The translations under genes were made by a program, and so were the position numbers. Under the pieces are notes generated by a model that worked only from the letters and a program-made list of their open reading frames with translations, ran no database searches and was not told where the DNA came from. A stretch of 64,000 nucleotides of DNA from an uncultured Gammaproteobacteria bacterium (lineage in GTDB: Bacteria > Patescibacteriota > Microgenomatia > Woykebacterales > RBG-16-39-9b). The stretch covers positions 281,512-345,511 of the forward strand of contig OZ246414.1 of NCBI GenBank assembly GCA_965231125.1, in the 5' to 3' direction. Below, piece after piece: positions 1 to 64,000 of this stretch (position 1 is its first letter; each line of letters begins with the position of its first letter).

Positions 1-319
1 AACTCTCGCCGGTATTGCTGGGTTTATTCTTTCAATCGGAATGGCGGTGGATGCTAATATCCTAATTTTTGAGAGAATGAAGGAAGAACTGCGATCCGGC
101 AGGGAACGGGCGCAAGCAGTGGAAATTGGTTTTTCCCGAGCCTGGAATTCCATTCGGGATTCTAATGCCTCTTCATTAATAACCAGCGGGATTCTTTATT
201 GGTTTGGGACTGGAAGTGTGCGCGGGTTTGCTTTGGCCTTGGCCCTGGGAATTTTAGTGTCGATGTTTACGGCGATAACTGTAACTAGAACCTTCTTACG
301 GTTTGTTTATCGGACTTAA
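1..319 (+). CDS. secD: Protein translocase subunit SecD, C-terminal fragment (5' end lies outside the window)
   Basis: The ORF is open from the window edge. Its C-terminal membrane helices ([15 protein letters not shown]...[22 protein letters not shown]) are typical of the SecD/SecF family, and it sits upstream of secF. Confidence 0.7.
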
Positions 320-320
320 T

Positions 321-1226
321 ATGGATCTTTGGCCGTTTAAAAAAACTAAGCGCACTAAACATTTTGAGTCTCTCGCGGCTCGTTTAGATAAAAGAAGAGA
401 TGAACTTGCGGCCGAGTTTGAAGAAAAACACCAAGGGGTGACGAAGTGGGCAAAGGAAAGGGGAATCAAAACTGAGGATTTGGCGAGTAAAGGAGCAAGG
501 GGGCTCGCGGCTGCTGTTGCAGCGGGGGCTTTACTGCTAACACCAAGCCTGCCTAATACGACATCCTCAGCGAAAAAGGTGCCGCCGGCAACTAATATTG
601 AAGCTCTGGTAAAAACAAGGAAGGACCTTTCCGATAAAGTTAAGGCTTCATTGCTCGGCACTAATCTTTACGACGACAAGGTGATAACCAAAAGGTTGAG
701 CAAAGTGCTGAAAATTCCGGTTACAGGGGAACTTTCCGGGATTCGTCTCAACACTACTTACGGGATAATTGGATACGAGTCTCACCTTTCTCGTTATCCA
801 GAAGAGATTTTGGAAGATCATTTTGATTCTCGAGCAGATTTTGAACGTTACGCTCACGCATCTATGGCCGGCGGTCCTGGAGCGTGGGGTTATTTAGCAA
901 GCTCGCGGGAGACCCTTACTAAAAAAGATATTGAGAGGGAGAAGTATTATTTAGTTGCCCAGACTTTTTTGTCACCAAATTGGGGTTCGCCAGCCGTGAA
1001 GAGGTGGTTTCGGCACCGCAAGATGGTTGTGGTTAATCCCCAAAATGGGGCGGTTGTGGTCGGGGCTATTGAAGATTCCGGGCCTGATGAGGCAACCGGT
1101 AGGAGTTTCGGCGGTTCTCCCGAAGTTATGGCGGTTTTGGGATTTAGCGGTGGAGGAGATAGAGTTCTCGTTTATTTTGTTAATGATCCAAAGGATAAGA
1201 TACCTTTAGGAGCATATGGATTATGA
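321..1226 (+). CDS. Hypothetical protein inserted between secD and secF
   Basis: Long ORF with an ATG at 321 immediately after the secD stop. I recognise no domain. Confidence 0.45.
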   Translation: MDLWPFKKTKRTKHFESLAARLDKRRDELAAEFEEKHQGVTKWAKERGIKTEDLASKGARGLAAAVAAGALLLTPSLPNTTSSAKKVPPATNIEALVKTRKDLSDKVKASLLGTNLYDDKVITKRLSKVLKIPVTGELSGIRLNTTYGIIGYESHLSRYPEEILEDHFDSRADFERYAHASMAGGPGAWGYLASSRETLTKKDIEREKYYLVAQTFLSPNWGSPAVKRWFRHRKMVVVNPQNGAVVVGAIEDSGPDEATGRSFGGSPEVMAVLGFSGGGDRVLVYFVNDPKDKIPLGAYGL

Positions 1227-1549
1227 GTTTTCTAATTGAGACATTTTTTGACAAAAACAGAATTGCCTCGCACCTAGACACCTTGAAAGTTGAAAAGGGC
1301 GAGAAAGAGAAATTACTAGAAATGATAAATAACTTGATGGAACTTCGGTTCCTTCATACAATTTTAGAAAAATTGGAGGAAAAAGATAAAGAACTTTTTG
1401 TTATGGAGCTTCAATCCGGCAGCCAAGAGACGACAATTGAGTTTTTACGGCGAAAAATCGAGAATTTAGAAGATATTCTGCGTGAAGATGCGAAAGTTCT
1501 TGAGGAAGAAATCCTATCAGACGTCCGCGACCTTAAGGAGGAAAACTAA
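1223..1549 (+). CDS. Hypothetical protein, probably coiled-coil (rich in E/K/L)
   Basis: ORF whose ends overlap both neighbours by a few nucleotides (ATGA at each junction), in the same orientation as the surrounding operon. Confidence 0.4.
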   Translation: MSFLIETFFDKNRIASHLDTLKVEKGEKEKLLEMINNLMELRFLHTILEKLEEKDKELFVMELQSGSQETTIEFLRRKIENLEDILREDAKVLEEEILSDVRDLKEEN

Positions 1550-2448
1550 TGGTAGACATCGTCGGTAAAAAATTCTGGTATTTTCTTTTCTCGGCCTTAG
1601 TGATAATTCCGGGAATAATTTCTTTGGCCGTCTGGCGGTTGGACGTGGGTATTGATTTTACCGGTGGTACACTTTTGGAATATCAATTCAATCAGCCACT
1701 GGCTAAGGATCAAATCACCAACACATTAAAAGATAAAGGAATCGAGGTTGCGACTGTCGCTGACACCTCGACGAACTCTTACCTTATTCGCACCAAACCA
1801 TTAAACGACTCCCAGATAAAAAATGCGCGGGTCTCCCTTGAAGCAAAGTTTGGTCAGCTAAAGCAGCTTCGCGAAGAGACAATCGGCCCGACGATTGGCG
1901 CTGAACTTCTAAGAAAATCTATAGTTGCTTTAATTTTGGCTAGTGTTGCAATTGTAGTCTACATTGCCTGGGCTTTCCGAAAAGTTCCCTCGCCAGCATC
2001 CTCATGGCGGTTTGGTGTTTGCGCTGTCGCGGCTCTTCTGCACGATGTTTTGGTGGTTATTGGCGCCTTTTCGATCCTTGGACATTTCTTTGCAGCCGAG
2101 GTGGATTCACTTTTTGTGACAGCCCTACTTACAGTTATTGGTTTTTCAGTTCACGACACTATTGTTGTCTTCGATAGAATTCGCGAGAATTTAAACAAAC
2201 ATATATCTTCTTCTTTTGCCGAAACTGTAAACCACTCGATCATTCAAACTTTGTCCCGCTCGCTTAACACTTCGCTTACAGTTGTATTTGTACTGCTCGC
2301 GGTTCTTCTTTTTGGTGGGAGTTCTATCCACTGGTTTACGGTTGCACTTTTAATTGGAATTGTCTCCGGGACTTACTCGTCAATATTCAACGCCTCGCCG
2401 CTTTTGGTACTTTGGCAGGAGTGGACAGATAAAAGAAAGAAATCGTAA
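1549..2448 (+). CDS. secF: Protein translocase subunit SecF
   Basis: N-terminal transmembrane segment followed by the periplasmic domain motif GIDFTGGT and a six-helix SecF architecture. Length 299 aa. Confidence 0.85.
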   Translation: MVDIVGKKFWYFLFSALVIIPGIISLAVWRLDVGIDFTGGTLLEYQFNQPLAKDQITNTLKDKGIEVATVADTSTNSYLIRTKPLNDSQIKNARVSLEAKFGQLKQLREETIGPTIGAELLRKSIVALILASVAIVVYIAWAFRKVPSPASSWRFGVCAVAALLHDVLVVIGAFSILGHFFAAEVDSLFVTALLTVIGFSVHDTIVVFDRIRENLNKHISSSFAETVNHSIIQTLSRSLNTSLTVVFVLLAVLLFGGSSIHWFTVALLIGIVSGTYSSIFNASPLLVLWQEWTDKRKKS

Positions 2449-2450
2449 GT

Positions 2451-3221
2451 ATGGAAAATTCCAAAACTGTCATTGAAGTTGGCCACCTAGTTAAAAAATA
2501 TGATAGCGATGTTGTGGCGGTCGACGATATTTCTTTTAACGTTGCCCAAGGAGAGATTTTTGGTCTTCTAGGGCCAAACGGCGCCGGTAAAACAACTACC
2601 TTAGAAATTATCGAAACCTTGCGCCGCCCTACATCGGGAAAAGTTACCGTGGACGGTATCGATGTTCTAGAACATCCTTGGGAAGTAAAAAACCGCATCG
2701 GTGTGCAACTTCAGGCAGCCGGTTTTTATCCAGAACTTTCTTTGGTAGATTTGCTAAAAATGTTTGCTAGTCTTTACCAGATTAATATCGGGGACCCGGT
2801 AGAAATTTTAAAAAAATTCTCGCTTGAGGATAAGAAAAAAGCTTTTTGGAATCAACTCTCGGGCGGGCAGAAACAACGTTTTTCTCTAGCGACTACTTTA
2901 ATTCACAATCCAAAAATTATTTTTCTGGATGAACCAACCACTGGTTTGGATCCGCAGGCGAGAGCCAACCTTTGGGATGAGATAAAAAAGATTCATAAGG
3001 AGGGCCGCACTATTGTCCTTACTACCCACTACATGGAAGAGGCGGAGCAGCTTTGCGACGAAGTAGCCATAATGGATCAAGGGAAAATAATTAAGATTGG
3101 GCCACCAAGTGAGTTGGTTGATGAACTTCTGGAAGCTGGGTTTAAAAAGGACCAAGAAGTTAAGAGGGCCGATCTTGAGGACGTCTTTTTGGATTTGACG
3201 GGGAGGCATTTACGTGACTAA
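2451..3221 (+). CDS. ABC transporter ATP-binding protein (ABC-2 exporter type)
   Basis: Walker A GPNGAGKTTT, ABC signature LSGGQKQR, Walker B IIFLDEPT. Confidence 0.85.
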   Translation: MENSKTVIEVGHLVKKYDSDVVAVDDISFNVAQGEIFGLLGPNGAGKTTTLEIIETLRRPTSGKVTVDGIDVLEHPWEVKNRIGVQLQAAGFYPELSLVDLLKMFASLYQINIGDPVEILKKFSLEDKKKAFWNQLSGGQKQRFSLATTLIHNPKIIFLDEPTTGLDPQARANLWDEIKKIHKEGRTIVLTTHYMEEAEQLCDEVAIMDQGKIIKIGPPSELVDELLEAGFKKDQEVKRADLEDVFLDLTGRHLRD

Positions 3222-4302
3222 TGGACAGTTGAGTAAAAAGGCACCTTCTCAAGTAAGGCCACTTTTGGCAATTGCCTTTTATTCTTTTAAAGCTCTTATC
3301 CGCAACCGAGCAACAGTCTTTTTTGGAATTGCCTTTCCCCTTTTTTTTATCACGGCCTTTGGTTTGATCGGAAATAACGCTTTAAGTATTTCTATCGGAG
3401 TGCCGACTTCTGATCAAAAAGGGGCAGTTTATCAAGCGCTTTCCAGCATCCAAGTTGTAAGTATTAAATCCGGAACCAGACAAGACCTTTTGGAAAAGTT
3501 GTCCCAAGGAGGCATATCCGCTGTTTTGACTGCAGATAAAGGGCAAACGGAACTTTTTGTGTCGCAATCTAACCCGCAAAACGCAGCTGCCGCCGAGGGT
3601 TTGGTGAACGGTGTTGTCGATAAACTTAATTTGCAACTATCCGGCGTAAAAAAACCGCGAGTTGTAGTTAATTTGCGGGAGGTTTCAGGAAGAAGCTATA
3701 AATACATCGACTTTTTCTTACCTGGAATGATTGGTTTTGCGCTTTTAACTACTTCAGTTACCAGTATTGCCTTTGGCTTAATTTTTCTTAAAAAGGCCTT
3801 GGTGCTAAAGAGACTTTTTGCCACACCAATTCGTTCCTACACAATCCTGTTTGGACAAGGCCTCGCGCGGCTATTGTTCGTTCTAATCCAGACTTTAGTG
3901 ATTGTCTTTGTTGGCGTTGTCGCTTTTAAATTCACATTAATCCATGGTGCCCTCACCCTTTTCTACATACTAATTCTTAGTGTAATTGGGCTTGTCTCTT
4001 TCTTAGGTTTTGGTATTTTTGTTGCCGGAGTGGCAAACGATGAAAATACAGTGGCGCCGGTTGCGAACCTTATCGTCTTGCCGCAGTTTCTTGTTGCCGG
4101 AACATTTTTTCCGGTGGACGCGTTGCCGGCATGGTTGCAACCAGAGGTCAAAGTGCTGCCGCTAGCCTTTTTTAACACGGCGATTAGAAAAGTGACGGTC
4201 GAGGGGCTTGGGTTTGGCCATCTTTTGCCTCAACTGGCTGGTCTTGCAGTTTGGGCAATCCTGGCCTACTTTCTTGCTTCTCGCACCTTCCGTTGGGAGT
4301 GA
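3214..4302 (+). CDS. ABC-2 family transporter permease
   Basis: About six predicted transmembrane helices. Overlaps the ATPase gene by 8 nt, the usual ABC-2 operon arrangement. Confidence 0.7.
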   Translation: MTNGQLSKKAPSQVRPLLAIAFYSFKALIRNRATVFFGIAFPLFFITAFGLIGNNALSISIGVPTSDQKGAVYQALSSIQVVSIKSGTRQDLLEKLSQGGISAVLTADKGQTELFVSQSNPQNAAAAEGLVNGVVDKLNLQLSGVKKPRVVVNLREVSGRSYKYIDFFLPGMIGFALLTTSVTSIAFGLIFLKKALVLKRLFATPIRSYTILFGQGLARLLFVLIQTLVIVFVGVVAFKFTLIHGALTLFYILILSVIGLVSFLGFGIFVAGVANDENTVAPVANLIVLPQFLVAGTFFPVDALPAWLQPEVKVLPLAFFNTAIRKVTVEGLGFGHLLPQLAGLAVWAILAYFLASRTFRWE

Positions 4303-4327
4303 TCAACATCTAGAAAGAGAGGGAGGA

Positions 4328-4891
4328 TTGGAACTTCTTTACCTGATCGACAGGACGATTACGCGTCTTATCCAGTGGGTATCAAAATTCCTGGAGAGGA
4401 GACTGCACCTTACAAAAACCGTCCAATATTTTATTATGCTTGGTCTAGTTTTGGTGGTTTATACTTTAACTGGACCAATCATAGACGAAAACAAAAAGTC
4501 TTTGGCCCTCTTACCAATTTATATGAGCCTTTGGTTTGGAATACACGTTCTAGCTGCGCTCTCCGAGAGGGTATTACGACGTTTGCATCTTTTCTTTGAT
4601 GAAGACGGTTGCGTCGGAGAAAAGGAATACGGTGATGGTTATCGGGCTTGGTCTTGGATAATCATTAGCGCAGGGTACTTGTTTCTGGCCTTCAGTCGAG
4701 TTCTTGTCGGGGGTTCCTATTCAGCGCTGGGAATCGGCTATTACGGCATATTAACTCAGGCAACTGCAGAATTTGCGAGCCGTAAGGGAAGTTCCCGTCC
4801 GAAGGACAAAAGTAGGGTCACGGAGGCTCTTCGCAAACTGCTCGAAAGGTGTCGCAGTTGGCTGCCCAAACCAGTGCCGGTACCAAGTTGA
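4328..4891 (+). CDS. Hypothetical membrane protein (start uncertain)
   Basis: The ORF is open from 4208 but overlaps the permease. A TTG at 4328 follows a good ribosome-binding site (AGAGGGAGGA); the alternative start is ATG 4436. Hydrophobic helices. Confidence 0.35.
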   Translation: MELLYLIDRTITRLIQWVSKFLERRLHLTKTVQYFIMLGLVLVVYTLTGPIIDENKKSLALLPIYMSLWFGIHVLAALSERVLRRLHLFFDEDGCVGEKEYGDGYRAWSWIIISAGYLFLAFSRVLVGGSYSALGIGYYGILTQATAEFASRKGSSRPKDKSRVTEALRKLLERCRSWLPKPVPVPS

Positions 4892-4892
4892 A

Positions 4893-4928
4893 ACCAGAGT
4901 GTCTTCTTGATGCTCTGGTTCTTTTTTG
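4893..4928 (+). terminator. Rho-independent terminator
   Basis: Hairpin AACCAGAG..CTCTGGTT followed by TCTTTTTTG. Confidence 0.5.
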
Positions 4929-4964
4929 TTTGAAGCTTAAATCTTCAGGTGTTAATATAAATCT

Positions 4965-5246
4965 ATGAGTTATGAAGTTGGGAGTCGGTATCCAAAACCG
5001 GGCGATAAAGTAAAGGTTGCCCAGAAAAAGGACTATACTTCTGGGGAGTTGACAGAAGGAGTGGTTAAAGACGTTTTGACCAGTAAACGCTTTCACCCGC
5101 GCGGTCATAAAGTGCGCTTAACTAGCGGTATTATCGGCCGCGTCCAAGAATTTACAGACGGAGAGGTTGGCTCTGAACTCAACAATGCGACCGACCCTCC
5201 CGCAGTGCCAATTCCCTATAAACCAGATGAGGACGATCTAGCATAA
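4965..5246 (+). CDS. YwbE/DUF2196 family small protein
   Basis: Matches the family pattern GELTEGVVKDVLT...HPRGHKVRL..G.IGRVQ. Confidence 0.6.
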   Translation: MSYEVGSRYPKPGDKVKVAQKKDYTSGELTEGVVKDVLTSKRFHPRGHKVRLTSGIIGRVQEFTDGEVGSELNNATDPPAVPIPYKPDEDDLA

Positions 5247-5247
5247 T

Positions 5248-5649
5248 ATGCAGCAAGAAATTGAAAAGATCCGCAAAAAATTTTCGGGGAAGCTGGCTGG
5301 TAGCAAAAAAATGCAAAATATAGTTTGCGAAACTTTGCTTTCTTTTCCAAAAGAAATTGTCGATTATGTAACCGAAAACGTTTGGTTTGTCAGTTCTTTT
5401 GACGATTCCTGGGGATTTGTTTTGAAGGGTTCGGAAATTGGAAATAAATTCATCGTGTTTTTTGGCGATGAGCTGTTTGCTCAAGATAAATACGAGCAAA
5501 AGTATACAGTTGCTCACGAGATTGGACACGTTGTTCTGAAACATCGCAATGCAATTTTAGAACCGCAGACAAAAGCGCAGACCAACGTCCAAGAAGCCCA
5601 AGCGCACAAGTTTGCTTTAAAATATGTTGGCGAAGAAAGGGGAAAATAG
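5248..5649 (+). CDS. Hypothetical small protein with an HExxH motif (putative zincin-like metallopeptidase)
   Basis: Sequence VAHEIGHVVLKH. Weak assignment. Confidence 0.4.
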   Translation: MQQEIEKIRKKFSGKLAGSKKMQNIVCETLLSFPKEIVDYVTENVWFVSSFDDSWGFVLKGSEIGNKFIVFFGDELFAQDKYEQKYTVAHEIGHVVLKHRNAILEPQTKAQTNVQEAQAHKFALKYVGEERGK

Positions 5650-5655
5650 TAAAAT

Positions 5656-6291
5656 TTGGCTATGAAAATTTCAAAACACGCCCACTCCTGCCTACTAATT
5701 GAAGAGAGCGGTAAAAAAGTTCTTATTGACCCAGGAGTCTATTCTTACGAAGAAAAGGCTCTCAACCTCGGGTCCTTAGAAAGTCTTGACCTTCTTCTCA
5801 TCACTCACGAACACCCGGACCATTTTTATTTACCGGCGATTAAAGAAATTTTACAAAAATTTCCTGACATACGGATAGTTACAAACCCTTCGATTGTCGA
5901 GATTCTCAAAAAGGAAGGTATTGCTTCGACCAGCCAAGGGAACGATTTTGTACAAGTGGAAGAAGTTCCTCACGAGCATGTCTTTGGCATCCCCCAAATG
6001 CCGAAAAACGCGCTTTTCAAAGTTTTCGGTAAGCTTACCCATCCTGGCGATTCCCTTACTTTTAAACCTGAAACAGACGTTTTGGCGCTTCCAGTCCAAG
6101 CACCTTGGACAAGCCTCACTGAAGCAGCCGAGAAAGCGCTTTCTTGGAAACCCAAAGTAATAGTTCCAATTCACGATTGGCATTGGAGCGGCCCCGCCCG
6201 AGACTCATTCTACGAGCGGTTGGAAGGTTTCTTCAGTCAAAACGGAATTGAGTTTAAGGGCCTACAAACAGGCGAAGTAGTCGAAGTATAA
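5656..6291 (+). CDS. MBL-fold metallo-hydrolase
   Basis: HxHxDH motif (THEHPDHF) and downstream conserved H/D residues. Confidence 0.75.
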   Translation: MAMKISKHAHSCLLIEESGKKVLIDPGVYSYEEKALNLGSLESLDLLLITHEHPDHFYLPAIKEILQKFPDIRIVTNPSIVEILKKEGIASTSQGNDFVQVEEVPHEHVFGIPQMPKNALFKVFGKLTHPGDSLTFKPETDVLALPVQAPWTSLTEAAEKALSWKPKVIVPIHDWHWSGPARDSFYERLEGFFSQNGIEFKGLQTGEVVEV

Positions 6292-6356
6292 ATAGAGATT
6301 TTAAAATTGAAGGTTAGTTGTGCTGCCAGTTTACGGAAAAGCTTGTTCCAGTTGGG

Positions 6357-6539
6357 TCAAGATGGGAGGCCGGTGAGCCAGTTGAGGAAAGGTAAGCGGT
6401 GCTTTTCTATTGATAAATCTTCCAAGGCAATATTTTTCTTAGCCGTAAATTGAGAAATCATCTCAAAAGTGGCGGTTAGTTCCCTATTTAATACGTGGCC
6501 GTTATGAAAGTCAATAAAGTCAGCTACGTTTTCGATCAT
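6357..6539 (-). CDS. Small hypothetical protein, paralog of the gene at 8501-8692
   Basis: About 60 aa with a conserved C-terminus (AKKNIALEDLSIEKHRLPFLNWLTG). Differences from the paralog are mostly synonymous, which argues for real coding sequence. Confidence 0.5.
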   Translation of the reverse strand: MIENVADFIDFHNGHVLNRELTATFEMISQFTAKKNIALEDLSIEKHRLPFLNWLTGLPS

Positions 6540-6624
6540 TACCTTAAGTTTACTCCCATAATTCAAATAAGCAAGAGGCAGGAAAAATCTCAAGCGATAT
6601 TTTGTAACTTGCCAAGTGGTGGAT

Positions 6625-6653
6625 TGATTTTAGCCCTATAGTGTAGTATACTA
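6625..6653 (+). promoter_or_regulatory. Candidate sigma70 promoter for typA
   Basis: TTGATT, then a 17-nt spacer, then TATACT, about 55 nt upstream of the start. Confidence 0.3.
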
Positions 6654-6706
6654 TCTAAGTAGACTGGGTGTTTATCTTCCTTTATTAAAAAGAATAGAAA
6701 TTTAAT

Positions 6707-8491
6707 ATGAATAATATCAGAAACGTTGCTATCATTGCTCACGTCGATCACGGTAAGACCACTCTTGTCGATGCCTTGCTGCGACAAAGTAATACCAAGC
6801 TCCACAAAGATTTGGAGGGCACGAACCTAATAATGGATTCCAACGATCTTGAAAAAGAGCGCGGCATTACTATCTTTTCCAAAAACGCTTCGGTTGTTTG
6901 GAAGGGTACAAAGATAAATATCATTGATACCCCTGGGCATGCCGATTTTGGAGGAGAGGTCGAACGGGTCTTGAAAATGGCTGATGGGTGTCTACTGCTG
7001 GTTGACGCCAAGGAAGGCCCCATGCCGCAAACTCGTTTTGTCCTCAAAAGGGCTCTCGAACTCGGTCACAAAGTTGTGGTCGTTATAAACAAAGTGGACA
7101 AACCCGATGCTAGAGTCGAGTGGGTGGTGAATAAAACTTTTGATCTTTTCGTTGAACTTGGGGCCAGCGATGAGGCAGCTTTTTTCCCAATTGTTTACAC
7201 TTCAGCCAAAAAGGGATTGGCGGGAGTTGGGCCGGATTTAAATCAGATGAAAGATATCGCCCCAGTTTTTGAGGCAATCATCGAACACATCCCCGCCCCG
7301 ACCGGAGAAGCAAGTAAACCGTTGCAAATGTTGGTCACTACAATTCTCGGGGACAATTTTAAAGGACGGATCGCGACTTGTCGAATTTACAACGGTTCGA
7401 TAAAGTCCGGGCAGGAGGTTACTCATATAAACCGCGTCGGCGAAATGAAAAAAGTAAAGCTAACTGCCCTCATTGGCTTTTCCGGGTTGGATAAAATTGA
7501 TATTCTCGAGGCGGAAGCTGGAGACATTGTGGCGGTTGCCGGAATCGAAAATGTGAATATTGGTGAGACCATTGCTGATCCTAACGAAGCTGTCGCCTTA
7601 CCTCTTTTGGACATTGAAGAACCGACGATCAACATGACTTTTTCGGTAAACAGCTCTCCTTTTGCCGGAAAAGAAGGGCAGTTCAAGACTTCTCGGCAAA
7701 TTCGAGAGCGACTTTTCAAAGAACTCGAAACCGATATGGCTTTGAAGGTGGCAGATGGTGCAGACGGAGATTGGATTGTTTCTGGTCGAGGAGAACTACA
7801 TCTGGCTATTTTGATCGAAAGAATGCGTCGCGAAGGTTACGAATTTCAAGTGGCCCGGCCGCAAGTAATCACGAAAAAGATTAACGGCAGGACACTAGAG
7901 CCTTACGAAAAGGTTTTCATTGAGGCTCCGGAAGGCTATTCCGGGGTGATAATGCAAAAAATGGGAGAGCGCGGGGCTTTGTTGCAAGATATGAATACCG
8001 AAAATGGTGTTGTACAAGTAGAATTTATCATCCCAACCCGAAAACTATTTGGCTACCGTAGCGGGTTTCTTACCGACACCAAAGGGGAAGGTATTATCAA
8101 CACAGTGTTCCATGAATTTAGAGAAGATGCCGGTGGAATTTTTGAGAGAGGTCCTGGATCACTAGTTGCTTTTGAAGATGGTCCGACAACTTTGTATGGG
8201 TTAACCAATGCTCAAGAGCGTGGAACGCTCTTCCTAGGACCCGCTACCCCCGTCTACAAAGGCCAAGTTGTGGGACAGAATTCCCGGGGCGGAAATATTA
8301 AAGTGAATGTTTGCAAAGAAAAGCAACAGACCAACATGCGTTCTAGAGGCGAGGGAGTTGCAGAGCATTTCAATGCTCCCCAACCGATGGGTTTAGAGGA
8401 CGCCCTTGAATATATTGATGGTAGCGAGTTAGTAGAAATAACCCCGGAGAATATCCGAATCCGCAAAATCGATCTAAATTCTAAATATTAA
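6707..8491 (+). CDS. typA: Translational GTPase TypA/BipA
   Basis: Begins NIRNVAIIAHVDHGKTTLVDALL and carries the G1-G5 motifs, followed by EF-G-like domains. Length 594 aa. Confidence 0.95.
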   Translation: MNNIRNVAIIAHVDHGKTTLVDALLRQSNTKLHKDLEGTNLIMDSNDLEKERGITIFSKNASVVWKGTKINIIDTPGHADFGGEVERVLKMADGCLLLVDAKEGPMPQTRFVLKRALELGHKVVVVINKVDKPDARVEWVVNKTFDLFVELGASDEAAFFPIVYTSAKKGLAGVGPDLNQMKDIAPVFEAIIEHIPAPTGEASKPLQMLVTTILGDNFKGRIATCRIYNGSIKSGQEVTHINRVGEMKKVKLTALIGFSGLDKIDILEAEAGDIVAVAGIENVNIGETIADPNEAVALPLLDIEEPTINMTFSVNSSPFAGKEGQFKTSRQIRERLFKELETDMALKVADGADGDWIVSGRGELHLAILIERMRREGYEFQVARPQVITKKINGRTLEPYEKVFIEAPEGYSGVIMQKMGERGALLQDMNTENGVVQVEFIIPTRKLFGYRSGFLTDTKGEGIINTVFHEFREDAGGIFERGPGSLVAFEDGPTTLYGLTNAQERGTLFLGPATPVYKGQVVGQNSRGGNIKVNVCKEKQQTNMRSRGEGVAEHFNAPQPMGLEDALEYIDGSELVEITPENIRIRKIDLNSKY

Positions 8492-8500
8492 ACTAGCAGT

Positions 8501-8692
8501 TTAGATTTTTGAGCTGGAGAGTCCGGTGAGCCAGTTGATAAAAGGTAAGCGATGCTTCTCAATCGATAGATCTTCCAAAGCAATATTTTTCTTGGCTATA
8601 AAGCTAGAAATAGTTTCAAAACTTGCGTTTAATTCCGTATCTAATACGTGCTCGTTGTGGTAGGAGATAAATTCTTTTATATTTTGAGTCAC
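8501..8692 (-). CDS. Small hypothetical protein, paralog of the gene at 6357-6539
   Basis: 63 aa, ending in IEKHRLPFINWLTG, convergent with typA. About 75-80% nucleotide identity to the other copy. Confidence 0.5.
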   Translation of the reverse strand: MTQNIKEFISYHNEHVLDTELNASFETISSFIAKKNIALEDLSIEKHRLPFINWLTGLSSSKI

Positions 8693-8736
8693 GCCTTAAG
8701 TGTACTCCCCAAATCCAAATAAGCAATAGGCAGTTA

Positions 8737-8786
8737 AAACCCTCGCTTTTTGGATTCAAATCTGGTACAATCGTTTCCCTAAAATC
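8737..8786 (+). repeat. Conserved upstream module (AAACCnCGCTTTT..TCAA.T...CTAAAATC), copy 1
   Basis: Shares its core with elements at 10116-10193 and 10702-10782, and partly with 9596-9623. Lies about 40 nt upstream of the gene at 8827. Confidence 0.45.
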
Positions 8787-8826
8787 TAAAGTCCTTGCTT
8801 GTTCGTCATTCCTAAAGGAGGCAGAT

Positions 8827-9357
8827 GTGAAGGTTACTTTCATTTCGAGGGAGCCTGGGGTAAGGGCAAAGCTTCTCTATGGTGTTCGCCAAAGCGCCAT
8901 TTACACGGGTGTCGCTAACTTAACTGCCGGTAGGACTGCAGCCATTGTAATCTACTATCCGGATTCGGTTCTTCCAAAGATAGAGCAAATTCTTGGTTAC
9001 ATGGATGGGCAGAATCGTAATCCTGAAGTTCACATCGAGAAAATCGGGGAGAAAGCAAACGTCTATGTTATCTTCCGGGTGAACGTGGACCCAAACTTCA
9101 TCTTTGATCTTCTCGTCGATGAAGAAGTGGAGGGTATAGATTTTAAACAGGTAGGAAGGGAGAGTGTAATAGAGCTGCTTATGGTGGCGCAGGCTTCTAT
9201 CTCGAAAGGTAGCCTGGCGAATTTCTCGCAAGTGTTCGATCGAGACCAAAAGTTTGACGTTATCGTCGGCAGACCGATGGGGTATAGAAACGCCGAGCCT
9301 CGTTGGCAAAAGACGCTGGCTGTTTACGAACAGAAGGCGCCGAAACTTCCGGTTTGA
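8827..9357 (+). CDS. Hypothetical protein
   Basis: GTG start preceded by AAAGGAGG. 176 aa, no recognised domain. Confidence 0.5.
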   Translation: MKVTFISREPGVRAKLLYGVRQSAIYTGVANLTAGRTAAIVIYYPDSVLPKIEQILGYMDGQNRNPEVHIEKIGEKANVYVIFRVNVDPNFIFDLLVDEEVEGIDFKQVGRESVIELLMVAQASISKGSLANFSQVFDRDQKFDVIVGRPMGYRNAEPRWQKTLAVYEQKAPKLPV

Positions 9358-9363
9358 AGGATT

Positions 9364-9400
9364 GGAGAGGGCAAAAAACCAAACTTGCCCTCTCCTTTGC
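9364..9400 (+). terminator. Rho-independent terminator
   Basis: Hairpin GGAGAGGGCAA..TTGCCCTCTCC followed by TTTGC. Confidence 0.45.
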
Positions 9401-9655
9401 ATAAGGTGTATAATTAACTAATGAAACCATTTTGGCCGCAAGAGGTAAGGAGAAACTCTAATGCATTTAACATCCGAAATGCAGGTAAGAAGTTTTTCCA
9501 AAAAGGCCACCGCAAAGCAAATAAGAAAAAGTGATTTCTTGCATTTCTTCCCCGAAACTTCAGAAAAGTAAGAAAAAATAAATAGGAAACGCCACACCCC
9601 TCGCTTTTTGTTTTCAAATCCCAAGACTTTTGCTGAGTTTATTTATAATGAGAGA

Positions 9656-9700
9656 AAAGGAAAAAAGCGGTGGGGGTGCTTGAAGAACAGGCACCCCCTT
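9656..9700 (-). terminator. Rho-independent terminator for the minus-strand zinc-ribbon gene
   Basis: On the minus strand, a GGGGGTGCC..GCACCCCC hairpin is followed by a T-run (ACCGCTTTTTTCC). Confidence 0.5.
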
Positions 9701-10061
9701 TAGACAGGTGTAGGTGGTGGATGAGGATCGTCCTTTGGGTCGGCCTGCCAGATTCTTGCTAGGATAAAAGGCAGACCGCTTTCATAGTCTGGAGGGATCT
9801 GGCCACTGGTACGAAGTAGCGCTTCCTCAGCTATCGATCTATCCCCACAGACAGCCTCCTTTGCTCTCTTCGCGTCAGAGTGTTCAGCACTTACGTTTAG
9901 AGTGTAGCCTTGGCTGCACGTACTACATAGTGCTTGAACAGACCAGACCTTCTCACTTATCTGTTTTAGATCTATCCGGTCGTATCGGAACAGCGTCTTA
10001 CATGCTGGGCAAGCGAGAGGGATACCGACACAGATTTGCCTGATTATATCCTGCTCGTCCA
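9700..10061 (-). CDS. Cys-rich zinc-ribbon protein, hypothetical
   Basis: Start MDEQD after AAAGGAG. CPAC and CSTC motif pairs. Locally higher GC than the flanks. The 10206 start in the ORF track looks like an over-extension. Confidence 0.45.
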
Positions 10062-10115
10062 TTTGTCTCCTTTCTCTCTGACGCGGACGGATTATTTCTA
10101 TTATAGTATAGTCAA

Positions 10116-10193
10116 GCAAGATAAACCCGCTTTTAGACTCAATTTGTATAGTCCACGACTGTGGTTGCAGCATTCGTGAGAATGCTCTAAAAT
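10116..10193 (+). repeat. Conserved upstream module with hairpin AGCATTC-GTGA-GAATGCT, copy 2
   Basis: Paralog of 10702-10782. The stem covaries between copies (TC/GA versus CT/AG). Sits just upstream of the gene at 10213. Confidence 0.5.
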
Positions 10194-10212
10194 CAGCTAG
10201 AAACAAACCTCA

Positions 10213-10680
10213 ATGACAATTATCAAACCATTCCTAATTATTATTTCATTAATAATTGTTTTATTTATTCTCTTTGCGTTTTACCGAACTTGGAAGACGC
10301 AGCATGGAGAGAGTCAAAAACTATTTCTTTCCGGGAAACTCCCAAATCCAAAACTAGACGGATTTTATAAAGGCTCAATCACTGGCCAAACCAATCTTTC
10401 TTGGAACGGAAAAGTTTTTAATGCGCAAGCGAGTAGCGGGATTAACAAAATAAACGATTCTGAAAAGTACAAATTCAAAACTTTCACCGGAAAAGGTTTG
10501 CAGGACAAAAATCTCGAGGTTTTAAAATTAGAATACAATATTCCCGGAAACCCTTTCTGGCTCCGAACCGTGCTAGATGAAATAGTGGAGACCAAACCTG
10601 GAGTTTATTTAGGCAAAACCCACGTTCGCATTATTCCTGGTTTTCCTTTTACACTTGGTTATTTTAATTTGGAAAAATAG
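10213..10680 (+). CDS. Hypothetical membrane-anchored protein
   Basis: N-terminal transmembrane helix (PFLIIISLIIVLFILFAF). 155 aa. Confidence 0.5.
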   Translation: MTIIKPFLIIISLIIVLFILFAFYRTWKTQHGESQKLFLSGKLPNPKLDGFYKGSITGQTNLSWNGKVFNAQASSGINKINDSEKYKFKTFTGKGLQDKNLEVLKLEYNIPGNPFWLRTVLDEIVETKPGVYLGKTHVRIIPGFPFTLGYFNLEK

Positions 10681-10701
10681 TTGAGCAAGTTGATATAGGT
10701 A

Positions 10702-10782
10702 AGCAAGATAAACCTCGCTTTTCAGCCTCAATTTTTGTAATCCAGGTAAGTGGTTGCAGCATCTGCCAAGATGCTATAAAAT
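10702..10782 (+). repeat. Conserved upstream module with hairpin AGCATCT-GCCA-AGATGCT, copy 3
   Basis: Same arrangement as 10116-10193, in front of the MazG-like gene. Confidence 0.5.
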
Positions 10783-10805
10783 CCATCCAACCTAGTTTTT
10801 TAGTT

Positions 10806-11156
10806 ATGAATACCAAAGAGCTGCAGAAGAAAATAGTAAAATTTCGTGATGCTAGAGATTGGAAGCAATTCCACAACCCCAAAGATCTTTCTATTTCATT
10901 ACTTCTTGAAGCAGCAGAACTACTAGAACATTTTCAATGGAAAAGCCAACAAGAAATGGACGATCTACCAAAGACAAAAGAGTTTGGGGATGTAAAAGAA
11001 GAAGTCGCGGACATTTATTACTGGGTTTTGCTGGTTGCCAATGATTTAAATATCGATCTAGAAAAAGAGTTTTTGAAAAAAATGAAGCAAAATGAGAAGA
11101 AATACCCAATAGAGAAGGCCAGAGGAAGTCATAAAAAATATACAGAACTAACATGA
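10806..11156 (+). CDS. MazG-like nucleotide pyrophosphohydrolase
   Basis: Pattern FRDARDW.QFH.PKDL..SL..EAAELLE.FQW plus the EEVADIYYWVLLVAN helix pair. Confidence 0.7.
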   Translation: MNTKELQKKIVKFRDARDWKQFHNPKDLSISLLLEAAELLEHFQWKSQQEMDDLPKTKEFGDVKEEVADIYYWVLLVANDLNIDLEKEFLKKMKQNEKKYPIEKARGSHKKYTELT

Positions 11157-12271
11157 ACAAAACAAGAAAAATCTTCTTTGTTGTTGCAAGTGGTGGTCAG
11201 GAGACTGACAGACATTACTACGACACAATTGAGAAGAAACGAACTGTAGAAGAAGCAGAAAAATTTTTGGCTCCAGAAGAGATCAATATTCTGAAAAACA
11301 AATATCATAGTGGTCCGTTCGCAGTTTGGGGTGCAGTTCCAGGAACTGGAAATTCAAGAACTTGGGATTCTATGGAACCTGGGGATTATGTTCTTATCTA
11401 TAAGTCTGGGTCAATTATTTTTGCTGCCGAAGTAGCTCTCAAAACTAGAAACCCAAGAATGGCTGAGTATCTATGGAGCAAAGATAGTAATGGCCAAACT
11501 TGGGAATATATGTATTTTCTGGTTAATACTGAGAAGGTTAACGTTGGTATGGCAAAGTTGAATCCCCTGCTCGGTTACAGCGAGAATTTTTTCCCAAGGG
11601 GATTTTCTGCAATTGACCAAAATAAAGTTGATGACTTGTTAAATAAGTACGGAGATACCTTGTCTGTACTTAAAAAGATCGAACAAGGGAGAGAATTAGA
11701 AAAGATAGACGAACATAAGAAAGTAGAAGAGATAGTATTAGATGAAAAAGTAGAAAGAGCTCCAACAGAGCATGATGAGATGCAGTGGCGATTAATTAGA
11801 CTTGGTAAAAAGTCCCATGTTGATGTTTGGGTTCCACAAAACGATCAAGGTAAGGTATATGATAACCATGTTTTTAGAAACGAGGTTCTAGAGGACTTTC
11901 AAACTACTTTGGATGTACCGACATATATCAAAAACATTGACGTTGTTTGGAAATACGGGTTCTCAATAAAATCTGCTTTTGAGATCGAACATTCCACCTC
12001 AGTTTATTCAGGTATTTTAAGACTTTCTGATCTTCGAGCACTGACACCTAACTCCATTTATCCAATGTTTATCGTCGCTGATAGAGATAGAAAAAATAAA
12101 GTTTTTTCTGAGCTCCAAAGACCTACTTTTGACAACCCTTATCTAAACCTCAAAGAGGTTATCAGCTTTCTATCTTATGATAAAGTTCGAGAGCTTGACG
12201 AGGATTCTAAAGATCAGGATGCAAACGTTTCATTAGACTTCTTAGCGAGACAAGCTGAAAAGGTTAACTAA
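11153..12271 (+). CDS. Hypothetical two-domain protein (PUA/EVE-like N-terminus, possible PD-(D/E)xK-like C-terminus)
   Basis: Overlaps the MazG stop by 4 nt. The C-terminal segment IDVVWKYGF...EIEHS has a nuclease-like look. Weak assignment. Confidence 0.45.
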   Translation: MNKTRKIFFVVASGGQETDRHYYDTIEKKRTVEEAEKFLAPEEINILKNKYHSGPFAVWGAVPGTGNSRTWDSMEPGDYVLIYKSGSIIFAAEVALKTRNPRMAEYLWSKDSNGQTWEYMYFLVNTEKVNVGMAKLNPLLGYSENFFPRGFSAIDQNKVDDLLNKYGDTLSVLKKIEQGRELEKIDEHKKVEEIVLDEKVERAPTEHDEMQWRLIRLGKKSHVDVWVPQNDQGKVYDNHVFRNEVLEDFQTTLDVPTYIKNIDVVWKYGFSIKSAFEIEHSTSVYSGILRLSDLRALTPNSIYPMFIVADRDRKNKVFSELQRPTFDNPYLNLKEVISFLSYDKVRELDEDSKDQDANVSLDFLARQAEKVN

Positions 12272-12279
12272 ACCCTTGT

Positions 12280-12312
12280 TAGCAGACCACCTATCTTTCT
12301 GCTAGTTTTTCA
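12280..12312 (+). terminator. Rho-independent terminator
   Basis: Hairpin TAGCAGA..TCTGCTA followed by GTTTTTC. Confidence 0.5.
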
Positions 12313-12358
12313 GGTATAATTTTATTACTGCCCTGAACAAGGGCTTTTATTTTTAAAA

Positions 12359-12805
12359 ATGGCTAAGTACAGCAAATTAAAAGTAATTTGTGATGCAAGC
12401 TGCAAAATCCCGAATGCAAATGTAAAGGGGAGGCCAAATTTTGGAAAGGCAGCAGGTGCATACCTATTTTTAGATGAGGTAGATAACCGTATTGAGAGTG
12501 GAGGTTTCTACCTCGGAGAAATGAGCCCCTATGAGGCTGAGTATCAAACTCTTTTAAAAACTCTCGATTTAGTAAGTGGTATTTGTAGAGGCGTGGTTGA
12601 AGTTTTTATGGACGCCGAATTTGTTATACGGCATATGAACGGAACTTACGGATTAAAATCAGATGTTGTCAAACCCATTTTTGACAAAATAAAATCAATA
12701 GAAACAGCTAGATTTAAAAAAGTTGACTATTATCATCATTCTCGTGATACGGAGTACGGAAAAGTTGTAGATAATCTGGCCAAACAAGAAGTTAATAAAT
12801 ACTAG
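12359..12805 (+). CDS. RNase H-like domain protein
   Basis: Catalytic pattern D(ICDAS)..E(EAEYQ)..D(FMDAEF)..H/D(HHSRDTEYGKVVDNLAKQ) in the order expected for RNase HI. Confidence 0.5.
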   Translation: MAKYSKLKVICDASCKIPNANVKGRPNFGKAAGAYLFLDEVDNRIESGGFYLGEMSPYEAEYQTLLKTLDLVSGICRGVVEVFMDAEFVIRHMNGTYGLKSDVVKPIFDKIKSIETARFKKVDYYHHSRDTEYGKVVDNLAKQEVNKY

Positions 12806-12977
12806 ATATTTAATCGAGAAAGGCGGGTGAATAGGATGCTAAGCGATCATGGTCTACTTGAAAAAGCAATTGAAATAGCAAAAGAGTATGCAAGAAGTGG
12901 AAACAATACACCAAGTGTAGAAGCTGTTCTTGAAAGAGTTTACGAAACACTTAAAAAACTAAACAAGCAGGTATAAT

Positions 12978-13046
12978 TCTTGACACTTCAGGCAAATACT
13001 TCGATAGACTCAGTACAAGCAGGCATGAAGTTTGCTTTTCTTTTCC
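12978..13046 (+). repeat. Intergenic repeat family (TCTTGACAC...CAGGCATGAAGTTTGCTTTTCTTTTCC), copy A
   Basis: Related copies at 13365-13394, 14466-14605 and 15358-15427. Contains a TTGACA hexamer. Confidence 0.5.
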
Positions 13047-13196
13047 CGACCAATCATACTTAGACAACATGGCACACTCTCAAGGTAAACAAAGGCGCGA
13101 AACTAAAAAGCCTAAAAAGAATAAAAAGAAATAAAACCCTTGGTTTGCACCCAAGAATCTTCTTTTTGCTCGCTTATTAAGAAGCTCACAAAATAA

Positions 13197-13358
13197 ATGG
13201 CCGATCCTGTAAGATGTCCTTATTGCAATAGCAGAGATTTATCCACGGTACCTGCCCCTTTTGGAGAGAGTGTACAAACAAGCTCCATCACCTACAAATG
13301 CCAAATATGTCACCGCAGCTTTAGTAAATCCTCTTCAGAAAAAAGTAAAGACGAATAA
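13197..13358 (+). CDS. Stand-alone IS1595/IS1-like transposase zinc-ribbon mini-protein (53 aa), paralog 1
   Basis: RCPYCNS...YKCQICHRSFS fits the pattern CPxCxS..(n)..YxCxxCxxxFS. About 80% nucleotide identity to 14649-14810. Confidence 0.5.
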   Translation: MADPVRCPYCNSRDLSTVPAPFGESVQTSSITYKCQICHRSFSKSSSEKSKDE

Positions 13359-13364
13359 AAATTT

Positions 13365-13394
13365 CCTTGACACTCCAGGCAAACAAGCATAAAG
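13365..13394 (+). repeat. Intergenic repeat family, short copy B (CCTTGACACTCCAGGCAAACAAGCATAAAG)
   Basis: TTGACA, a 17-nt spacer, then TAAAGT. Promoter-like, just upstream of the REC gene. Confidence 0.4.
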
Positions 13395-13404
13395 TTTTCT
13401 CAAA

Positions 13405-13797
13405 ATGAAAACTACTAGAATATTGATCTTGGAAGATGATTTAGAAACTCTTTCAGTCTTGCTCAGAAAGCTACATGAACTTGAAGAAGAGACAGCGTCG
13501 GTTATTTCTGTTGTGACTCTTTCTGAATACACTCAAGTAGAAGAATTTATCAATAACAAGAAGGACTTGGGCTTTGATATTGTTCTCCTCGATCGGGATT
13601 GCAAAGCTGGAGGATCCTTCCACACTCTAGAAATTGAAAAGTATGGTCCAGAGAAAATCATTTCAATTTCCTCGATCCCAGACTACAACCGGCAGGCGCA
13701 AGGACGCGGTGTCAAAAGAATTGTTTGGAAGGACTATCAAAACCTTGAAGATTTCTCTCTTAAAGTAATCGAAAACATTAAACAAATACTTAGCTAG
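13405..13797 (+). CDS. Stand-alone receiver (REC/CheY-like) domain protein
   Basis: ILILEDD...DIVLLDRD layout. Confidence 0.5.
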   Translation: MKTTRILILEDDLETLSVLLRKLHELEEETASVISVVTLSEYTQVEEFINNKKDLGFDIVLLDRDCKAGGSFHTLEIEKYGPEKIISISSIPDYNRQAQGRGVKRIVWKDYQNLEDFSLKVIENIKQILS

Positions 13798-13819
13798 TTT
13801 TTCTTGCTATAATTAAAGC

Positions 13820-14149
13820 ATGATATTGATAATAAGTGAAAAAGCTAGTAAAGAACAACTTGAACAAATGGCTCAGGACTTTGATGGTTTTATAAAAGTC
13901 GTTGTCGATATTGAAAAAGGAATATTGGCTGGAGGTGGGGAAAGGCACGTAGATGCAGAACAACTAATGCTCCAGGAAGGTTCAAAGCAAAGCGATCTTT
14001 GGGGTGGTGGTTTAGATTTGGAAACGAAAGATAGAGACTACAATTCTGTAATTAACCTTCGACCCAATCAAGACAACTCAAGTCGTGATATACTATCAAA
14101 AGAAATTAGAAAGCAGTTTGACGAAATTGTGAAGAAGCTACTACTCTAA
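13820..14149 (+). CDS. Hypothetical protein
   Basis: ORF of 109 aa, no domain recognised. Confidence 0.4.
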   Translation: MILIISEKASKEQLEQMAQDFDGFIKVVVDIEKGILAGGGERHVDAEQLMLQEGSKQSDLWGGGLDLETKDRDYNSVINLRPNQDNSSRDILSKEIRKQFDEIVKKLLL

Positions 14150-14157
14150 GAAACTTT

Positions 14158-14463
14158 ATGAACAAAAAAGAAAAAATTTTGGATATAGCGATGAATTTAA
14201 ATAGAGTTGGAAACTGGTTGTATGACGACCCGCAATCTAAAGGAAAAAGAATCAATAGTTTTTTGAGTAATACCAATTTGATTTTGGGTTCCTTACCCTC
14301 AAGCTCCTTTTCAACACCTTTCCGTACTACCTACGAGAAGTTTTTGGGTGACTATGGTCAGCTGAACAAACAGATTGAATCAGCCGATATTGACAACCAG
14401 TACTGGGGAGAGAAAGCAATGACTTGGGGAACTGTACTTACTCACCGCTCAAAATTAATTTGA
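14158..14463 (+). CDS. Hypothetical protein
   Basis: ORF of 101 aa. Confidence 0.35.
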   Translation: MNKKEKILDIAMNLNRVGNWLYDDPQSKGKRINSFLSNTNLILGSLPSSSFSTPFRTTYEKFLGDYGQLNKQIESADIDNQYWGEKAMTWGTVLTHRSKLI

Positions 14464-14465
14464 TT

Positions 14466-14605
14466 TTCTTGACACAGGTTCTACAAGCCCACTGTTTTAA
14501 AACTTCCTTCCTACGTTTTTAGCTTTATGGTGGCAAGCAGGTAAACCCAACTCCGCTTCGTAAGCTACGATGGACCGGTAGGCATGAAGTTTGCTTTTCT
14601 TTTCC
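14466..14605 (+). repeat. Intergenic repeat family, copy C
   Basis: The 5' part (TTCTTGACACAGGTTCtACA) matches copy D; the 3' part (CAGGCATGAAGTTTGCTTTTCTTTTCC) is identical to copy A. Confidence 0.5.
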
Positions 14606-14648
14606 AAACAAGTTGCTATTATTGTTCCTTACGCTTAAACTTAAGCCT

Positions 14649-14810
14649 ATGCCAGACGAAATAAGATGCCCTTATTGCAATAGCAAAGATTTAGCCACTG
14701 TACCTACCCCTTTTGGAGAGAGCGTGCAAACAAACTCCACTACCTACAAATGCCAAATATGCCACCGCACTTTCAGCAAATCCTCCTCCGAAGAAAATAA
14801 GGAAGAATAG
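14649..14810 (+). CDS. Stand-alone IS1595/IS1-like transposase zinc-ribbon mini-protein (53 aa), paralog 2
   Basis: MPDEIRCPYCNSKDLATVPTPFGESVQTNSTTYKCQICHRTFS. The ORF-track start at 14613 is an upstream extension. Confidence 0.5.
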   Translation: MPDEIRCPYCNSKDLATVPTPFGESVQTNSTTYKCQICHRTFSKSSSEENKEE

Positions 14811-14852
14811 ATAATTGACATACGATAATACATATGTTAGTATGTACCTATT

Positions 14853-15089
14853 ATGTTTCCAAAAACCACTACCGCTAGAGAAATACAAAGAAACTACCGC
14901 AAGGTCTTTGATACTGTCAAAAAGACTAAGGAGCCTATCTTTGTCATGAAGAATAACAAGCCGGAGGTTGCAATCATCGATGCAGACCAGCTTGAAGAGA
15001 TGGAAGCAGTGCTTGCCGTACTTCAAAGCCGCGAAGAAATGAGAGCAGGAAAAGGAAAACTCTTGAAGTCACTAGCCGATCTACGCTGA
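14853..15089 (+). CDS. Type II antitoxin, Phd/YefM family
   Basis: 78 aa with an N-terminal AREIQRNYRKVFD..EPIFV motif, immediately upstream of a RelE-like toxin. Confidence 0.65.
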   Translation: MFPKTTTAREIQRNYRKVFDTVKKTKEPIFVMKNNKPEVAIIDADQLEEMEAVLAVLQSREEMRAGKGKLLKSLADLR

Positions 15090-15095
15090 AGGTAA

Positions 15096-15353
15096 ATGAA
15101 AATCTTCTACTCACGCAAGTTTTCCAACGAGTATAAGCGTTTACCATTCAAAGTTAAATTGCTTGCAGAGAAAAAAGAAGAAATCTTTCGCAGAAATCCG
15201 TTCGAACCTCAACTTAAAACCCATAAACTTAGTGGTAGATTGAAAGACTATTATTCATTTTCAATAGATTATCAGTATAGAATTGTTTTTGAATTTGAAA
15301 ACAACGATACTGTTTGGTTTCATTCGGTTGGCACACATGAAATCTATAAATAG
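15096..15353 (+). CDS. Type II toxin, RelE/ParE superfamily (YoeB/Txe-like)
   Basis: 85 aa with a conserved C-terminal YRIVFEF....V.FH.VGTHEIYK. Confidence 0.65.
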   Translation: MKIFYSRKFSNEYKRLPFKVKLLAEKKEEIFRRNPFEPQLKTHKLSGRLKDYYSFSIDYQYRIVFEFENNDTVWFHSVGTHEIYK

Positions 15354-15357
15354 TAAT

Positions 15358-15427
15358 TTCCCTGACACAGGTTCGACAGTTCAATGGACTCAGCACGACC
15401 AGGCATGGAATTTGCTTGTTTGATTCC
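15358..15427 (+). repeat. Intergenic repeat family, copy D
   Basis: Reads CCCTGACACAGGTTCGACAG...GACTCAGCACGACCAGGCATGGAATTTGCTTGTTTGATTCC, related to copies A and C. Confidence 0.45.
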
Positions 15428-15441
15428 TTTTATCTACAATT

Positions 15442-15540
15442 ATGCTGATTGATGAGACTGGAAAGATTGAGAAGATTTACGAAAAGGTAAAGCCGACCGT
15501 TCGTGCAAGTGAAGTTTTGATTGATCTGGAAAGAGGGTGA
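15442..15540 (+). pseudogene. Remnant of a Bcp-type peroxiredoxin (C-terminal ~32 codons only)
   Basis: MLIDETGKIEKIYEKVKPTVRASEVLIDLERG matches the conserved C-terminus of thiol peroxidase Bcp (FLID..G.I...Y.KV.P..HA.EVL..L). No N-terminal catalytic part is present. Confidence 0.35.
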
Positions 15541-15700
15541 TTGTCATTTCCCATCACGAAGGTAAGAAAAAAGCTGCTCCAAAAAAGAAGGCTAGCAAAA
15601 AAGGCAAGAAATGATTAATTTTATTTACTATAGCCCGCTCGTAGCTTATGCTTTCTGATCGTTGTCAGAAACCAGCTACTGCGCGTGCTGCGACCATTTC

Positions 15701-16528
15701 ATGGGCTTGGAATACAAGTATCTAACTGAAAACCAAAAAATCCCTTCACTGGGTTTGGGTACTTGGGGAATGGGTGGTTGGATGCGGCCGGACCGTTCCC
15801 AGGACGCAAAATATATTCGGGCGATTGAGTATGCTCTTGAGAAAGGTATTACCCACATCGATACTGCCGAGCTTTACGGGGCCGGCCACGCCGAAGAACT
15901 TATCGGTGAGGTAATAAAATCAGTCGATCGCAAAAGGCTTTTTATCACCAGCAAAGTTTTACCAATTCATTTAAGTTATGAATCAATTTTAAAAGCCGCC
16001 GAAAAATCCACCAAAAGGCTCGACACCGACTACCTGGATTTATATTTAATTCATTGGCCGAATCCCTTAGCTTCAACGAAGAACGCAATGGCTGGATTTG
16101 ACAAACTGGTCGACCAAGGTCTTGTTAAATTTATCGGAGTTTCCAATTTTTCTGTATCTCAATTTCAAAACGCCCAAAAATATGCAAGTCATAAACTAGT
16201 TTGCAATCAGGTCCGCTACAACTTGCTTGATCGAAGAGTTGAAGACGAGCTGCTCAAATTTTGCCAGGAAGAGCGTGTCATCTTAACTGCCTACAGTCCG
16301 CTTGCCGAAGGAGAGTTGACGAGACAAAAGTTTGAGCAATTGGAAGAGGTCGCCAAAAAATACGGCAAGACTCCTGTTCAGGTAGCCCTTCGCTGGTTGC
16401 TGGAAAAGCCGCAAGTAATTACGATTCCAAAGGCTAGTAGTCCAGATCATATTGATGAGATCTTGGGTACGCTCGGCTGGAAATTGGAGAAAGAAGACCG
16501 AGATTATTTAGATGGAGAGTTTGCTTAA
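15701..16528 (+). CDS. Aldo/keto reductase family oxidoreductase
   Basis: LGLGTWGMG, IDTAELYG, LYLIHWP and the TIPK region. The track start at 15662 is probably an extension; ATG 15701 is preferred. Confidence 0.75.
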   Translation: MGLEYKYLTENQKIPSLGLGTWGMGGWMRPDRSQDAKYIRAIEYALEKGITHIDTAELYGAGHAEELIGEVIKSVDRKRLFITSKVLPIHLSYESILKAAEKSTKRLDTDYLDLYLIHWPNPLASTKNAMAGFDKLVDQGLVKFIGVSNFSVSQFQNAQKYASHKLVCNQVRYNLLDRRVEDELLKFCQEERVILTAYSPLAEGELTRQKFEQLEEVAKKYGKTPVQVALRWLLEKPQVITIPKASSPDHIDEILGTLGWKLEKEDRDYLDGEFA

Positions 16529-16998
16529 TAAAGAAAGGGAATAAATTTTCGAGTGACTTTTTGGTACTCGCGGTAGGCCTCATCTTTTTTGGCTATTTGG
16601 GCTTCTTCAAAATCGGCGGTAACCTCTAGAATAATTAAGAATAAAACAAAGGCAACTTCAGCCCTAACCACAAAGTTCGATAAAGTTAGAAGGAGGGCGG
16701 CCAATGCGTAAACTGTATACATGGGGTGGCGGATGTAGCTGTAGGATCCTTTAGTAATGAGTTTGTGGTTTTTTACCGGCTCGGGAAAAGGCGAATACAG
16801 CTCCACCGAAAGCGATGTGTAAGAGATGGCGGCGGCGATAACAATTATTATCAAAAACACCAGAAAGTACGGGCTTGTTAAAATAACTGCGTAGTCGGCC
16901 AGGTACAAGAGCGTTATGAAGAAGACAAGTTGAAGGACGAAGAGTAACTTTGCCATGAGAATATAATACCACCACGGGCTTGATCTTTGAAGCCCCAA
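16525..16998 (-). CDS. Isoprenylcysteine carboxyl methyltransferase (ICMT/PEMT) family protein
   Basis: Multi-pass membrane protein with the IRHPMY...L signature. Confidence 0.6.
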   Translation of the reverse strand: MGLQRSSPWWYYILMAKLLFVLQLVFFITLLYLADYAVILTSPYFLVFLIIIVIAAAISYTSLSVELYSPFPEPVKNHKLITKGSYSYIRHPMYTVYALAALLLTLSNFVVRAEVAFVLFLIILEVTADFEEAQIAKKDEAYREYQKVTRKFIPFLY

Positions 16999-17014
16999 AG
17001 ATTAAAATTTCTCT

Positions 17015-17689
17015 ATGACTAAACTATCCCGATCCAAACTGGAACTTCTTTTGGAATGCCCAAGGTGCTTTTGGCTTTATGCCGGTAAAAATATCGCCCG
17101 GCCTTTTGGCGCTCCGTACACGATTAATAACGCCATCGATTTCCTCCTGAAGCGCGAATTTGACGAGCATCGAAAAGCCGGTACCGCCCACTATTTAATT
17201 GAACGTGAAGGAATTGATGCCGTTCCCTATTTGCACGACAACATTAATAAATGGCGGGACACTTTCACTGGTGTTCAATATGAAGATAAGGATAATGATT
17301 TTTTAGTTTTTGGGGCAGTGGATGATGTTTGGGCCGATTCGAAAGGAAACTTAATCGTCGTGGATTATAAAGCTTCCGGAGCAAAGGAAGGCGAGCTTTA
17401 TGATTCGTACAAACGCCAAATGGAGATTTATCAGTGGTTACTCCGACAAAACGGTTTTAAGGTTCTCGACCGCGGCTACTTTGTTTACTGCCGGGTCAAT
17501 AAAGATGGCGGCTTTGCTGGTGGTCAACTCTCCTTCGATATAAAAGTTCAACCTTATGATGGTGATGATAGTTGGATTTCGGGAAAAATCAGGCAGGCCC
17601 GCAAAACCCTCGACGGCCCAATTCCAAAACCGGGCGAAGAGTGCATTTATTGTAATTATCGAGCCGCAGTTGAAAAAAATTCTAACTAA
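17015..17689 (+). CDS. PD-(D/E)xK nuclease family protein (Cas4/RecB-like, four Cys)
   Basis: N-terminal CPRC plus C-terminal CIYC, and VDDVWAD...IVVDYK, consistent with a Cas4-like nuclease carrying an Fe-S cluster. Confidence 0.6.
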   Translation: MTKLSRSKLELLLECPRCFWLYAGKNIARPFGAPYTINNAIDFLLKREFDEHRKAGTAHYLIEREGIDAVPYLHDNINKWRDTFTGVQYEDKDNDFLVFGAVDDVWADSKGNLIVVDYKASGAKEGELYDSYKRQMEIYQWLLRQNGFKVLDRGYFVYCRVNKDGGFAGGQLSFDIKVQPYDGDDSWISGKIRQARKTLDGPIPKPGEECIYCNYRAAVEKNSN

Positions 17690-17729
17690 TATACCGCTGT
17701 TAAATAAAAACCTGTTATTATAGTAATAA

Positions 17730-18080
17730 ATGAAACTACTGATTGGTTGGATTGTAAACGCGATTGCTCTTTATGTTGCCGTCGCCCTTGTGCCGGGAAT
17801 TGCGGTTTCAAGTTGGCAGATACTAATTCTTGCTGCCGCTGTTATCGGTATAGTTAACACCTTTATAAAACCGATTGTCCAAATAGTTAGTCTTCCAATT
17901 ACAGTTCTTACCATTGGAATCTTCGCCTTGATTATTAATGCCGCCATGCTTGGTCTTTCTGCTTGGCTTGTACCAGGCTTTACGGTAGTTGGTTTTTGGT
18001 CTGCCTTTCTTGGAGCGATAATTCTCTCTCTGGTTAGCACGGTGCTGCACACCTTACTTGAGCCAAAACCAGTTTACTAA
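17730..18080 (+). CDS. Phage-holin family IV / DUF360 membrane protein
   Basis: 116 aa with four transmembrane helices, beginning LIGWIVNAIALYVAVALVPGI. Confidence 0.55.
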   Translation: MKLLIGWIVNAIALYVAVALVPGIAVSSWQILILAAAVIGIVNTFIKPIVQIVSLPITVLTIGIFALIINAAMLGLSAWLVPGFTVVGFWSAFLGAIILSLVSTVLHTLLEPKPVY

Positions 18081-18192
18081 TTTCCAAAAAATTAGAAAAT
18101 TTAAAATAACGTACTAAGAAATTGGAAAAAACGAAGATACGCCGAAAAAATTTGCATTAACTTTTTAGGTATGCTATAATTAATACATCTTC

Positions 18193-18228
18193 AGCGCCTG
18201 AGAGGGCGCTTTAGCTTTTTAAAGTTAT
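18193..18228 (+). terminator. Rho-independent terminator
   Basis: Hairpin AGCGCC-TGAGAG-GGCGCT followed by TTAGCTTTTT. Confidence 0.55.
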
Positions 18229-18245
18229 ATTTTAAAAACGCAGCG

Positions 18246-18290
18246 TTAGACCCGCCCACCGCTAAGGCTTTGGCAGGTGGGGAGTATACA
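18246..18290 (-). terminator. Rho-independent terminator for the VOC gene
   Basis: On the minus strand, a CCCACCTGCC..GGCGGTGGG hairpin followed by CGTTTTTAAAA. Confidence 0.45.
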
Positions 18291-18303
18291 AATCACTTGG
18301 ATT

Positions 18304-18684
18304 TTATCCTCTAACTTGGGCGAGTTGGAAGTAATTGCCGTCGGCATCTTCAAAAGTGGCGACGTAACCGTAACCCTCAATGTGGTAAGTATCCTGAATT
18401 TTTTTAACCTCAGCGTCGTCAAGCTGTTTTACTTCTTTTTCAATGTCGTCTACTTCCAAATTGAAAATAATTCTTGAAGGGTCTTGGCTTTTTCCTTTAA
18501 CGTCTTTGTGGTCCATGATGTAAATGTTTGGACCGTCCCCCAAACCAAGCTCGTAAACTTCTTCTTTGTTATCGCCCATCTCGGCTTCCATAGTGATCTT
18601 TAAGCCAACCTTTTCCTCGTAAAATTTTGCCAAGCTCTTTGCGTTTTCGCTAAAAATATTAAGGCTCTCTAGTCCGCGAATCAT
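18304..18684 (-). CDS. VOC (glyoxalase/bleomycin-resistance) family protein
   Basis: Begins MIRGLESLNIFSEN and ends in the VOC-typical YGYVATFEDADGNYFQL. The track start at 18741 is probably an extension. Confidence 0.6.
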   Translation of the reverse strand: MIRGLESLNIFSENAKSLAKFYEEKVGLKITMEAEMGDNKEEVYELGLGDGPNIYIMDHKDVKGKSQDPSRIIFNLEVDDIEKEVKQLDDAEVKKIQDTYHIEGYGYVATFEDADGNYFQLAQVRG

Positions 18685-18749
18685 AAAATTCACCTCCTTT
18701 AAAAGTGTTTTTAGTGTATCCAAAAGATTTCGAAAAAACAATAGGCCGT

Positions 18750-18968
18750 TTAAACTTTTGCCGCTTGACGATGCTTTATAAAAGCATTCACTGGGTTGCA
18801 GCTTAGAAGTCGGGCCGTTATTAATAGTAAAGCTTTGGGCAGAGGTTTTTGTTCCAAAGTCTCAACTGCGTATTGAGAACAGGTGGGAACATACAAACAT
18901 TGAGCACCCAATAAAGGCGAAATTGCTGCTTGATAGACTTTTATAAAATTTATAATAAATTTTTTCAC
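18750..18968 (-). CDS. yidD: Membrane protein insertion efficiency factor YidD
   Basis: Pattern ISPLLG.QC.Y.PTCSQYA.E. Confidence 0.75.
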   Translation of the reverse strand: MKKFIINFIKVYQAAISPLLGAQCLYVPTCSQYAVETLEQKPLPKALLLITARLLSCNPVNAFIKHRQAAKV

Positions 18969-19105
18969 GAGCCTATTTTACCATAAGAATCTTGCGTCGC
19001 TAGTTACTCTTCTTGCAATTTATTGTATAATTAAACTAATGCCCAAAACCACTGCTTCCAAATTCCCACTATCGATATATCGCATAATTTCATTCCCGAG
19101 AGGGG

Positions 19106-19801
19106 GTGGAAATTATGGGAGGTATTAACCAAAAACTTCTTACAGTCCTTGTAGCAGTTATTGTTATTGCCTTGTCTTTTGGTGTTGGCTACTACTTAAA
19201 CACCCAAAACGCCAGCCAAACAAGTACAACTACAAACTCAGCGACACCCACTACAGCAAAGGTCTTATCAGCATTTGATAACGACCATGATGGAATTCCA
19301 GATTCTGTCGATAAAGATGATGACAACGACGGTACCCCTGATGTAAGCGATGTAAAGTCGAAGGATCATGATAATGACGGAATAATCGATGCTCAAGATA
19401 ACGATGATGATGATGACGGAGACGAGGATAACCAAGATGAAGCTTTAGACGACCACGACAATGACGGGCTACCTGATAATGTTGATATAGACGACGACAA
19501 TGATGGGATTGTCGACACCGCCGACACTCACGAGGATGATCATGACAATGACGGGATAGATGATAAAGACGACCCGGATGATGACAACGACAAAATAATG
19601 GATAACGTCGACAAGCACCTAGACGACCACGATAACGATAGCATTGCAGACAACAAGGATACTGACGACGGTGAAGCCAAAGAAGCTCCAAAGTTTGAGG
19701 GCGATTCAGACCACGATGGGGTTTCAAACGAACAAGATCAAGACAGCGGTAACGATGGTGAGACCGAAACAGAAAATAATGTAGAAAGTGGTGGTAGGTG
19801 A
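19106..19801 (+). CDS. Membrane-anchored acidic protein with thrombospondin-type-3-like Ca-binding repeats
   Basis: N-terminal transmembrane helix, a Thr-rich linker, then at least nine DxDxDGxxDxxD repeats (DNDHDGIPDSVD, DDDNDGTPDVSD...). Confidence 0.6.
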   Translation: MEIMGGINQKLLTVLVAVIVIALSFGVGYYLNTQNASQTSTTTNSATPTTAKVLSAFDNDHDGIPDSVDKDDDNDGTPDVSDVKSKDHDNDGIIDAQDNDDDDDGDEDNQDEALDDHDNDGLPDNVDIDDDNDGIVDTADTHEDDHDNDGIDDKDDPDDDNDKIMDNVDKHLDDHDNDSIADNKDTDDGEAKEAPKFEGDSDHDGVSNEQDQDSGNDGETETENNVESGGR

Positions 19802-19883
19802 TAAAGAAAGCTCCGGTAGCAGCGATACTAGCTCCGGTGGTGAGAAAGATTCCGAAACCGATACCGGTCAGTGAGTTGTTGAT

Positions 19884-20219
19884 GTGAAAATATTTAATGT
19901 CACGAAAGACAAATTAATCGCGGGTGGTGCCGAGGAGGCTAATAATATTGTCCAGAAATCCATTGGATTAATCGGCGCCGCCAAGGCGAAACCGCTAATT
20001 CTGCAGGCTCAGTTTGGAATTCACACTTTCGGCATGAGGTTTCCGATTGATGTTTTGGTGATTGATAAGGAACACAAAGTGGCGGCTCTAAAGGAGAGTT
20101 TAGCTCCCTTTAGATTTTTTGTTTGGAACCCGAAGTACAGTCTGATAATCGAGCTTCCCGCCGGCACGATTGGCAAAACAAAAACTTCAATTGGTGATAC
20201 GATCTCCCTAAAAGATTAA
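19884..20219 (+). CDS. DUF192 domain protein
   Basis: Family pattern GM.F...IDVL.ID....V...............LELPAG. Confidence 0.55.
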   Translation: MKIFNVTKDKLIAGGAEEANNIVQKSIGLIGAAKAKPLILQAQFGIHTFGMRFPIDVLVIDKEHKVAALKESLAPFRFFVWNPKYSLIIELPAGTIGKTKTSIGDTISLKD

Positions 20220-20311
20220 CTACGAGGTTCGGATTATCCTTCCAAATACTTTTTGATTTCTCCCAAATAATAACGGTTCCAGATAATTGGACTGTGTTAG
20301 AATTTTAAGGT

Positions 20312-21964
20312 ATGGAAAAACGGTGGCAGCTTTATCCAAAGGTAGGTGCAGATTTAAAAACCCAGATTCTTGCAAATCGAGGAGTCACAAGTGCGTCTCA
20401 AACGCAAAAATTTCTTAACCCTTTTCTTAGTGAGCTTCCTGAAGTCGGCAAGGAATTCCCTCAAATAGGTAAAGCGGTTGAAAGGGTCCAAAAAGCGATC
20501 CGCGAAAAGGAATTAATTTACATTTATGGAGATTTTGATGTGGATGGGGTTACCGGTACGGCAATTGTCTGGGAAACTTTAGATTTTCTGGGGGCGAAAG
20601 TGCTGCCGTACATACCTCATCGCGAGCTTGAAGGTTACGGGCTTCACAGCAGGGCTTTAGAGAAGCTTGCTAAGGAAGGGGCGAAAGTTGTTATTAGCGT
20701 TGATTGTGGCATAACCGCCGTGGATCAAGCCAAGCAGGCGAAAAAGCTAGGAATAGACCTGATTATCACAGATCATCACGAGCCTTTAGAGACTCTTCCG
20801 GCTCCATTTGCTCTTTTGCACACGAAAGCACTCTCCGGAAGTGGCATTGCCTTTCGGTTTGCGCAGGCGCTTCTTGATTCGGCTAATAAAAGCGGGGACG
20901 AGCAGTTTTTTAAAAATTTGGAGCTTGCCACCGTCGGTACAGTAGCGGATATGGTTCCGTTAACTTCGGAAAATAGAATAATTGTTAAAAACGGCTTACC
21001 GCTTCTCGCAAAAACGGGCAGGCTAGGATTGCGATCTCTATACGAACAGGCTTCTTTAAATAGAAATATTGGCACTAGCGAGATCGGTTTTATCATTGCT
21101 CCAAGACTAAACGCCATGGGTCGAATGGAGCACGCCTTGGATTCGCTCCGACTTCTTTTGACAAGGAGGCGAGAGCGGGCTAGAAATCTAGCTATCAAGC
21201 TATCGAGCATAAATCAGGAAAGGCAAAAAGCAACTAGCGAGGCAGTCGCCCACGCCAAAGAGGCAGTCAAGAAAGAGTTTAACGGCGCAAAAATGTTAGT
21301 TGTGGGGGATGCGAGCTACCCTCAAGGGGTGGTTGGTTTAGTAGCCGGCAAGTTAGTCGAGGAGTTCTACCGGCCGGCCGCGGTTATCAGTATTAATGAC
21401 GATTTAAGCAGGGGAAGTGCTAGATCTATCTCCGGTTTTCATGTCACGAATGCGTTAAGCGGTGCAAAAGGGTTCTTAGAAAATTACGGCGGCCACCCCA
21501 TGGCGGCGGGTTTTTCAATCCAAAGACAAAATATCGATAAATTTAGGGAGCATATGGTGCGCCATGCCGAAGAATCCTTAACGGATAAGGATCTAAAACC
21601 GATTCTTAAGATCGACCTTCAGATTGACGCTGGCCAAATTAACCACGAGACTTTATCAGTAGTAAAAGACTTTGAGCCTTTTGGAATTGGTAACCCGGAG
21701 CCGGCGTTTGTTACCAAAGATATGAGAGTTTTGGAATCTCGCGCGGTTGGCGCAGGCGGAAAACACTTAAAAATGATTTTGGCCGGGCCCGACCAACAAA
21801 CGTACGACGCGATTTGTTTTTCTTTTCAAAGAGAAATTCCAGGCAAAGGTGACTCCATCGACGTAGTCTACAATCTTTCCGAAGACACTTGGCAAGGGAG
21901 AAAAAGGGTTCAATTGAAAGTGAAAGATTTTAAAAAAAGTGATGATAAAAAAGTAGAAGGCTGA
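20312..21964 (+). CDS. recJ: Single-stranded-DNA-specific exonuclease RecJ
   Basis: DHH motifs (YGDFDVDGVTG; DHHEP), the DHHA1 region GGHPMAAGF, and a C-terminal OB-fold region. Confidence 0.85.
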   Translation: MEKRWQLYPKVGADLKTQILANRGVTSASQTQKFLNPFLSELPEVGKEFPQIGKAVERVQKAIREKELIYIYGDFDVDGVTGTAIVWETLDFLGAKVLPYIPHRELEGYGLHSRALEKLAKEGAKVVISVDCGITAVDQAKQAKKLGIDLIITDHHEPLETLPAPFALLHTKALSGSGIAFRFAQALLDSANKSGDEQFFKNLELATVGTVADMVPLTSENRIIVKNGLPLLAKTGRLGLRSLYEQASLNRNIGTSEIGFIIAPRLNAMGRMEHALDSLRLLLTRRRERARNLAIKLSSINQERQKATSEAVAHAKEAVKKEFNGAKMLVVGDASYPQGVVGLVAGKLVEEFYRPAAVISINDDLSRGSARSISGFHVTNALSGAKGFLENYGGHPMAAGFSIQRQNIDKFREHMVRHAEESLTDKDLKPILKIDLQIDAGQINHETLSVVKDFEPFGIGNPEPAFVTKDMRVLESRAVGAGGKHLKMILAGPDQQTYDAICFSFQREIPGKGDSIDVVYNLSEDTWQGRKRVQLKVKDFKKSDDKKVEG

Positions 21965-21970
21965 GCAAGT

Positions 21971-22315
21971 TTACCCAGCCTTCCGAACGACACGATAGAC
22001 AGCTTCAAAAAGTGGCCAATTCTGCCAAATCACGAACGTTCCAATGAGGCAGATTAAAGCAAGTTCAACCAGTTGGTTAACATCAGCAAGGTTGACGGCA
22101 CCAACAAGGCTTATCAAACTAAGACAAACGATGCCAATTAGCGTTAGTAGATTTTCAGAAGCATAGTCTCTCAGCGCAGTTGGGATCCGTTCTTCCCTAT
22201 CGCAAAAAGTTGCTACCACTACCAAAGCCACATCGATTACTAGTACCAGCACGATAAACGATGCAAGGGCCGCGTTTAATGGACTTAGTGGGCTCAATTT
22301 TATCGCTCCTTCCAT
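21971..22315 (-). CDS. Hypothetical membrane protein
   Basis: Hydrophobic ORF of 114 aa. Confidence 0.35.
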   Translation of the reverse strand: MEGAIKLSPLSPLNAALASFIVLVLVIDVALVVVATFCDREERIPTALRDYASENLLTLIGIVCLSLISLVGAVNLADVNQLVELALICLIGTFVIWQNWPLFEAVYRVVRKAG

Positions 22316-22384
22316 CTGATTGGTTGGCTCCTCTTCCTAGTTTGCATTATAGCACTCAGGGATAGGTAGACAAGAGAGTGGGTT

Positions 22385-23782
22385 TTGTATAGAATAACTC
22401 GCATGAAAAGAAATTTGGTTGCCGAAGTTTCAGATAAAATCGGGTCCGAAGTCGATCTTTATGGTTTTGTTGATACGCGGCGAGATCACGGCAAGATAAT
22501 CTTTCTGGATCTGCGCGACGCCTCTGGACTGGTTCAAGTGGTGGCCACGCCGAAAAACGAAGAAGCTTACAAAGTCGCCAATAACTTGTCCTCGGAAGAT
22601 GTTATCCATGTGACTGGAAAGGTCAATGAACGACCAAAAGAAAACGTCAACCCGGATCTTGAAACTGGAAAAGTAGAAGTTCTCGCAGAAAAAATTGAAA
22701 TCGTATCAAAAGCAAAAGAACTACCAATACCGATTGATGGTGAGGGTTACGATATCGATGAGCCAGTCCGTTTCAAGTACCGCTATTTGGATCTGCGTCG
22801 ACCCCGCCTGCAAGAAAATCTTAAACTGCGCCATAAAATAACAAAACTTGTCCGTGAATTTTTAGATAAAGAAAGTTTTGTCGAAATCGAAACCCCGTAT
22901 CTTTCAAAAACCACTCCAGAAGGAGCCCGCGATTTTCTGGTACCATCCCGGCTGCAAAAAGGAAAATTTTACGCTCTCGCACAATCCCCCCAGCAGTATA
23001 AACAACTTCTTATGATATCCGGATTCGAGCGTTACTACCAAATTGCCCGGGCCTTTCGCGATGAGGATTTGCGAGCCGACCGGCAATTTGAACACACCCA
23101 AATTGATATTGAGCAGGCATTCGTTGAACGTGAAGACATTATGGGTTTGGTTGAAGAAATGATAGTTCAGGTTTTCGAAAAAATTGGTAAAAAAATTGTC
23201 AAAAAACCTTTCCCAGTCTTGTCCTTTAAAGAAGCCCAAGAAAAGCACAGTTCCGATCGTCCGAATCTTTCCAAAGGAAAAGACGAACTTCATTTTCTCT
23301 GGGTAGTGGATTTCCCACTTTTTGAAAAAAGAGATGATGGTGGCTATACTTTTGCTCACAACCCTTTCGCCTCGCCAAAGCCAGAAGACAGGGAAAATTT
23401 AATGCAGAAAAAGAATTTAGAGGCTCTTACATCTTTGCAATACGATCTTGTTTGTAACGGTGAAGAAATTGGTGGTGGGAGTATTCGTATTTCCGATCCA
23501 GAAATCCAAAGGCAAGTATTCCGCGTGATGGGGTACACGGATACGCAGATTGAGGCGCAGTTTGGCCATTTACTTGCCGCCTATGAATATGGTGCCCCAA
23601 CTCACGGTGGAATTGCTCTTGGCTTAGATAGAGTAGTGGCTATAGCCGCTGGCGAAGAAAATATCCGCGAAGTAATTGCTTTTCCGGTTACTTCGGGCGG
23701 ACAGACATCAGTTATGGAGGCGCCAAGCCCGGCCGACGACAAAGACCTAAGGCAGGTTGGGATAAAGTTGGTTAAAGACTAA
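22385..23782 (+). CDS. aspS: Aspartyl-tRNA synthetase (short form, no GAD insertion)
   Basis: N-terminal OB fold, class II motif 2 FRDEDLRADRQFEHTQIDIE, and motif 3 GGIALGLDRVVAI. Only 465 aa. Confidence 0.85.
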   Translation: MYRITRMKRNLVAEVSDKIGSEVDLYGFVDTRRDHGKIIFLDLRDASGLVQVVATPKNEEAYKVANNLSSEDVIHVTGKVNERPKENVNPDLETGKVEVLAEKIEIVSKAKELPIPIDGEGYDIDEPVRFKYRYLDLRRPRLQENLKLRHKITKLVREFLDKESFVEIETPYLSKTTPEGARDFLVPSRLQKGKFYALAQSPQQYKQLLMISGFERYYQIARAFRDEDLRADRQFEHTQIDIEQAFVEREDIMGLVEEMIVQVFEKIGKKIVKKPFPVLSFKEAQEKHSSDRPNLSKGKDELHFLWVVDFPLFEKRDDGGYTFAHNPFASPKPEDRENLMQKKNLEALTSLQYDLVCNGEEIGGGSIRISDPEIQRQVFRVMGYTDTQIEAQFGHLLAAYEYGAPTHGGIALGLDRVVAIAAGEENIREVIAFPVTSGGQTSVMEAPSPADDKDLRQVGIKLVKD

Positions 23783-23792
23783 CCTCGAGAGT

Positions 23793-24878
23793 CTATCTCG
23801 AATAATCACTCGAAACTGCCGGCAAATAGGCAATGAATGGGTAAAGATTGTTTTTATATTTTCCTGAGCCGGTGAAAACATAAACCGGCTGTAAGAATGC
23901 CTGGTAATTTCTTGTTTCGTAGTAACCCAAATACATATCTCCCAAAAATATTTGACTGTAGGATTTTCGGGCCCCTTTTACAAATGAGGCTTTTCCTTGT
24001 TGAAAATCTTGCCAGGCGCTCGCCCCGTCTTTTATTGGGTACGGGGAAGATTCATTGTAATTGATCGGCCAGTAATTAAATTCTGCCTCAACGACCCCGT
24101 CTTCGATACCAAGATTTGTTCCTAGAACAACTCGAATTAATGAGGAACTCGGGTTTACCTGGACAAATGGGTATTTATTGCTGATGCTTTGTCGATAAAA
24201 AAGTATTTCGACTAAGCTCGCTTCAGAAAAGCTAGTTACGCGAGAACGCTTTTTGGTTTTTAAGCTCAGCTTGTAGAAGTTCAAGCTAGTTGGCCCGGAT
24301 TGCAAATCATCTAGATACGAGCCGGATTTTTTCAAAAACCGGATCCCTTCTTGGACGGCGTCGCCGGAAGTGTCGAATTGAAAGATACCCTTAAGAATTC
24401 TATGATCTTTGAGAGGATCAAATTTATAAAGGAAGCTTCCGGTTACAATATTCATTTGAAAAGATTTCGCTTTAAAGTTCGAATCTTTCCAAGAGTAACT
24501 TATGTCAGAAATTCTTTTGGGTACAGAATCAAATCCAAGGCTGTGCGCTTTTTTGTTTGCTTCATCCAGTGAGGATAAGGTTCCAGTTGGGATTGGTACG
24601 GGGTACACGGGCATAGTTTTTGGAGTGGCGGGGAATGTTCCTTCCGGAAGCGCGAAATTAAATGAAGTGTTAGTCAGGCCAGCCTTAGCAAGTGGCAAGG
24701 GTGGAGCGGAAAGTTTTCCGTAGTAGGCTACGGGATGGGCATTTTTGGATTCAAAGACAAGCCGGTAGAGACCCTTAAGACCAATCCAGGCAACCCAAAG
24801 AGCCGCGAGAAAAAGAACAAAAACGGTGGCGGCAGTAAGTATCTTACGAATTTGGGCAGACAGATCGTAAAGACCCAT
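23793..24878 (-). CDS. Hypothetical membrane-anchored protein
   Basis: N-terminal transmembrane helix. 361 aa. Confidence 0.45.
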   Translation of the reverse strand: MGLYDLSAQIRKILTAATVFVLFLAALWVAWIGLKGLYRLVFESKNAHPVAYYGKLSAPPLPLAKAGLTNTSFNFALPEGTFPATPKTMPVYPVPIPTGTLSSLDEANKKAHSLGFDSVPKRISDISYSWKDSNFKAKSFQMNIVTGSFLYKFDPLKDHRILKGIFQFDTSGDAVQEGIRFLKKSGSYLDDLQSGPTSLNFYKLSLKTKKRSRVTSFSEASLVEILFYRQSISNKYPFVQVNPSSSLIRVVLGTNLGIEDGVVEAEFNYWPINYNESSPYPIKDGASAWQDFQQGKASFVKGARKSYSQIFLGDMYLGYYETRNYQAFLQPVYVFTGSGKYKNNLYPFIAYLPAVSSDYSR

Positions 24879-24934
24879 TAATGTGAGTATATCCTTCTCT
24901 TATGGTATAATTCAAGGCTTAGGAGGACAAAAAG

Positions 24935-26347
24935 TTGAGCATTAGAGTGCGCATTGCACCCTCACCTACCGGTGAGCCACATATCGGAACAGCTTACACA
25001 GCTTTATTTAATTTCGCTTTTACCCATTCCCAAAAAGGAAAATTTATTCTTCGAATTGAAGATACCGATCGCAGTCGCTTCGTCGAGGAGGCAGAAAAAA
25101 ACATTACTGACTCTTTAAAATGGCTTGGTCTCCCTTGGGATGAAGGTCCTGATGTTGGCGGGCCCTTTGGCCCATACCATCAGTCCGAGAGACTGTCAAT
25201 TTATAAAAAGTATGCGGGAGAGTTGGTGGAAAAAAGAAAAGCCTACTACTGCGATTGTAGTTCAGAAAGGTTAAGGCAGCTTCGTGAGACGCAGCAAAGG
25301 GAGGGTAAAGTACCCTCATATGACAGAAAATGTCGTGATAGAAATCTTTCGGAAAGCGCAGACACCGTCATTCGTCTGTCCGTTCCTTTAGAGGGAGAAA
25401 CAGCTGTCTCCGATCTTGTTCGGGGCGAAATTATATTTCAAAACAAAGACATTGAAGACCCAATAATTTTTAAATCGGATGGCTACCCTACCTACCACCT
25501 AGCGTCCGTTGTCGACGATCATCTGATGGAAATTAGTCATGTCATTAGGGCGGAAGAATGGCTTTCGAGTACGCCTAAACACGTTATTTTGTATGATGCC
25601 TTTGATTGGACGCCGCCAAAGTTTGTCCATTTACCACTGCTGCGTAACCCAGACAGGAGCAAAATTAGCAAAAGGAAAAACCCAGTTTCTTTAGTTTGGT
25701 ACAGGGAGGAAGGTTACTTACCGGCCGCTTTACTAAATTATCTGGCAACAATGGGTTGGTCTATGCCGGGCGATAAAGAGATTTTTGGCCTGGAGGATTT
25801 TATCAAAAACTTTAGTTTTGATAGGATCGATCCAGCCGGTCCTATCTTTGACATTCAAAAGCTTTCTTGGCTAAACGGAGAATATATCAGAAAGACCGAA
25901 AGTAGCAGTCTTGTTGAATTGCTTAAGGACTATACGAGCCGGTCAGAGGAAGAAATAAAGAAAGTCCTACCGCTTGTTAAAGAAAGAATGCGAAAACTTT
26001 CAGAGTTTGACGCTCTCATTGGATTTATATTTGCCAGTGAGGTAAAGGCTGACTTCTCCACCGTTGTGGAAAAATATGAAGATAGTCTTAAAGCAGAGGC
26101 TTTACGAAAAGCACTGCCCCACCTTGAGGACTTAAGTGAGTGGAGAGCTGTCGAGATTGAAAAAATGATTGAGGCAGCTCGGGCCGAACTGCCTTGGAGT
26201 AAAGGAGATTTCTATATGCTGGTTAGAGTGGCTGTTTGTGGATCGAGCGCGACCCCACCACTTTTCGAAACAATGCAGGCAGTTGGAAAAGAGAAAACCG
26301 TCGGTAGGCTCAATCAAGCTTACAAGAACCTTTCCAAGAGTAGCTAG
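24935..26347 (+). CDS. gltX: Glutamyl-tRNA synthetase
   Basis: HIGH-type motif (SPTGEPHIGTA), KISKRK (the KMSKS motif), and an anticodon-binding C-terminal domain. Confidence 0.9.
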   Translation: MSIRVRIAPSPTGEPHIGTAYTALFNFAFTHSQKGKFILRIEDTDRSRFVEEAEKNITDSLKWLGLPWDEGPDVGGPFGPYHQSERLSIYKKYAGELVEKRKAYYCDCSSERLRQLRETQQREGKVPSYDRKCRDRNLSESADTVIRLSVPLEGETAVSDLVRGEIIFQNKDIEDPIIFKSDGYPTYHLASVVDDHLMEISHVIRAEEWLSSTPKHVILYDAFDWTPPKFVHLPLLRNPDRSKISKRKNPVSLVWYREEGYLPAALLNYLATMGWSMPGDKEIFGLEDFIKNFSFDRIDPAGPIFDIQKLSWLNGEYIRKTESSSLVELLKDYTSRSEEEIKKVLPLVKERMRKLSEFDALIGFIFASEVKADFSTVVEKYEDSLKAEALRKALPHLEDLSEWRAVEIEKMIEAARAELPWSKGDFYMLVRVAVCGSSATPPLFETMQAVGKEKTVGRLNQAYKNLSKSS

Positions 26348-26365
26348 TTTTGCTACCATTAGATT

Positions 26366-27661
26366 ATGATCTCGCCTGCCGAAACTATTCGTGGTAGTTT
26401 AGAGCACGAAGCTCTTTCCGAAAAATCCAGATTTACTCGCTTTGAACATCTTTCCGAACTCTTTACCTACATTCTTGCAGCTACCGCTGTGTTTCTCTCA
26501 CTTTTGCCGACTCAAACCCCCTACCACCGGTTGTTAACCTACGTTTTCGCGGGGCTTGTCGCCGCCTTCTCGCTAGCTTGGTTTAGGGTTTTGCCAAAAA
26601 AATACTCCGGAAAAACTAAGAACGTTGTTTATTATTTCCTAAATACACTTTTTGTTGGGGTTTTAGTTTACCTAAACCAGGGGGTTCAAAGCCCAGCCAC
26701 ATTTCTTTTTTATTTAATTTGTATAGCCGCTGCCTCTAGTCTAAGTGTAAAAGAGGCAGGTCTTTTAACGGGATTTTCGGATCTGATTATATTAACCGAG
26801 GCGATGTTTATCAGAGCCGGTATTCCACTCGAGAAAAGTTTGGGGTTGGGGTTTCTCCATATCTGGGCGCTTACCGCGACAGCGATATATGCTTGGTTTG
26901 TGTTTAAGGAAGAAAAAAAATCTAGAGAGGCTCACAAGGTAGATCACTTAGGAAGAATAAAAGAATTTGAAAAAATTAAAGATGAGTTTGTGTTTATTAT
27001 TTCCACAAAACTTGCCGCACCGGTAATAACTCTTAAAGATTACATAGGTTTGGCCCTATCTAAAAAGCTTGGACCTGTGTCTGAGGATCAGAAAGATATT
27101 TTAACCAAAACAGAAGAGAATATCAGTCGGCTACATCTTCTTGTTGAAGATCTTTTGGATCTCTCCAAAATTGAAACTGGAAAGTTAAGTCTTAATCTGT
27201 CTGAAGTAGATGTTGGGCAGGTGGTTGGTGCCACCCTTTCCGATTTCACTGTTCAGGCAACCGACAAAAAAATATCGCTATCGTTTGACGGTCCGGAGGA
27301 AAAAGTGTTGGTTAAAGGCGATACTTCAAGAATCCACGAAGTCGTCGCCAATCTTGTGGATAATTCTATTAAATATTCACCACCAGGTTCTAAAGTTGAG
27401 GTAAGGTTTTCAAGACAAGACGGTTTCGTTCAAGTTGACGTTTCGAATAATGGTCCTAGCATACCGGAAGTGGATAAAAAATACATTTTTCAAAAATTTT
27501 ATCGGGGCGCTGCTGTAAAAAAGGGCATAAAAGGCTCGGGTCTGGGTCTTTTTATCTGCAAGGAATTGATAGAAAGGCAAGGGGGCACTATGTGGTTTGA
27601 TTCCAGAGCTGGTGTAGGAACAACTTTTAGCTTCAAACTTCCCGAGGTGGTAAATGAATAA
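26366..27661 (+). CDS. Membrane sensor histidine kinase
   Basis: Multiple N-terminal transmembrane helices, a HisKA region, and HATPase motifs (NLVDNSIKYS; GSGLGL). Confidence 0.75.
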   Translation: MISPAETIRGSLEHEALSEKSRFTRFEHLSELFTYILAATAVFLSLLPTQTPYHRLLTYVFAGLVAAFSLAWFRVLPKKYSGKTKNVVYYFLNTLFVGVLVYLNQGVQSPATFLFYLICIAAASSLSVKEAGLLTGFSDLIILTEAMFIRAGIPLEKSLGLGFLHIWALTATAIYAWFVFKEEKKSREAHKVDHLGRIKEFEKIKDEFVFIISTKLAAPVITLKDYIGLALSKKLGPVSEDQKDILTKTEENISRLHLLVEDLLDLSKIETGKLSLNLSEVDVGQVVGATLSDFTVQATDKKISLSFDGPEEKVLVKGDTSRIHEVVANLVDNSIKYSPPGSKVEVRFSRQDGFVQVDVSNNGPSIPEVDKKYIFQKFYRGAAVKKGIKGSGLGLFICKELIERQGGTMWFDSRAGVGTTFSFKLPEVVNE

Positions 27662-28910
27662 TACTTATACAGCTGCCGAAAAATACGCCCGCCTGGAAAA
27701 AATAAATGAAATTTTTACTTATTTTATAATCGCCAGTGGCTTAATAATAATTCAGCTGCCGTTGCCGTTTGCGATAGACAAGAAGGTCATCTATTTTCTA
27801 TCAGTATCCGTTATCATTTTTAGTTTGGTTTGGCATAGAGTCCTGCCGAAAAAATATTCTGGCCTAAGGAAAAATTTTATCGAATCGATCGTTGATATTT
27901 CAGGAGTATTTTTGGTGACGCATTTCACTGGTGGGGTACACAGTTATTTTAACTTTCTCTATTTTCTTCCAATTCTATCCACCACGATTTACATGCCGCT
28001 TTCGCAGGTAATTACCGTCACATCGCTTTCCAGTGTTTTGATTTTAACTCAAGCTGCCTTTTCTTTCGGGCAAGAGGCGTTTGTGACCAATATTATTATC
28101 GCTACTACGCAGATATGGACGCTCTGGATAATATACGGGTACGGGAAATTCTTAACAGGAGAGATAACCGCCGCGAAAAGTCTGGAGGAAGATATAAAGC
28201 TGGAGGAAATCCGTCAGGTTGACAGATTAAAGGACGAATTTATTTTCATCGTTTCTCATGAGCTACGTAATCCAATAACGGCTATCCGGGGGTACTTAGA
28301 GATTTTGATCACCGGCGGCGCAGGTAAAATAGAAGCCAGATTAAAAGCTCTTTTAGAAAAAGCCTTTGTTGCTAGTAACAAGTTAGCAATATTGGTTAGC
28401 TTGCTTCTTGAGGTGGGCCGACTTGACACTGGTAAAATCCACTTTTTTATTCAGAAAGTTTCGGTTAAAGAAATTCTAGATAGAGTTTTATTTAACGAAA
28501 CTATTGAAGTTAGAAACAAAAATTTAGAAATTAAGATTAGCCTGGAAAAGGATTTGTCAGTGCGCTTTGATGCTGAAAGACTGGAGGAGATTTTAAGTAT
28601 TTTGGTGGGAAATGCTATTGCCTTCACTCCTGAGTTTGGAACAGTTGAGATAAAGGGCAAAAAGCTTGGTGAAAAGGTTGAAATAGCCGTTGTCGATAGT
28701 GGGGCTGGAATGTCGGAGGAAAAGAGAAAGAGGCTTTTTGAAGAGTTTTACACTGAAGATGCGGCTAGTGAAAAATCTATAAAAGGGACTAATGTTAGAA
28801 TGTACGTGATTAGAGAGATTTTAAAACGTATGCATGGAGATGTAAAAGCCGAAAGTAAGGTAGGCAAAGGCACAACTCTAACTATTACACTCCCCTCAGA
28901 TCAAACCTAA
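27654..28910 (+). CDS. Membrane sensor histidine kinase (tandem paralog)
   Basis: H-box SHELRNP and an HATPase region. Same architecture as the upstream kinase. Confidence 0.7.
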   Translation: MNNTYTAAEKYARLEKINEIFTYFIIASGLIIIQLPLPFAIDKKVIYFLSVSVIIFSLVWHRVLPKKYSGLRKNFIESIVDISGVFLVTHFTGGVHSYFNFLYFLPILSTTIYMPLSQVITVTSLSSVLILTQAAFSFGQEAFVTNIIIATTQIWTLWIIYGYGKFLTGEITAAKSLEEDIKLEEIRQVDRLKDEFIFIVSHELRNPITAIRGYLEILITGGAGKIEARLKALLEKAFVASNKLAILVSLLLEVGRLDTGKIHFFIQKVSVKEILDRVLFNETIEVRNKNLEIKISLEKDLSVRFDAERLEEILSILVGNAIAFTPEFGTVEIKGKKLGEKVEIAVVDSGAGMSEEKRKRLFEEFYTEDAASEKSIKGTNVRMYVIREILKRMHGDVKAESKVGKGTTLTITLPSDQT

Positions 28911-28912
28911 TT

Positions 28913-29851
28913 CTACTTTAGATTTTCTTTTAAGAAAGAAAATACCTCGTTTCTCCAAAGGTCTGGATCTGTTCTGTAGGTTGCTATGTGAGGAGCATTT
29001 TTAAAAACCACAAATTTACTTGGCGGGTGGGCGGCCGCGACTTTTGCTCCGTCGGGTGCAAAAAAGGTTTCATCTTTTTCACCGTGGAAAAAAAGCATGG
29101 GTATATCCGGAATTTCGGCGACTTTGTCTATCGGGTTTATCACGCTTAAGTCCAGACCATAAAGTCTTTTGGCAATAAATAAAGCAAAAGGTGTAACGAA
29201 AGTAGGCACATGTTTTTCAATCCAAAGTCGCCGCACAAAGACAGGCTCAAAACGAGTCGGCACTGAATCTATCACCAAAGCGCCAACTTTACCGGTAAGG
29301 TTTCTCCCTGCCATTAAAGTTGAAATTGCCCCGGCGGAATTAGCGACAATCGCCACCCTCTCACTTTTGTAATCTTTAGATTTTACAAAATCTACTGCTG
29401 CCATTACGTCATTACTCTCATTTTGGCCATAAGTCGTTGCTTTACCATCCGAAGCGCCATGGCCTCGCAAATCGAACGTTAACACCGAGTAACCCTCGGC
29501 AAGCAAATCCCGAGCCAGTGGAACAAAATAGTAGTTACGATCATGGCGGTTTTGAGTAAGCCCGTGGACTAGAATAACAACTCTCCCTCCTTTAGGAAAA
29601 AACCACCCTCGTAGGGTTAGTTGATCTGCGGTTTTGAAAGAAACATCTTGGTAGTCTTTGGATATAAGACTGGGGCTTACTTCTATTCCGGGAAATCTTT
29701 GGTGGGAAACTGCGTAAGCAACGTAAAAACCAGCTCCCAAATAAATTACCAAAAGAATAAGAAATACAAAAAATACTAATTTCAAAAGACCCATTAATAA
29801 AAGTTTAACAGATTTTAAACCAGGCTGAAACCAGAAGCCAGTTGGAAACAT
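28913..29851 (-). CDS. Alpha/beta hydrolase with N-terminal membrane anchor
   Basis: Nucleophile-elbow variant VANSAGA, an HGL oxyanion region, and a C-terminal His. Confidence 0.65.
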   Translation of the reverse strand: MFPTGFWFQPGLKSVKLLLMGLLKLVFFVFLILLVIYLGAGFYVAYAVSHQRFPGIEVSPSLISKDYQDVSFKTADQLTLRGWFFPKGGRVVILVHGLTQNRHDRNYYFVPLARDLLAEGYSVLTFDLRGHGASDGKATTYGQNESNDVMAAVDFVKSKDYKSERVAIVANSAGAISTLMAGRNLTGKVGALVIDSVPTRFEPVFVRRLWIEKHVPTFVTPFALFIAKRLYGLDLSVINPIDKVAEIPDIPMLFFHGEKDETFFAPDGAKVAAAHPPSKFVVFKNAPHIATYRTDPDLWRNEVFSFLKENLK

Positions 29852-29998
29852 CTCTGAGCTAGGTAAAAAGCCGCTTAGCGCAGATTGATAACGTCATGTC
29901 CTTAGTTCAAGATAATAGCCGTTAGGCTATTCTTGAACGCAAGACACGCAGTAGCCAATTTCTGGTAGGAAATATCAGCTACGAGTGTCTTATAGTTC

Positions 29999-30027
29999 TT
30001 GACAATTAGCTTTGTTTGTGCTATAAT
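29999..30027 (+). promoter_or_regulatory. Strong sigma70-type promoter for the DGR target gene
   Basis: TTGACA (29999-30004), a 17-nt spacer, then extended -10 TGcTATAAT (30019-30027). Start codon about 70 nt downstream, preceded by AAGGAGAGGAGGG. Confidence 0.5.
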
Positions 30028-30095
30028 CTCGAGTATCGGCAAGCGCAACTTTCCGTAAGGAAAGGAGCTTTCAAGAAAGGAGAGGAGGGACACCC

Positions 30096-30941
30096 GTGGT
30101 TATACGGACACCCCAAACTCTAATAGATCTGAGAGTCTTGGACCTGGTAGGCCCACCAATGGCAGGGCTTCCTGAAGAGGTGCTTAAGCATCATCTCAGG
30201 AATCTCGAGCCGATTCATTGGGCGATCGGAGAAGTCGCCAGAAGTATGAGACTGGGTGAAGTCGATCGCCAGCAACTCAGAATGGTCCTCCAAGGGATCA
30301 GACTGCCGGCTCCGACGATAGTTATCCCCGAAGCACAGCTTCCCGCAAACGACCCGCTCCGGCAAGTGTTCCCGACCGGCGGTTGGTACATGAAGTGCCC
30401 GCCCGGAATCGATCTGGTTCTGCTCCACCAGAGCGTCGGCCAGTTCGGGGCAGATGTGCGTTTCTACCGGCAGAACGATTCGGATCCGTGGTTTCTTAAG
30501 AGCTACGGAGAATGGTCGCCAGAGGGTAAGGGAAGTGAAGTGCAGCGGCTCACCACCCACTCGTGCCACCTCTTCATCCCAGACCCTTCGCAGTGGCTGT
30601 TCCCAGACAGCAAGGGCCTGCGTCGTGACGATTGCCTGCAGATGCAGCGCGAGTTCGAGAAGAAGTTGCCAGACGGTCGGACTTGTCCGGAACCGTCACT
30701 GGAGACTTTGGCTCTCGCGGCTTTCGAGTACCATCGGCAGCATCCGAGCCAGTGGCCACTTCGTGGCCCTAACTACGCCCGTTGCGCCAATCGCTTCGGC
30801 CGGGGTGGCTGGCTCGACGGTGGTGGCTTCGATCCGCGCGGTTTCGGCGTCAGCGGCTGGGGCGGGCTCGGCGGTGGCAATCTCGGTGCCTTGCGCTGGG
30901 TAGTGTGGTACGACGAAGAGGAGGCAGAGCAGGCCGCCTAG
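30096..30941 (+). CDS. DGR target (variable) protein; the C-terminal region carries the VR
   Basis: GTG start. Markedly GC-rich compared with the flanks. Its last ~40 codons (…GWLDGGGFDPRGFGVSGWGGLGGGNLGALRWVVW…) align to the TR with adenine-specific differences. Confidence 0.7.
   Translation: MVIRTPQTLIDLRVLDLVGPPMAGLPEEVLKHHLRNLEPIHWAIGEVARSMRLGEVDRQQLRMVLQGIRLPAPTIVIPEAQLPANDPLRQVFPTGGWYMKCPPGIDLVLLHQSVGQFGADVRFYRQNDSDPWFLKSYGEWSPEGKGSEVQRLTTHSCHLFIPDPSQWLFPDSKGLRRDDCLQMQREFEKKLPDGRTCPEPSLETLALAAFEYHRQHPSQWPLRGPNYARCANRFGRGGWLDGGGFDPRGFGVSGWGGLGGGNLGALRWVVWYDEEEAEQAA
30791..30906 (+). repeat. DGR variable region (VR)
   Basis: 116 bp, gapless alignment to the TR at 31759-31874 with 22 mismatches, all at TR adenines. 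The 3' 29 bp (CAATCTCGGTGCCTTGCGCTGGGTAGTGT) is identical and GC-rich, resembling an initiation-of-mutagenic-homing (IMH) element. Confidence 0.85.
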
Positions 30942-31016
30942 CTCTCGGACCTGGAAAACTTGGACCTTCTGGAATCTTGGTCCTTGGTTCCTTCGCCCGC
31001 AGAAAAAGATTCCAAC

Positions 31017-31066
31017 CCGACCCCGTTTCTCAAACACGTTGCGAGAAACGGGGTCTTTCTTTTCTC
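31017..31066 (+). terminator. Strong bidirectional hairpin terminator
   Basis: 13-bp perfect stem GACCCCGTTTCTC / GAGAAACGGGGTC followed by TTTCTTTTCTCTC. It lies between the convergent target and GIY-YIG genes. Confidence 0.55.
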
Positions 31067-31069
31067 TCG

Positions 31070-31366
31070 TTATTCTGGCTTGTCCAGAATCTGTCCGTAC
31101 AAATCTTTGAAATTAGGATTAAACTTCTTTATCATCTTAATCTTATCTATTCGGTTCATGTCCTTAATTTGTTTCTCTCTGATGATTGCTTGGTTAATAT
31201 TGGTAAGAATTTCAAAGTAAACTAGTTTGTACAGGTTGTATTTTGCAGTGAAACCTTTTGCAACATGGTTTTTGTGTTGCCAAACACGTTTTACTAAATT
31301 ACTAGTTACACCTGTATAAAGTGTTGGTCTATCATTGGCCATTATGTAAATATAACCAGGGTTCAT
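31070..31366 (-). CDS. GIY-YIG nuclease family protein
   Basis: Begins GYIYIM...LYTGVTSNLVKRVWQHK. A short free-standing URI domain sitting inside the DGR cassette. Confidence 0.75.
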   Translation of the reverse strand: MNPGYIYIMANDRPTLYTGVTSNLVKRVWQHKNHVAKGFTAKYNLYKLVYFEILTNINQAIIREKQIKDMNRIDKIKMIKKFNPNFKDLYGQILDKPE

Positions 31367-31512
31367 CCGGCTAATTATAAAAGATTCTGGATGCGTTCTG
31401 TGAGACAGAACTTACCAGAATGACTTGCGATGAAAAAACGTCACTCTGGCTTGACCAGAGTCTTTTTGAGAAAGATTCTCCGAGTCAGTAACACTTTTCC
31501 ATAATGACAAAG

Positions 31513-31521
31513 TGGTATAAT
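31513..31521 (+). promoter_or_regulatory. Candidate extended -10 promoter (TGgTATAAT) that could drive the TR transcript
   Basis: About 240 nt upstream of the TR on the TR strand, with no clear -35. Confidence 0.25.
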
Positions 31522-31758
31522 TCTCGTGGAGACAAGTTTAAGTATCAGCGGTCAAGGCTTCTGGTCGCTTTTCTCTCTACAATCTCCTTTAGTCCGGAAC
31601 TCTAAACGACTAAGGTCATTAGAGGTGTGATAAAGATTGCTAGACACTCCTTGCCTTTTCCTAGATCCCCCTACGCTAAAAGCTGCGGTGGGACGATAAA
31701 ATTCAATCCCTAGAAGTTTTCAAAGGATGGTGGGTGCTAGAAGGGAAAGGGCAACATT

Positions 31759-31874
31759 TCGCTACGGCCAGAGTAACTGGCTCAACGGTGGTAACTTCGA
31801 TCCGAACGGTTTCAACGTCAACAACTGGGACGAGAACGGCAATGACAATCTCGGTGCCTTGCGCTGGGTAGTGT
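31759..31874 (+). repeat. DGR template region (TR)
   Basis: Adenine-rich (28 A in 116 bp, many as AAC codons). 22 of those A positions are substituted in the VR. The ORF-track entry at 31727-31927 is an artefact of the TR. Confidence 0.85.
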
Positions 31875-31891
31875 CTAGAGGAAAAAGACGT

Positions 31892-32275
31892 CTAGGTGGT
31901 TTTGGCTTGTTTGATCCAGCCACCTAGCATCTTACCGATCTCTATTAAGAGATTCTCAAAAGAGAGATATTTTTGTTGATTGATTGCTCTAGTCTCAAAG
32001 GAGAGGCGCAATAGTATTTTTAAAACGTCCAGTTTGGCTGAGGCTCTTTCCAGGTAAACAAGTTTTTCGTTTTTACTCTTATAGCCTGCAAGTAGAACCA
32101 ATTCGAGAATTTCTAGGTTTAGGTCTGCACATTTTTGACCTACAGTGTAGCGATCTTGCCGAGGAAAATGTTTGAGAGCTTCGTGAAGGTTTTTATAAAA
32201 ATCGTAGGTCTTCTGAAATATGGGAATATCTAAATTACTTGAGTGGGGGGGGTCGAGTTGAAAACCTTTACTCAT
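31892..32275 (-). CDS. avd: DGR accessory variability determinant (Avd-like four-helix-bundle protein)
   Basis: 127 aa with the helix-pair pattern typical of four-helix-bundle proteins. Lies between the TR and the RT, on the opposite strand. Confidence 0.7.
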   Translation of the reverse strand: MSKGFQLDPPHSSNLDIPIFQKTYDFYKNLHEALKHFPRQDRYTVGQKCADLNLEILELVLLAGYKSKNEKLVYLERASAKLDVLKILLRLSFETRAINQQKYLSFENLLIEIGKMLGGWIKQAKTT

Positions 32276-33382
32276 CTTAGCTTTCTTAAGCGCCGAGCGC
32301 GTAGCGATCTATACAAGAAGGTTATCTCACTTCCCAATCTTTTTCAAGCTTGGGATGAGTTTAAGAAGGGGAAAAGAAAAAAGATTGATGTTGGAGAATT
32401 TGAGAGACATCTGGAAGACAATATTTTTGAACTGCGTCGGGAGTTGTTGACTAAAACCTACCGACACTCCTCTTACACCGGTTTTTACATTACCGATCCC
32501 AAAGTCCGCCATATCCACAAAGCGATTGTTCGCGACCGAATTGTTCACCACGCCCTATTCAAAGTTCTCAATCCCATCTTTGAACCTACTTTCATTTCTG
32601 ATTCTTTCTCTTGCCGAAAGGGATATGGAACTCATAAAGGATTTAAGAAGTTGGTTGTCTATGCCCGAAAAGTTAGCAAGAATTACACCCAAGATGGTTG
32701 GGCTTTAAAATGCGATGTAAAAAAGTTTTTTGACAGTGTTAATCATAAAGTTTTGCTAGAAATAATTAAAAGAAAGATTAAAGAAAAAGATCTGCTCTGG
32801 TTACTGGAAGAAATAGTTGGAAGTTTCTGCACTTGTCATTCTGAGGTAAAACCGAAGAATCTGAGATCCTTCGCTAATGCTCAGGATGACGATTATTGTA
32901 AAGGTATTCCCATTGGGAATCTGACTAGCCAACTCTTCGCCAACGTTTATCTTAATGAGCTAGACCAGTTTGTCAAAAACGAATTAAAGGCTAGATACTA
33001 TATCCGCTACGCTGATGATCTCCTTATCTTAATCGAAAACACAAAGGGTTTAGTCCAATATACTGGTATATTGGACAAGTTTCTTGAGGACAGGTTAAAA
33101 TTGGAACTGCATCCAAACAAAATTTCCTTGAGGAAACTGCCTTGGGGAGTCGATTTTGTTGGTTATATCGCTTTACCACATTATCAAGTTTTGAGAACCA
33201 AGACTAAAAGAAGAATTTATCGAAAGATTCGAGAAAGGATTTTTAGTTACAATGCAAAAAACATTAACTACGAATCCTTAAACCAATCCATCCAGTCTTA
33301 CTTGGGGATTTTGAAGCACGCTAATACACATAAGTTAGAACAGAATTTAAGAAATCAAATATATTTTTGGTTAACGGCTTAA
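32243..33382 (+). CDS. DGR reverse transcriptase
   Basis: RT motifs including the DGR-specific IGNLTSQLFANVYL (SQ in place of QG) and the YADD box (YIRYADDLLIL). About 375 aa with no maturase or endonuclease domain. The start is GTG 32243 or TTG 32258. Confidence 0.85.
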   Translation: MGGVELKTFTHLSFLKRRARSDLYKKVISLPNLFQAWDEFKKGKRKKIDVGEFERHLEDNIFELRRELLTKTYRHSSYTGFYITDPKVRHIHKAIVRDRIVHHALFKVLNPIFEPTFISDSFSCRKGYGTHKGFKKLVVYARKVSKNYTQDGWALKCDVKKFFDSVNHKVLLEIIKRKIKEKDLLWLLEEIVGSFCTCHSEVKPKNLRSFANAQDDDYCKGIPIGNLTSQLFANVYLNELDQFVKNELKARYYIRYADDLLILIENTKGLVQYTGILDKFLEDRLKLELHPNKISLRKLPWGVDFVGYIALPHYQVLRTKTKRRIYRKIRERIFSYNAKNINYESLNQSIQSYLGILKHANTHKLEQNLRNQIYFWLTA

Positions 33383-33428
33383 AAATATTAATTCAACCAA
33401 AGGTTAATTTTGTTATATAATAGATCAA

Positions 33429-34037
33429 GTGATAAAAGCCCTTATTTTCGATGCCGGTGGAGTTCTTTTTAATAGTGGTGAGGCCCTTTTTAAGGGCCCC
33501 GTCGAATATATTAGCCAGGTTACCAGCCAGGATTTTGTAAAAGTGGACAAGGCGTACCGGGAAACGATTGTGGAATGCGAGAGTCGGCCGATAGATAAAG
33601 AGGGGTTGTGGGATTTGTTAATGAGTAAATTGGGAAAGGATATTCCTTTTTCAGGACAAGATCCGATAGCCGATGGGTTTAAAAGATTTAGACGTTTTAA
33701 TGAAGTATTTACTCTTATTGAAAAGCTCAAACTGAATTACAAAGTTGCCGTTGTCTCGAATGCCAATGCCGTCGAGGCCTCCACACGGGAGGCGCAAGGT
33801 ATGTATAAATACTTTGATGTTGTAGTTCTGTCGTTTCAGGTAGGGGTAAGGAAACCACACCCAAAAATTTATGAGACAGCATTTGAAAAACTTGAAGCAC
33901 GTCCGGAAGAAACTGTTTTTATCGATAACGCCCCCGTAAATGTTGAAGAGGCAAAAAAGCTTGGGATGATTGGGGTTTTGTTTGTCGATGCAAGCGAGCT
34001 GGCTAAAGATTTAAATCAGGTTGGTATTAGGTTTTAA
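33429..34037 (+). CDS. HAD-superfamily hydrolase (subfamily IA-like)
   Basis: Motif I IFDAGGVL, motif II VSNA, motif III/IV K...IDN. Confidence 0.7.
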   Translation: MIKALIFDAGGVLFNSGEALFKGPVEYISQVTSQDFVKVDKAYRETIVECESRPIDKEGLWDLLMSKLGKDIPFSGQDPIADGFKRFRRFNEVFTLIEKLKLNYKVAVVSNANAVEASTREAQGMYKYFDVVVLSFQVGVRKPHPKIYETAFEKLEARPEETVFIDNAPVNVEEAKKLGMIGVLFVDASELAKDLNQVGIRF

Positions 34038-34072
34038 TTTTGATATTATGTAGTTAGTTGTTTAGTTAAACT

Positions 34073-35032
34073 ATGGAAAAAGTTTACGTAACTCGTCCCA
34101 TTCCAGAAATTGGGTTAGATCTTTTGAAAGATAGGTTTAATGTTGAAGTGAACCTAGAAGATAAAGTCCTTTCCAAAGAGGAGTTGAAGAAGGCTGTTGC
34201 TGGCGCGGATGCCATCCTTTGTCTTTTGACAGACAAAATTGATGGGGAGGTTTTAGATGCAGCCGGGCCCTCGCTTAAAATAGTCGCAAATTACGCAGTT
34301 GGCTTTGACAACATTGATTTGGGGGCCGCTAAAAGTCGAAATGTATTAGTTACAAATACCCCAGGAGTTTTAACCGAAGCAGTTGCTGAACACGCTATCA
34401 CCCTCATCCTTTCTTGTGCAAAAAGTATAGCTGCCGCCGATAGATTTGTCCGAGACGGAAAGTATACGCAGTGGGAACCCAAGGGGTTTCTCGGTCCTCA
34501 GGTTTCCGGTAAAACACTTGGCATTGTCGGTTTGGGCAGAATTGGTTCAATGGTAGCATCAATTGCCCACGCCGGTTTGAAAATGAATATTCTTTATCAC
34601 GATCTCAAAAGGAACGAAGAATTCGAAAAGGAAGTTTCTGCAAAATACGGGGAGTTAACTGAAGTTCTTAGGTCTTCCGATTTTGTTTCTATCCACGTGC
34701 CTCTCTCGCCGACAACGCACCATTTGATAAATGCAGACAACCTGTCTTTGATGAAGAAGGGAGCCGTTTTGGTTAACACTTCGCGCGGGGCGGTTATCGA
34801 TGAAAAAGCTTTGGTTGATCATCTAAAGAATAAACAGATTTGGGCTGCGGGTCTTGATGTTTTTGAAAATGAACCGGCTCTTACCCCAGGACTTACCGAG
34901 CTACCAAATGTTATTCTCACACCTCATACTGCGAGCGCCACTTTTGAAGCTCGAGACGCGATGAGCAAGGTGGCCGCAGAAAATATTATCGCCGCTCTTT
35001 CCGGGAAAACTCCAGCAAATTTAGCCGAATGA
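34073..35032 (+). CDS. D-isomer-specific 2-hydroxyacid dehydrogenase (glyoxylate/hydroxypyruvate reductase-like)
   Basis: NAD-binding GIVGLGRIGSMVA, and catalytic R/E/H (NTSRG...TPH). Confidence 0.85.
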   Translation: MEKVYVTRPIPEIGLDLLKDRFNVEVNLEDKVLSKEELKKAVAGADAILCLLTDKIDGEVLDAAGPSLKIVANYAVGFDNIDLGAAKSRNVLVTNTPGVLTEAVAEHAITLILSCAKSIAAADRFVRDGKYTQWEPKGFLGPQVSGKTLGIVGLGRIGSMVASIAHAGLKMNILYHDLKRNEEFEKEVSAKYGELTEVLRSSDFVSIHVPLSPTTHHLINADNLSLMKKGAVLVNTSRGAVIDEKALVDHLKNKQIWAAGLDVFENEPALTPGLTELPNVILTPHTASATFEARDAMSKVAAENIIAALSGKTPANLAE

Positions 35033-35042
35033 TCTAAAGTTT

Positions 35043-35435
35043 CTAAAAGATTAATTTGAGAAGATGAGGGATAAATAAAAGCATACCTAAGACGAGCGAA
35101 AAAATTGATATCAATAACACAAAAGCAGCCGAAACGTCTTTAGTAAGTTTGGCTTTTGGTAAAAATTTCTCTTCTGTAACTAAATCTACAAGTAGTTCAA
35201 TAACGGTGTTTAAAAGCTCAGCGGTTAATACAAGACAAATAGTTAGCAGAAGCACCAACCACTCGGTCCTTGAAAAATTAAGTAGCAAAGCCAGTATAAT
35301 TACGAACAGCCCAAAAACCAGTTGCCGGCGAAAATTTTTTTCCCGGCGAAGAGCGTGAAGAAGGCCACTGCCGGCGTATTTAAAACTACTTACTTTCAAT
35401 AGTGTTTGTCTATCTTTGTAACTTCCTTCGTTCAC
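35043..35435 (-). CDS. dgkA: Diacylglycerol kinase family protein
   Basis: Prokaryotic DAGK pattern E.LNT.IE...D.......AK..KD..AA.V with three transmembrane helices. Confidence 0.65.
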   Translation of the reverse strand: MNEGSYKDRQTLLKVSSFKYAGSGLLHALRREKNFRRQLVFGLFVIILALLLNFSRTEWLVLLLTICLVLTAELLNTVIELLVDLVTEEKFLPKAKLTKDVSAAFVLLISIFSLVLGMLLFIPHLLKLIF

Positions 35436-35489
35436 AATTTAAGGATATTATCAATAAGTAATTAAATGCAAATTATAGTTGGGTGAGAA

Positions 35490-35990
35490 TTAGCGACTTA
35501 CACTAATCGTTGGAGGGCTGCCTTGGCCGTTTGGATCTTCAGCATTTGGTGCAGACACTGTCACTCTGTTCGCCGAGTTTTTCTTAACTGAGTAACCAGT
35601 ATCGTAAGGACTACTGCAGGTAGTGTAAGTGAAACCGCCACTTGGTAGTGGATCTGTTGGCAGCGCTGATAGGTAGGTTGGTACTAGATCAGAACAAATA
35701 TCTGCTCCGGTGTTGCTGACTACTGCGGAGGTTGTGGCGATGCCAGTCGGCAGTCGACCGTTTTCAGAATAAAATTGGCCAACTGCATTTAATAAGGCTA
35801 AAGCATCAGATCTTCGTTGGGTATTTCGCGCTAAAATAAATTGTCTTGGTGGGTTAACGGCGATTAAAACAATTGCGAGCAAAATAGCCAAAATTCCGAT
35901 TACAACTAAAAGTTCTATCAGGGTGAAACCTACCTGAGATTTTTTGTGAGAGGATTTTTTACTTGGGTTTGTTAAGGGCAGAAACATCAC
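35490..35990 (-). CDS. Type IV pilin (prepilin-type N-terminal cleavage/methylation domain)
   Basis: Class III signal: G, then FTLIELLVVIGILAIL. Confidence 0.75.
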   Translation of the reverse strand: MMFLPLTNPSKKSSHKKSQVGFTLIELLVVIGILAILLAIVLIAVNPPRQFILARNTQRRSDALALLNAVGQFYSENGRLPTGIATTSAVVSNTGADICSDLVPTYLSALPTDPLPSGGFTYTTCSSPYDTGYSVKKNSANRVTVSAPNAEDPNGQGSPPTISVSR

Positions 35991-37423
35991 TTTTTACCTA
36001 TAATTACCTGCGCATCTACCGCGGAAGAGTTTCCGATGGACCCCCCGTTAACTACAGTATATCTACTTGATAAATCCTTTGTCAAGAGAGATAGGTACTC
36101 TGTTTTGGATTTTTTAAGTCTAATTTCTGTTTTTATAAAGTTATAATTTGCTGCGTTGCCAGTGGAAACAACTCTGTAACCTTTTGCTTCAAGAAAATCT
36201 TTAGCTTCAGAAGCTGCTCCGGGTACGCCGTTGCCGTTTAGGACCTCAATTTTAAAGTCAGATCTTTTTAAGGCTACCTTAACAGCCGGTTTTTTTGCCG
36301 CCGCCGGTGTAGATTGTTTTGGTTTTTCCACTTTTGCGGAGGTACTGGCTGAGACACTTGCAGAAGTAGTAGACTGCCTAGCAGTGGAAACAGTCGACGG
36401 AACTTTTGTCGATTCATTTTTTGCCGCCGAGTTATTCAATACCTTGGATCCAAACCAAACCAGGAGTATAAGAATTAAAACCGTTGCGATAGCACCAAAA
36501 ATCATTTTCAAGTTGAGCTTTGGGAGTTCCACCGACTCAGCTGCTTTAACTAAGGTGTCTTTGATATGAAAAGCGGGTATTTGTTTTGGTAGACCGGCGG
36601 CAGCGGCTAGTTTCTTAAATCTAACTAAATCTTGGCTTGCAATAGCCACTTTACCTAGTGATATACCAAAAGGTTTAGCGGCAATACTGCCTTCTGTTAA
36701 AATATTAACAATTTCGTCTTCGTTTTCTCCAACTACCCAAGTCTCAAAATCGAGTTTTTCAGAAAGATTTTTAATCTCACTTGTGACGATTTCTTTAACC
36801 CAGCTGGTTAGCTTAGCTTTTTCGACAGCCGCCTCCTTAAACTTTTTGGTGGTGGTGAAGTAAATTCCACCTTCAAAGATTACAACAAGAAGAAGGGTTT
36901 CCCCCTCCATAGATAAAATCAAGGTTGGTTTAATAGCTTTTTCAAGAAACGGAAGGAAGATGGTGGGTTCCAAAACAATGGAGTGAATCTCTAAACCTAC
37001 TTCTTTAAAAAGTTTTTGATAGGCTGAGATTAAATCTCGTGGAGTTGCGGCAAGCTGAATGTTTTTATTCGGTAGTAGCCTCAAACTAGTAAAGCTTCCC
37101 GCAAGTGGGTAGGGAACTTCCTCTTGCAACTCGCGGTTTTTGAGAAGCTGCTCCTGGTCAGTGGCAATTTTCAGTACTTTTAGAAAACCAGCTTCTTCAC
37201 TGAGCAAAACTGTTATGGGATGCGATTTTAAAGAAGGATTTTGCTTAATAATGTCGGAAAGTTTTGATTTTACTTGCTCAAAGTTGACAATTGCGCCCTC
37301 TTCTATCAGCCCAGCCGGCAGTTCTTCATAGAAACCTTCCAAAATATCAAAACTAGAACCCTCTTTTTCAACTAAAGCAGCTTTTATAAATTTTTCCCTG
37401 AAACTGAAAATAATCTCTTTCAT
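35987..37423 (-). CDS. PilM-like type IV pilus assembly protein fused to a transmembrane segment and a LytR_C-like C-terminal domain
   Basis: Actin-like N-terminal ~330 aa, one transmembrane helix, a Ser/Thr-rich linker, then the LytR C-terminal pattern KIEVLNGNGVPGAA..A..L...GY.V. Confidence 0.5.
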   Translation of the reverse strand: MKEIIFSFREKFIKAALVEKEGSSFDILEGFYEELPAGLIEEGAIVNFEQVKSKLSDIIKQNPSLKSHPITVLLSEEAGFLKVLKIATDQEQLLKNRELQEEVPYPLAGSFTSLRLLPNKNIQLAATPRDLISAYQKLFKEVGLEIHSIVLEPTIFLPFLEKAIKPTLILSMEGETLLLVVIFEGGIYFTTTKKFKEAAVEKAKLTSWVKEIVTSEIKNLSEKLDFETWVVGENEDEIVNILTEGSIAAKPFGISLGKVAIASQDLVRFKKLAAAAGLPKQIPAFHIKDTLVKAAESVELPKLNLKMIFGAIATVLILILLVWFGSKVLNNSAAKNESTKVPSTVSTARQSTTSASVSASTSAKVEKPKQSTPAAAKKPAVKVALKRSDFKIEVLNGNGVPGAASEAKDFLEAKGYRVVSTGNAANYNFIKTEIRLKKSKTEYLSLLTKDLSSRYTVVNGGSIGNSSAVDAQVIIGKK

Positions 37424-37448
37424 AAGGAATAGTCTTCGCGTACTATTT

Positions 37449-37820
37449 TTAAGGCTTTTCTTTCCAGGATAGCACTTTAACTTGGCTCCCAGCTGTGTCG
37501 GCTGTTACTTCAAGTGTTCTGGTCTCATTGCTAGTTGAGGCCTCAGAATCGATAGTGTTTATTGTACCATTTTTGGCAATTGTAATATCAACGTTTACAC
37601 CATTTATAGACAGCGTGTCGTGTGAGTAATCTGGGTTCCTCAGCAGCCCTAACAAAGCTTCTTCCGCTCCGGATTCCGCCGCAAAGTAAACATTGTTTGA
37701 AACACCCGACCTGCCGGCCGTTTGCGAAAGGCTTGTTGCCACCAAGGAGGCGGCGAAAGCCAAACTGGCCACAGCCATAATTAACAAAATTGAAACTAAA
37801 GCTTGACCTTTTTGATTCAT
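37449..37820 (-). CDS. PilX-like minor pilin (hypothetical)
   Basis: Begins MNQKGQALVSILLIMAV, a PilX-style N-terminus. Confidence 0.4.
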   Translation of the reverse strand: MNQKGQALVSILLIMAVASLAFAASLVATSLSQTAGRSGVSNNVYFAAESGAEEALLGLLRNPDYSHDTLSINGVNVDITIAKNGTINTIDSEASTSNETRTLEVTADTAGSQVKVLSWKEKP

Positions 37821-38329
37821 CTTATACCTACCACTGTGTTAAAGTTTTGGGTTTTAGGACCCTCGGTTGAGCTTCCTGATAAGGTAAAATCAATCAACAC
37901 TGTGGGTTTTCCTTCGGCGCTACCAATACTCGTGAATTTTAAATTTGAAGCAGTAACTAGACTTCCGGTTATGGGTACTGCCGAGCTTGCAGGTGCTTGT
38001 AAATTTATTTCTGGTCCGGAAAGCGAGTAGATGTAATTATCCGCCCCGATTTTTAAGTTTAAGATTGAGCCGGAATCTCCGGGACTGCCCGGGCTGACGA
38101 TCTTATCCGCCCGTCGTATATCGTAAGCTAGCCTTTCTAGAACGAAATTTCCTTCAATCACAACACTACTTTTTGATTTAGATTCTAAAAAGCTTTCCGA
38201 AATTGACAAAAAGAGGTTAGTAATTATCAAAAGAATCACGGACAGAAGTCCAAAGTAGACTATTATTTCTATAAGAGTAAACCCGTCTAAATTTTTTCTA
38301 CTAAGTTTTGTTTGAGACTTAATTTTCAT
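37817..38329 (-). CDS. Prepilin-type minor pilin/pseudopilin
   Basis: G, then FTLIEIIVYFGLLSVIL. Confidence 0.6.
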   Translation of the reverse strand: MKIKSQTKLSRKNLDGFTLIEIIVYFGLLSVILLIITNLFLSISESFLESKSKSSVVIEGNFVLERLAYDIRRADKIVSPGSPGDSGSILNLKIGADNYIYSLSGPEINLQAPASSAVPITGSLVTASNLKFTSIGSAEGKPTVLIDFTLSGSSTEGPKTQNFNTVVGIR

Positions 38330-38331
38330 AA

Positions 38332-40206
38332 TTACGGAGAATAATTAACGCTCGTGTTTTGTAAAATTGGTGTAGCGTTTCCACCGCTAGTAAAGGTTAC
38401 TTTGTATCTGAAGTATTGGCCACTCACATAACTGAGTGGTATGGAGGCCGGATTTTGGTAGGATGTGCTATTTGTTCCATCAGGTCCAACCCAGTTCCAC
38501 GTTGCGTTGTTATTATTCGTGGCTATTTGGAAGGCTAGGCTTGTACCAGCCGGCACTTGGGCTGTCCAATTTAAGTAATTAAATCCAGCGTTTGCTCCCG
38601 CGTCAAAAGTTGGGGATTCATATGTTCCGAAGTTTTGGAAGCCAACTGAACTACTACCCGAAACAATTTGAAGCTCAGCTGAATTTGCTGAAGAGGCTAA
38701 GTACGCATAGCCATTAAATATTGCGACAGCTAAGGCGTCAGCTCCAAGGTTAATAGAGCTATAAATGAAAGAGCTGCCTGGCACATTAAGATCAATAATC
38801 TTCAACTGCGAGCCAGTTTGTCCGTTAGCTACAAAAGCAAGACTGCCAGAAACATACACGCTATAAGCGGTTCCACCGACCCCGTAGGTCCGCACAAGAT
38901 TTATGTTTGGAAGGTTACTAACATTTAAAACATAGACATTAGAACCAGCTGCAAGGTATGCTGTACCGTCTACAACATAGACACTTAGGGCGGCAAAAGG
39001 TCCGGAGGTGTTGTAATAGCCCACCACCGATGGCTGGGCAGGGTTGGAGATATTGAGAACTTTGAGTTCAGCTGTATTACTGGTTGAGGCAACGTAAGCG
39101 AAATTACCCGAGATGAACGCATCTCTTGTGGTAGACCCCAAGTCCGTACCACCTATCAGATTAGGTGCCACTGGGTTAGAGACATCAATAGTGTAAAACT
39201 CATAACCTGGTGCAGCAGTATTATTATTTGTAACCAAATAGACCGTGCTACCCGACGAAGCAACGCTGCGAGCATCACTATTTGAGGACGGGGTATCAAA
39301 GTGATTTCCGTAGAGTTTTGGATTTGTCGGGTCAGATACGTCTACAACTGTAAGTTCCCGGTGATCGTCAGAGGTAGCGATGTAGGCGTAATTTTCGGAA
39401 ACAACCACAGAATGACCTGTGGATCCAAGGTCCAGAGACCCCAAAAGGGTTGGGCTTGTGCCGGTGGTCGTGTCATAAATAAAGAAGTCGGCTCCAGACC
39501 TAGACTCTGTTACTAAGTAGGCTTTTCCACAGCTAACAAATACATCAAGAGCGTCCTGCGGTCCGGGAAAGTCCCTACTCGCTATTATAGTAAGCGATTT
39601 CCAATTGGTAACGGGAGCTGAAAGCAGCTGAATTTCCCCACCACTGGTATTGGTCACTTTGGTGCAGACAGTTGACCCCTTTAAGAAGTCAGTGTCACTA
39701 GTCTGCTGCCAAGTGGTGTTACCTAAGTACCGGGTTAAATAAAAAGTTTGGCCTACACTTCCGCCAAAAAAGGAAGCCCATGAGGTAGTTACGGTTACCT
39801 TTTTGGTGGAAGGATCCACGCGCCCCGTAGGGCATTCAACTAGGGCGTTGGAGTTGTCACGACAAGCAGAGGCTAAATTGATTTGTCTGGTAAGGCCAGA
39901 TACCGTCTCTGGTCCTAAAACTAAACTCCACCTTGTACCCGTATTAACCACATGGTAAGTACCATTTTTTAAATTTCCCCAACCCCCTTCCCTTACGGAT
40001 CGTACGGCTTCCGCCTGCATAAGAGCCGAAGTTTGCGCTGTTAGAATATTCGCCGCTTGATCGCGATTTTCCCTCACGCCTATCAGTAGTAGGCCGACGC
40101 TACCTAAAACAATAATTAATATTCCAAAACCAACAACGAGTTCCACCAAAGCCTGACCTTTGTTTTCGTTAAAAGACTCTAGTCCAGCTAGCCTGCTAAT
40201 TAACAT
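38332..40206 (-). CDS. Large minor pilin / pilus-tip protein with an LVIVD-repeat beta-propeller
   Basis: Prepilin-like N-terminus (KGQALVELVVGFGILII) and at least five repeats of the form ELTVVDVSDPTNP / ELKVLNISNPAQP / EFYTIDVSNPVAP (LVIVD repeats). Confidence 0.55.
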   Translation of the reverse strand: MLISRLAGLESFNENKGQALVELVVGFGILIIVLGSVGLLLIGVRENRDQAANILTAQTSALMQAEAVRSVREGGWGNLKNGTYHVVNTGTRWSLVLGPETVSGLTRQINLASACRDNSNALVECPTGRVDPSTKKVTVTTSWASFFGGSVGQTFYLTRYLGNTTWQQTSDTDFLKGSTVCTKVTNTSGGEIQLLSAPVTNWKSLTIIASRDFPGPQDALDVFVSCGKAYLVTESRSGADFFIYDTTTGTSPTLLGSLDLGSTGHSVVVSENYAYIATSDDHRELTVVDVSDPTNPKLYGNHFDTPSSNSDARSVASSGSTVYLVTNNNTAAPGYEFYTIDVSNPVAPNLIGGTDLGSTTRDAFISGNFAYVASTSNTAELKVLNISNPAQPSVVGYYNTSGPFAALSVYVVDGTAYLAAGSNVYVLNVSNLPNINLVRTYGVGGTAYSVYVSGSLAFVANGQTGSQLKIIDLNVPGSSFIYSSINLGADALAVAIFNGYAYLASSANSAELQIVSGSSSVGFQNFGTYESPTFDAGANAGFNYLNWTAQVPAGTSLAFQIATNNNNATWNWVGPDGTNSTSYQNPASIPLSYVSGQYFRYKVTFTSGGNATPILQNTSVNYSP

Positions 40207-40642
40207 TTACAGCTCCAAATCTGTTTATTGTAAAAGTTTTGGTTTCGCCAGAGGCGCTTTTTAAAATAAAACTTCCGCCGGAAGTTTCTCCAGATAACCT
40301 TGAAAAGAGCACGTTACCTCCCGGTGCGTTAATCGATTCAATTGATAGGCTAGGATCCAGTGTGGTAACCAAGTTAGTACTGCTACTTGGGTTGTAAGAA
40401 CTACCGTCGAAAAGAACAAATTTACCCCTGTCAAAATGGACGCCGGAAGTTTCTTGTCCTGAGGCCGCCAAATTCTGGGCTTCTTTCAAAGTGACGTAGA
40501 TCAGATTTTCGCTGGAACTTATATCAGCAAAAGCTTTTGGTCTGCTAAGATTTACTAAAAGCAACGTGCTAATAATTGAAAACAGAGCGACAGCAACCAT
40601 TAGCTCCACTAAAGTAAACCCTTTTGAGGCACCAGACTTCAT
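40196..40642 (-). CDS. Prepilin-type pseudopilin
   Basis: KGFTLVELMVAVALFSII. Confidence 0.6.
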   Translation of the reverse strand: MKSGASKGFTLVELMVAVALFSIISTLLLVNLSRPKAFADISSSENLIYVTLKEAQNLAASGQETSGVHFDRGKFVLFDGSSYNPSSSTNLVTTLDPSLSIESINAPGGNVLFSRLSGETSGGSFILKSASGETKTFTINRFGAVNVN

Positions 40643-41727
40643 GTTGGGTTTATTTGAGAAATAAGTTGATAAATTGGTGCTATGATTGATAGTATTACGG
40701 CGGCAACAATAACACCAACAATAATAATCAGGGCAGGTTCTAAAACTACAGAAAATGATTTAATTTCTCTTTCAAGTTTATCTTGGTAGTAAACCGAAAC
40801 TTCGGACAAAACTTTATCTAGATTACCAGTTTTTTCTCCGGTCCCGATTATCCGGCTCATAAGCGCGGGAAAAGTTTTATATTCTCTTAAAGAGCCGGCT
40901 AGAGATTTACCCCCCGTTAGTTTGTGGGCTACTTCTCCCAACTCTTCTTTGGTAGTCTTGTTAACTACAACTGTCGTTGCCCTTTCGACACCCTCTATAA
41001 TTGGTACACCAGCTGATAGAAGAAGAGCTAAGGTGGAGGAGAATCTTGATAGGTCGACATATCTTAAAATGCCACTAAAAAAAGGTAGGCGGAAGCCTAA
41101 AGTTATGATCCTTTCTCTAAAAGATTTGTTTGAGAATAGAAATAATGTTAGGGCAGCTAAGATAGCGATTCCTAGACCAAAGATTAGATAGTATCTATGA
41201 ATCGATAAAGCGACTGCCAAAAATATTCTTGTCGGAAGAGGTTTGGGAACATTTAAGCGCGTAAATATTACAGCGACTCTTGGGACAACAAAACCAAAAA
41301 GTACCACTAAGACAACTGCTAGAACTCCCAAGACTATTGCTGGGTAAAGCATAGCTGCCTTTACGTCACTCTTCAGCTTATCAATATCTCTAAGGTTTTT
41401 GACTAGTTGCAAAAGTACTTTGTCTAAATTTCCACTTTCCTCACCGGCTTTTACCGTATTTATAAAAATTGGGTCGAATATAGCGGGAAACTGGGAAAAA
41501 CTTTCCGCAAGGCTCTGCCCCGATTGGACGGAATCTATAACAGCGCCAATTACAGATTTTGAGTTTTTCGAGAGAGAATCGTCTTTAACTGCTTCAAGAG
41601 CTTCTAGTATAGGGATACCGGAAGAAAGCATAATTGACAAACTCTCGATGAACGTAAGCTTTTCGATAAAGGGAAGCCGAAGCTTTTGAGGAATTATTTT
41701 TGGTTTTTTATCTTCGTTATTTGGCAT
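40639..41727 (-). CDS. pilC: Type IV pilus platform protein PilC (GspF family)
   Basis: Two T2SSF-type repeats and three transmembrane helices. 362 aa. Confidence 0.85.
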   Translation of the reverse strand: MPNNEDKKPKIIPQKLRLPFIEKLTFIESLSIMLSSGIPILEALEAVKDDSLSKNSKSVIGAVIDSVQSGQSLAESFSQFPAIFDPIFINTVKAGEESGNLDKVLLQLVKNLRDIDKLKSDVKAAMLYPAIVLGVLAVVLVVLFGFVVPRVAVIFTRLNVPKPLPTRIFLAVALSIHRYYLIFGLGIAILAALTLFLFSNKSFRERIITLGFRLPFFSGILRYVDLSRFSSTLALLLSAGVPIIEGVERATTVVVNKTTKEELGEVAHKLTGGKSLAGSLREYKTFPALMSRIIGTGEKTGNLDKVLSEVSVYYQDKLEREIKSFSVVLEPALIIIVGVIVAAVILSIIAPIYQLISQINPT

Positions 41728-41741
41728 TTGGGCAAGTCCTA

Positions 41742-43427
41742 CTACTCTCTAACCGCCTGAATCACTTCTTCGATTGTGGTCAGTCCGGACGCAACTTTTG
41801 CAAGGCCATCCTCAACCATCAGTTTAAAACCTTCAGCGTGAGCTACTTCCAGAATTTTTTGAATAGAAGCTTTTTCAAAAATTAATTTTTTAATATTTTC
41901 GCTTACCTCTAAAACCTCAAAAATACCGATCCGCCCTCTAAAACCCGTCCCGGAACACTCTTGACAACCCTTGCCTCGCCTGGCCTCAACTGTTCCACCC
42001 AAAAATGGGGCAACCACTTCTTTACCAAATTCTGTGGCCAGGCCCTGGAGAACCTCCTCTTTAATAACATCTTTTACCAAACAAGACGAGCAGTTTCGAG
42101 CAACCAGCCGTTGGGATATAACCAAATTTAAAGTAGAACCAATTAGATATGGTTGGGCTCCCAGATCGTAAAGCCGGGGAATTGTGCTGATAGCATCGTT
42201 AGTGTGAAGTGAAGAGAGCACAAGGTGTCCAGTCAAGGCGGAATGAATAGCAATTTCTGCCGTCTCCTCGTCTCTTATCTCACCAACTAATATGACGTTG
42301 GGGTCGTGACGAAGTATTGATCGTAGTCCTGAAGCGAAAGTTAGGCCGGCTTTTGGATTTATCTGCATTTGGTTTACCCTAGTCAATCCGTATTCTATCG
42401 GGTCTTCAATTGTACAGATATTAACTCCGGCGGTATTTATTAAAGTTAGTATGTTATATAAAGTTGTGGTCTTTCCGCTTCCCGTCGGGCCGGTGGAAAG
42501 AACCATACCGTGAGATTTTTGAATACCTTCTTTTACTAATTGTAAATTGGCTCCGGTTAAACCCAAGTCTTCTAGAGTTTTAGGGCGGGCGGCTGCCGAG
42601 AGAAGGCGTAAAACAGCATCTTCTCCATGAAAAGTTGGCAGCACCGAAACCCTAACCGATATTTCATCGGTTCTGTGTTTAAAACGAAATCTTCCGTCTT
42701 GAGGAGTTCGATGTTCGTCGGTTCTTAGATTAGACAATATTTTTATGCGGGTTATCAATCCGGCTTGAATACTCTCTGGCAGATCTAAAACATCGCGGAG
42801 TTTCCCATCTACTCTGAAGCGGATAATTATTTTTTCGCCGATGTTTTCAATATGGATGTCGCTCGCTCTTTCCGAGGCACCAAACTCCAAAATCGTGTCT
42901 AAAATTTTCACGACCGGAAGATCTTCACCACCCAAAGAAGAGTCCTTAGCGCCAGTAAGGTTTTCCTCGACTGTCTTTTGGAAATCTTTCTTTATATCCG
43001 CGTTGTATTGATCCAAAAGCTCATTAATTATCGATGGTAGGGTAAAATAGACTTCGACTGGCCCTCTCAATTTTTTCTTAACAAAGTCGACTGTTTCAGG
43101 ATCCTGCGGATTTTCGAAGGCCACTTTGAGTTTTGAGCCTTCTTTATCAAAAACCGCAGCCCTCTTCTTAGTGGCTACTTCCTCTGGTAAAAGATCACGG
43201 ATTTCTTTTTTGATAACGCGGTCACGAAGGTCTGCGTATGGGTATCCGGCTGCCTCCGCCAAAATTTGGCCGAGAAATTTTTCTAAAATCACACCCCGCT
43301 CAATTAGTTCGTCACTTAGAGGTTTCCCAAGGTCAGTTGCAGCTTTTTCAGCCTCGGCTAGTTCTGCCGGATCTACCAATCCGGATTTGAGAATAAGTTT
43401 CTTAAGTTCATCATTTTCAAGTATCAT
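41742..43427 (-). CDS. pilB: Type IV pilus assembly ATPase PilB (GspE family)
   Basis: Walker A GPTGSGKTTT, Asp and His boxes, and a tetracysteine motif CSSC...CQEC. Confidence 0.9.
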   Translation of the reverse strand: MILENDELKKLILKSGLVDPAELAEAEKAATDLGKPLSDELIERGVILEKFLGQILAEAAGYPYADLRDRVIKKEIRDLLPEEVATKKRAAVFDKEGSKLKVAFENPQDPETVDFVKKKLRGPVEVYFTLPSIINELLDQYNADIKKDFQKTVEENLTGAKDSSLGGEDLPVVKILDTILEFGASERASDIHIENIGEKIIIRFRVDGKLRDVLDLPESIQAGLITRIKILSNLRTDEHRTPQDGRFRFKHRTDEISVRVSVLPTFHGEDAVLRLLSAAARPKTLEDLGLTGANLQLVKEGIQKSHGMVLSTGPTGSGKTTTLYNILTLINTAGVNICTIEDPIEYGLTRVNQMQINPKAGLTFASGLRSILRHDPNVILVGEIRDEETAEIAIHSALTGHLVLSSLHTNDAISTIPRLYDLGAQPYLIGSTLNLVISQRLVARNCSSCLVKDVIKEEVLQGLATEFGKEVVAPFLGGTVEARRGKGCQECSGTGFRGRIGIFEVLEVSENIKKLIFEKASIQKILEVAHAEGFKLMVEDGLAKVASGLTTIEEVIQAVRE

Positions 43428-43792
43428 TTGGAGTACTCTTTAATTTTATCAACAACATCTTGCGGAGTAATTTCTGTTTTCATCAGCACTTCTTTTGCCC
43501 CTAGCTCTCGGCACTTAGTTACCTCCTCCTCGGTTATACTCAGATTAGTCAGAACAATCACCGGGATGTCTTTTGTTTTTGGATCCTCTTTTAATTTTTC
43601 CAGTACTTGAGCCCCGCTTATCTTGGGTAGCATAATGTCTAAAATAATGGTGTCTGGGTTAGTAGTCTTTGCCTTTTCCACACCTTCTTCGCCATCCAAG
43701 GCCGTTTCCACATCGAAGCCGTCGTGGGTGAACTTCATGTCGTACATTTTTACCATTAAAGAATCGTCTTCAATAAGAAGGACTTTAGCCAT
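43424..43792 (-). CDS. Single-domain response regulator (CheY-like receiver)
   Basis: KVLLIEDD...DIMLP. Confidence 0.8.
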   Translation of the reverse strand: MAKVLLIEDDSLMVKMYDMKFTHDGFDVETALDGEEGVEKAKTTNPDTIILDIMLPKISGAQVLEKLKEDPKTKDIPVIVLTNLSITEEEVTKCRELGAKEVLMKTEITPQDVVDKIKEYSK

Positions 43793-44582
43793 TTTCCTCC
43801 TGCTTTAGCCTTGCGGCAACTTCCGCCGCTTTTGAACTACCTGCGATTGGCAACGAAAAACAAAACCGGGTACCTTTACCTGGGTAAGACTGCGCAAGCC
43901 AAATTTTGCCACCAAGTTTTTCAATAAATTTTTTGGAAACATAAAGACCCAAGCCACTACCTCCAGAAATTCTGTTTTCCTTTGGGGATGCTTGCGAAAA
44001 TTTTTCAAAGAGTTCTTTTTGCTTATCGACAGCTATTCCTGGGCCGGTATCAGCCACACTAGTGATTACAAATCCGCCTTCTTGAGCAAAACTTACCTTA
44101 ATCTCTCCATCCCGAGTAAATTTCATTGCGTTACCCACTAAATTTATTAGTACTTGTATTAGCTTATCGGAATCCGCTTGAACTTTTGATAACGGAGAAA
44201 CCGGTTCTTCAAGAACCAAAGTAAGATGCTTTTCTTGGGCTGCTATTTTCAGCGAATGGAGAAGTAATTTGGATTGCTCCACCACGTCGACATTCTGCCG
44301 AAGGGTGAAAGGCATTCGCCCGCTTTCCAGACGCCCTATTTCAAGCATACCGTTTACCAAGCGAATTTCTCGTTCGATTGCTAAGAGCATTTCGGTGAGC
44401 ACATCTTTAACTTCTTTGGATATTGGTCCTGCGTCCCCGGCAATAAGCATGGTCAAGTAACCTTTTATCGTGGACATCGGAGTGCGCAGCTCATGGGAAA
44501 CAATTGAAATGAATTCGTCTTTTACTGTGTCAACACTATCTTTTTGCGAAGGGTTGGTGGAAGGTAGATCTTGATTTTCCAT
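43785..44582 (-). CDS. Cytoplasmic histidine kinase
   Basis: H-box SHELRTP plus N, G1 and G2 boxes (NLVGNAMKF; GTGPGIA; GGSGLGL). No transmembrane segment. Confidence 0.8.
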   Translation of the reverse strand: MENQDLPSTNPSQKDSVDTVKDEFISIVSHELRTPMSTIKGYLTMLIAGDAGPISKEVKDVLTEMLLAIEREIRLVNGMLEIGRLESGRMPFTLRQNVDVVEQSKLLLHSLKIAAQEKHLTLVLEEPVSPLSKVQADSDKLIQVLINLVGNAMKFTRDGEIKVSFAQEGGFVITSVADTGPGIAVDKQKELFEKFSQASPKENRISGGSGLGLYVSKKFIEKLGGKIWLAQSYPGKGTRFCFSLPIAGSSKAAEVAARLKQEENG

Positions 44583-44736
44583 ACTTTATAAGTAGATTCT
44601 CCACTTTAGTTTACTCTACGTTCGAGTTTGCAGTCAACCCAATCGATCCATCTTGGGCAACCCTTTAAAGGCACTTTCCACTCTTGATTAAAACCAGCTA
44701 AACTTCTAATATTAACGTAACTTTCTCACTACTATT

Positions 44737-45033
44737 ATGGTAAAAACTTTAATTATCGAATATTTTTTATTTACTTCAATTTGTAGTTTTGCCACTCTGC
44801 AAATAGTAGCTTCTTTGAAGAAAAGGGGAGAGTGGAGAATTTTAAAAAATGAAGCCTTAACTATTGTTTTGTCCTTGGTTTTGGTTATTGCTAGCTTTTG
44901 GTGGTTTTTTACTATTAGAAATCGCAACGTTCACACGGCTCTGGAAGGAGCCCAACTTTCAACTGTTTTTGGCTGGGGAGCGTTTTTCAGCTTAGTTGTC
45001 ACAAAACTTATTAAAAAATTATGGACCTTTTAG
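44737..45033 (+). CDS. Hypothetical membrane protein
   Basis: Hydrophobic ORF of 98 aa. Confidence 0.3.
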   Translation: MVKTLIIEYFLFTSICSFATLQIVASLKKRGEWRILKNEALTIVLSLVLVIASFWWFFTIRNRNVHTALEGAQLSTVFGWGAFFSLVVTKLIKKLWTF

Positions 45034-45617
45034 AGGTTGATCATAATCTATTTTTGTCAATAAACGGTCTAGTTGGTAAGAACCAGATTTTTGACAACAT
45101 AGCAAAACTTATGGTTAATGAATACTTTATTCCAACTCTTTTGTCAGCTTTCTTATTTGCGCTCTGGTTTTACTGGGAGAAGGAAGATAAAGATACAAAA
45201 CAAAAGGGGGTTGTAGCTGGTGTTTTGGGCGTTGGTTTAGGGAGCTTGGCAGTTGTTTCGGCTATAAACTTTCTTGTTCAAAGGGCGAGACCCTTTGACA
45301 TTCTTCACGTTAATTTACTGTATTATCGACCGACAGACCCTTCCTTTCCTGCCAATTCCGCAGTAGTAGCGTTTGCAATTGCGACGGCTATATACTTAGC
45401 CGAAAAAAAGTTGGGTATTGCCGCATTGTTAATCGCTGCCTTTTACGGTTTCTTAAGAGTTTTTGTTGGAGTGCATTTTCCTTCAGATGTCTTGGCGGGA
45501 GCAACTGTCGGCATAGCCTCAACTTTGTTTGTGAGTTTGTTTGATCCAATACTTGCGCAAATTGTAGGTTTACTCAGAAAATTGTTAAAGGTGCTTTATT
45601 TAGAGGAGTTTTCGTGA
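45021..45617 (+). CDS. PAP2 family phosphatase
   Basis: Motifs KxxxxxxRP (QRARPF), PS..S, and a variant of SR.....H...D (GVHFPSDVLAG). Confidence 0.65.
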   Translation: MDLLEVDHNLFLSINGLVGKNQIFDNIAKLMVNEYFIPTLLSAFLFALWFYWEKEDKDTKQKGVVAGVLGVGLGSLAVVSAINFLVQRARPFDILHVNLLYYRPTDPSFPANSAVVAFAIATAIYLAEKKLGIAALLIAAFYGFLRVFVGVHFPSDVLAGATVGIASTLFVSLFDPILAQIVGLLRKLLKVLYLEEFS

Positions 45618-45618
45618 G

Positions 45619-46761
45619 ATGGGAAAGTTAAGGCAAAAGGAAAAAGGCAAAAGGAAAAAACTGAATCTAAAAGTTCTTGTATTATTTATCGGCGCATTTT
45701 TTATTGTCGTTATATTACTCACCGCTTTAATAAGTTACTCAGGGACCAATATAGCACCAAAGAGTTTGGTTCGCGCTAGCGATGTAATTATCACCGAAAT
45801 CCCGTTTTTGCCCAAACCCCCAAGGCAAGTGTTAAGCCGAGCTTTCTTTGAAATGGCAAGAATAAAATCGGGAGAACACGATTTTAGCTTACAAGTAGTT
45901 GGTGATCCGGATACTTCGAACGAGAAAAAAATCTTCTCGGTCCAAATCGCCGGCCCGTTTGCGGAAAGTGCTGGGGAGCTTAATCTATCAGGTAAGAGCA
46001 GTCTAGATTTAGTAGGTACTAAGTCAACAACTCATTCCCAAATAAATTTTACGGATATTTCTGGAGCTTTATACTTTCAAGTTAAAAACCTGCCCGACTA
46101 CGGCAATTTGCGGTTCAATAGACTTGGGCAGGGTTGGTATAGAATCGACGTCGGAAAAATTAAAAATGATGCAAAGGCGAACGTTCTGTCCGACAAAGAT
46201 ATTGCGGCCTCCATAAAACAAAAGGCTGAGCTTTTGCTTGGCAAGTTAAGCGCAAAAAGTATTAGCCAAAAGATTTCAGTTTTGCCCTCTGAGGAGGTAG
46301 GCGGCAGAAAAAGCCGGCACTACAAAATCGTTTTGGGTGGCGGAGATACGAAGGGCATAACAGACGTTTTTAACTCTGGGCTTGCTGATAGCATAAAAAA
46401 TTTGAGTTTGGATTTTTGGGTAGACAAGTCGAAATATTATTTTAATAAGGTACAAATTGAGGGTCTCGTTTCTTTGCAAAGAAGCCCAGTAGCAAACGTA
46501 ATTATTACCTCACCACCAGTCGGTTTTAAATTTGGGTACAGTTATAACAACTCGCCAGCTGCCGAAATAGCGCCTCCAAAAAGTGCCGAAGATGTCTCTT
46601 CGTTAACCAATCTTTATTTGCTTCTTACTAGCCAACCCAAAAACAAGAATCCCTTGAGCAGTATTTTGGATTTGAGTCAAAATTTGGGCGATTTTGGCGC
46701 CAACCTTCTTACAGTCGAACGCCTCTTGCATGTTCTTTATTTGACTCCGATATCTTTGTGA
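45619..46761 (+). CDS. Hypothetical secreted/membrane-anchored protein
   Basis: N-terminal transmembrane helix. 380 aa. Confidence 0.45.
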   Translation: MGKLRQKEKGKRKKLNLKVLVLFIGAFFIVVILLTALISYSGTNIAPKSLVRASDVIITEIPFLPKPPRQVLSRAFFEMARIKSGEHDFSLQVVGDPDTSNEKKIFSVQIAGPFAESAGELNLSGKSSLDLVGTKSTTHSQINFTDISGALYFQVKNLPDYGNLRFNRLGQGWYRIDVGKIKNDAKANVLSDKDIAASIKQKAELLLGKLSAKSISQKISVLPSEEVGGRKSRHYKIVLGGGDTKGITDVFNSGLADSIKNLSLDFWVDKSKYYFNKVQIEGLVSLQRSPVANVIITSPPVGFKFGYSYNNSPAAEIAPPKSAEDVSSLTNLYLLLTSQPKNKNPLSSILDLSQNLGDFGANLLTVERLLHVLYLTPISL

Positions 46762-46783
46762 TAAAATTTAGTGAGGTAGATTT

Positions 46784-46978
46784 ATGGCAATTGAGACAAG
46801 GTATTTTTGTAACGGCACGTGCGGTGCAGTTATAACCGAAGAACAATACGCCTCTGGCCTAACAAAATGTGGGACCAAAAGTTGTACTCTTTACCAGCAT
46901 CCTTTTGAAAAGGGTTTGTATTGCACAGTTGAAGGAAAAAGGATTACGGAGGGGGAACGTAGTCAGCACCAACATTAA
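46784..46978 (+). CDS. Hypothetical small Cys-rich protein
   Basis: 64 aa with five Cys. Confidence 0.3.
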   Translation: MAIETRYFCNGTCGAVITEEQYASGLTKCGTKSCTLYQHPFEKGLYCTVEGKRITEGERSQHQH

Positions 46979-47028
46979 TTAGGTTGGTAAAGAGTTACTC
47001 TGCGCTTTGCTCTTTCTTGTCAAAAAGA

Positions 47029-47748
47029 TTAGATTTTTCGGAGATACTTTTGTCTTTTTTCTTCGGAGAAGCGTTCGATGGCGTAGCGCAGAGTGGTACG
47101 GGGCACCGCCCGCGCATGTTTATCGAGAAAATCGGTTAAATCTTTTTCGCTGCAGCGTTTGCCGACTTCGCGCAGCATCCAGCCAACTGCTTTTTGAATA
47201 AGGTCATGCTTGTCAGTAAGTAACAACTGGGCAATTTTCAAAGCGTCGCTTGAATCCCCGTTTTTAATAAATTCGAAAGTCGCGACCATGGCGATCCGCC
47301 TTTCCCACAAATTTTCTGACTTTGCCAGTTTGTAGAGAATCTCTCGGGGTTTATCAAGCAAATAAGCACCAACGATGTATTCAGCGGAGGCATCAACTAA
47401 GTCCCAATTATTAATACGATCTGTATTGGCCAAGTAAAAATCGTAAATCTCTTTTTGGGCCAGCCTGCCGGCAGGCAGGTTTTCGTCTGCTTTCTGGAAT
47501 TGATCAACAAGGATTATTATAGCAACTAAGCGTTCCTCATGGATTGGGGACTTTAAAAGTTGCTCGACGTCGGTGAGAGGTAAATCTTTAAACTTTTTAG
47601 CAACTTGTCGCTGCTCTGGAACAGTAACGCCAATGAACTGATCACCTTCACCGTACTGCCCCGGACCAGTTTTAAAAAACCACGCTGATGCCTTCGCTTT
47701 TTCCGGGCTAGCCAATTTTCGTAGCCCTTCCTTCAAGTCCCTAAGCAT
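47029..47748 (-). CDS. DNA alkylation repair protein (AlkD/AlkC-like HEAT-repeat glycosylase)
   Basis: Family-typical N-terminus (LASPEKAKASAWFFKTG.GQYG.GD.FIGV.VP) and helical repeats. Confidence 0.65.
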   Translation of the reverse strand: MLRDLKEGLRKLASPEKAKASAWFFKTGPGQYGEGDQFIGVTVPEQRQVAKKFKDLPLTDVEQLLKSPIHEERLVAIIILVDQFQKADENLPAGRLAQKEIYDFYLANTDRINNWDLVDASAEYIVGAYLLDKPREILYKLAKSENLWERRIAMVATFEFIKNGDSSDALKIAQLLLTDKHDLIQKAVGWMLREVGKRCSEKDLTDFLDKHARAVPRTTLRYAIERFSEEKRQKYLRKI

Positions 47749-47754
47749 TATTGA

Positions 47755-48000
47755 TTAAATTGTTTTTACTTCGACTACATCCTCCAAAGGGATAGCCGCA
47801 TTTTCATGGGCTTTTCTGACCTCCTCGGCAGAAGGCGCTTCTGTCAGGCAATAAGCAAACCCTTTCTCCATACTGATATGGGCATGCAAAGGTTTCAATC
47901 CCATCTTCTCAGCTGACTCTTTGTAATTATTGAACCCACCGTTCACATCAGCCTCAGTCATACCAGTCTCTAACTTATGGACTCCAAGAAACTCCGCCAT
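47755..48000 (-). CDS. DUF4242 family protein
   Basis: VHKLETGMTEADV...FAYCLTEAPSAEEV..AH fits the DUF4242 pattern. Confidence 0.55.
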   Translation of the reverse strand: MAEFLGVHKLETGMTEADVNGGFNNYKESAEKMGLKPLHAHISMEKGFAYCLTEAPSAEEVRKAHENAAIPLEDVVEVKTI

Positions 48001-48089
48001 TAAAAATCACCTCCTTGTTATGAAGGCAAATTGTAGCATTTATCTATACTTCTGCCAAGAGATTGTAGAAAAATTAATGGGGCTAGAAG

Positions 48090-48431
48090 TCATTTCTTTT
48101 TAGATTTTTTAGAAGCCTGGAGGGATTTTTCGACCCAAGTTGCCAACTCATCTGGTTGCTCCATAACTTCCGCTGGAAGTTCCCAGTACGACATTGTCAT
48201 TTTCTTGCCGTCCTTGCCTTTATAAACAAAGGGCTCGCTACCAGCTTGCTCATAATCAGCTTGGTTGGTTTCATCAGCCTTAAAATACAACCGTCCGCCC
48301 GCAATAATAGCAAAGAAGATTCCGTCTCGGTAAACTCCCCAGTCACCAAACATCGGCCGCGAAGTTACCCCAGGAATTTCCCGGAAAACTTCGCCTATTA
48401 CATAATCATGAAAACTACTGTCCTTGGCCAT
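48090..48431 (-). CDS. TfoX N-terminal domain protein
   Basis: MFGDWGVYRDGIFFAIIAGGRLYFKAD. Confidence 0.55.
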   Translation of the reverse strand: MAKDSSFHDYVIGEVFREIPGVTSRPMFGDWGVYRDGIFFAIIAGGRLYFKADETNQADYEQAGSEPFVYKGKDGKKMTMSYWELPAEVMEQPDELATWVEKSLQASKKSKKK

Positions 48432-48475
48432 AATTTACCCTTTTATTATAACTTATTGGAGTATATAATCTTTGT

Positions 48476-48886
48476 ATGGAAAAGACAGAAATGGACATGG
48501 AAAAATTGAAAGCAGGTTCTCCTGATCTTTATCACGTTGCTTTTGAAAAAGGAACGGAGGCACCTTTTTCCGGAAAATACGTTTTTAGCAAGGAAGATGG
48601 TATATATAAATGTGCGGTTTGTGGGAGTCCCCTTTTCTCCTCAGACACAAAATTTGATTCCAACACTGGCTGGCCTAGTTTTACCGAGCCTGTATCCAAA
48701 GATGCCGTTAAATATCACGAAGATACAGGTTTTGGAATGTCTCGTACGGAGATTATCTGCGGAAAATGTGGCGCCCATTTGGGTCATGTTTTTGACGACG
48801 GCCCCAAGACTCTGCACGATAAACCATCCACTGGCAAACGCTACTGCATCAACTGCGTTTCCCTGGATATGGAAAAGAAAAAATGA
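48476..48886 (+). CDS. msrB: Peptide-methionine (R)-S-oxide reductase MsrB
   Basis: Two CxxC pairs (CAVCGSPLF; CGKCGAHLGHVFDDGP) and GWPSF. Confidence 0.9.
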   Translation: MEKTEMDMEKLKAGSPDLYHVAFEKGTEAPFSGKYVFSKEDGIYKCAVCGSPLFSSDTKFDSNTGWPSFTEPVSKDAVKYHEDTGFGMSRTEIICGKCGAHLGHVFDDGPKTLHDKPSTGKRYCINCVSLDMEKKK

Positions 48887-49039
48887 CGCCCTCCCCGATT
48901 TCGCATCGGGGCGGCCGACGTTTTACGTCCACTAAAAGTGGGCATAAAATCGGGCCTCGAAAACGAACCCCCATCCCAGTTATTGACAAATCCCAGCGAA
49001 AAGCATATAAATTTAGTACCTCGAAAGGTGGTGATTTTT

Positions 49040-49234
49040 GTGAAATATACGTTCACTTGTCAGATGGGTCACGAACCAATGACCTTTACCGCAGAAGCAG
49101 ACAACGACGAGGAAGCTTTGCAAAAAATTATGGAACAAGCTAGTCCTCACATTGCCGAAGTACACCCTGAAATGGCTAGTAAATCTCCAGAAGAAATGAA
49201 GGAAATGATTACTAACAGTTGGATGAAAGAGTAG
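49040..49234 (+). CDS. DUF1059 family small protein
   Basis: GTG start after AAAGGTGGTGA. K.F.C...G.....F.A....EEAL.KI..QA..H pattern. Confidence 0.45.
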   Translation: MKYTFTCQMGHEPMTFTAEADNDEEALQKIMEQASPHIAEVHPEMASKSPEEMKEMITNSWMKE

Positions 49235-49261
49235 AGCCCCCTTCTTAAGGACCTTAAGAAA

Positions 49262-49299
49262 GACGACCCTGAGTTTGTCGGACGGGTCGTTTTTCTTTT
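49262..49299 (+). terminator. Rho-independent terminator
   Basis: Hairpin ACGACCC..GGGTCGT followed by TTTTCTTTT. Confidence 0.55.
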
Positions 49300-49378
49300 G
49301 CCTGGTAAACTACAACTGTAAAGTTTATCGGTTGCGTTTCTGGAGCATCTTGTCTATATTAAACTTAAGGAGGAAATT

Positions 49379-50401
49379 ATGATTAAGGTTGCAATCAATG
49401 GTTTTGGTAGGATTGGTAGAAGCGCTTTCAAAGTTGCTCTGGACGCTCACAAAGATGAGGTAGAAATTGTTGGGATAAATGATCTGACTGATGCTAAAAC
49501 CCTGGCCCATCTTTTGAAGTACGATACCGCTTACGGGATTTATCATCGCAACATTTCTCATGATGAAAATGATATTGTCGTCGACGGTGCGAAATATCGG
49601 GTTTATGCCGAAAAAGATCCAAGTGCTCTTCCTTGGAAAGATTTGGATGTAGATGTTGTTGTCGAATCCACTGGATTTTTTACAGATAAAGAGGGAAGTA
49701 TGGGGCATATAAAAGCCGGCGCAAAAAGAGTAGTGATATCTGCTCCGGCAAAAGGCGCGGGGGTGGGTACGTATTTAATTGGAGTAAATGCCGATAAAGA
49801 TACTGGCCAGGAACAAATTATAAATAACGCTTCCTGTACGACCAATTGTATCGCGCCAGTGGCAGCGGTAATGCACGCGCAATTTGGCATAATTAAGGCG
49901 ATGATGACAACAGTCCACAGCTATACTGCCGATCAAAATTTGCAAGACGGTCCTCATAAAGATTTACGCCGCGCTCGAGCCGCCGCCGAAAATATTGTTC
50001 CCACCACCACAGGAGCAGCTATCGCCACAACTGAGGCGATCCCAGAGCTTAAAGGCCTTTTTGATGGTATGGCTATTCGTGTGCCAACACCAGTCGGTTC
50101 TATTTCCGACTTTACGTCTTTGCTTAAGAAAAAAGTTACTGTAGACGAAATCAATAAAGCATTCAAGGAAGCGGTTGGTAACCCAATATATAAAGGAATA
50201 CTAGCCGTAACTGAGGAGCCTGTGGTTTCCTCCGATATTGTCGGCCGAACTGAAAGCTCGATAGTTGATCTATCCTTGACGCAGGTGGTAGATGGTGATT
50301 TGGTAAAAGTGTTTGCTTGGTACGATAACGAGATGGGTTACTCACACCGACTGGTTGAACAGACTATTCGAGCCGGCAAGCAGGTAAAAGACACTGACTA
50401 A
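49379..50401 (+). CDS. gap: Glyceraldehyde-3-phosphate dehydrogenase (type I)
   Basis: NGFGRIGR and the active-site sequence ASCTTNC. Confidence 0.9.
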   Translation: MIKVAINGFGRIGRSAFKVALDAHKDEVEIVGINDLTDAKTLAHLLKYDTAYGIYHRNISHDENDIVVDGAKYRVYAEKDPSALPWKDLDVDVVVESTGFFTDKEGSMGHIKAGAKRVVISAPAKGAGVGTYLIGVNADKDTGQEQIINNASCTTNCIAPVAAVMHAQFGIIKAMMTTVHSYTADQNLQDGPHKDLRRARAAAENIVPTTTGAAIATTEAIPELKGLFDGMAIRVPTPVGSISDFTSLLKKKVTVDEINKAFKEAVGNPIYKGILAVTEEPVVSSDIVGRTESSIVDLSLTQVVDGDLVKVFAWYDNEMGYSHRLVEQTIRAGKQVKDTD

Positions 50402-50402
50402 G

Positions 50403-50714
50403 ATGAAAATACCATTCGTGATTTTGAAAGAGCTGATGTTATTGATCGCTGCAATGGTTATCGCGTTTGCTACTTTTTCTCTCTTCCGACACGCCTGTGG
50501 TGATCCAAATGGCGGAGCTTGTCCTATTGTTGGAGAGATGGGCTTTCCCGTAAGAGTGCCTAGTGGGTATACGCCGGGCGTGGTTGAACCTTCTATCGAT
50601 AATCAGTTGAATAGTTTATTTTTCGCGTTTATCATAAACTCAGGGTTTTACTTTCTAGTATTAAATCTTGGCGCCGTTTTGTACAAGAAACTAATCAGTG
50701 CAAAGGAAAAATGA
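50403..50714 (+). CDS. Hypothetical membrane protein
   Basis: Two hydrophobic helices. 103 aa. Confidence 0.35.
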   Translation: MKIPFVILKELMLLIAAMVIAFATFSLFRHACGDPNGGACPIVGEMGFPVRVPSGYTPGVVEPSIDNQLNSLFFAFIINSGFYFLVLNLGAVLYKKLISAKEK

Positions 50715-51214
50715 TTTATCTTGCATCCGATCACGCGGGTTTTGAATTAAAAGAAAAAGTAAAAGGGTATCTGCAAGATGCAGGCTACAAGATAGAAGAT
50801 TGTGGTGCCTACAAATTTGACCCCGACGATGATTATCCAGATTTTATCAGTAAGGCAGCTGAAAAAGTTTCCCGAGATCCAAAAAATTCAAAAGCAGTAA
50901 TATTTGGCGGGTCTGGTCAAGCTGAGGCAATGGTGGCGAATAAATTTCCTGGTGTTCGGTGCGCTCTTTTCTACGCTGTCGTGGCGCCTGTTCAGGCAGC
51001 GGATATTACCGGCAGAAAAAGCGAAGATCCTTTTGAAATGATTAGACTGACAAGGGAGCATAATGACGCTAATATAGTATCAATTGGTGCCAGGTTTGTG
51101 AGCGAAGAAGATGCTAAAAAAGCGATAGATATGTGGCTAAAAGCCCCTTTTACTAACGAAGAAAGACACGCTCGAAGAATCGAGAAGATTGAAAAATTAG
51201 AAAATAGCCACTAG
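50711..51214 (+). CDS. rpiB: Ribose-5-phosphate isomerase B
   Basis: RpiB/LacAB family N-terminus (IYLASDHAGFELKE) and a conserved C-terminal H. Confidence 0.8.
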   Translation: MIYLASDHAGFELKEKVKGYLQDAGYKIEDCGAYKFDPDDDYPDFISKAAEKVSRDPKNSKAVIFGGSGQAEAMVANKFPGVRCALFYAVVAPVQAADITGRKSEDPFEMIRLTREHNDANIVSIGARFVSEEDAKKAIDMWLKAPFTNEERHARRIEKIEKLENSH

Positions 51215-51261
51215 AAACTAATTTACTAGTGGCTAGTGGTTGATTTACTGGTAGCTAGCAT

Positions 51262-51927
51262 ATGGTTGAAATAATTCCAGCAATTCTTAGCACAACAGTT
51301 GGCGATTACCACCACAGATTTAAGGCAGTCGAGCCGTTTACCGATTGGATTCAAGTGGATATCGTCGACGGAAAATTTGCCCCGAATAAAACGATTGGCC
51401 CAAAAGAAGTCACTCGCTTTCTCACTTCAAAAAAATTGGAGATACAACTTATGGTTGAGTCTCCTAAAGATTGGGTTGAACCTTTTGTAAAAATGAAAGT
51501 GGCGAGAATAATTGTACCAGTGGAAACTACGGTGGAGCCGATTCCCTTCATCGATCACCTGCGGAGAAGCAATATTCAGGTGGGTTTTTCCTTAAATCCA
51601 AGAACCGAAGTTAGTAAAGTCGAGCATTTAATCCATAAACTGGATACAGTTTTGCTTCTTTCCGTTAACCCTGGTTTTCAAGGGCAGCATTTTGTTCACA
51701 CTACAATCCAAAAAATTAAAGATCTGAAAGCTTTACGAGGCGATATTTATGTAGAGATAGATGGTGGTGTGCAGCCAGGGATTGCTAGAAAATGCGCCGA
51801 GGCCGGGGCAAACGCTCTCATATCCGGTGCCTTTGTTTTAAAAAACGATAATGTGCAAGGAGATACGTATCAAGAAAAAATTAAGAATGCAATTTCCTTG
51901 TTAAAAGAAGATGTTAAAGACTATTAA
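51262..51927 (+). CDS. rpe: Ribulose-phosphate 3-epimerase
   Basis: IIPAILS...VDIVDGKFAPN.T.G. and DGGV. Confidence 0.75.
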   Translation: MVEIIPAILSTTVGDYHHRFKAVEPFTDWIQVDIVDGKFAPNKTIGPKEVTRFLTSKKLEIQLMVESPKDWVEPFVKMKVARIIVPVETTVEPIPFIDHLRRSNIQVGFSLNPRTEVSKVEHLIHKLDTVLLLSVNPGFQGQHFVHTTIQKIKDLKALRGDIYVEIDGGVQPGIARKCAEAGANALISGAFVLKNDNVQGDTYQEKIKNAISLLKEDVKDY

Positions 51928-52079
51928 AGTCTAATTTATGAGGCTGCAATGAAAGTTTTGGCGTTGGCAATTATTTTAATAATCATTCTTGGAGCTTTGG
52001 CTTACTTTTTCTACGTGAGCAAAGCGTATAAACCCGCCCAACCGGCGGCAACCACACAGGTGGTAAAATAATAGTAAGG

Positions 52080-52973
52080 GTGACTGCCATTATGAAAATT
52101 GGTCAACCAGACGAGCATGCTGCTCATACAAACCACATAGAAATTTTGGAAAAGACGGCCGATGATATCCGCCAAGATATAATTAAGATGCTTGTTACGG
52201 CGGGAAGTGGGCATTCGGCTGGCCCTTTAGGAATGGCAGATGTCTTTACGGCTCTTTACTTTGCTGTCTTAAACCACAATCCGAAAAACCCCCGTTGGGA
52301 AGGTCGAGACCGAGTGTTTCTTTCCAACGGCCATATTTGCCCAGTCTGGTACGCCACTTTGGCCCGCGCCGGCTATTTTCCCCGCGAAGAACTTTTGACA
52401 CTGCGAAAAATTAATTCTCGGCTGCAAGGCCACCCTCATTTTGGTAGTGCTCCTGGAGTGGAAAATACCGGTGGGCCTTTGGGGCAAGGGCTTTCGCAAG
52501 CAATCGGTGCCGCCTTGGCGGCAGCCATGGACGGGAAAAAACACCGCGTCTACGCTCTGCTCAGTGATGGGGAACATGACGAAGGGCAGATTTGGGAGGC
52601 CGTACTTTTCGCTGGGAAAAATAAACTTCATAACCTCACCTCTATAGTCGACCGCAACAACATTCAAATTGACGGTATGACGGAAGATATTATGCCGCTT
52701 GAGCCATTGAAACAAAAATATGAGGCTTTTAATTGGCATGTTCTGGAGATAGATGGGCACAATATGCAAGAGATTATTAATGCTTGTGAAGAAGCAAAAG
52801 CAATTTACGAAAAACCGGTAGTTATCATCGCCCACACTATTCCTGGGAAAGGGGTGGATTTTATGGAGCATGGTTATCTTTGGCACGGTAAACCACCAAA
52901 CCAAGAAGAGGCAAAAAAAGCCCTCGCAGAATTGCGAACCTTGAAAGGAAAGATTATTAGTGAGCATGAGTAA
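52080..52973 (+). CDS. Transketolase, N-terminal (thiamine-diphosphate-binding) subunit
   Basis: SGHSAGPLG, the GDGE region (SDGEHDEG), and GHP. The gene is split. Confidence 0.85.
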   Translation: MTAIMKIGQPDEHAAHTNHIEILEKTADDIRQDIIKMLVTAGSGHSAGPLGMADVFTALYFAVLNHNPKNPRWEGRDRVFLSNGHICPVWYATLARAGYFPREELLTLRKINSRLQGHPHFGSAPGVENTGGPLGQGLSQAIGAALAAAMDGKKHRVYALLSDGEHDEGQIWEAVLFAGKNKLHNLTSIVDRNNIQIDGMTEDIMPLEPLKQKYEAFNWHVLEIDGHNMQEIINACEEAKAIYEKPVVIIAHTIPGKGVDFMEHGYLWHGKPPNQEEAKKALAELRTLKGKIISEHE

Positions 52974-53943
52974 CTTAAACCCAAAACTTTTTGATGAAGA
53001 TGTCGAACAAGTGCCGACTCGCAATGGTTACGGTGAAGGGTTGGTGGAGCTGGGAGAAAAAAATCCCTCTGTTGTAGTTCTTACCGGGGATTTGGCAGAA
53101 TCTACTCGGGCGGAGGAGTTTGGTAAAAAATACCCAGATCGTTTCATTGAGTGCGGTGTCGCGGAACAAAACATGATGGGAATTGCGGCGGGCTTGGCCC
53201 TTTCGGGCAAAATTCCTTTCGTTTCTTCCTACGCTGTTTTTGTTCCTGGACGTTCCTGGGATCAGCTGCGCGTCAGCGTTTGCTACACGAAAGCAAATGT
53301 AAAAGTGGCCGGGGCCCACGCGGGAATATCTGTTGGTCCGGACGGCGCAACTCACCAAGCTTTGGAAGATATTGCCTCAGTGCGGGTTTTGCCCAATATC
53401 GTCGTCGTTGTACCTTGTGACTTTCTCGAGACCAAAAAAGTCACGCTTGCCGCCTCGGAACATAAAGGGCCTTTTTACTTTCGTTTCGCCCGGGAAAAAA
53501 CGCCAGTGATAACCACGCAGGACTCTCCCTTTAAAATTGGCCGAGCAGAAATTTTTCGGGAAGGGAAAGACGTGGCAATAGTCGCCTGTGGACCGTTAGT
53601 GTACCAATCTTTAGTGGCCGCCCGCGAACTTGAAAAAGAGGGAGTAAGTGCTAAAGTTATTAATAGCCACACTATTAAACCGCTGGACAAATTGACGATT
53701 TGTTCGGCGGCAAAAGAAACTGGCGCCGTGGTTACAGTTGAAGAAGCGCAGATTAATGGCGGTCTCGGCGGAGCCGTCGCGGAAGCGCTGGGCGAAAACT
53801 ATCCAGTTCCAATGGAGCGGGTAGGAATGCCAGATACTTTTGGAGAAAGCGGAAAACCCGAAGAACTACTTGAAAAATACGGAATGAGCGTTAAAAAAAT
53901 CAAAGAGTCGGTTAGAGGTGTTTTAAAAAGAAAGAAAAAATGA
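52960..53943 (+). CDS. Transketolase, C-terminal (pyrimidine-binding) subunit
   Basis: FIECGVAEQNMMGIAAGLA and GPDGATHQ. Confidence 0.85.
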   Translation: MSMSNLNPKLFDEDVEQVPTRNGYGEGLVELGEKNPSVVVLTGDLAESTRAEEFGKKYPDRFIECGVAEQNMMGIAAGLALSGKIPFVSSYAVFVPGRSWDQLRVSVCYTKANVKVAGAHAGISVGPDGATHQALEDIASVRVLPNIVVVVPCDFLETKKVTLAASEHKGPFYFRFAREKTPVITTQDSPFKIGRAEIFREGKDVAIVACGPLVYQSLVAARELEKEGVSAKVINSHTIKPLDKLTICSAAKETGAVVTVEEAQINGGLGGAVAEALGENYPVPMERVGMPDTFGESGKPEELLEKYGMSVKKIKESVRGVLKRKKK

Positions 53944-54812
53944 ACGCGAGAGACTGGTTAGAAAAAGCGAAAAAAGAAGGCTTTGCGATTCCGGCTCTCA
54001 ATGTTGGAACTTTTGAGACTTTTAAAGGGATTGTTGAGGCTGCCGTCGAAGCGCGCTCGCCGGTTATTATCGAGTCCTCGACTGGCGAAACAAAGTGGAT
54101 GGAGGCGGAAAATGTTGCGTCTATTTCGCGAAATTTTGCCGGCAAATACAATGTCCCGATAATTGTTAACCTCGACCACGCTTATACCTACGAAGATACT
54201 CGTCCCGGTTTTGAAGCCAAATACGATCTAATCCATTTTGACGGTTCCAAACTTCCGTATGAAGAAAATGTTGAAGTTTGTAAAAAAATTGTTCCCGAGT
54301 CCCATAACATAGGCGCTCTTGTGGAAGGTGAGATCGACCGAATCCAAGGTGAAGGGTCCGAAGTTCACGAGGGCCAAACTGTTGATCAAGCGGCGATTGA
54401 TGAAGGAAAAAGCCATCCGGAACGTTCTGCAAAATTTGTAGCCGAAACAGGGGTCGATATTTACGCATCGTTTTTTGGAAATGTTCACGGCATTTTTCCC
54501 GGTTACACCCCAAACTTAGATTTGGATTTGTTGAAGAGAATCCAGAAAGCAATACCCAATACCTTTCTTTCCATGCACGGATCTTCCGGAACACCAGTTG
54601 ATCAAGTAAAAGCGGCCGTTGCCGCCGAGATAGTTAAAGTAAATGTTAATACGGAGATTCGGCTAGCGTACCGAAAATCTCTTGAAACCGCGTTAACGGA
54701 ACACAAAGAAATTGCCATGTATAAAGTTTTCCCACCAGTTGTGGCGGCAGTAAAAAAAGAAGCCTTGAAGTGGATGGATTGGTGCGGATCGAAAGGAAAG
54801 GCCGAAGGCTAA
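53940..54812 (+). CDS. fba: Class II fructose-bisphosphate aldolase
   Basis: PALNV...ES, LDHA, HGSSG. Confidence 0.8.
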   Translation: MNARDWLEKAKKEGFAIPALNVGTFETFKGIVEAAVEARSPVIIESSTGETKWMEAENVASISRNFAGKYNVPIIVNLDHAYTYEDTRPGFEAKYDLIHFDGSKLPYEENVEVCKKIVPESHNIGALVEGEIDRIQGEGSEVHEGQTVDQAAIDEGKSHPERSAKFVAETGVDIYASFFGNVHGIFPGYTPNLDLDLLKRIQKAIPNTFLSMHGSSGTPVDQVKAAVAAEIVKVNVNTEIRLAYRKSLETALTEHKEIAMYKVFPPVVAAVKKEALKWMDWCGSKGKAEG

Positions 54813-54816
54813 AATT

Positions 54817-55803
54817 ATGCACGACAATATTACCGTTGGCGATGCCACTATTGACACATTCATAAAAATTCACGACGCGCATGTTCAGTGCCGTATAAAT
54901 AAACAAGATTGTCAACTCTGTGTAAATTACGCGGATAAAATAGCCGTGGATGACATGAAGCATTTGGTGGCGGGAAACGCTGCTAACAACGCCGTTGGCA
55001 GTGCGCGGCTTGGTTTAAATGCCGCAATTTATGTAAATGTGGGTGATGATGAGCCCGGACAGCGAGTAAAAAAGAAACTTGAAGACGAAGGAGTAGACTG
55101 TTCGTACGTGACGGTTAACAAAGGTATGGATTCCAATTACTCTGCTGTTCTCAATTTTCAAGGCGAGCGGACCATTTTTGTTTACCACCAACCTTGGAAA
55201 TATCGTCTTCCGGCTCTGCAGAGGACAAAGTGGGTTTACTACACATCAGTTTCCGAGAGTTTTGTTCACAGTACCTTGAGTAGAGATTTAGCAGATTATG
55301 TTAAAGGTTGTGGAGCCAAGCTGCTTTACAACCCTGGTACGTATCAGATGAGGGCTGGGATTAAAAAGTACCCAGAAATTTTGGAGGCCTGCACTGTGTT
55401 TAATGTAAACATTGAGGAGGCGAAAAGAGTTTTGGACATTCCCGCTGGCGAAAAAGTCGAAATTAAAAAACTCCTGAAAAAAACTAAAGACGATCTGGGC
55501 GTCGAAAACGTTGTTATCACCGACGGTCGGCAAGGCTCTTACTCTTACGACGGGAAAGACTACTTGCGACTGCCAGAATTTCCCGGTGAGCGAGTTGAGG
55601 CAACTGGTGCCGGCGATGCTTACTCTACAGCGCTACTGGCCGCGCTCTTCCATGGACAATCTCTAGCCGAGGGCATGGCTTGGGGGTCTATCAACGGGGC
55701 TTACGTTGTAAAAAAGATTGGGCCGCAAGAAGGCTTGCTCCACAAACATGAGATGGAAAAAATTCGAGCCGAAAACCCCGAGTTTAAAGCGGAAAGTTTC
55801 TAA
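54817..55803 (+). CDS. PfkB-family carbohydrate kinase
   Basis: GG motif (AGNAANNA) and DT.GAGD (ATGAGDAYS). Confidence 0.7.
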   Translation: MHDNITVGDATIDTFIKIHDAHVQCRINKQDCQLCVNYADKIAVDDMKHLVAGNAANNAVGSARLGLNAAIYVNVGDDEPGQRVKKKLEDEGVDCSYVTVNKGMDSNYSAVLNFQGERTIFVYHQPWKYRLPALQRTKWVYYTSVSESFVHSTLSRDLADYVKGCGAKLLYNPGTYQMRAGIKKYPEILEACTVFNVNIEEAKRVLDIPAGEKVEIKKLLKKTKDDLGVENVVITDGRQGSYSYDGKDYLRLPEFPGERVEATGAGDAYSTALLAALFHGQSLAEGMAWGSINGAYVVKKIGPQEGLLHKHEMEKIRAENPEFKAESF

Positions 55804-55876
55804 ATTTTTACAGCCCACACCACTGTAATCTTGCGGCTACCAAAACCTTTCCAAATCTCCTATAATAAGGCAAAGC

Positions 55877-56131
55877 GTGAAAACTACCATTTATTCTACA
55901 ACTACTTGCCCATACTGTAGGATGGAAAAGGATTACTTTGATTCTAAAGGTGTGAAATACGAAAATTTCTTTGTGGATGCAGACAGCGCGAAAGCCGAAG
56001 AAATGATGAGGGTTTCTGGCCAGATTGGTGTGCCATTTACAGTAATTGAAAAAGACGATGGCTCTGAGGTAAAAATTCTGGGTTTTGATAAGGAAAGGTT
56101 AAATCAATCTTTGGGAATCACCCATGAGTAA
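55877..56131 (+). CDS. Glutaredoxin-like protein (NrdH/YruB-like)
   Basis: TTCPYC CxxC motif. 84 aa. Confidence 0.65.
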   Translation: MKTTIYSTTTCPYCRMEKDYFDSKGVKYENFFVDADSAKAEEMMRVSGQIGVPFTVIEKDDGSEVKILGFDKERLNQSLGITHE

Positions 56132-56729
56132 GCCGAACGTTTCCGAACTTTCTAAAAAAGAAAAGAAAGAATTTTTAAAAAAATATCGGTTGTCGGCAGA
56201 AAAAAAATCTAGACTGCAGGGAAATCTAGTAAAAGTGGCTGTCGGTTTGGTATTGTTATTGGTAGTTGGTGCTTTGGGTTATCTTTTATTCGGGCCAAAG
56301 CCGCCCCAAAAAGAAGTTGGTCAGGTAATCCCCCAACTTAGTCAGCAGCATATTGCCCAGGGTACCAAAAGTCCAATTCGTTATAATTCTAATCCCCCAA
56401 CTTCTGGTCCGCACTGGCCTACCCCGGCCCCCTGCCAAATTTACACCCAGGAGATACCGGACGAATCAGCACTCCACAGTATGGAACATGGGGCCATTTG
56501 GATTAGTTATAAGAACAAAAACAATAAAGATCTTATTAACAACTTAACGAACTTAGCAAATAAAGATCCAATCAAAATACTACTCTCACCTAGAAGCAAA
56601 GATGATTCAAACATTGCGATTGCTGCTTGGGGACACCTTTTAAAACTTTCAAATTTTGATGGAAACTTAATTCAAGAATTTATAAAGCTTTATCGAAGCA
56701 GATCACCAGAACCCTTTGGAAGTTGCTAA
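56124..56729 (+). CDS. DUF3105 domain protein
   Basis: N-terminal transmembrane helix, and PPTSGPHW...HSMEHGAIWISY. Confidence 0.5.
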   Translation: MSKPNVSELSKKEKKEFLKKYRLSAEKKSRLQGNLVKVAVGLVLLLVVGALGYLLFGPKPPQKEVGQVIPQLSQQHIAQGTKSPIRYNSNPPTSGPHWPTPAPCQIYTQEIPDESALHSMEHGAIWISYKNKNNKDLINNLTNLANKDPIKILLSPRSKDDSNIAIAAWGHLLKLSNFDGNLIQEFIKLYRSRSPEPFGSC

Positions 56730-56732
56730 CTT

Positions 56733-57803
56733 ATGCTAAATTTAGACGACGCGGGTGAAATTACTGACCTTGACAAAAAGCAAGTCGCTACTTCCATTGA
56801 AAAACTTCCTGATCAAGTGGAACAAGCGTGGACCGAAAGCAGTGCAATTTCCTTTCCGGAAAACTACACTGGTGTTAAGAATATAATAATAGCCGGTATG
56901 GGCGGATCTGCTTTGGGTCCAGAGCTTGCCCGAAGTATTTTGACGGATAAGATTACATTACCTTTGGTGATAGTGAGAGACTACAAATTGCCGGCATTCG
57001 CAGACGAAAACACACTAGTGATTCTATCAAGTTATTCTGGTACTACTGAAGAGGTGCTTTCTTGTGCACAAGGGGCAGTTTCCAGAAACTGTAAAATTGC
57101 CGGTATTACTGAAGGGAGCGACCTTGGACATTGGTTAAAAAAAGGTGGTTACCCCACTTATATTTTTGAAGCCAAAAATAATCCTTCGGAGCAACCTCGA
57201 GCCGGTTTAGGATATATGGCGGTGGGGATAGTAGGGATTCTACATTCTTTAGGCTTTGTAAAAATTAGCAGTCGGGATATTGAAGACGCAACTGGCTCAA
57301 TTAGAGGTTTAGGGGAAGATTTTCACCCTGATTCTAAAATTTCCAATAATTTTGCAAAAGAAATTGCATCAAAATTGCAAGGTTTTGAGGTTTCTATTCT
57401 AGCAGCTGAATTTCTTTCAGCGAACGCTCATATTTTTGCAAACCAGATAAACGAAACAGCAAAAACTTTTTCGTCTTATCATTTGCTTTCTGAACTTAAC
57501 CACCATCTTTTAGAAGGTCTTGGCCGTCCGGAGAACTTAAGTCAAAATCTCAAGTTTGTAATTTTAGAATCTGACTTATACTCCGACAAGATAAAAAAAA
57601 GAATTGAGATTACAAAAGATATACTGGATAAACATAAGTTCGATGTAATTTCCGTTAAATTTGAGGAAGAGACTCCTATTGTTCAAGCACTCGATACTTT
57701 ATTAGTGAGCTCTTGGACCAGCTTTTATCTAGGACTTCTCAATGGAGTTGATCTATCCGAAATCCCTTGGGTGGATTATTTTAAAAAAAGATTAGCCGAA
57801 TAG
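56733..57803 (+). CDS. Bifunctional phosphoglucose/phosphomannose isomerase (SIS domain)
   Basis: GMGGSALG and the SYSGTTEE pattern of the archaeal-type PGI/PMI family. Confidence 0.65.
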   Translation: MLNLDDAGEITDLDKKQVATSIEKLPDQVEQAWTESSAISFPENYTGVKNIIIAGMGGSALGPELARSILTDKITLPLVIVRDYKLPAFADENTLVILSSYSGTTEEVLSCAQGAVSRNCKIAGITEGSDLGHWLKKGGYPTYIFEAKNNPSEQPRAGLGYMAVGIVGILHSLGFVKISSRDIEDATGSIRGLGEDFHPDSKISNNFAKEIASKLQGFEVSILAAEFLSANAHIFANQINETAKTFSSYHLLSELNHHLLEGLGRPENLSQNLKFVILESDLYSDKIKKRIEITKDILDKHKFDVISVKFEEETPIVQALDTLLVSSWTSFYLGLLNGVDLSEIPWVDYFKKRLAE

Positions 57804-57831
57804 CCGTTGACCGGTAAGCTACAATCAGAAT

Positions 57832-58839
57832 ATGGAACAAACCTACGACACAATTATAATTGGTTCTGGGCCGGCGGGTTTGACGGCCGCCATTTACGCG
57901 TCTCGCGGAAAACTCTCCACGCTTGTTTTAGCCGGGGTCGAGGCCGGTGGTCAGCTTATGCTCACCACTGATGTTGAAGATTTCCCTGGTTTCCCCGAAC
58001 CTATTCAAGGGCCAGAGTTGATGACGCAAATGCGGCAGCAAGCCGGGCGTCTTGGAGCCAAAATAATTAATGAAAATGTTGCGAAGACAGATTTCTCCAG
58101 CCGCCCTTTTAAAGTCTGGGCCGCAAGTAAAGAGTATCAAGCGAGAACTTTAATAGTTGCCACGGGAGCCAGTGCCAAATGGTTGGGTCTGCCATCCGAA
58201 CAAAGGCTGATTGGAAAAGGAGTCTCCTCTTGCGCGGTTTGCGACGGGCCTTTTTTCCGTGACAAGAAAATTGCCGTGGTTGGTGGCGGGGATTCAGCTC
58301 TTCGCGAGGCGCTATTCCTTTCAAAATTCGGCGAAACCGTAACTATTATTCATCGCCGCGACACCCTGCGTGCTTTCCCGGCTCTGCAAGACAGAATTTT
58401 TAACACCCCGAACATAAAATTTATTTGGGATAGCGTGGTGGAAGAAGTTCTCGGCGAAAATAAAGTTGAGGCAGTTAGAATCAAAAATGTCAAAACTGAA
58501 AAGTATTCCGAACTTCCCACTTCCGGTTTATTCATAGCAGTCGGTCATAAACCAAGTACCGATTTTCTTAAAGGTCAATTGGAGCTAGACGATAAAGGGT
58601 ACATAAAGATAATTCAAAATTCAAAATTCAAAATTCAAAATGAAAAAGGCAAAGCAGATAGGGAATTTTCAACGGCAACATCAGTTGAGGGAGTTTTTGC
58701 AGCTGGGGACGTGCACGATTGGCATTATCAACAAGCGGTAACGGCGGCCGGTGCCGGCTGTATGGCCGCGATGGATGCGGAAGAATTTTTGGAAGAAGAA
58801 AAGTCTAGGACTAAAATTGCCTCCAAGGTGTCGAAGTAA
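57832..58839 (+). CDS. trxB: Thioredoxin-disulfide reductase
   Basis: GSGPAG FAD-binding site, redox-active CAVCDG, and GGGDSA NADPH-binding site. Confidence 0.9.
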   Translation: MEQTYDTIIIGSGPAGLTAAIYASRGKLSTLVLAGVEAGGQLMLTTDVEDFPGFPEPIQGPELMTQMRQQAGRLGAKIINENVAKTDFSSRPFKVWAASKEYQARTLIVATGASAKWLGLPSEQRLIGKGVSSCAVCDGPFFRDKKIAVVGGGDSALREALFLSKFGETVTIIHRRDTLRAFPALQDRIFNTPNIKFIWDSVVEEVLGENKVEAVRIKNVKTEKYSELPTSGLFIAVGHKPSTDFLKGQLELDDKGYIKIIQNSKFKIQNEKGKADREFSTATSVEGVFAAGDVHDWHYQQAVTAAGAGCMAAMDAEEFLEEEKSRTKIASKVSK

Positions 58840-58897
58840 TTTCCCACGCCACAAACTTAAAAAGTAGGGGGTTGACAAACCCTAGATATTGGGACTA

Positions 58898-58926
58898 ACA
58901 TTAATATTGTACTCAATATCTTGTGC
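58898..58926 (+). promoter_or_regulatory. Candidate NrdR-box pair
   Basis: ACTCAATATCTTGTGC (13 of 16 matches to acaCwAtATaTwGtgt) adjacent to ACATTAATATTGT. About 270 nt upstream of nrdR. Confidence 0.25.
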
Positions 58927-59197
58927 TTGTTAGGTTCCACCCGTGGAAAGCCCCTGGGCTTCCAAGATTCAGGCCAAAGTCTAACTTGACAGGCAACACC
59001 TTTTTTACACCACTGCAAGCGCAAGAAAAGAGACTTTTGGATCTTTAATCAACTCAGCGAGGACAGCGTCTTAGTGTTCTTGTGCCTTGAAAATTAGTTT
59101 TTAAGTCTACCGTGAGTAAAACTGTAAGAAGTGGTTACCTCAGGTTTAGTCCGAGCGCGGCTTGCAGAGCGATTTACTCGCCAGGATTGCAAAATAT

Positions 59198-59672
59198 AAT
59201 GAAGTGTCCGTATTGTTCAAATTTTGATACAGCCGTGATGGATTCGCGAGATAGCGAAGATCTTTCCTCTATTCGCCGGCGTCGAGAGTGTCTTAAGTGC
59301 GGCAAGCGTTTTACTACTTACGAGAGAATAGAAATGATCGATCTGGCTATTTTGAAAAAAGATGGCCGTCGGGAAAATTTCGATCGAGTGAAACTTATTA
59401 ACGGGTTAAAAAAGGCAACTGAAAAGCGTCCGGTTAGTGTGGAACAAGTCGAAGATACAGCGGATGCTATTGAGCGGGAGTTGCGAAGGAGAGATACGAT
59501 TGAGATTCCCAGCACCGTAGTTGGTGAGATTGTTATGCGAAAGCTAAAAGCTTTGGATAAAGTAGCGTACATCCGCTTTGCAAGCGTCTACCGAAGTTTC
59601 GAAGATGTCGAGTCTTTTGAGAAAGAAATTAAAAATCTTTTAAATAAAAAAGGAGGACCTGCTCATGCCTAA
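59198..59672 (+). CDS. nrdR: Transcriptional repressor NrdR
   Basis: Zinc ribbon at the start (MKCPYCS...CLKCGKRF) followed by an ATP-cone. The track start at 59112 is an extension. Confidence 0.85.
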
Positions 59673-62268
59673 GGTAAAACAAGGAATCCGCCCGCCGGCC
59701 GGTCGGGCAGGGACAGCGGCGTCTATAGAGAAGTTTCATTTTAACCCTAAGCTCCAAACCGATCTTGAAGGTTTGGTCGACGACCCAAACCAAACTCAAT
59801 TGGAAGGGGTAAGAGAAACAGTTTTCCGCGACCGCTACTCCTTGAAGGATGCCGACGGCAACCCAGTCGAGGAACATCCTGAACAGATGTGGAGAAGGGT
59901 TGCTGCCGGCATTGCGCAAGTCGAAAAAAGTTCCGCCAATCAGAAAGAGTGGGCCGGAAAATTTTACGAAGCCTTAGACGACTTTAAGTTTGTTCCCGGG
60001 GGCCGGATTCTTTCTGGGGCCGGCACTCCCTACGAAGTAACTTTCTATAATTGTTTTGTTATCCCTTCTCCACACGACTCACGAGACGGAATTATCGACA
60101 ATCTAAAAATTATGGTAGATATTATGAGCCGCTCCGGTGGAGTGGGCATTAACCTTTCTTCACTTCGTCCTAGGGGGGCCCGAGTCCGCAAGGTAAACGG
60201 GACAAGCTCTGGACCAGTGAATTGGGCCGAGCTTTACTCCACCGCCACTCACGATGTTATCCAGCAAGGAGGCACTCGCCGCGGCGCTTTAATGCTGATG
60301 CTTAATGATTGGCACCCCGACATCGAGGAATTTATTGACGTGAAGAAAGACCTTTCCCGCATTAACGGTGCCAACCTATCCGTCTGCGTTTCCGACTCTT
60401 TCATGGAGGCAGTTAAAAACGATAAGGATTGGAACTTGGTTTTCCCTGATATTTCTGATCCGGATTACGACAAAGCCTGGGATGGGGATTTGGAAAAATG
60501 GGAAAGTTTAGGTAAGAAACCGGCTCTTTACAAAACAGTCAAGGCCGCCCAAATTTGGGAGAAAATTTGTCAAGCAGCTTGGGCATCCGCGGAACCAGGG
60601 CTTCACTTTATTGAGAGAAGTAATAAAAGAAGCAACACTTGGTATTTTGAAAAATTAATTTCCACTAACCCTTGTGGTGAGCAGCCGTTAGGGGCCTGGG
60701 CAGTATGTAATCTTGGTTCGGTAAGTCTACCCGCTTTTATCAAACCCTCGGCAAGCTCGGGTCAGAATGAGATGGATTATGAAAAACTTTACGAGACGGT
60801 AAAGACTGCAATCCGCTTTATGGATAACGTTATCAGTGCGACTGGTTACTACTACGATGAGAATCGAAAACAGCAGGCAGGGATTCGCCGCGTTGGGCTT
60901 TCCGGGATGGGGCTGGGGGACGCTTTAATTATGCTAAAGCAAAAGTATGGATCCAAAGAGGCCGAGCCGACAGTGGAAAAGATTTATAAAACAATCAGAG
61001 ACGCTTCTTACGAGGCAAGTGTCGAACTTGCTGCCGAAAAAGGAGCTTTCCCAAACTTTGATAAGGAAAAATACCTGCAAGGTTGGTTCATCAAGAAACT
61101 TCCCGAGAGCATCCGAACGAAGATCAAAAAATACGGTATCCGCAACGCCGTGCTTCTTACCCAAGCTCCGACCGGAACCACATCCTTGCTTGCGGGCGTT
61201 TCTTCGGGGATCGAACCAGTTTATGATTTCGCCATGATTCGTCGCGACCGTACCGGCGAACACGTGATTTACCACCCTGCCTATAAAGAGTGGCTGGATT
61301 CTCACCCGGACGAAGACCCACCAGACTATTTTGTGGCGGCAAACGATCTAACTCCGGAAGATCACGTAAACATCCAAGCAATTGTTCAAGAATATACGGA
61401 CTCCTCAATTTCTAAGACAGTCAATGCCCCTAATGCCCACACCGTGGAAGAAGTCCGAAAGCTTTACATGTGGGCTTACGATCTGGGTTGCAAGGGTGTC
61501 ACTTACATGAGGGATGGTTCTCGTGAAGGAGTTCTTTCCCACGGTGATAAGAGGGAAGATGCTAACGCCGAGAATGGTCACGTCAAAGAGCAAGTGCCGG
61601 TTCACCTGCGAAAGCGGCCGCATTACCTAACAGGAGTAACCCGCCGAATTCCGACCCCAGTTGGGCACGCCTTTGTCACTATTAATGAAGATGAAGGCGG
61701 GGACCCGTTTGAAGTTTTTGTCAATGTCGGCAAAGCCGGGAGCGACATTACGGCCGACGCCGAAGCAATCGGTCGGTTAATATCCCTCGCACTTCGCATT
61801 CCGACTGGCTACGCTCCTAAAGAAGTTGCCCAACAAGTGGTGAATCAGCTTTCTGGAATCGGCGGTAGCCGGCAACAAGGGTTTGGTGCCAACAGGGTCC
61901 ACTCGTTGGCCGATGCGCTTTCTAAGGTTCTGTCAGAATATTTGGGCTCGGAAAGCACTTATCCGGAAGTTGCCGAAAATGGAAACGGTAACGGTCACGC
62001 GAAACCAAACGGTAATGGCAAGACGGTGCATGTTGAGAACCCAACACCCGCGGACGTGCCGGAGTTAACCGATCCACCTGCCTCGCCAGATGCGAGTCAG
62101 GGAGATCCTTCTCCTAGTGTCGGTGAAGTGGCCGCTCTGGCGGCAAGTGAAACTGGCGCGCATCTTAGTGAGGTGAGACGGGATATTTGTCCATCCTGTG
62201 GAGTAGCGAGTTTTGTTTACGAAGAAGGCTGTAAAAAGTGCTACTCTTGTGGACACTCGGAATGTTGA
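59665..62268 (+). CDS. nrdJ: Class II (adenosylcobalamin-dependent) ribonucleotide reductase
   Basis: Active-site region NPCGEQPL and a C-terminal zinc finger (CPSCG...CKKCYSCG). 867 aa. Confidence 0.8.
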   Translation: MPKVKQGIRPPAGRAGTAASIEKFHFNPKLQTDLEGLVDDPNQTQLEGVRETVFRDRYSLKDADGNPVEEHPEQMWRRVAAGIAQVEKSSANQKEWAGKFYEALDDFKFVPGGRILSGAGTPYEVTFYNCFVIPSPHDSRDGIIDNLKIMVDIMSRSGGVGINLSSLRPRGARVRKVNGTSSGPVNWAELYSTATHDVIQQGGTRRGALMLMLNDWHPDIEEFIDVKKDLSRINGANLSVCVSDSFMEAVKNDKDWNLVFPDISDPDYDKAWDGDLEKWESLGKKPALYKTVKAAQIWEKICQAAWASAEPGLHFIERSNKRSNTWYFEKLISTNPCGEQPLGAWAVCNLGSVSLPAFIKPSASSGQNEMDYEKLYETVKTAIRFMDNVISATGYYYDENRKQQAGIRRVGLSGMGLGDALIMLKQKYGSKEAEPTVEKIYKTIRDASYEASVELAAEKGAFPNFDKEKYLQGWFIKKLPESIRTKIKKYGIRNAVLLTQAPTGTTSLLAGVSSGIEPVYDFAMIRRDRTGEHVIYHPAYKEWLDSHPDEDPPDYFVAANDLTPEDHVNIQAIVQEYTDSSISKTVNAPNAHTVEEVRKLYMWAYDLGCKGVTYMRDGSREGVLSHGDKREDANAENGHVKEQVPVHLRKRPHYLTGVTRRIPTPVGHAFVTINEDEGGDPFEVFVNVGKAGSDITADAEAIGRLISLALRIPTGYAPKEVAQQVVNQLSGIGGSRQQGFGANRVHSLADALSKVLSEYLGSESTYPEVAENGNGNGHAKPNGNGKTVHVENPTPADVPELTDPPASPDASQGDPSPSVGEVAALAASETGAHLSEVRRDICPSCGVASFVYEEGCKKCYSCGHSEC

Positions 62269-62279
62269 GGTGATTTGAA

Positions 62280-62573
62280 TTGGATTGGTATCAGTGGCAA
62301 ATAAAGACTAAGGGTAGTTGTGAATATTGCGAAAGACCTTTTACCTCTTCGAATCGTAAAACTATAGACCACATAATCCCAAAAGGAAAAGGTGGGTCCT
62401 ATAAAAAAGAGACTTGGAATTTAATTGCCGCTTGTATCGAATGCAACTCAAGAAAAGGCAACTATATAAGCTATTCAATTGGGTGGGTAATAGGGAACAG
62501 AGAATTACTAATTGAGGATATTAAATCAAACAAGTTAAAAATAAGAATTGACAGAGCGATAGTAAGCAAGTAA
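62280..62573 (+). CDS. HNH endonuclease
   Basis: CEYC...DHIIPK..GG...WNL.AAC..CN..K. 97 aa. Confidence 0.65.
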   Translation: MDWYQWQIKTKGSCEYCERPFTSSNRKTIDHIIPKGKGGSYKKETWNLIAACIECNSRKGNYISYSIGWVIGNRELLIEDIKSNKLKIRIDRAIVSK

Positions 62574-62595
62574 TGTATTGTTACATTAACAAGTA

Positions 62596-62742
62596 AGGTC
62601 AAAGGAATACGGGTGAAGCACGGTGTAAATCCGTGGGAGTGCCGCTACTGTAAACCCAGAACCCCGCCTTTGAATCCCTTCGAGCAAAGGAGGTGAAAAA
62701 TCACTTAGGATTTAAACCAGCCAACTTTGCGGCTGGTTTTTT
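62596..62742 (+). ncRNA. Cobalamin riboswitch-like leader (assigned from memory, not verified) with a terminator expression platform
   Basis: GGTGAAGCACGGTGTAAATCCGTG...GCCGCTACTGTAAACC resembles the cobalamin-riboswitch core as I recall it. It is followed by the hairpin CCAGCC..GGCTGG plus T6 (62717-62742), directly upstream of the DUF4430 gene. Confidence 0.5.
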
Positions 62743-62753
62743 GGTGGTAAAAT

Positions 62754-63206
62754 ATGAAAAATCAACAAAGAAATTGGATAATTGCGGCAGTTATAGTTAT
62801 TTTGGCCCTAGTTGGTGGTTATTTTGTATTAACCAATTTAGGGAACAATAAGACACCTTCAACCCCAACTTCTCAAGAGCAAGTAAAGGGAGTTCAAGTT
62901 GAAGTAACCATCGACTATTCTGGCGAACAAGGTAAATCCCTAGAAACAAGGACGGTGAATGTTACCGAAGGCAAGACTGCTTGGGATGCACTGGTTGTGG
63001 ATGTAGGCAAGGAAAATATTGACTATAAAGATTATGGTAGCCTTGGTGTACTTGTGTTGGGGATTAATGGTGTAAAACCAACTGGTAACAACTCTTGGGA
63101 ATTCCAGGTAAACGGGAAGGCTGCCCCAGTGGGAGTTAGCAGTTACAAAGTGAAATCTAGTGACAAAATTGGATTTGTGATTACGCAAGCCAGTAAAGGT
63201 CAGTAA
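62754..63206 (+). CDS. DUF4430 domain protein (putative cobalamin-binding, lipid/membrane-anchored)
   Basis: N-terminal transmembrane or signal segment. TAWDAL...SWEFQVNGK pattern. Confidence 0.55.
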   Translation: MKNQQRNWIIAAVIVILALVGGYFVLTNLGNNKTPSTPTSQEQVKGVQVEVTIDYSGEQGKSLETRTVNVTEGKTAWDALVVDVGKENIDYKDYGSLGVLVLGINGVKPTGNNSWEFQVNGKAAPVGVSSYKVKSSDKIGFVITQASKGQ

Positions 63207-63267
63207 GACCTTACCCGCGGCGCCGCGGGAATCCCGCGGCGCCGGCTATATAATTACTAGTAATACT

Positions 63268-63864
63268 ATGAAAAACTTGGAAAAATTAGTCAGTCCCTTG
63301 TTAATTATAACTGCCGCTGTCGGGCTTCGGCTTATTTCTCATATGCCGAATTTTGCGCCAATTAGCGCGATGGCCCTTTTTGGTGGGGCGTATTTGGGCA
63401 AGCGTTGGGCACTGATTGTGCCGATTGTTGCAATGCTAATTTCTGATTATCTCGTTCTCTATATAAACCCCTTTAGAGTTCCAATGTTGGGTTTTAGCCA
63501 CATTTACGCGCCATTGGACTTAATACACGGTACTACATATGCGGTTTACGGAAGTTTTTTAATTTCAGGGCTAGTCGGTTTGTGGTTGCGCAGTCACAAA
63601 AACCCGACCAGCATAGCTGCCGCCGCCCTTTTTTCTTCACTACAGTTTTTCTTAATAACTAACGCTGCGGTTTGGCTTGGAGGAGGTTACAACGGGGGTC
63701 TTTTGGGCCTTTGGGAAAGCTATGTTGCTGGGTTACCATTTTTTAGAGGGACTTTGTTTGGAGATTTCTTTTACACAGGACTATTTTTCGGCGGGTTTGA
63801 AGCTTTAAAATGGTTTGTGTTTGATAGGAAAAAAGCTATAATAAACGCGGAGGTGAAAGTTTAA
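63268..63864 (+). CDS. Integral membrane protein, possible vitamin-uptake substrate-capture component
   Basis: Five to six transmembrane helices. Co-transcribed with the DUF4430 gene behind the riboswitch. Functional assignment is weak. Confidence 0.45.
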   Translation: MKNLEKLVSPLLIITAAVGLRLISHMPNFAPISAMALFGGAYLGKRWALIVPIVAMLISDYLVLYINPFRVPMLGFSHIYAPLDLIHGTTYAVYGSFLISGLVGLWLRSHKNPTSIAAAALFSSLQFFLITNAAVWLGGGYNGGLLGLWESYVAGLPFFRGTLFGDFFYTGLFFGGFEALKWFVFDRKKAIINAEVKV

Positions 63865-64000
63865 TGACTGAAAAGACAGAAGATTTTAAAGTTCGTGGTG
63901 AAGAAGTTGTTAAAAAAGTTAAAGAATTGATTAAGGAAGGCAACGTCCGCCGGGTTACAATTAAAGATAAAGAAGGAAAGGTAATTGCGGAGTTTCCTTT
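63864..64000 (+). CDS. DUF4342-like protein, N-terminal fragment (continues beyond the window)
   Basis: MTEKTEDFKVRGEEVVKKVKELIKEGNVRRVTIKDKEGKVIAEFP. Confidence 0.35.
   Translation, partial: MTEKTEDFKVRGEEVVKKVKELIKEGNVRRVTIKDKEGKVIAEFP

Follow-up and report, generated by a model that had tools for sequence, protein, structure and literature searches.

The class-II cobalamin riboswitches, listed in Rfam as RF01689 (formerly 'AdoCbl-variant'), differ in ligand preference, from MeCbl-selective to AdoCbl-selective members (PMC6158498), and their switching by a kissing loop between L5 and L13 is established (PMC5028336). The prototype, env8HyCbl, acts on translation, with its ribosome-binding site placed in L13 (PMC5028336). 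A terminator was predicted for 37 of 38 functional Cbl riboswitches tested (PMC9600662). B12 transporters with the S-component fold include BtuM of Thiobacillus denitrificans (PDB 8OVV), whose family is defined by an invariant cysteine serving as cobalt ligand (Cys80 in T. denitrificans; PMC6072759), and CbrT of Lactobacillus delbrueckii (ECF-CbrT, PDB 6FNP), which needs an EcfAA'T module and whose relatives fall in PF12822/PF07155. Among B12 carriers, transcobalamin, intrinsic factor and haptocorrin join an alpha (alpha/alpha-barrel) domain to a C-terminal B12-binding (beta) domain, and short transcobalamin-like proteins made of DUF4430 alone have been described in vertebrates (PMC4350170).

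The locus presented here lies at the end of a window of 64,000 nucleotides, the whole stretch of DNA that was analysed. It is likely to be a cobalamin-repressed, transcription-terminating operon for cobalamin import, situated directly 3' of a class II ribonucleotide reductase (RNR) that needs the cofactor. The features considered are collected in Table 1.

Table 1. Genes and RNA elements of the locus, in window coordinates.
Feature	Start	End	Strand	Basis and remarks
nrdR	59199	59672	+	TIGR00244 NrdR, 195 bits; probable true start (mechanical ORF starts at 59112)
nrdJ, class II (adenosylcobalamin-dependent) ribonucleotide reductase	59665	62268	+	TIGR02504 NrdJ_Z
Free-standing HNH endonuclease ORF	62280	62573	+	97 aa; PF01844 48 bits, PF14279 45.9 bits
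Possible promoter	62548	62576	+	TTGACA-17 nt-TAATGT, direct sequence reading; ends 22 nt before P1
Class-II cobalamin riboswitch aptamer (P1 to P1)	62599	62673	+	RF01689, full-length model match
P13 hairpin	62677	62690	+	Stem CCUU/AAGG, loop L13 = CGAGCA
Candidate antiterminator	62684	62730	+	GCAAAG..GGU (62684-62694) pairs with GCC..CUUUGC (62720-62730)
Intrinsic terminator	62714	62742	+	9-bp stem, 8-nt loop, U-tract; minimum-energy folds
DUF4430 protein	62754	63206	+	150 aa; N-terminal membrane anchor, Ser/Thr/Pro-rich linker, transcobalamin-beta-like domain
GC-rich intercistronic hairpin	63218	63244	+	12 bp; between the DUF4430 and DUF6580 genes
DUF6580 membrane protein	63268	63864	+	198 aa; ECF S-component fold; PF20221
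DUF4342 gene start	63864	64000	+	PF14242; runs off the window

The original prediction placed a cobalamin-riboswitch-like leader at 62596-62742, and a covariance-model search of the whole window with 4,227 Rfam families (cmscan) bears it out, with the refinement that the aptamer is of the short class-II type. The RF01689 (AdoCbl-II) match covers model positions 1-81 of 81 with 39.3 bits and an E-value of 7.7e-6, 2.8 bits over the gathering score of 36.5, and RF01689 was the sole family to reach its gathering score anywhere in the window. Re-scored on the 1.2-kb region alone, the match has an E-value of 1.4e-7. The conserved aptamer core reads GCCGCUACUG. As in other members of the class, the aptamer lacks the large P6 extension and P13 follows P1; judged by its sequence, this RNA is an ordinary class-II cobalamin riboswitch and adds little new to that class. 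The other Rfam matches in the region (MEG8_3, snoRNAs, mir-4766 and a group-II fragment) were attributed to chance, scoring far under their own gathering scores.

The narrow excess over the gathering score, together with orthologous leaders that fall slightly under it (34.8 bits in L008, 36.1 in L048 and 29.1 in L004), could be read as a chance or decayed RNA match in front of two genes that are constitutive or read through from nrdJ. Such a reading is very improbable, given the whole-window E-value over all families, the full coverage of the model, and the conservation of the core, the P13 loop and the terminator at the orthologous position in many species. Homologous aptamers occupy the equivalent position in related loci; they were compared by Rfam scores, a MAFFT alignment of the aptamers being out of register in some rows. 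In a comparison set of 80 species-representative DUF6580 loci (476 kb), 35 carry a cobalamin riboswitch at the gathering score; all 35 lie on the DUF6580 strand, 28 of them upstream of the operon.

The elements flanking the aptamer were read from sequence, folding and the alignment of nine close leaders. The segment upstream of P1 is a possible promoter; it fell under the scanner threshold, its -10 hexamer matching at 3 of 6 positions, and a paralogous leader has TTGACA-17-TAAAAT at the equivalent relative position. On the 3' side, a 3-nt linker (62674-62676) separates P1 from P13, whose pairing is kept in 88.9% of cells across the nine leaders. The loop CGAGCA or a one-base variant of it stands on a variable stem 3' of all 24 AdoCbl-II aptamers listed, and the G-A-G within it resembles G96-A97-G98 of env8 (PMC5028336). 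L13 is presumed to be the kissing-loop partner of aptamer loop L5 (UGCCG), a role taken from the description of the class (PMC5028336); both loops are nearly invariant, so their pairing leaves no covariation signal. In contrast to env8, L13 is not the ribosome-binding site here, and P13 is predicted to compete with the candidate antiterminator for control of an intrinsic terminator.

That the leader ends in a Rho-independent terminator, as originally proposed, agrees with folding and alignment. The stem pairs 62714-62722 with 62731-62739 around the loop AACUUUGC and runs into U's up to 62742 (U6), 12 nt before the ATG of the DUF4430 gene. It is conserved in the nine leaders (97.5% of cells paired), with compensatory changes (AU to GC) at two pairs, and the succession of aptamer, P13 and terminator recurs in close relatives. 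A consensus terminator scan made no call at 62714-62742, probably because it assigned the first three U's to the stem and the remaining tail was too short for its rule; the miss was not accepted as evidence that a terminator is absent. The candidate antiterminator is the minimum-energy fold (-12.4 kcal/mol) of a transcript ending before the 3' strand of the terminator. It covers the terminator loop and only 3 of the 9 stem pairs, and all of its 81 cells (100%) are paired in the nine leaders, compared with 30-53% when the partner is slid; no compensatory changes were found in it across these leaders. At low B12, the terminator loop and the inner part of its 5' strand would be paired to the 3' half of P13, which blocks the terminator and allows transcription to enter the DUF4430 and DUF6580 genes. 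When B12 is bound, the L5-L13 kissing loop would lock P13, so that the terminator forms and transcription stops.

Control might instead be mainly translational, the riboswitch being real and the ribosome-binding site being hidden either by the hairpin before the ATG or by a pairing of 62700-62705 with 62743-62748. The class prototype works in this manner (PMC5028336), and the minimum-energy fold of a longer leader does pair AUCACU (62700-62705) with the Shine-Dalgarno region GGUGGU (62743-62748) around the terminator. Moreover, three leaders (L023, L033 and L051) have no terminator; in these, P13 immediately precedes the ATG and its 3' strand contains AGGA. In many others the 3' strand of the terminator holds GGAG or AGGA at a distance of 6-7 nt from the ATG. 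In the window, however, the Shine-Dalgarno sequence lies outside the hairpin, a canonical one of 9 bp with U6 whose conservation includes compensatory changes; close leaders do not keep the 62700/62743 pairing, and L008 has no sequence at all between U-tract and ATG. Translational control was consequently considered rather unlikely for this leader, and transcription termination is the reading followed below.

The first gene of the operon was predicted to encode a DUF4430 protein with a membrane anchor, and Pfam confirms the DUF4430 assignment. PF14478 scored 35.6 bits against a Pfam cut-off of 23.8, and an N-terminal helix spans residues 4-26. The structure model has a pLDDT of about 90 or above for residues 45-147 and shows the beta-domain fold. 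All 19 Foldseek matches at E <= 0.001 were to transcobalamin, haptocorrin, intrinsic factor and 3U7Z (best E 2.6e-8), and the top match of the sequence profile among PDB sequences was the haptocorrin beta-domain (E 0.0084). The protein thus resembles the C-terminal B12-binding domain of the transcobalamin family in fold and profile but differs in having no alpha domain and in being membrane-anchored instead. It is presumed to be an extracellular B12 binder. Two other candidates were set aside: BtuH of Bacteroides as a DUF4430 relative, the papers found describing DUF4465 and other folds, and a weak DUF4430-HMM match at 35987-37423 (E 1.6e-6), which sits in a pilus-like gene cluster and was treated as spurious.

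The second gene had been described as coding for a protein with 5-6 transmembrane segments, to be compared with ECF/BtuM-like S components. A likeness to these holds for the structure, the S-component fold being recovered with BtuM as the closest relative, but not for the sequence, which belongs to no ECF or BtuM family. PF20221 (DUF6580) scored 162.1 bits against a gathering score of 27, and it was the only Pfam family at E <= 0.01, with no match to PF12822, PF07155 or other S-component sequence families. The structure model is an all-helical membrane protein with the six-helix S-component fold; BtuM was its closest solved structure, and ranks 2-15 were other S-components. The BtuM and window sequences are only 15% identical, and BtuM is not among the PDB sequence matches of the DUF6580 profile at E <= 10. 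The sole match of that profile was the B12 S-component CbrT, at a marginal E of 0.02; hhalign gave 65% probability over 57 columns, with the motif R..PNxxP[IV]T common to both at the end of helix 1, although the window protein matches neither of the Pfam families of CbrT-like proteins. Single-sequence searches of PDB sequences with the DUF4430 and DUF6580 proteins gave nothing meaningful, matches coming only from profiles, and NCBIfam has no model for either protein.

Like the BtuM family, DUF6580 combines the S-component fold with co-localisation with B12-uptake genes. Since the defining cysteine is absent, it was nevertheless rejected as a member: the window protein is cysteine-free, and no cysteine column is invariant or nearly so in 36 homologues. 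Its pairing with a putative DUF4430 binder is another difference from BtuM. The DUF6580 family comprises 5,837 clusters (50% identity) at E <= 1e-3. Literature searches (DUF6580, PF20221, PF14478, CPR B12 uptake) returned nothing relevant and no paper mentioning DUF6580. DUF6580 is presumed to be a B12 transporter.

Its genomic company was assessed in the 80 loci. A DUF4430-type gene is adjacent in 56 of them by an iterated HMM that drifted into low-complexity linkers and transmembrane segments, the single-sequence count being 43 loci. DUF6580 is also adjoined by NrdJ (29 loci), a PduO-type adenosyltransferase (22), a CobA adenosyltransferase (4) and a BtuF-type binding protein (3). In four diderm loci it is a TonB-dependent receptor that adjoins DUF6580 instead, and one of the four has an RF00174 riboswitch scoring 79.6 bits. 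Altogether, at least one B12-linked neighbour is found in 66 of the 80 loci. The order NrdJ, riboswitch, DUF4430, DUF6580, PduO is a conserved arrangement in many Patescibacteria, which substantiates the original view that B12 uptake is physically linked to the class II RNR; the two folds and the B12-linked neighbours likewise support the description of the gene pair as a B12-scavenging module. In the same genome, a paralogous DUF6580 operon has its own leader of like design and a BtuF-type binding protein. In paralogous operons designated 'type B', the DUF4430 and DUF6580 genes are set apart by a gene for a distinct protein, 420-700 aa long, that bears squalene-cyclase-like repeats. Among the recurrent families of the 80 loci, neither an ABC ATPase nor EcfT was found next to DUF6580, a further difference from CbrT and its module.

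The substrate might be something other than complete cobalamin, DUF6580 importing cobalt, as CbiM does, or cobinamide or another corrinoid precursor, or the pair might sequester or export corrinoids. These options are improbable: the partner is a transcobalamin-beta-like domain rather than a metal-binding one, and the recurrent neighbours are the corrinoid adenosyltransferase, NrdJ, the BtuF-type protein and the TonB-dependent receptor. In addition, cob/cbi genes are absent from the recurrent families of the 80 neighbourhoods, and cobalt is of little use where corrin is not synthesized. The organism itself may be unable to make B12, as originally suggested; neither cob/cbi genes nor an adenosyltransferase were seen in about 98 kb of its 915-kb genome.

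Cobalamin import by the pair remains the favoured reading, and it would proceed as follows. The DUF4430 protein, tethered outside the membrane by its N-terminal helix and flexible linker, would capture cobalamin with its transcobalamin-beta-like domain and hand it to DUF6580, a small membrane protein of S-component fold, which would carry it across, either alone as BtuM or docked to a shared ECF ATPase module as CbrT. The hand-off is conjecture, because S-components normally bind their substrate themselves and have no need of an extracellular binding protein. After adenosylation, the imported cobalamin would serve NrdJ.

The imported B12 is probably used by NrdJ. TIGR02504 scored 569.3 bits against a cut-off of 399.95, an equivalog-level assignment to class II. 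The window, L001 and L004 were searched for a further RNR catalytic subunit with an HMM built from 30 NrdJ neighbours, which is blind to NrdB and NrdD, and none was detected; no window ORF resembles NrdD by length and N-terminal sequence. NrdJ is the only RNR catalytic subunit found in the window, in agreement with the original description. Upstream of it, the Pfam Zn_ribbon_NrdR match starts at residue 30 of the mechanical nrdR ORF.

Other elements of the region were also examined. The stretch originally marked, 62280-63864, needs correction in its first part: 62280-62573 is the HNH ORF, unrelated to the B12 module and missing from the equivalent position in related loci. The hairpin between the DUF4430 and DUF6580 genes folds with -31.2 kcal/mol (z -4.19), and none of 200 shuffled sequences folded as well. 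An equally strong hairpin of unrelated sequence occupies the same gene junction in L088; a dispersed repeat was discarded as an explanation for the window hairpin, its sequence being unique in the window. At the 3' end, the DUF6580 stop codon and the ATG of the DUF4342 gene overlap (TAATG); co-transcription of these genes is probable. PF14242 scored 48.8 bits on the 45 visible residues, rising to 101 bits when the complete 79-aa sequence from L001 was used, and DUF4342 also lies 3' of DUF6580 in L009.

The DUF4430/DUF6580 pair is uncharacterised and widespread in tiny-genome (CPR) bacteria. A broader interpretation, which we put forward tentatively, is that the pair constitutes a distinct, widespread B12 importer and the main CPR route to the cofactor of their only RNR. 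In it, a tethered transcobalamin-beta-like protein would feed an S-component-like transporter that lacks cysteine, operates with no ECF module and might use the invariant His25, Arg21 and Asn28; in 'type B' operons, the tethered protein and the alpha/alpha-toroid protein would together form a bacterial equivalent of transcobalamin, divided between two chains.

For all their DNA precursors, many CPR/Patescibacteria apparently rely on an enzyme that requires B12, and we know of no description of how they acquire B12. This locus and its counterparts in dozens of species point to uptake by a specific pair of small proteins that is amenable to experiment. The pair is predicted to extend the S-component-fold B12 transporters, now represented by BtuM and CbrT, by a third, sequence-distinct family with different ligand chemistry and an external binder. 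Finally, the transcobalamin-like domain, together with the alpha/alpha-toroid protein of the paralogous operons, may be informative about a bacterial origin of the B12 carriers of animals.

The leader upstream of the DUF4430 gene, for which a cobalamin-riboswitch core had been predicted, belongs to RF01689 (AdoCbl-II), which describes the short, class-II form of the cobalamin aptamer. Of all matches to Rfam families in the whole 64-kb window, only this one reached its gathering score, and the alignment covered model positions 1-81 of 81. A rerun on the local region gave RF01689 again (E 1.4e-7), with all other local matches far under their own thresholds. The window adds an unremarkable new example to a known riboswitch class. 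Since the preference for MeCbl or AdoCbl differs among class-II members (PMC6158498), its ligand may be either form. By eye, the leader of the related locus L025 apparently has two tandem class-II aptamers (1166-1239 and about 1315-1400), each with a CGAGCA hairpin; at gathering score, Rfam gave the first only.

Features of the riboswitch locus (positions in the window)
Feature	Position	Strand	Evidence
nrdR	ORF 59112-59672; likely start 59199	+	TIGR00244, 195 bits
nrdJ	59665-62268	+	TIGR02504, 569 bits vs cut-off 400
HNH endonuclease ORF, 97 aa, TTG start	62280-62573	+	PF01844, 48 bits
Riboswitch aptamer	62599-62673	+	RF01689, 39.3 bits vs gathering 36.5, E 7.7e-6
Alternative helix	GCAAAG..GGU 62684-62694 with GCC..CUUUGC 62720-62730	+	nine-leader alignment
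Terminator hairpin, 9 bp	62714-62722 with 62731-62739, then U's to 62742	+	folding
Shine-Dalgarno GGUGG	62743-62747	+	sequence; ATG at 62754
DUF4430 protein, 150 aa	62754-63206	+	PF14478, 35.6 bits vs 23.8
DUF6580 protein, 198 aa	63268-63864	+	PF20221, 162 bits
DUF4342 gene start	from 63864 (63862-64000)	+	PF14242, 48.8 bits on 45 visible residues

The Rho-independent terminator predicted to close the leader was found by folding, and it was 97.5% paired in an alignment of nine close leaders (window, L008, L015, L016, L030, L032, L086, L088 and L092), with both sides changed at two pairs. A simple terminator scanner made no call for this hairpin, a miss attributed to its division of stem from tail. 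Expression platforms were compared in 24 AdoCbl-II leaders from related loci. All 24 carry a small hairpin immediately 3' of the aptamer, with the loop CGAGCA or a one-base variant and with stems that vary among leaders (CC/GG, CCUU/AAGG, CUUC/GAAG, UCU/AGA). In both position and shape, this hairpin corresponds to P13/L13, an element of class-II riboswitches that bears conserved unpaired purines and engages L5 in a kissing loop dependent on cobalamin (PMC5028336).

On its 5' side, the alternative helix uses the 3' half of P13 plus the bases after it, and on its 3' side the inner strand of the terminator together with the loop. Across the nine leaders it was pairable in 100% of cells, vs 30-53% with the 3' partner slid, its changes being one-sided only, and it was the minimum-energy fold (-12.4 kcal/mol) of a transcript truncated before the terminator 3' strand. 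Pairing in this helix accounts for the unusually high conservation of (C/U)UUUG(C/U), the terminator loop. The same logic was read from the sequences of a second leader subgroup (e.g., L019), with CCCGAG..AGGA vs UCCU..CUCGGG. Given the P13 hairpins, the conserved terminator and the alternative helix, a B12-OFF transcription-termination switch is favoured, for which we infer the antiterminator and the kissing loop: on B12 binding, the kissing loop would lock P13 and the terminator would be freed. Leaders L023, L033 and L051 have no terminator and place P13 directly 5' of the ATG, so the group includes translational control.

Around the riboswitch, the nrdR start is likely at 59199, since the Pfam match opens at residue 30 of the ORF. 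The window nrdJ is one intact 867-aa ORF; in a JGI assembly of the same locus (L001, 6400-9001) it is split into two ORFs of 212 and 658 aa, probably by an assembly frameshift. The HNH ORF sits in the gap separating the nrdJ stop codon from the riboswitch promoter region. In related loci this position is empty or holds an unrelated small ORF, and the HNH ORF therefore resembles an insertion specific to the lineage, beside the RNR gene. A GC-rich hairpin (63218-63244, + strand; -31.2 kcal/mol, z -4.2) fills the DUF4430/DUF6580 gap, and L088 has one of equal stability and unrelated sequence at the same junction (1360-1408); such a hairpin could tune how much binder is made relative to transporter, via mRNA stability or partial termination. 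The DUF4342 ATG and the stop codon of DUF6580 share bases (TAATG), suggesting translational coupling, and DUF4342 again follows DUF6580 in the Woykebacteria locus L009 (3548-3829). Elsewhere in the window, the - strand at 35490-43427 carries a gene run whose N-termini are of pseudopilin type (GFTLIE motifs); it also has large ORFs resembling ATPases and platform proteins and, by eye, suggests a cluster for a type IV pilus or for competence.

The assignment of the first downstream gene to DUF4430 holds (PF14478). Its structural model has a confident core, with blocks over residues 41-140 averaging pLDDT 81-97, preceded by a low-confidence helix (residues 4-26) and linker. A lipoprotein was rejected from the sequence; as no cysteine lies near the N-terminus, the helix is read as a signal anchor. 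Foldseek against the PDB (E <= 0.001) returned 19 matches (E 2.6e-8 to 7.5e-6): the beta-domains of transcobalamin, haptocorrin and intrinsic factor, plus 3U7Z, a DUF4430 protein. The best PDB sequence match of a 9-sequence DUF4430 profile was the haptocorrin beta-domain (E 0.0084).

The DUF6580 family comprises 5,837 clusters (50% identity, E <= 1e-3); the relatives of the window protein come almost all from Patescibacteria (CPR). The family's only NCBI name is 'DUF6580 family putative transport protein', and no mention was found in the searchable literature. A 36-member profile matched only 6FNP_A in the PDB (E 0.02); in the structure of the B12 transporter ECF-CbrT (PMC5997447), this chain of 182 residues bears the label 'Membrane protein'. 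Close homologues of the chain hit PF12822 and PF07155, two ECF S-component families, and one of them has the NCBI name 'ECF transporter S component'; on these grounds the chain is taken as CbrT. Profile-profile comparison of DUF6580 with CbrT-like fragments gave 65% probability, with the motif R..PNxxP[IV]T common to both. The defining feature of BtuM is an invariant cysteine that ligates cobalt (PMC6072759), whereas the window protein contains no cysteine, nor does the DUF6580 family conserve one. The window protein matched no ECF S-component family in Pfam, and no ECF module recurred beside DUF6580 in 80 loci. By analogy, DUF6580 would work like BtuM or CbrT, yet it should not be filed under either, lacking the cysteine and an S-component family match. 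The invariant Arg21, His25, Asn28 and Asp166 are candidate ligand contacts.

For genomic context, 80 species-representative DUF6580 loci, together 476 kb, were scanned with Rfam at gathering score, and neighbouring ORFs were clustered and cluster representatives annotated with Pfam. A cobalamin riboswitch was found in 35 loci, always on the DUF6580 strand (35/35; opposite strand 0), upstream of the operon in 28 and downstream in seven, of which six lie directly after a PduO gene and one (L067) directly after DUF6580. Three more leaders, slightly under threshold, occupy the expected position in L008 (34.8 bits), L048 (36.1) and L004 (29.1). A DUF4430-type gene lies immediately upstream of DUF6580 in 56/80 loci (43 by single-sequence phmmer); other neighbours are NrdJ (29), PduO-type (22) and CobA-type (4) cobalamin adenosyltransferases, BtuF-type Peripla_BP_2 (3) and, in Ignavibacteria/Chlorobi, a TonB-dependent receptor (4). 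At least one B12-linked neighbour is present in 66/80 loci, supporting the original prediction of a B12-scavenging module. Its physical linkage to the class II RNR is likewise borne out by the modal CPR order, NrdJ > riboswitch > DUF4430 > DUF6580 > PduO, of which the window is a member without PduO. This neighbourhood pattern, the same kind of evidence through which BtuM was discovered (PMC6072759), strongly favours DUF6580 as a cytoplasmic-membrane corrinoid transporter.

In the diderm loci, the TonB-dependent receptor takes the place of DUF4430, mirroring the BtuB-BtuM pairing; it is directly beside DUF6580 in L062 (685-2925) and L065 (972-2900), and one or two genes away in L066 and L084. 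In L065, an RF00174 riboswitch (79.6 bits) precedes the receptor. A second cobalamin riboswitch follows PduO in L013 (4163-4240), L022 (4160-4237), L041 (1318-1526), L042 (4142-4218), L046 (4019-4095) and L057 (2463-2536), preceding a conserved gene set without Pfam match (~450-500, ~165 and >=250 aa), presumably with further B12-related functions; a search of the window gave no homologues of this set.

Another region of the same genome (L004, 7926-12194) holds a second operon, with a DUF6580 paralogue 60% identical. Its order is DUF4430-like (206 aa) > squalene-cyclase-like alpha/alpha toroid (418 aa) > DUF6580 > BtuF-type Peripla_BP_2 > Diphthami_syn_2-like ATP-binding protein, behind a leader that combines the sub-threshold AdoCbl-II aptamer (E 0.011) with a terminator and with a P13 hairpin whose loop is CGAGCA. 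The toroid and DUF4430 combination recalls the two domains of transcobalamin. The Diphthami_syn_2-like protein (PF01902) recurs beside DUF6580 in L004, L062, L066 and L083, accompanied by either a TonB-dependent receptor or a binding protein of BtuF type; it is not known to take part in B12 handling.

In the ~98 kb of this genome examined (window, L001 beyond it, and L004), NrdJ was the only RNR catalytic subunit, in agreement with a class II enzyme as the sole visible RNR, and neither adenosyltransferase nor cob/cbi genes were among the called genes. That the organism cannot make B12 would be expected from what is generally known of CPR genomes. In a survey of Patescibacteria MAGs, most vitamin pathways were missing, with cobalamin modules among the exceptions (PMC8672522); our guess is that these are salvage and adenosylation steps. 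Overall, the predicted observation is confirmed and its interpretation supported, with refinements. The DUF4430 and DUF6580 pair is predicted from context to be a widespread, uncharacterised B12 uptake system, which would add a new form of S-component-type B12 transporters.
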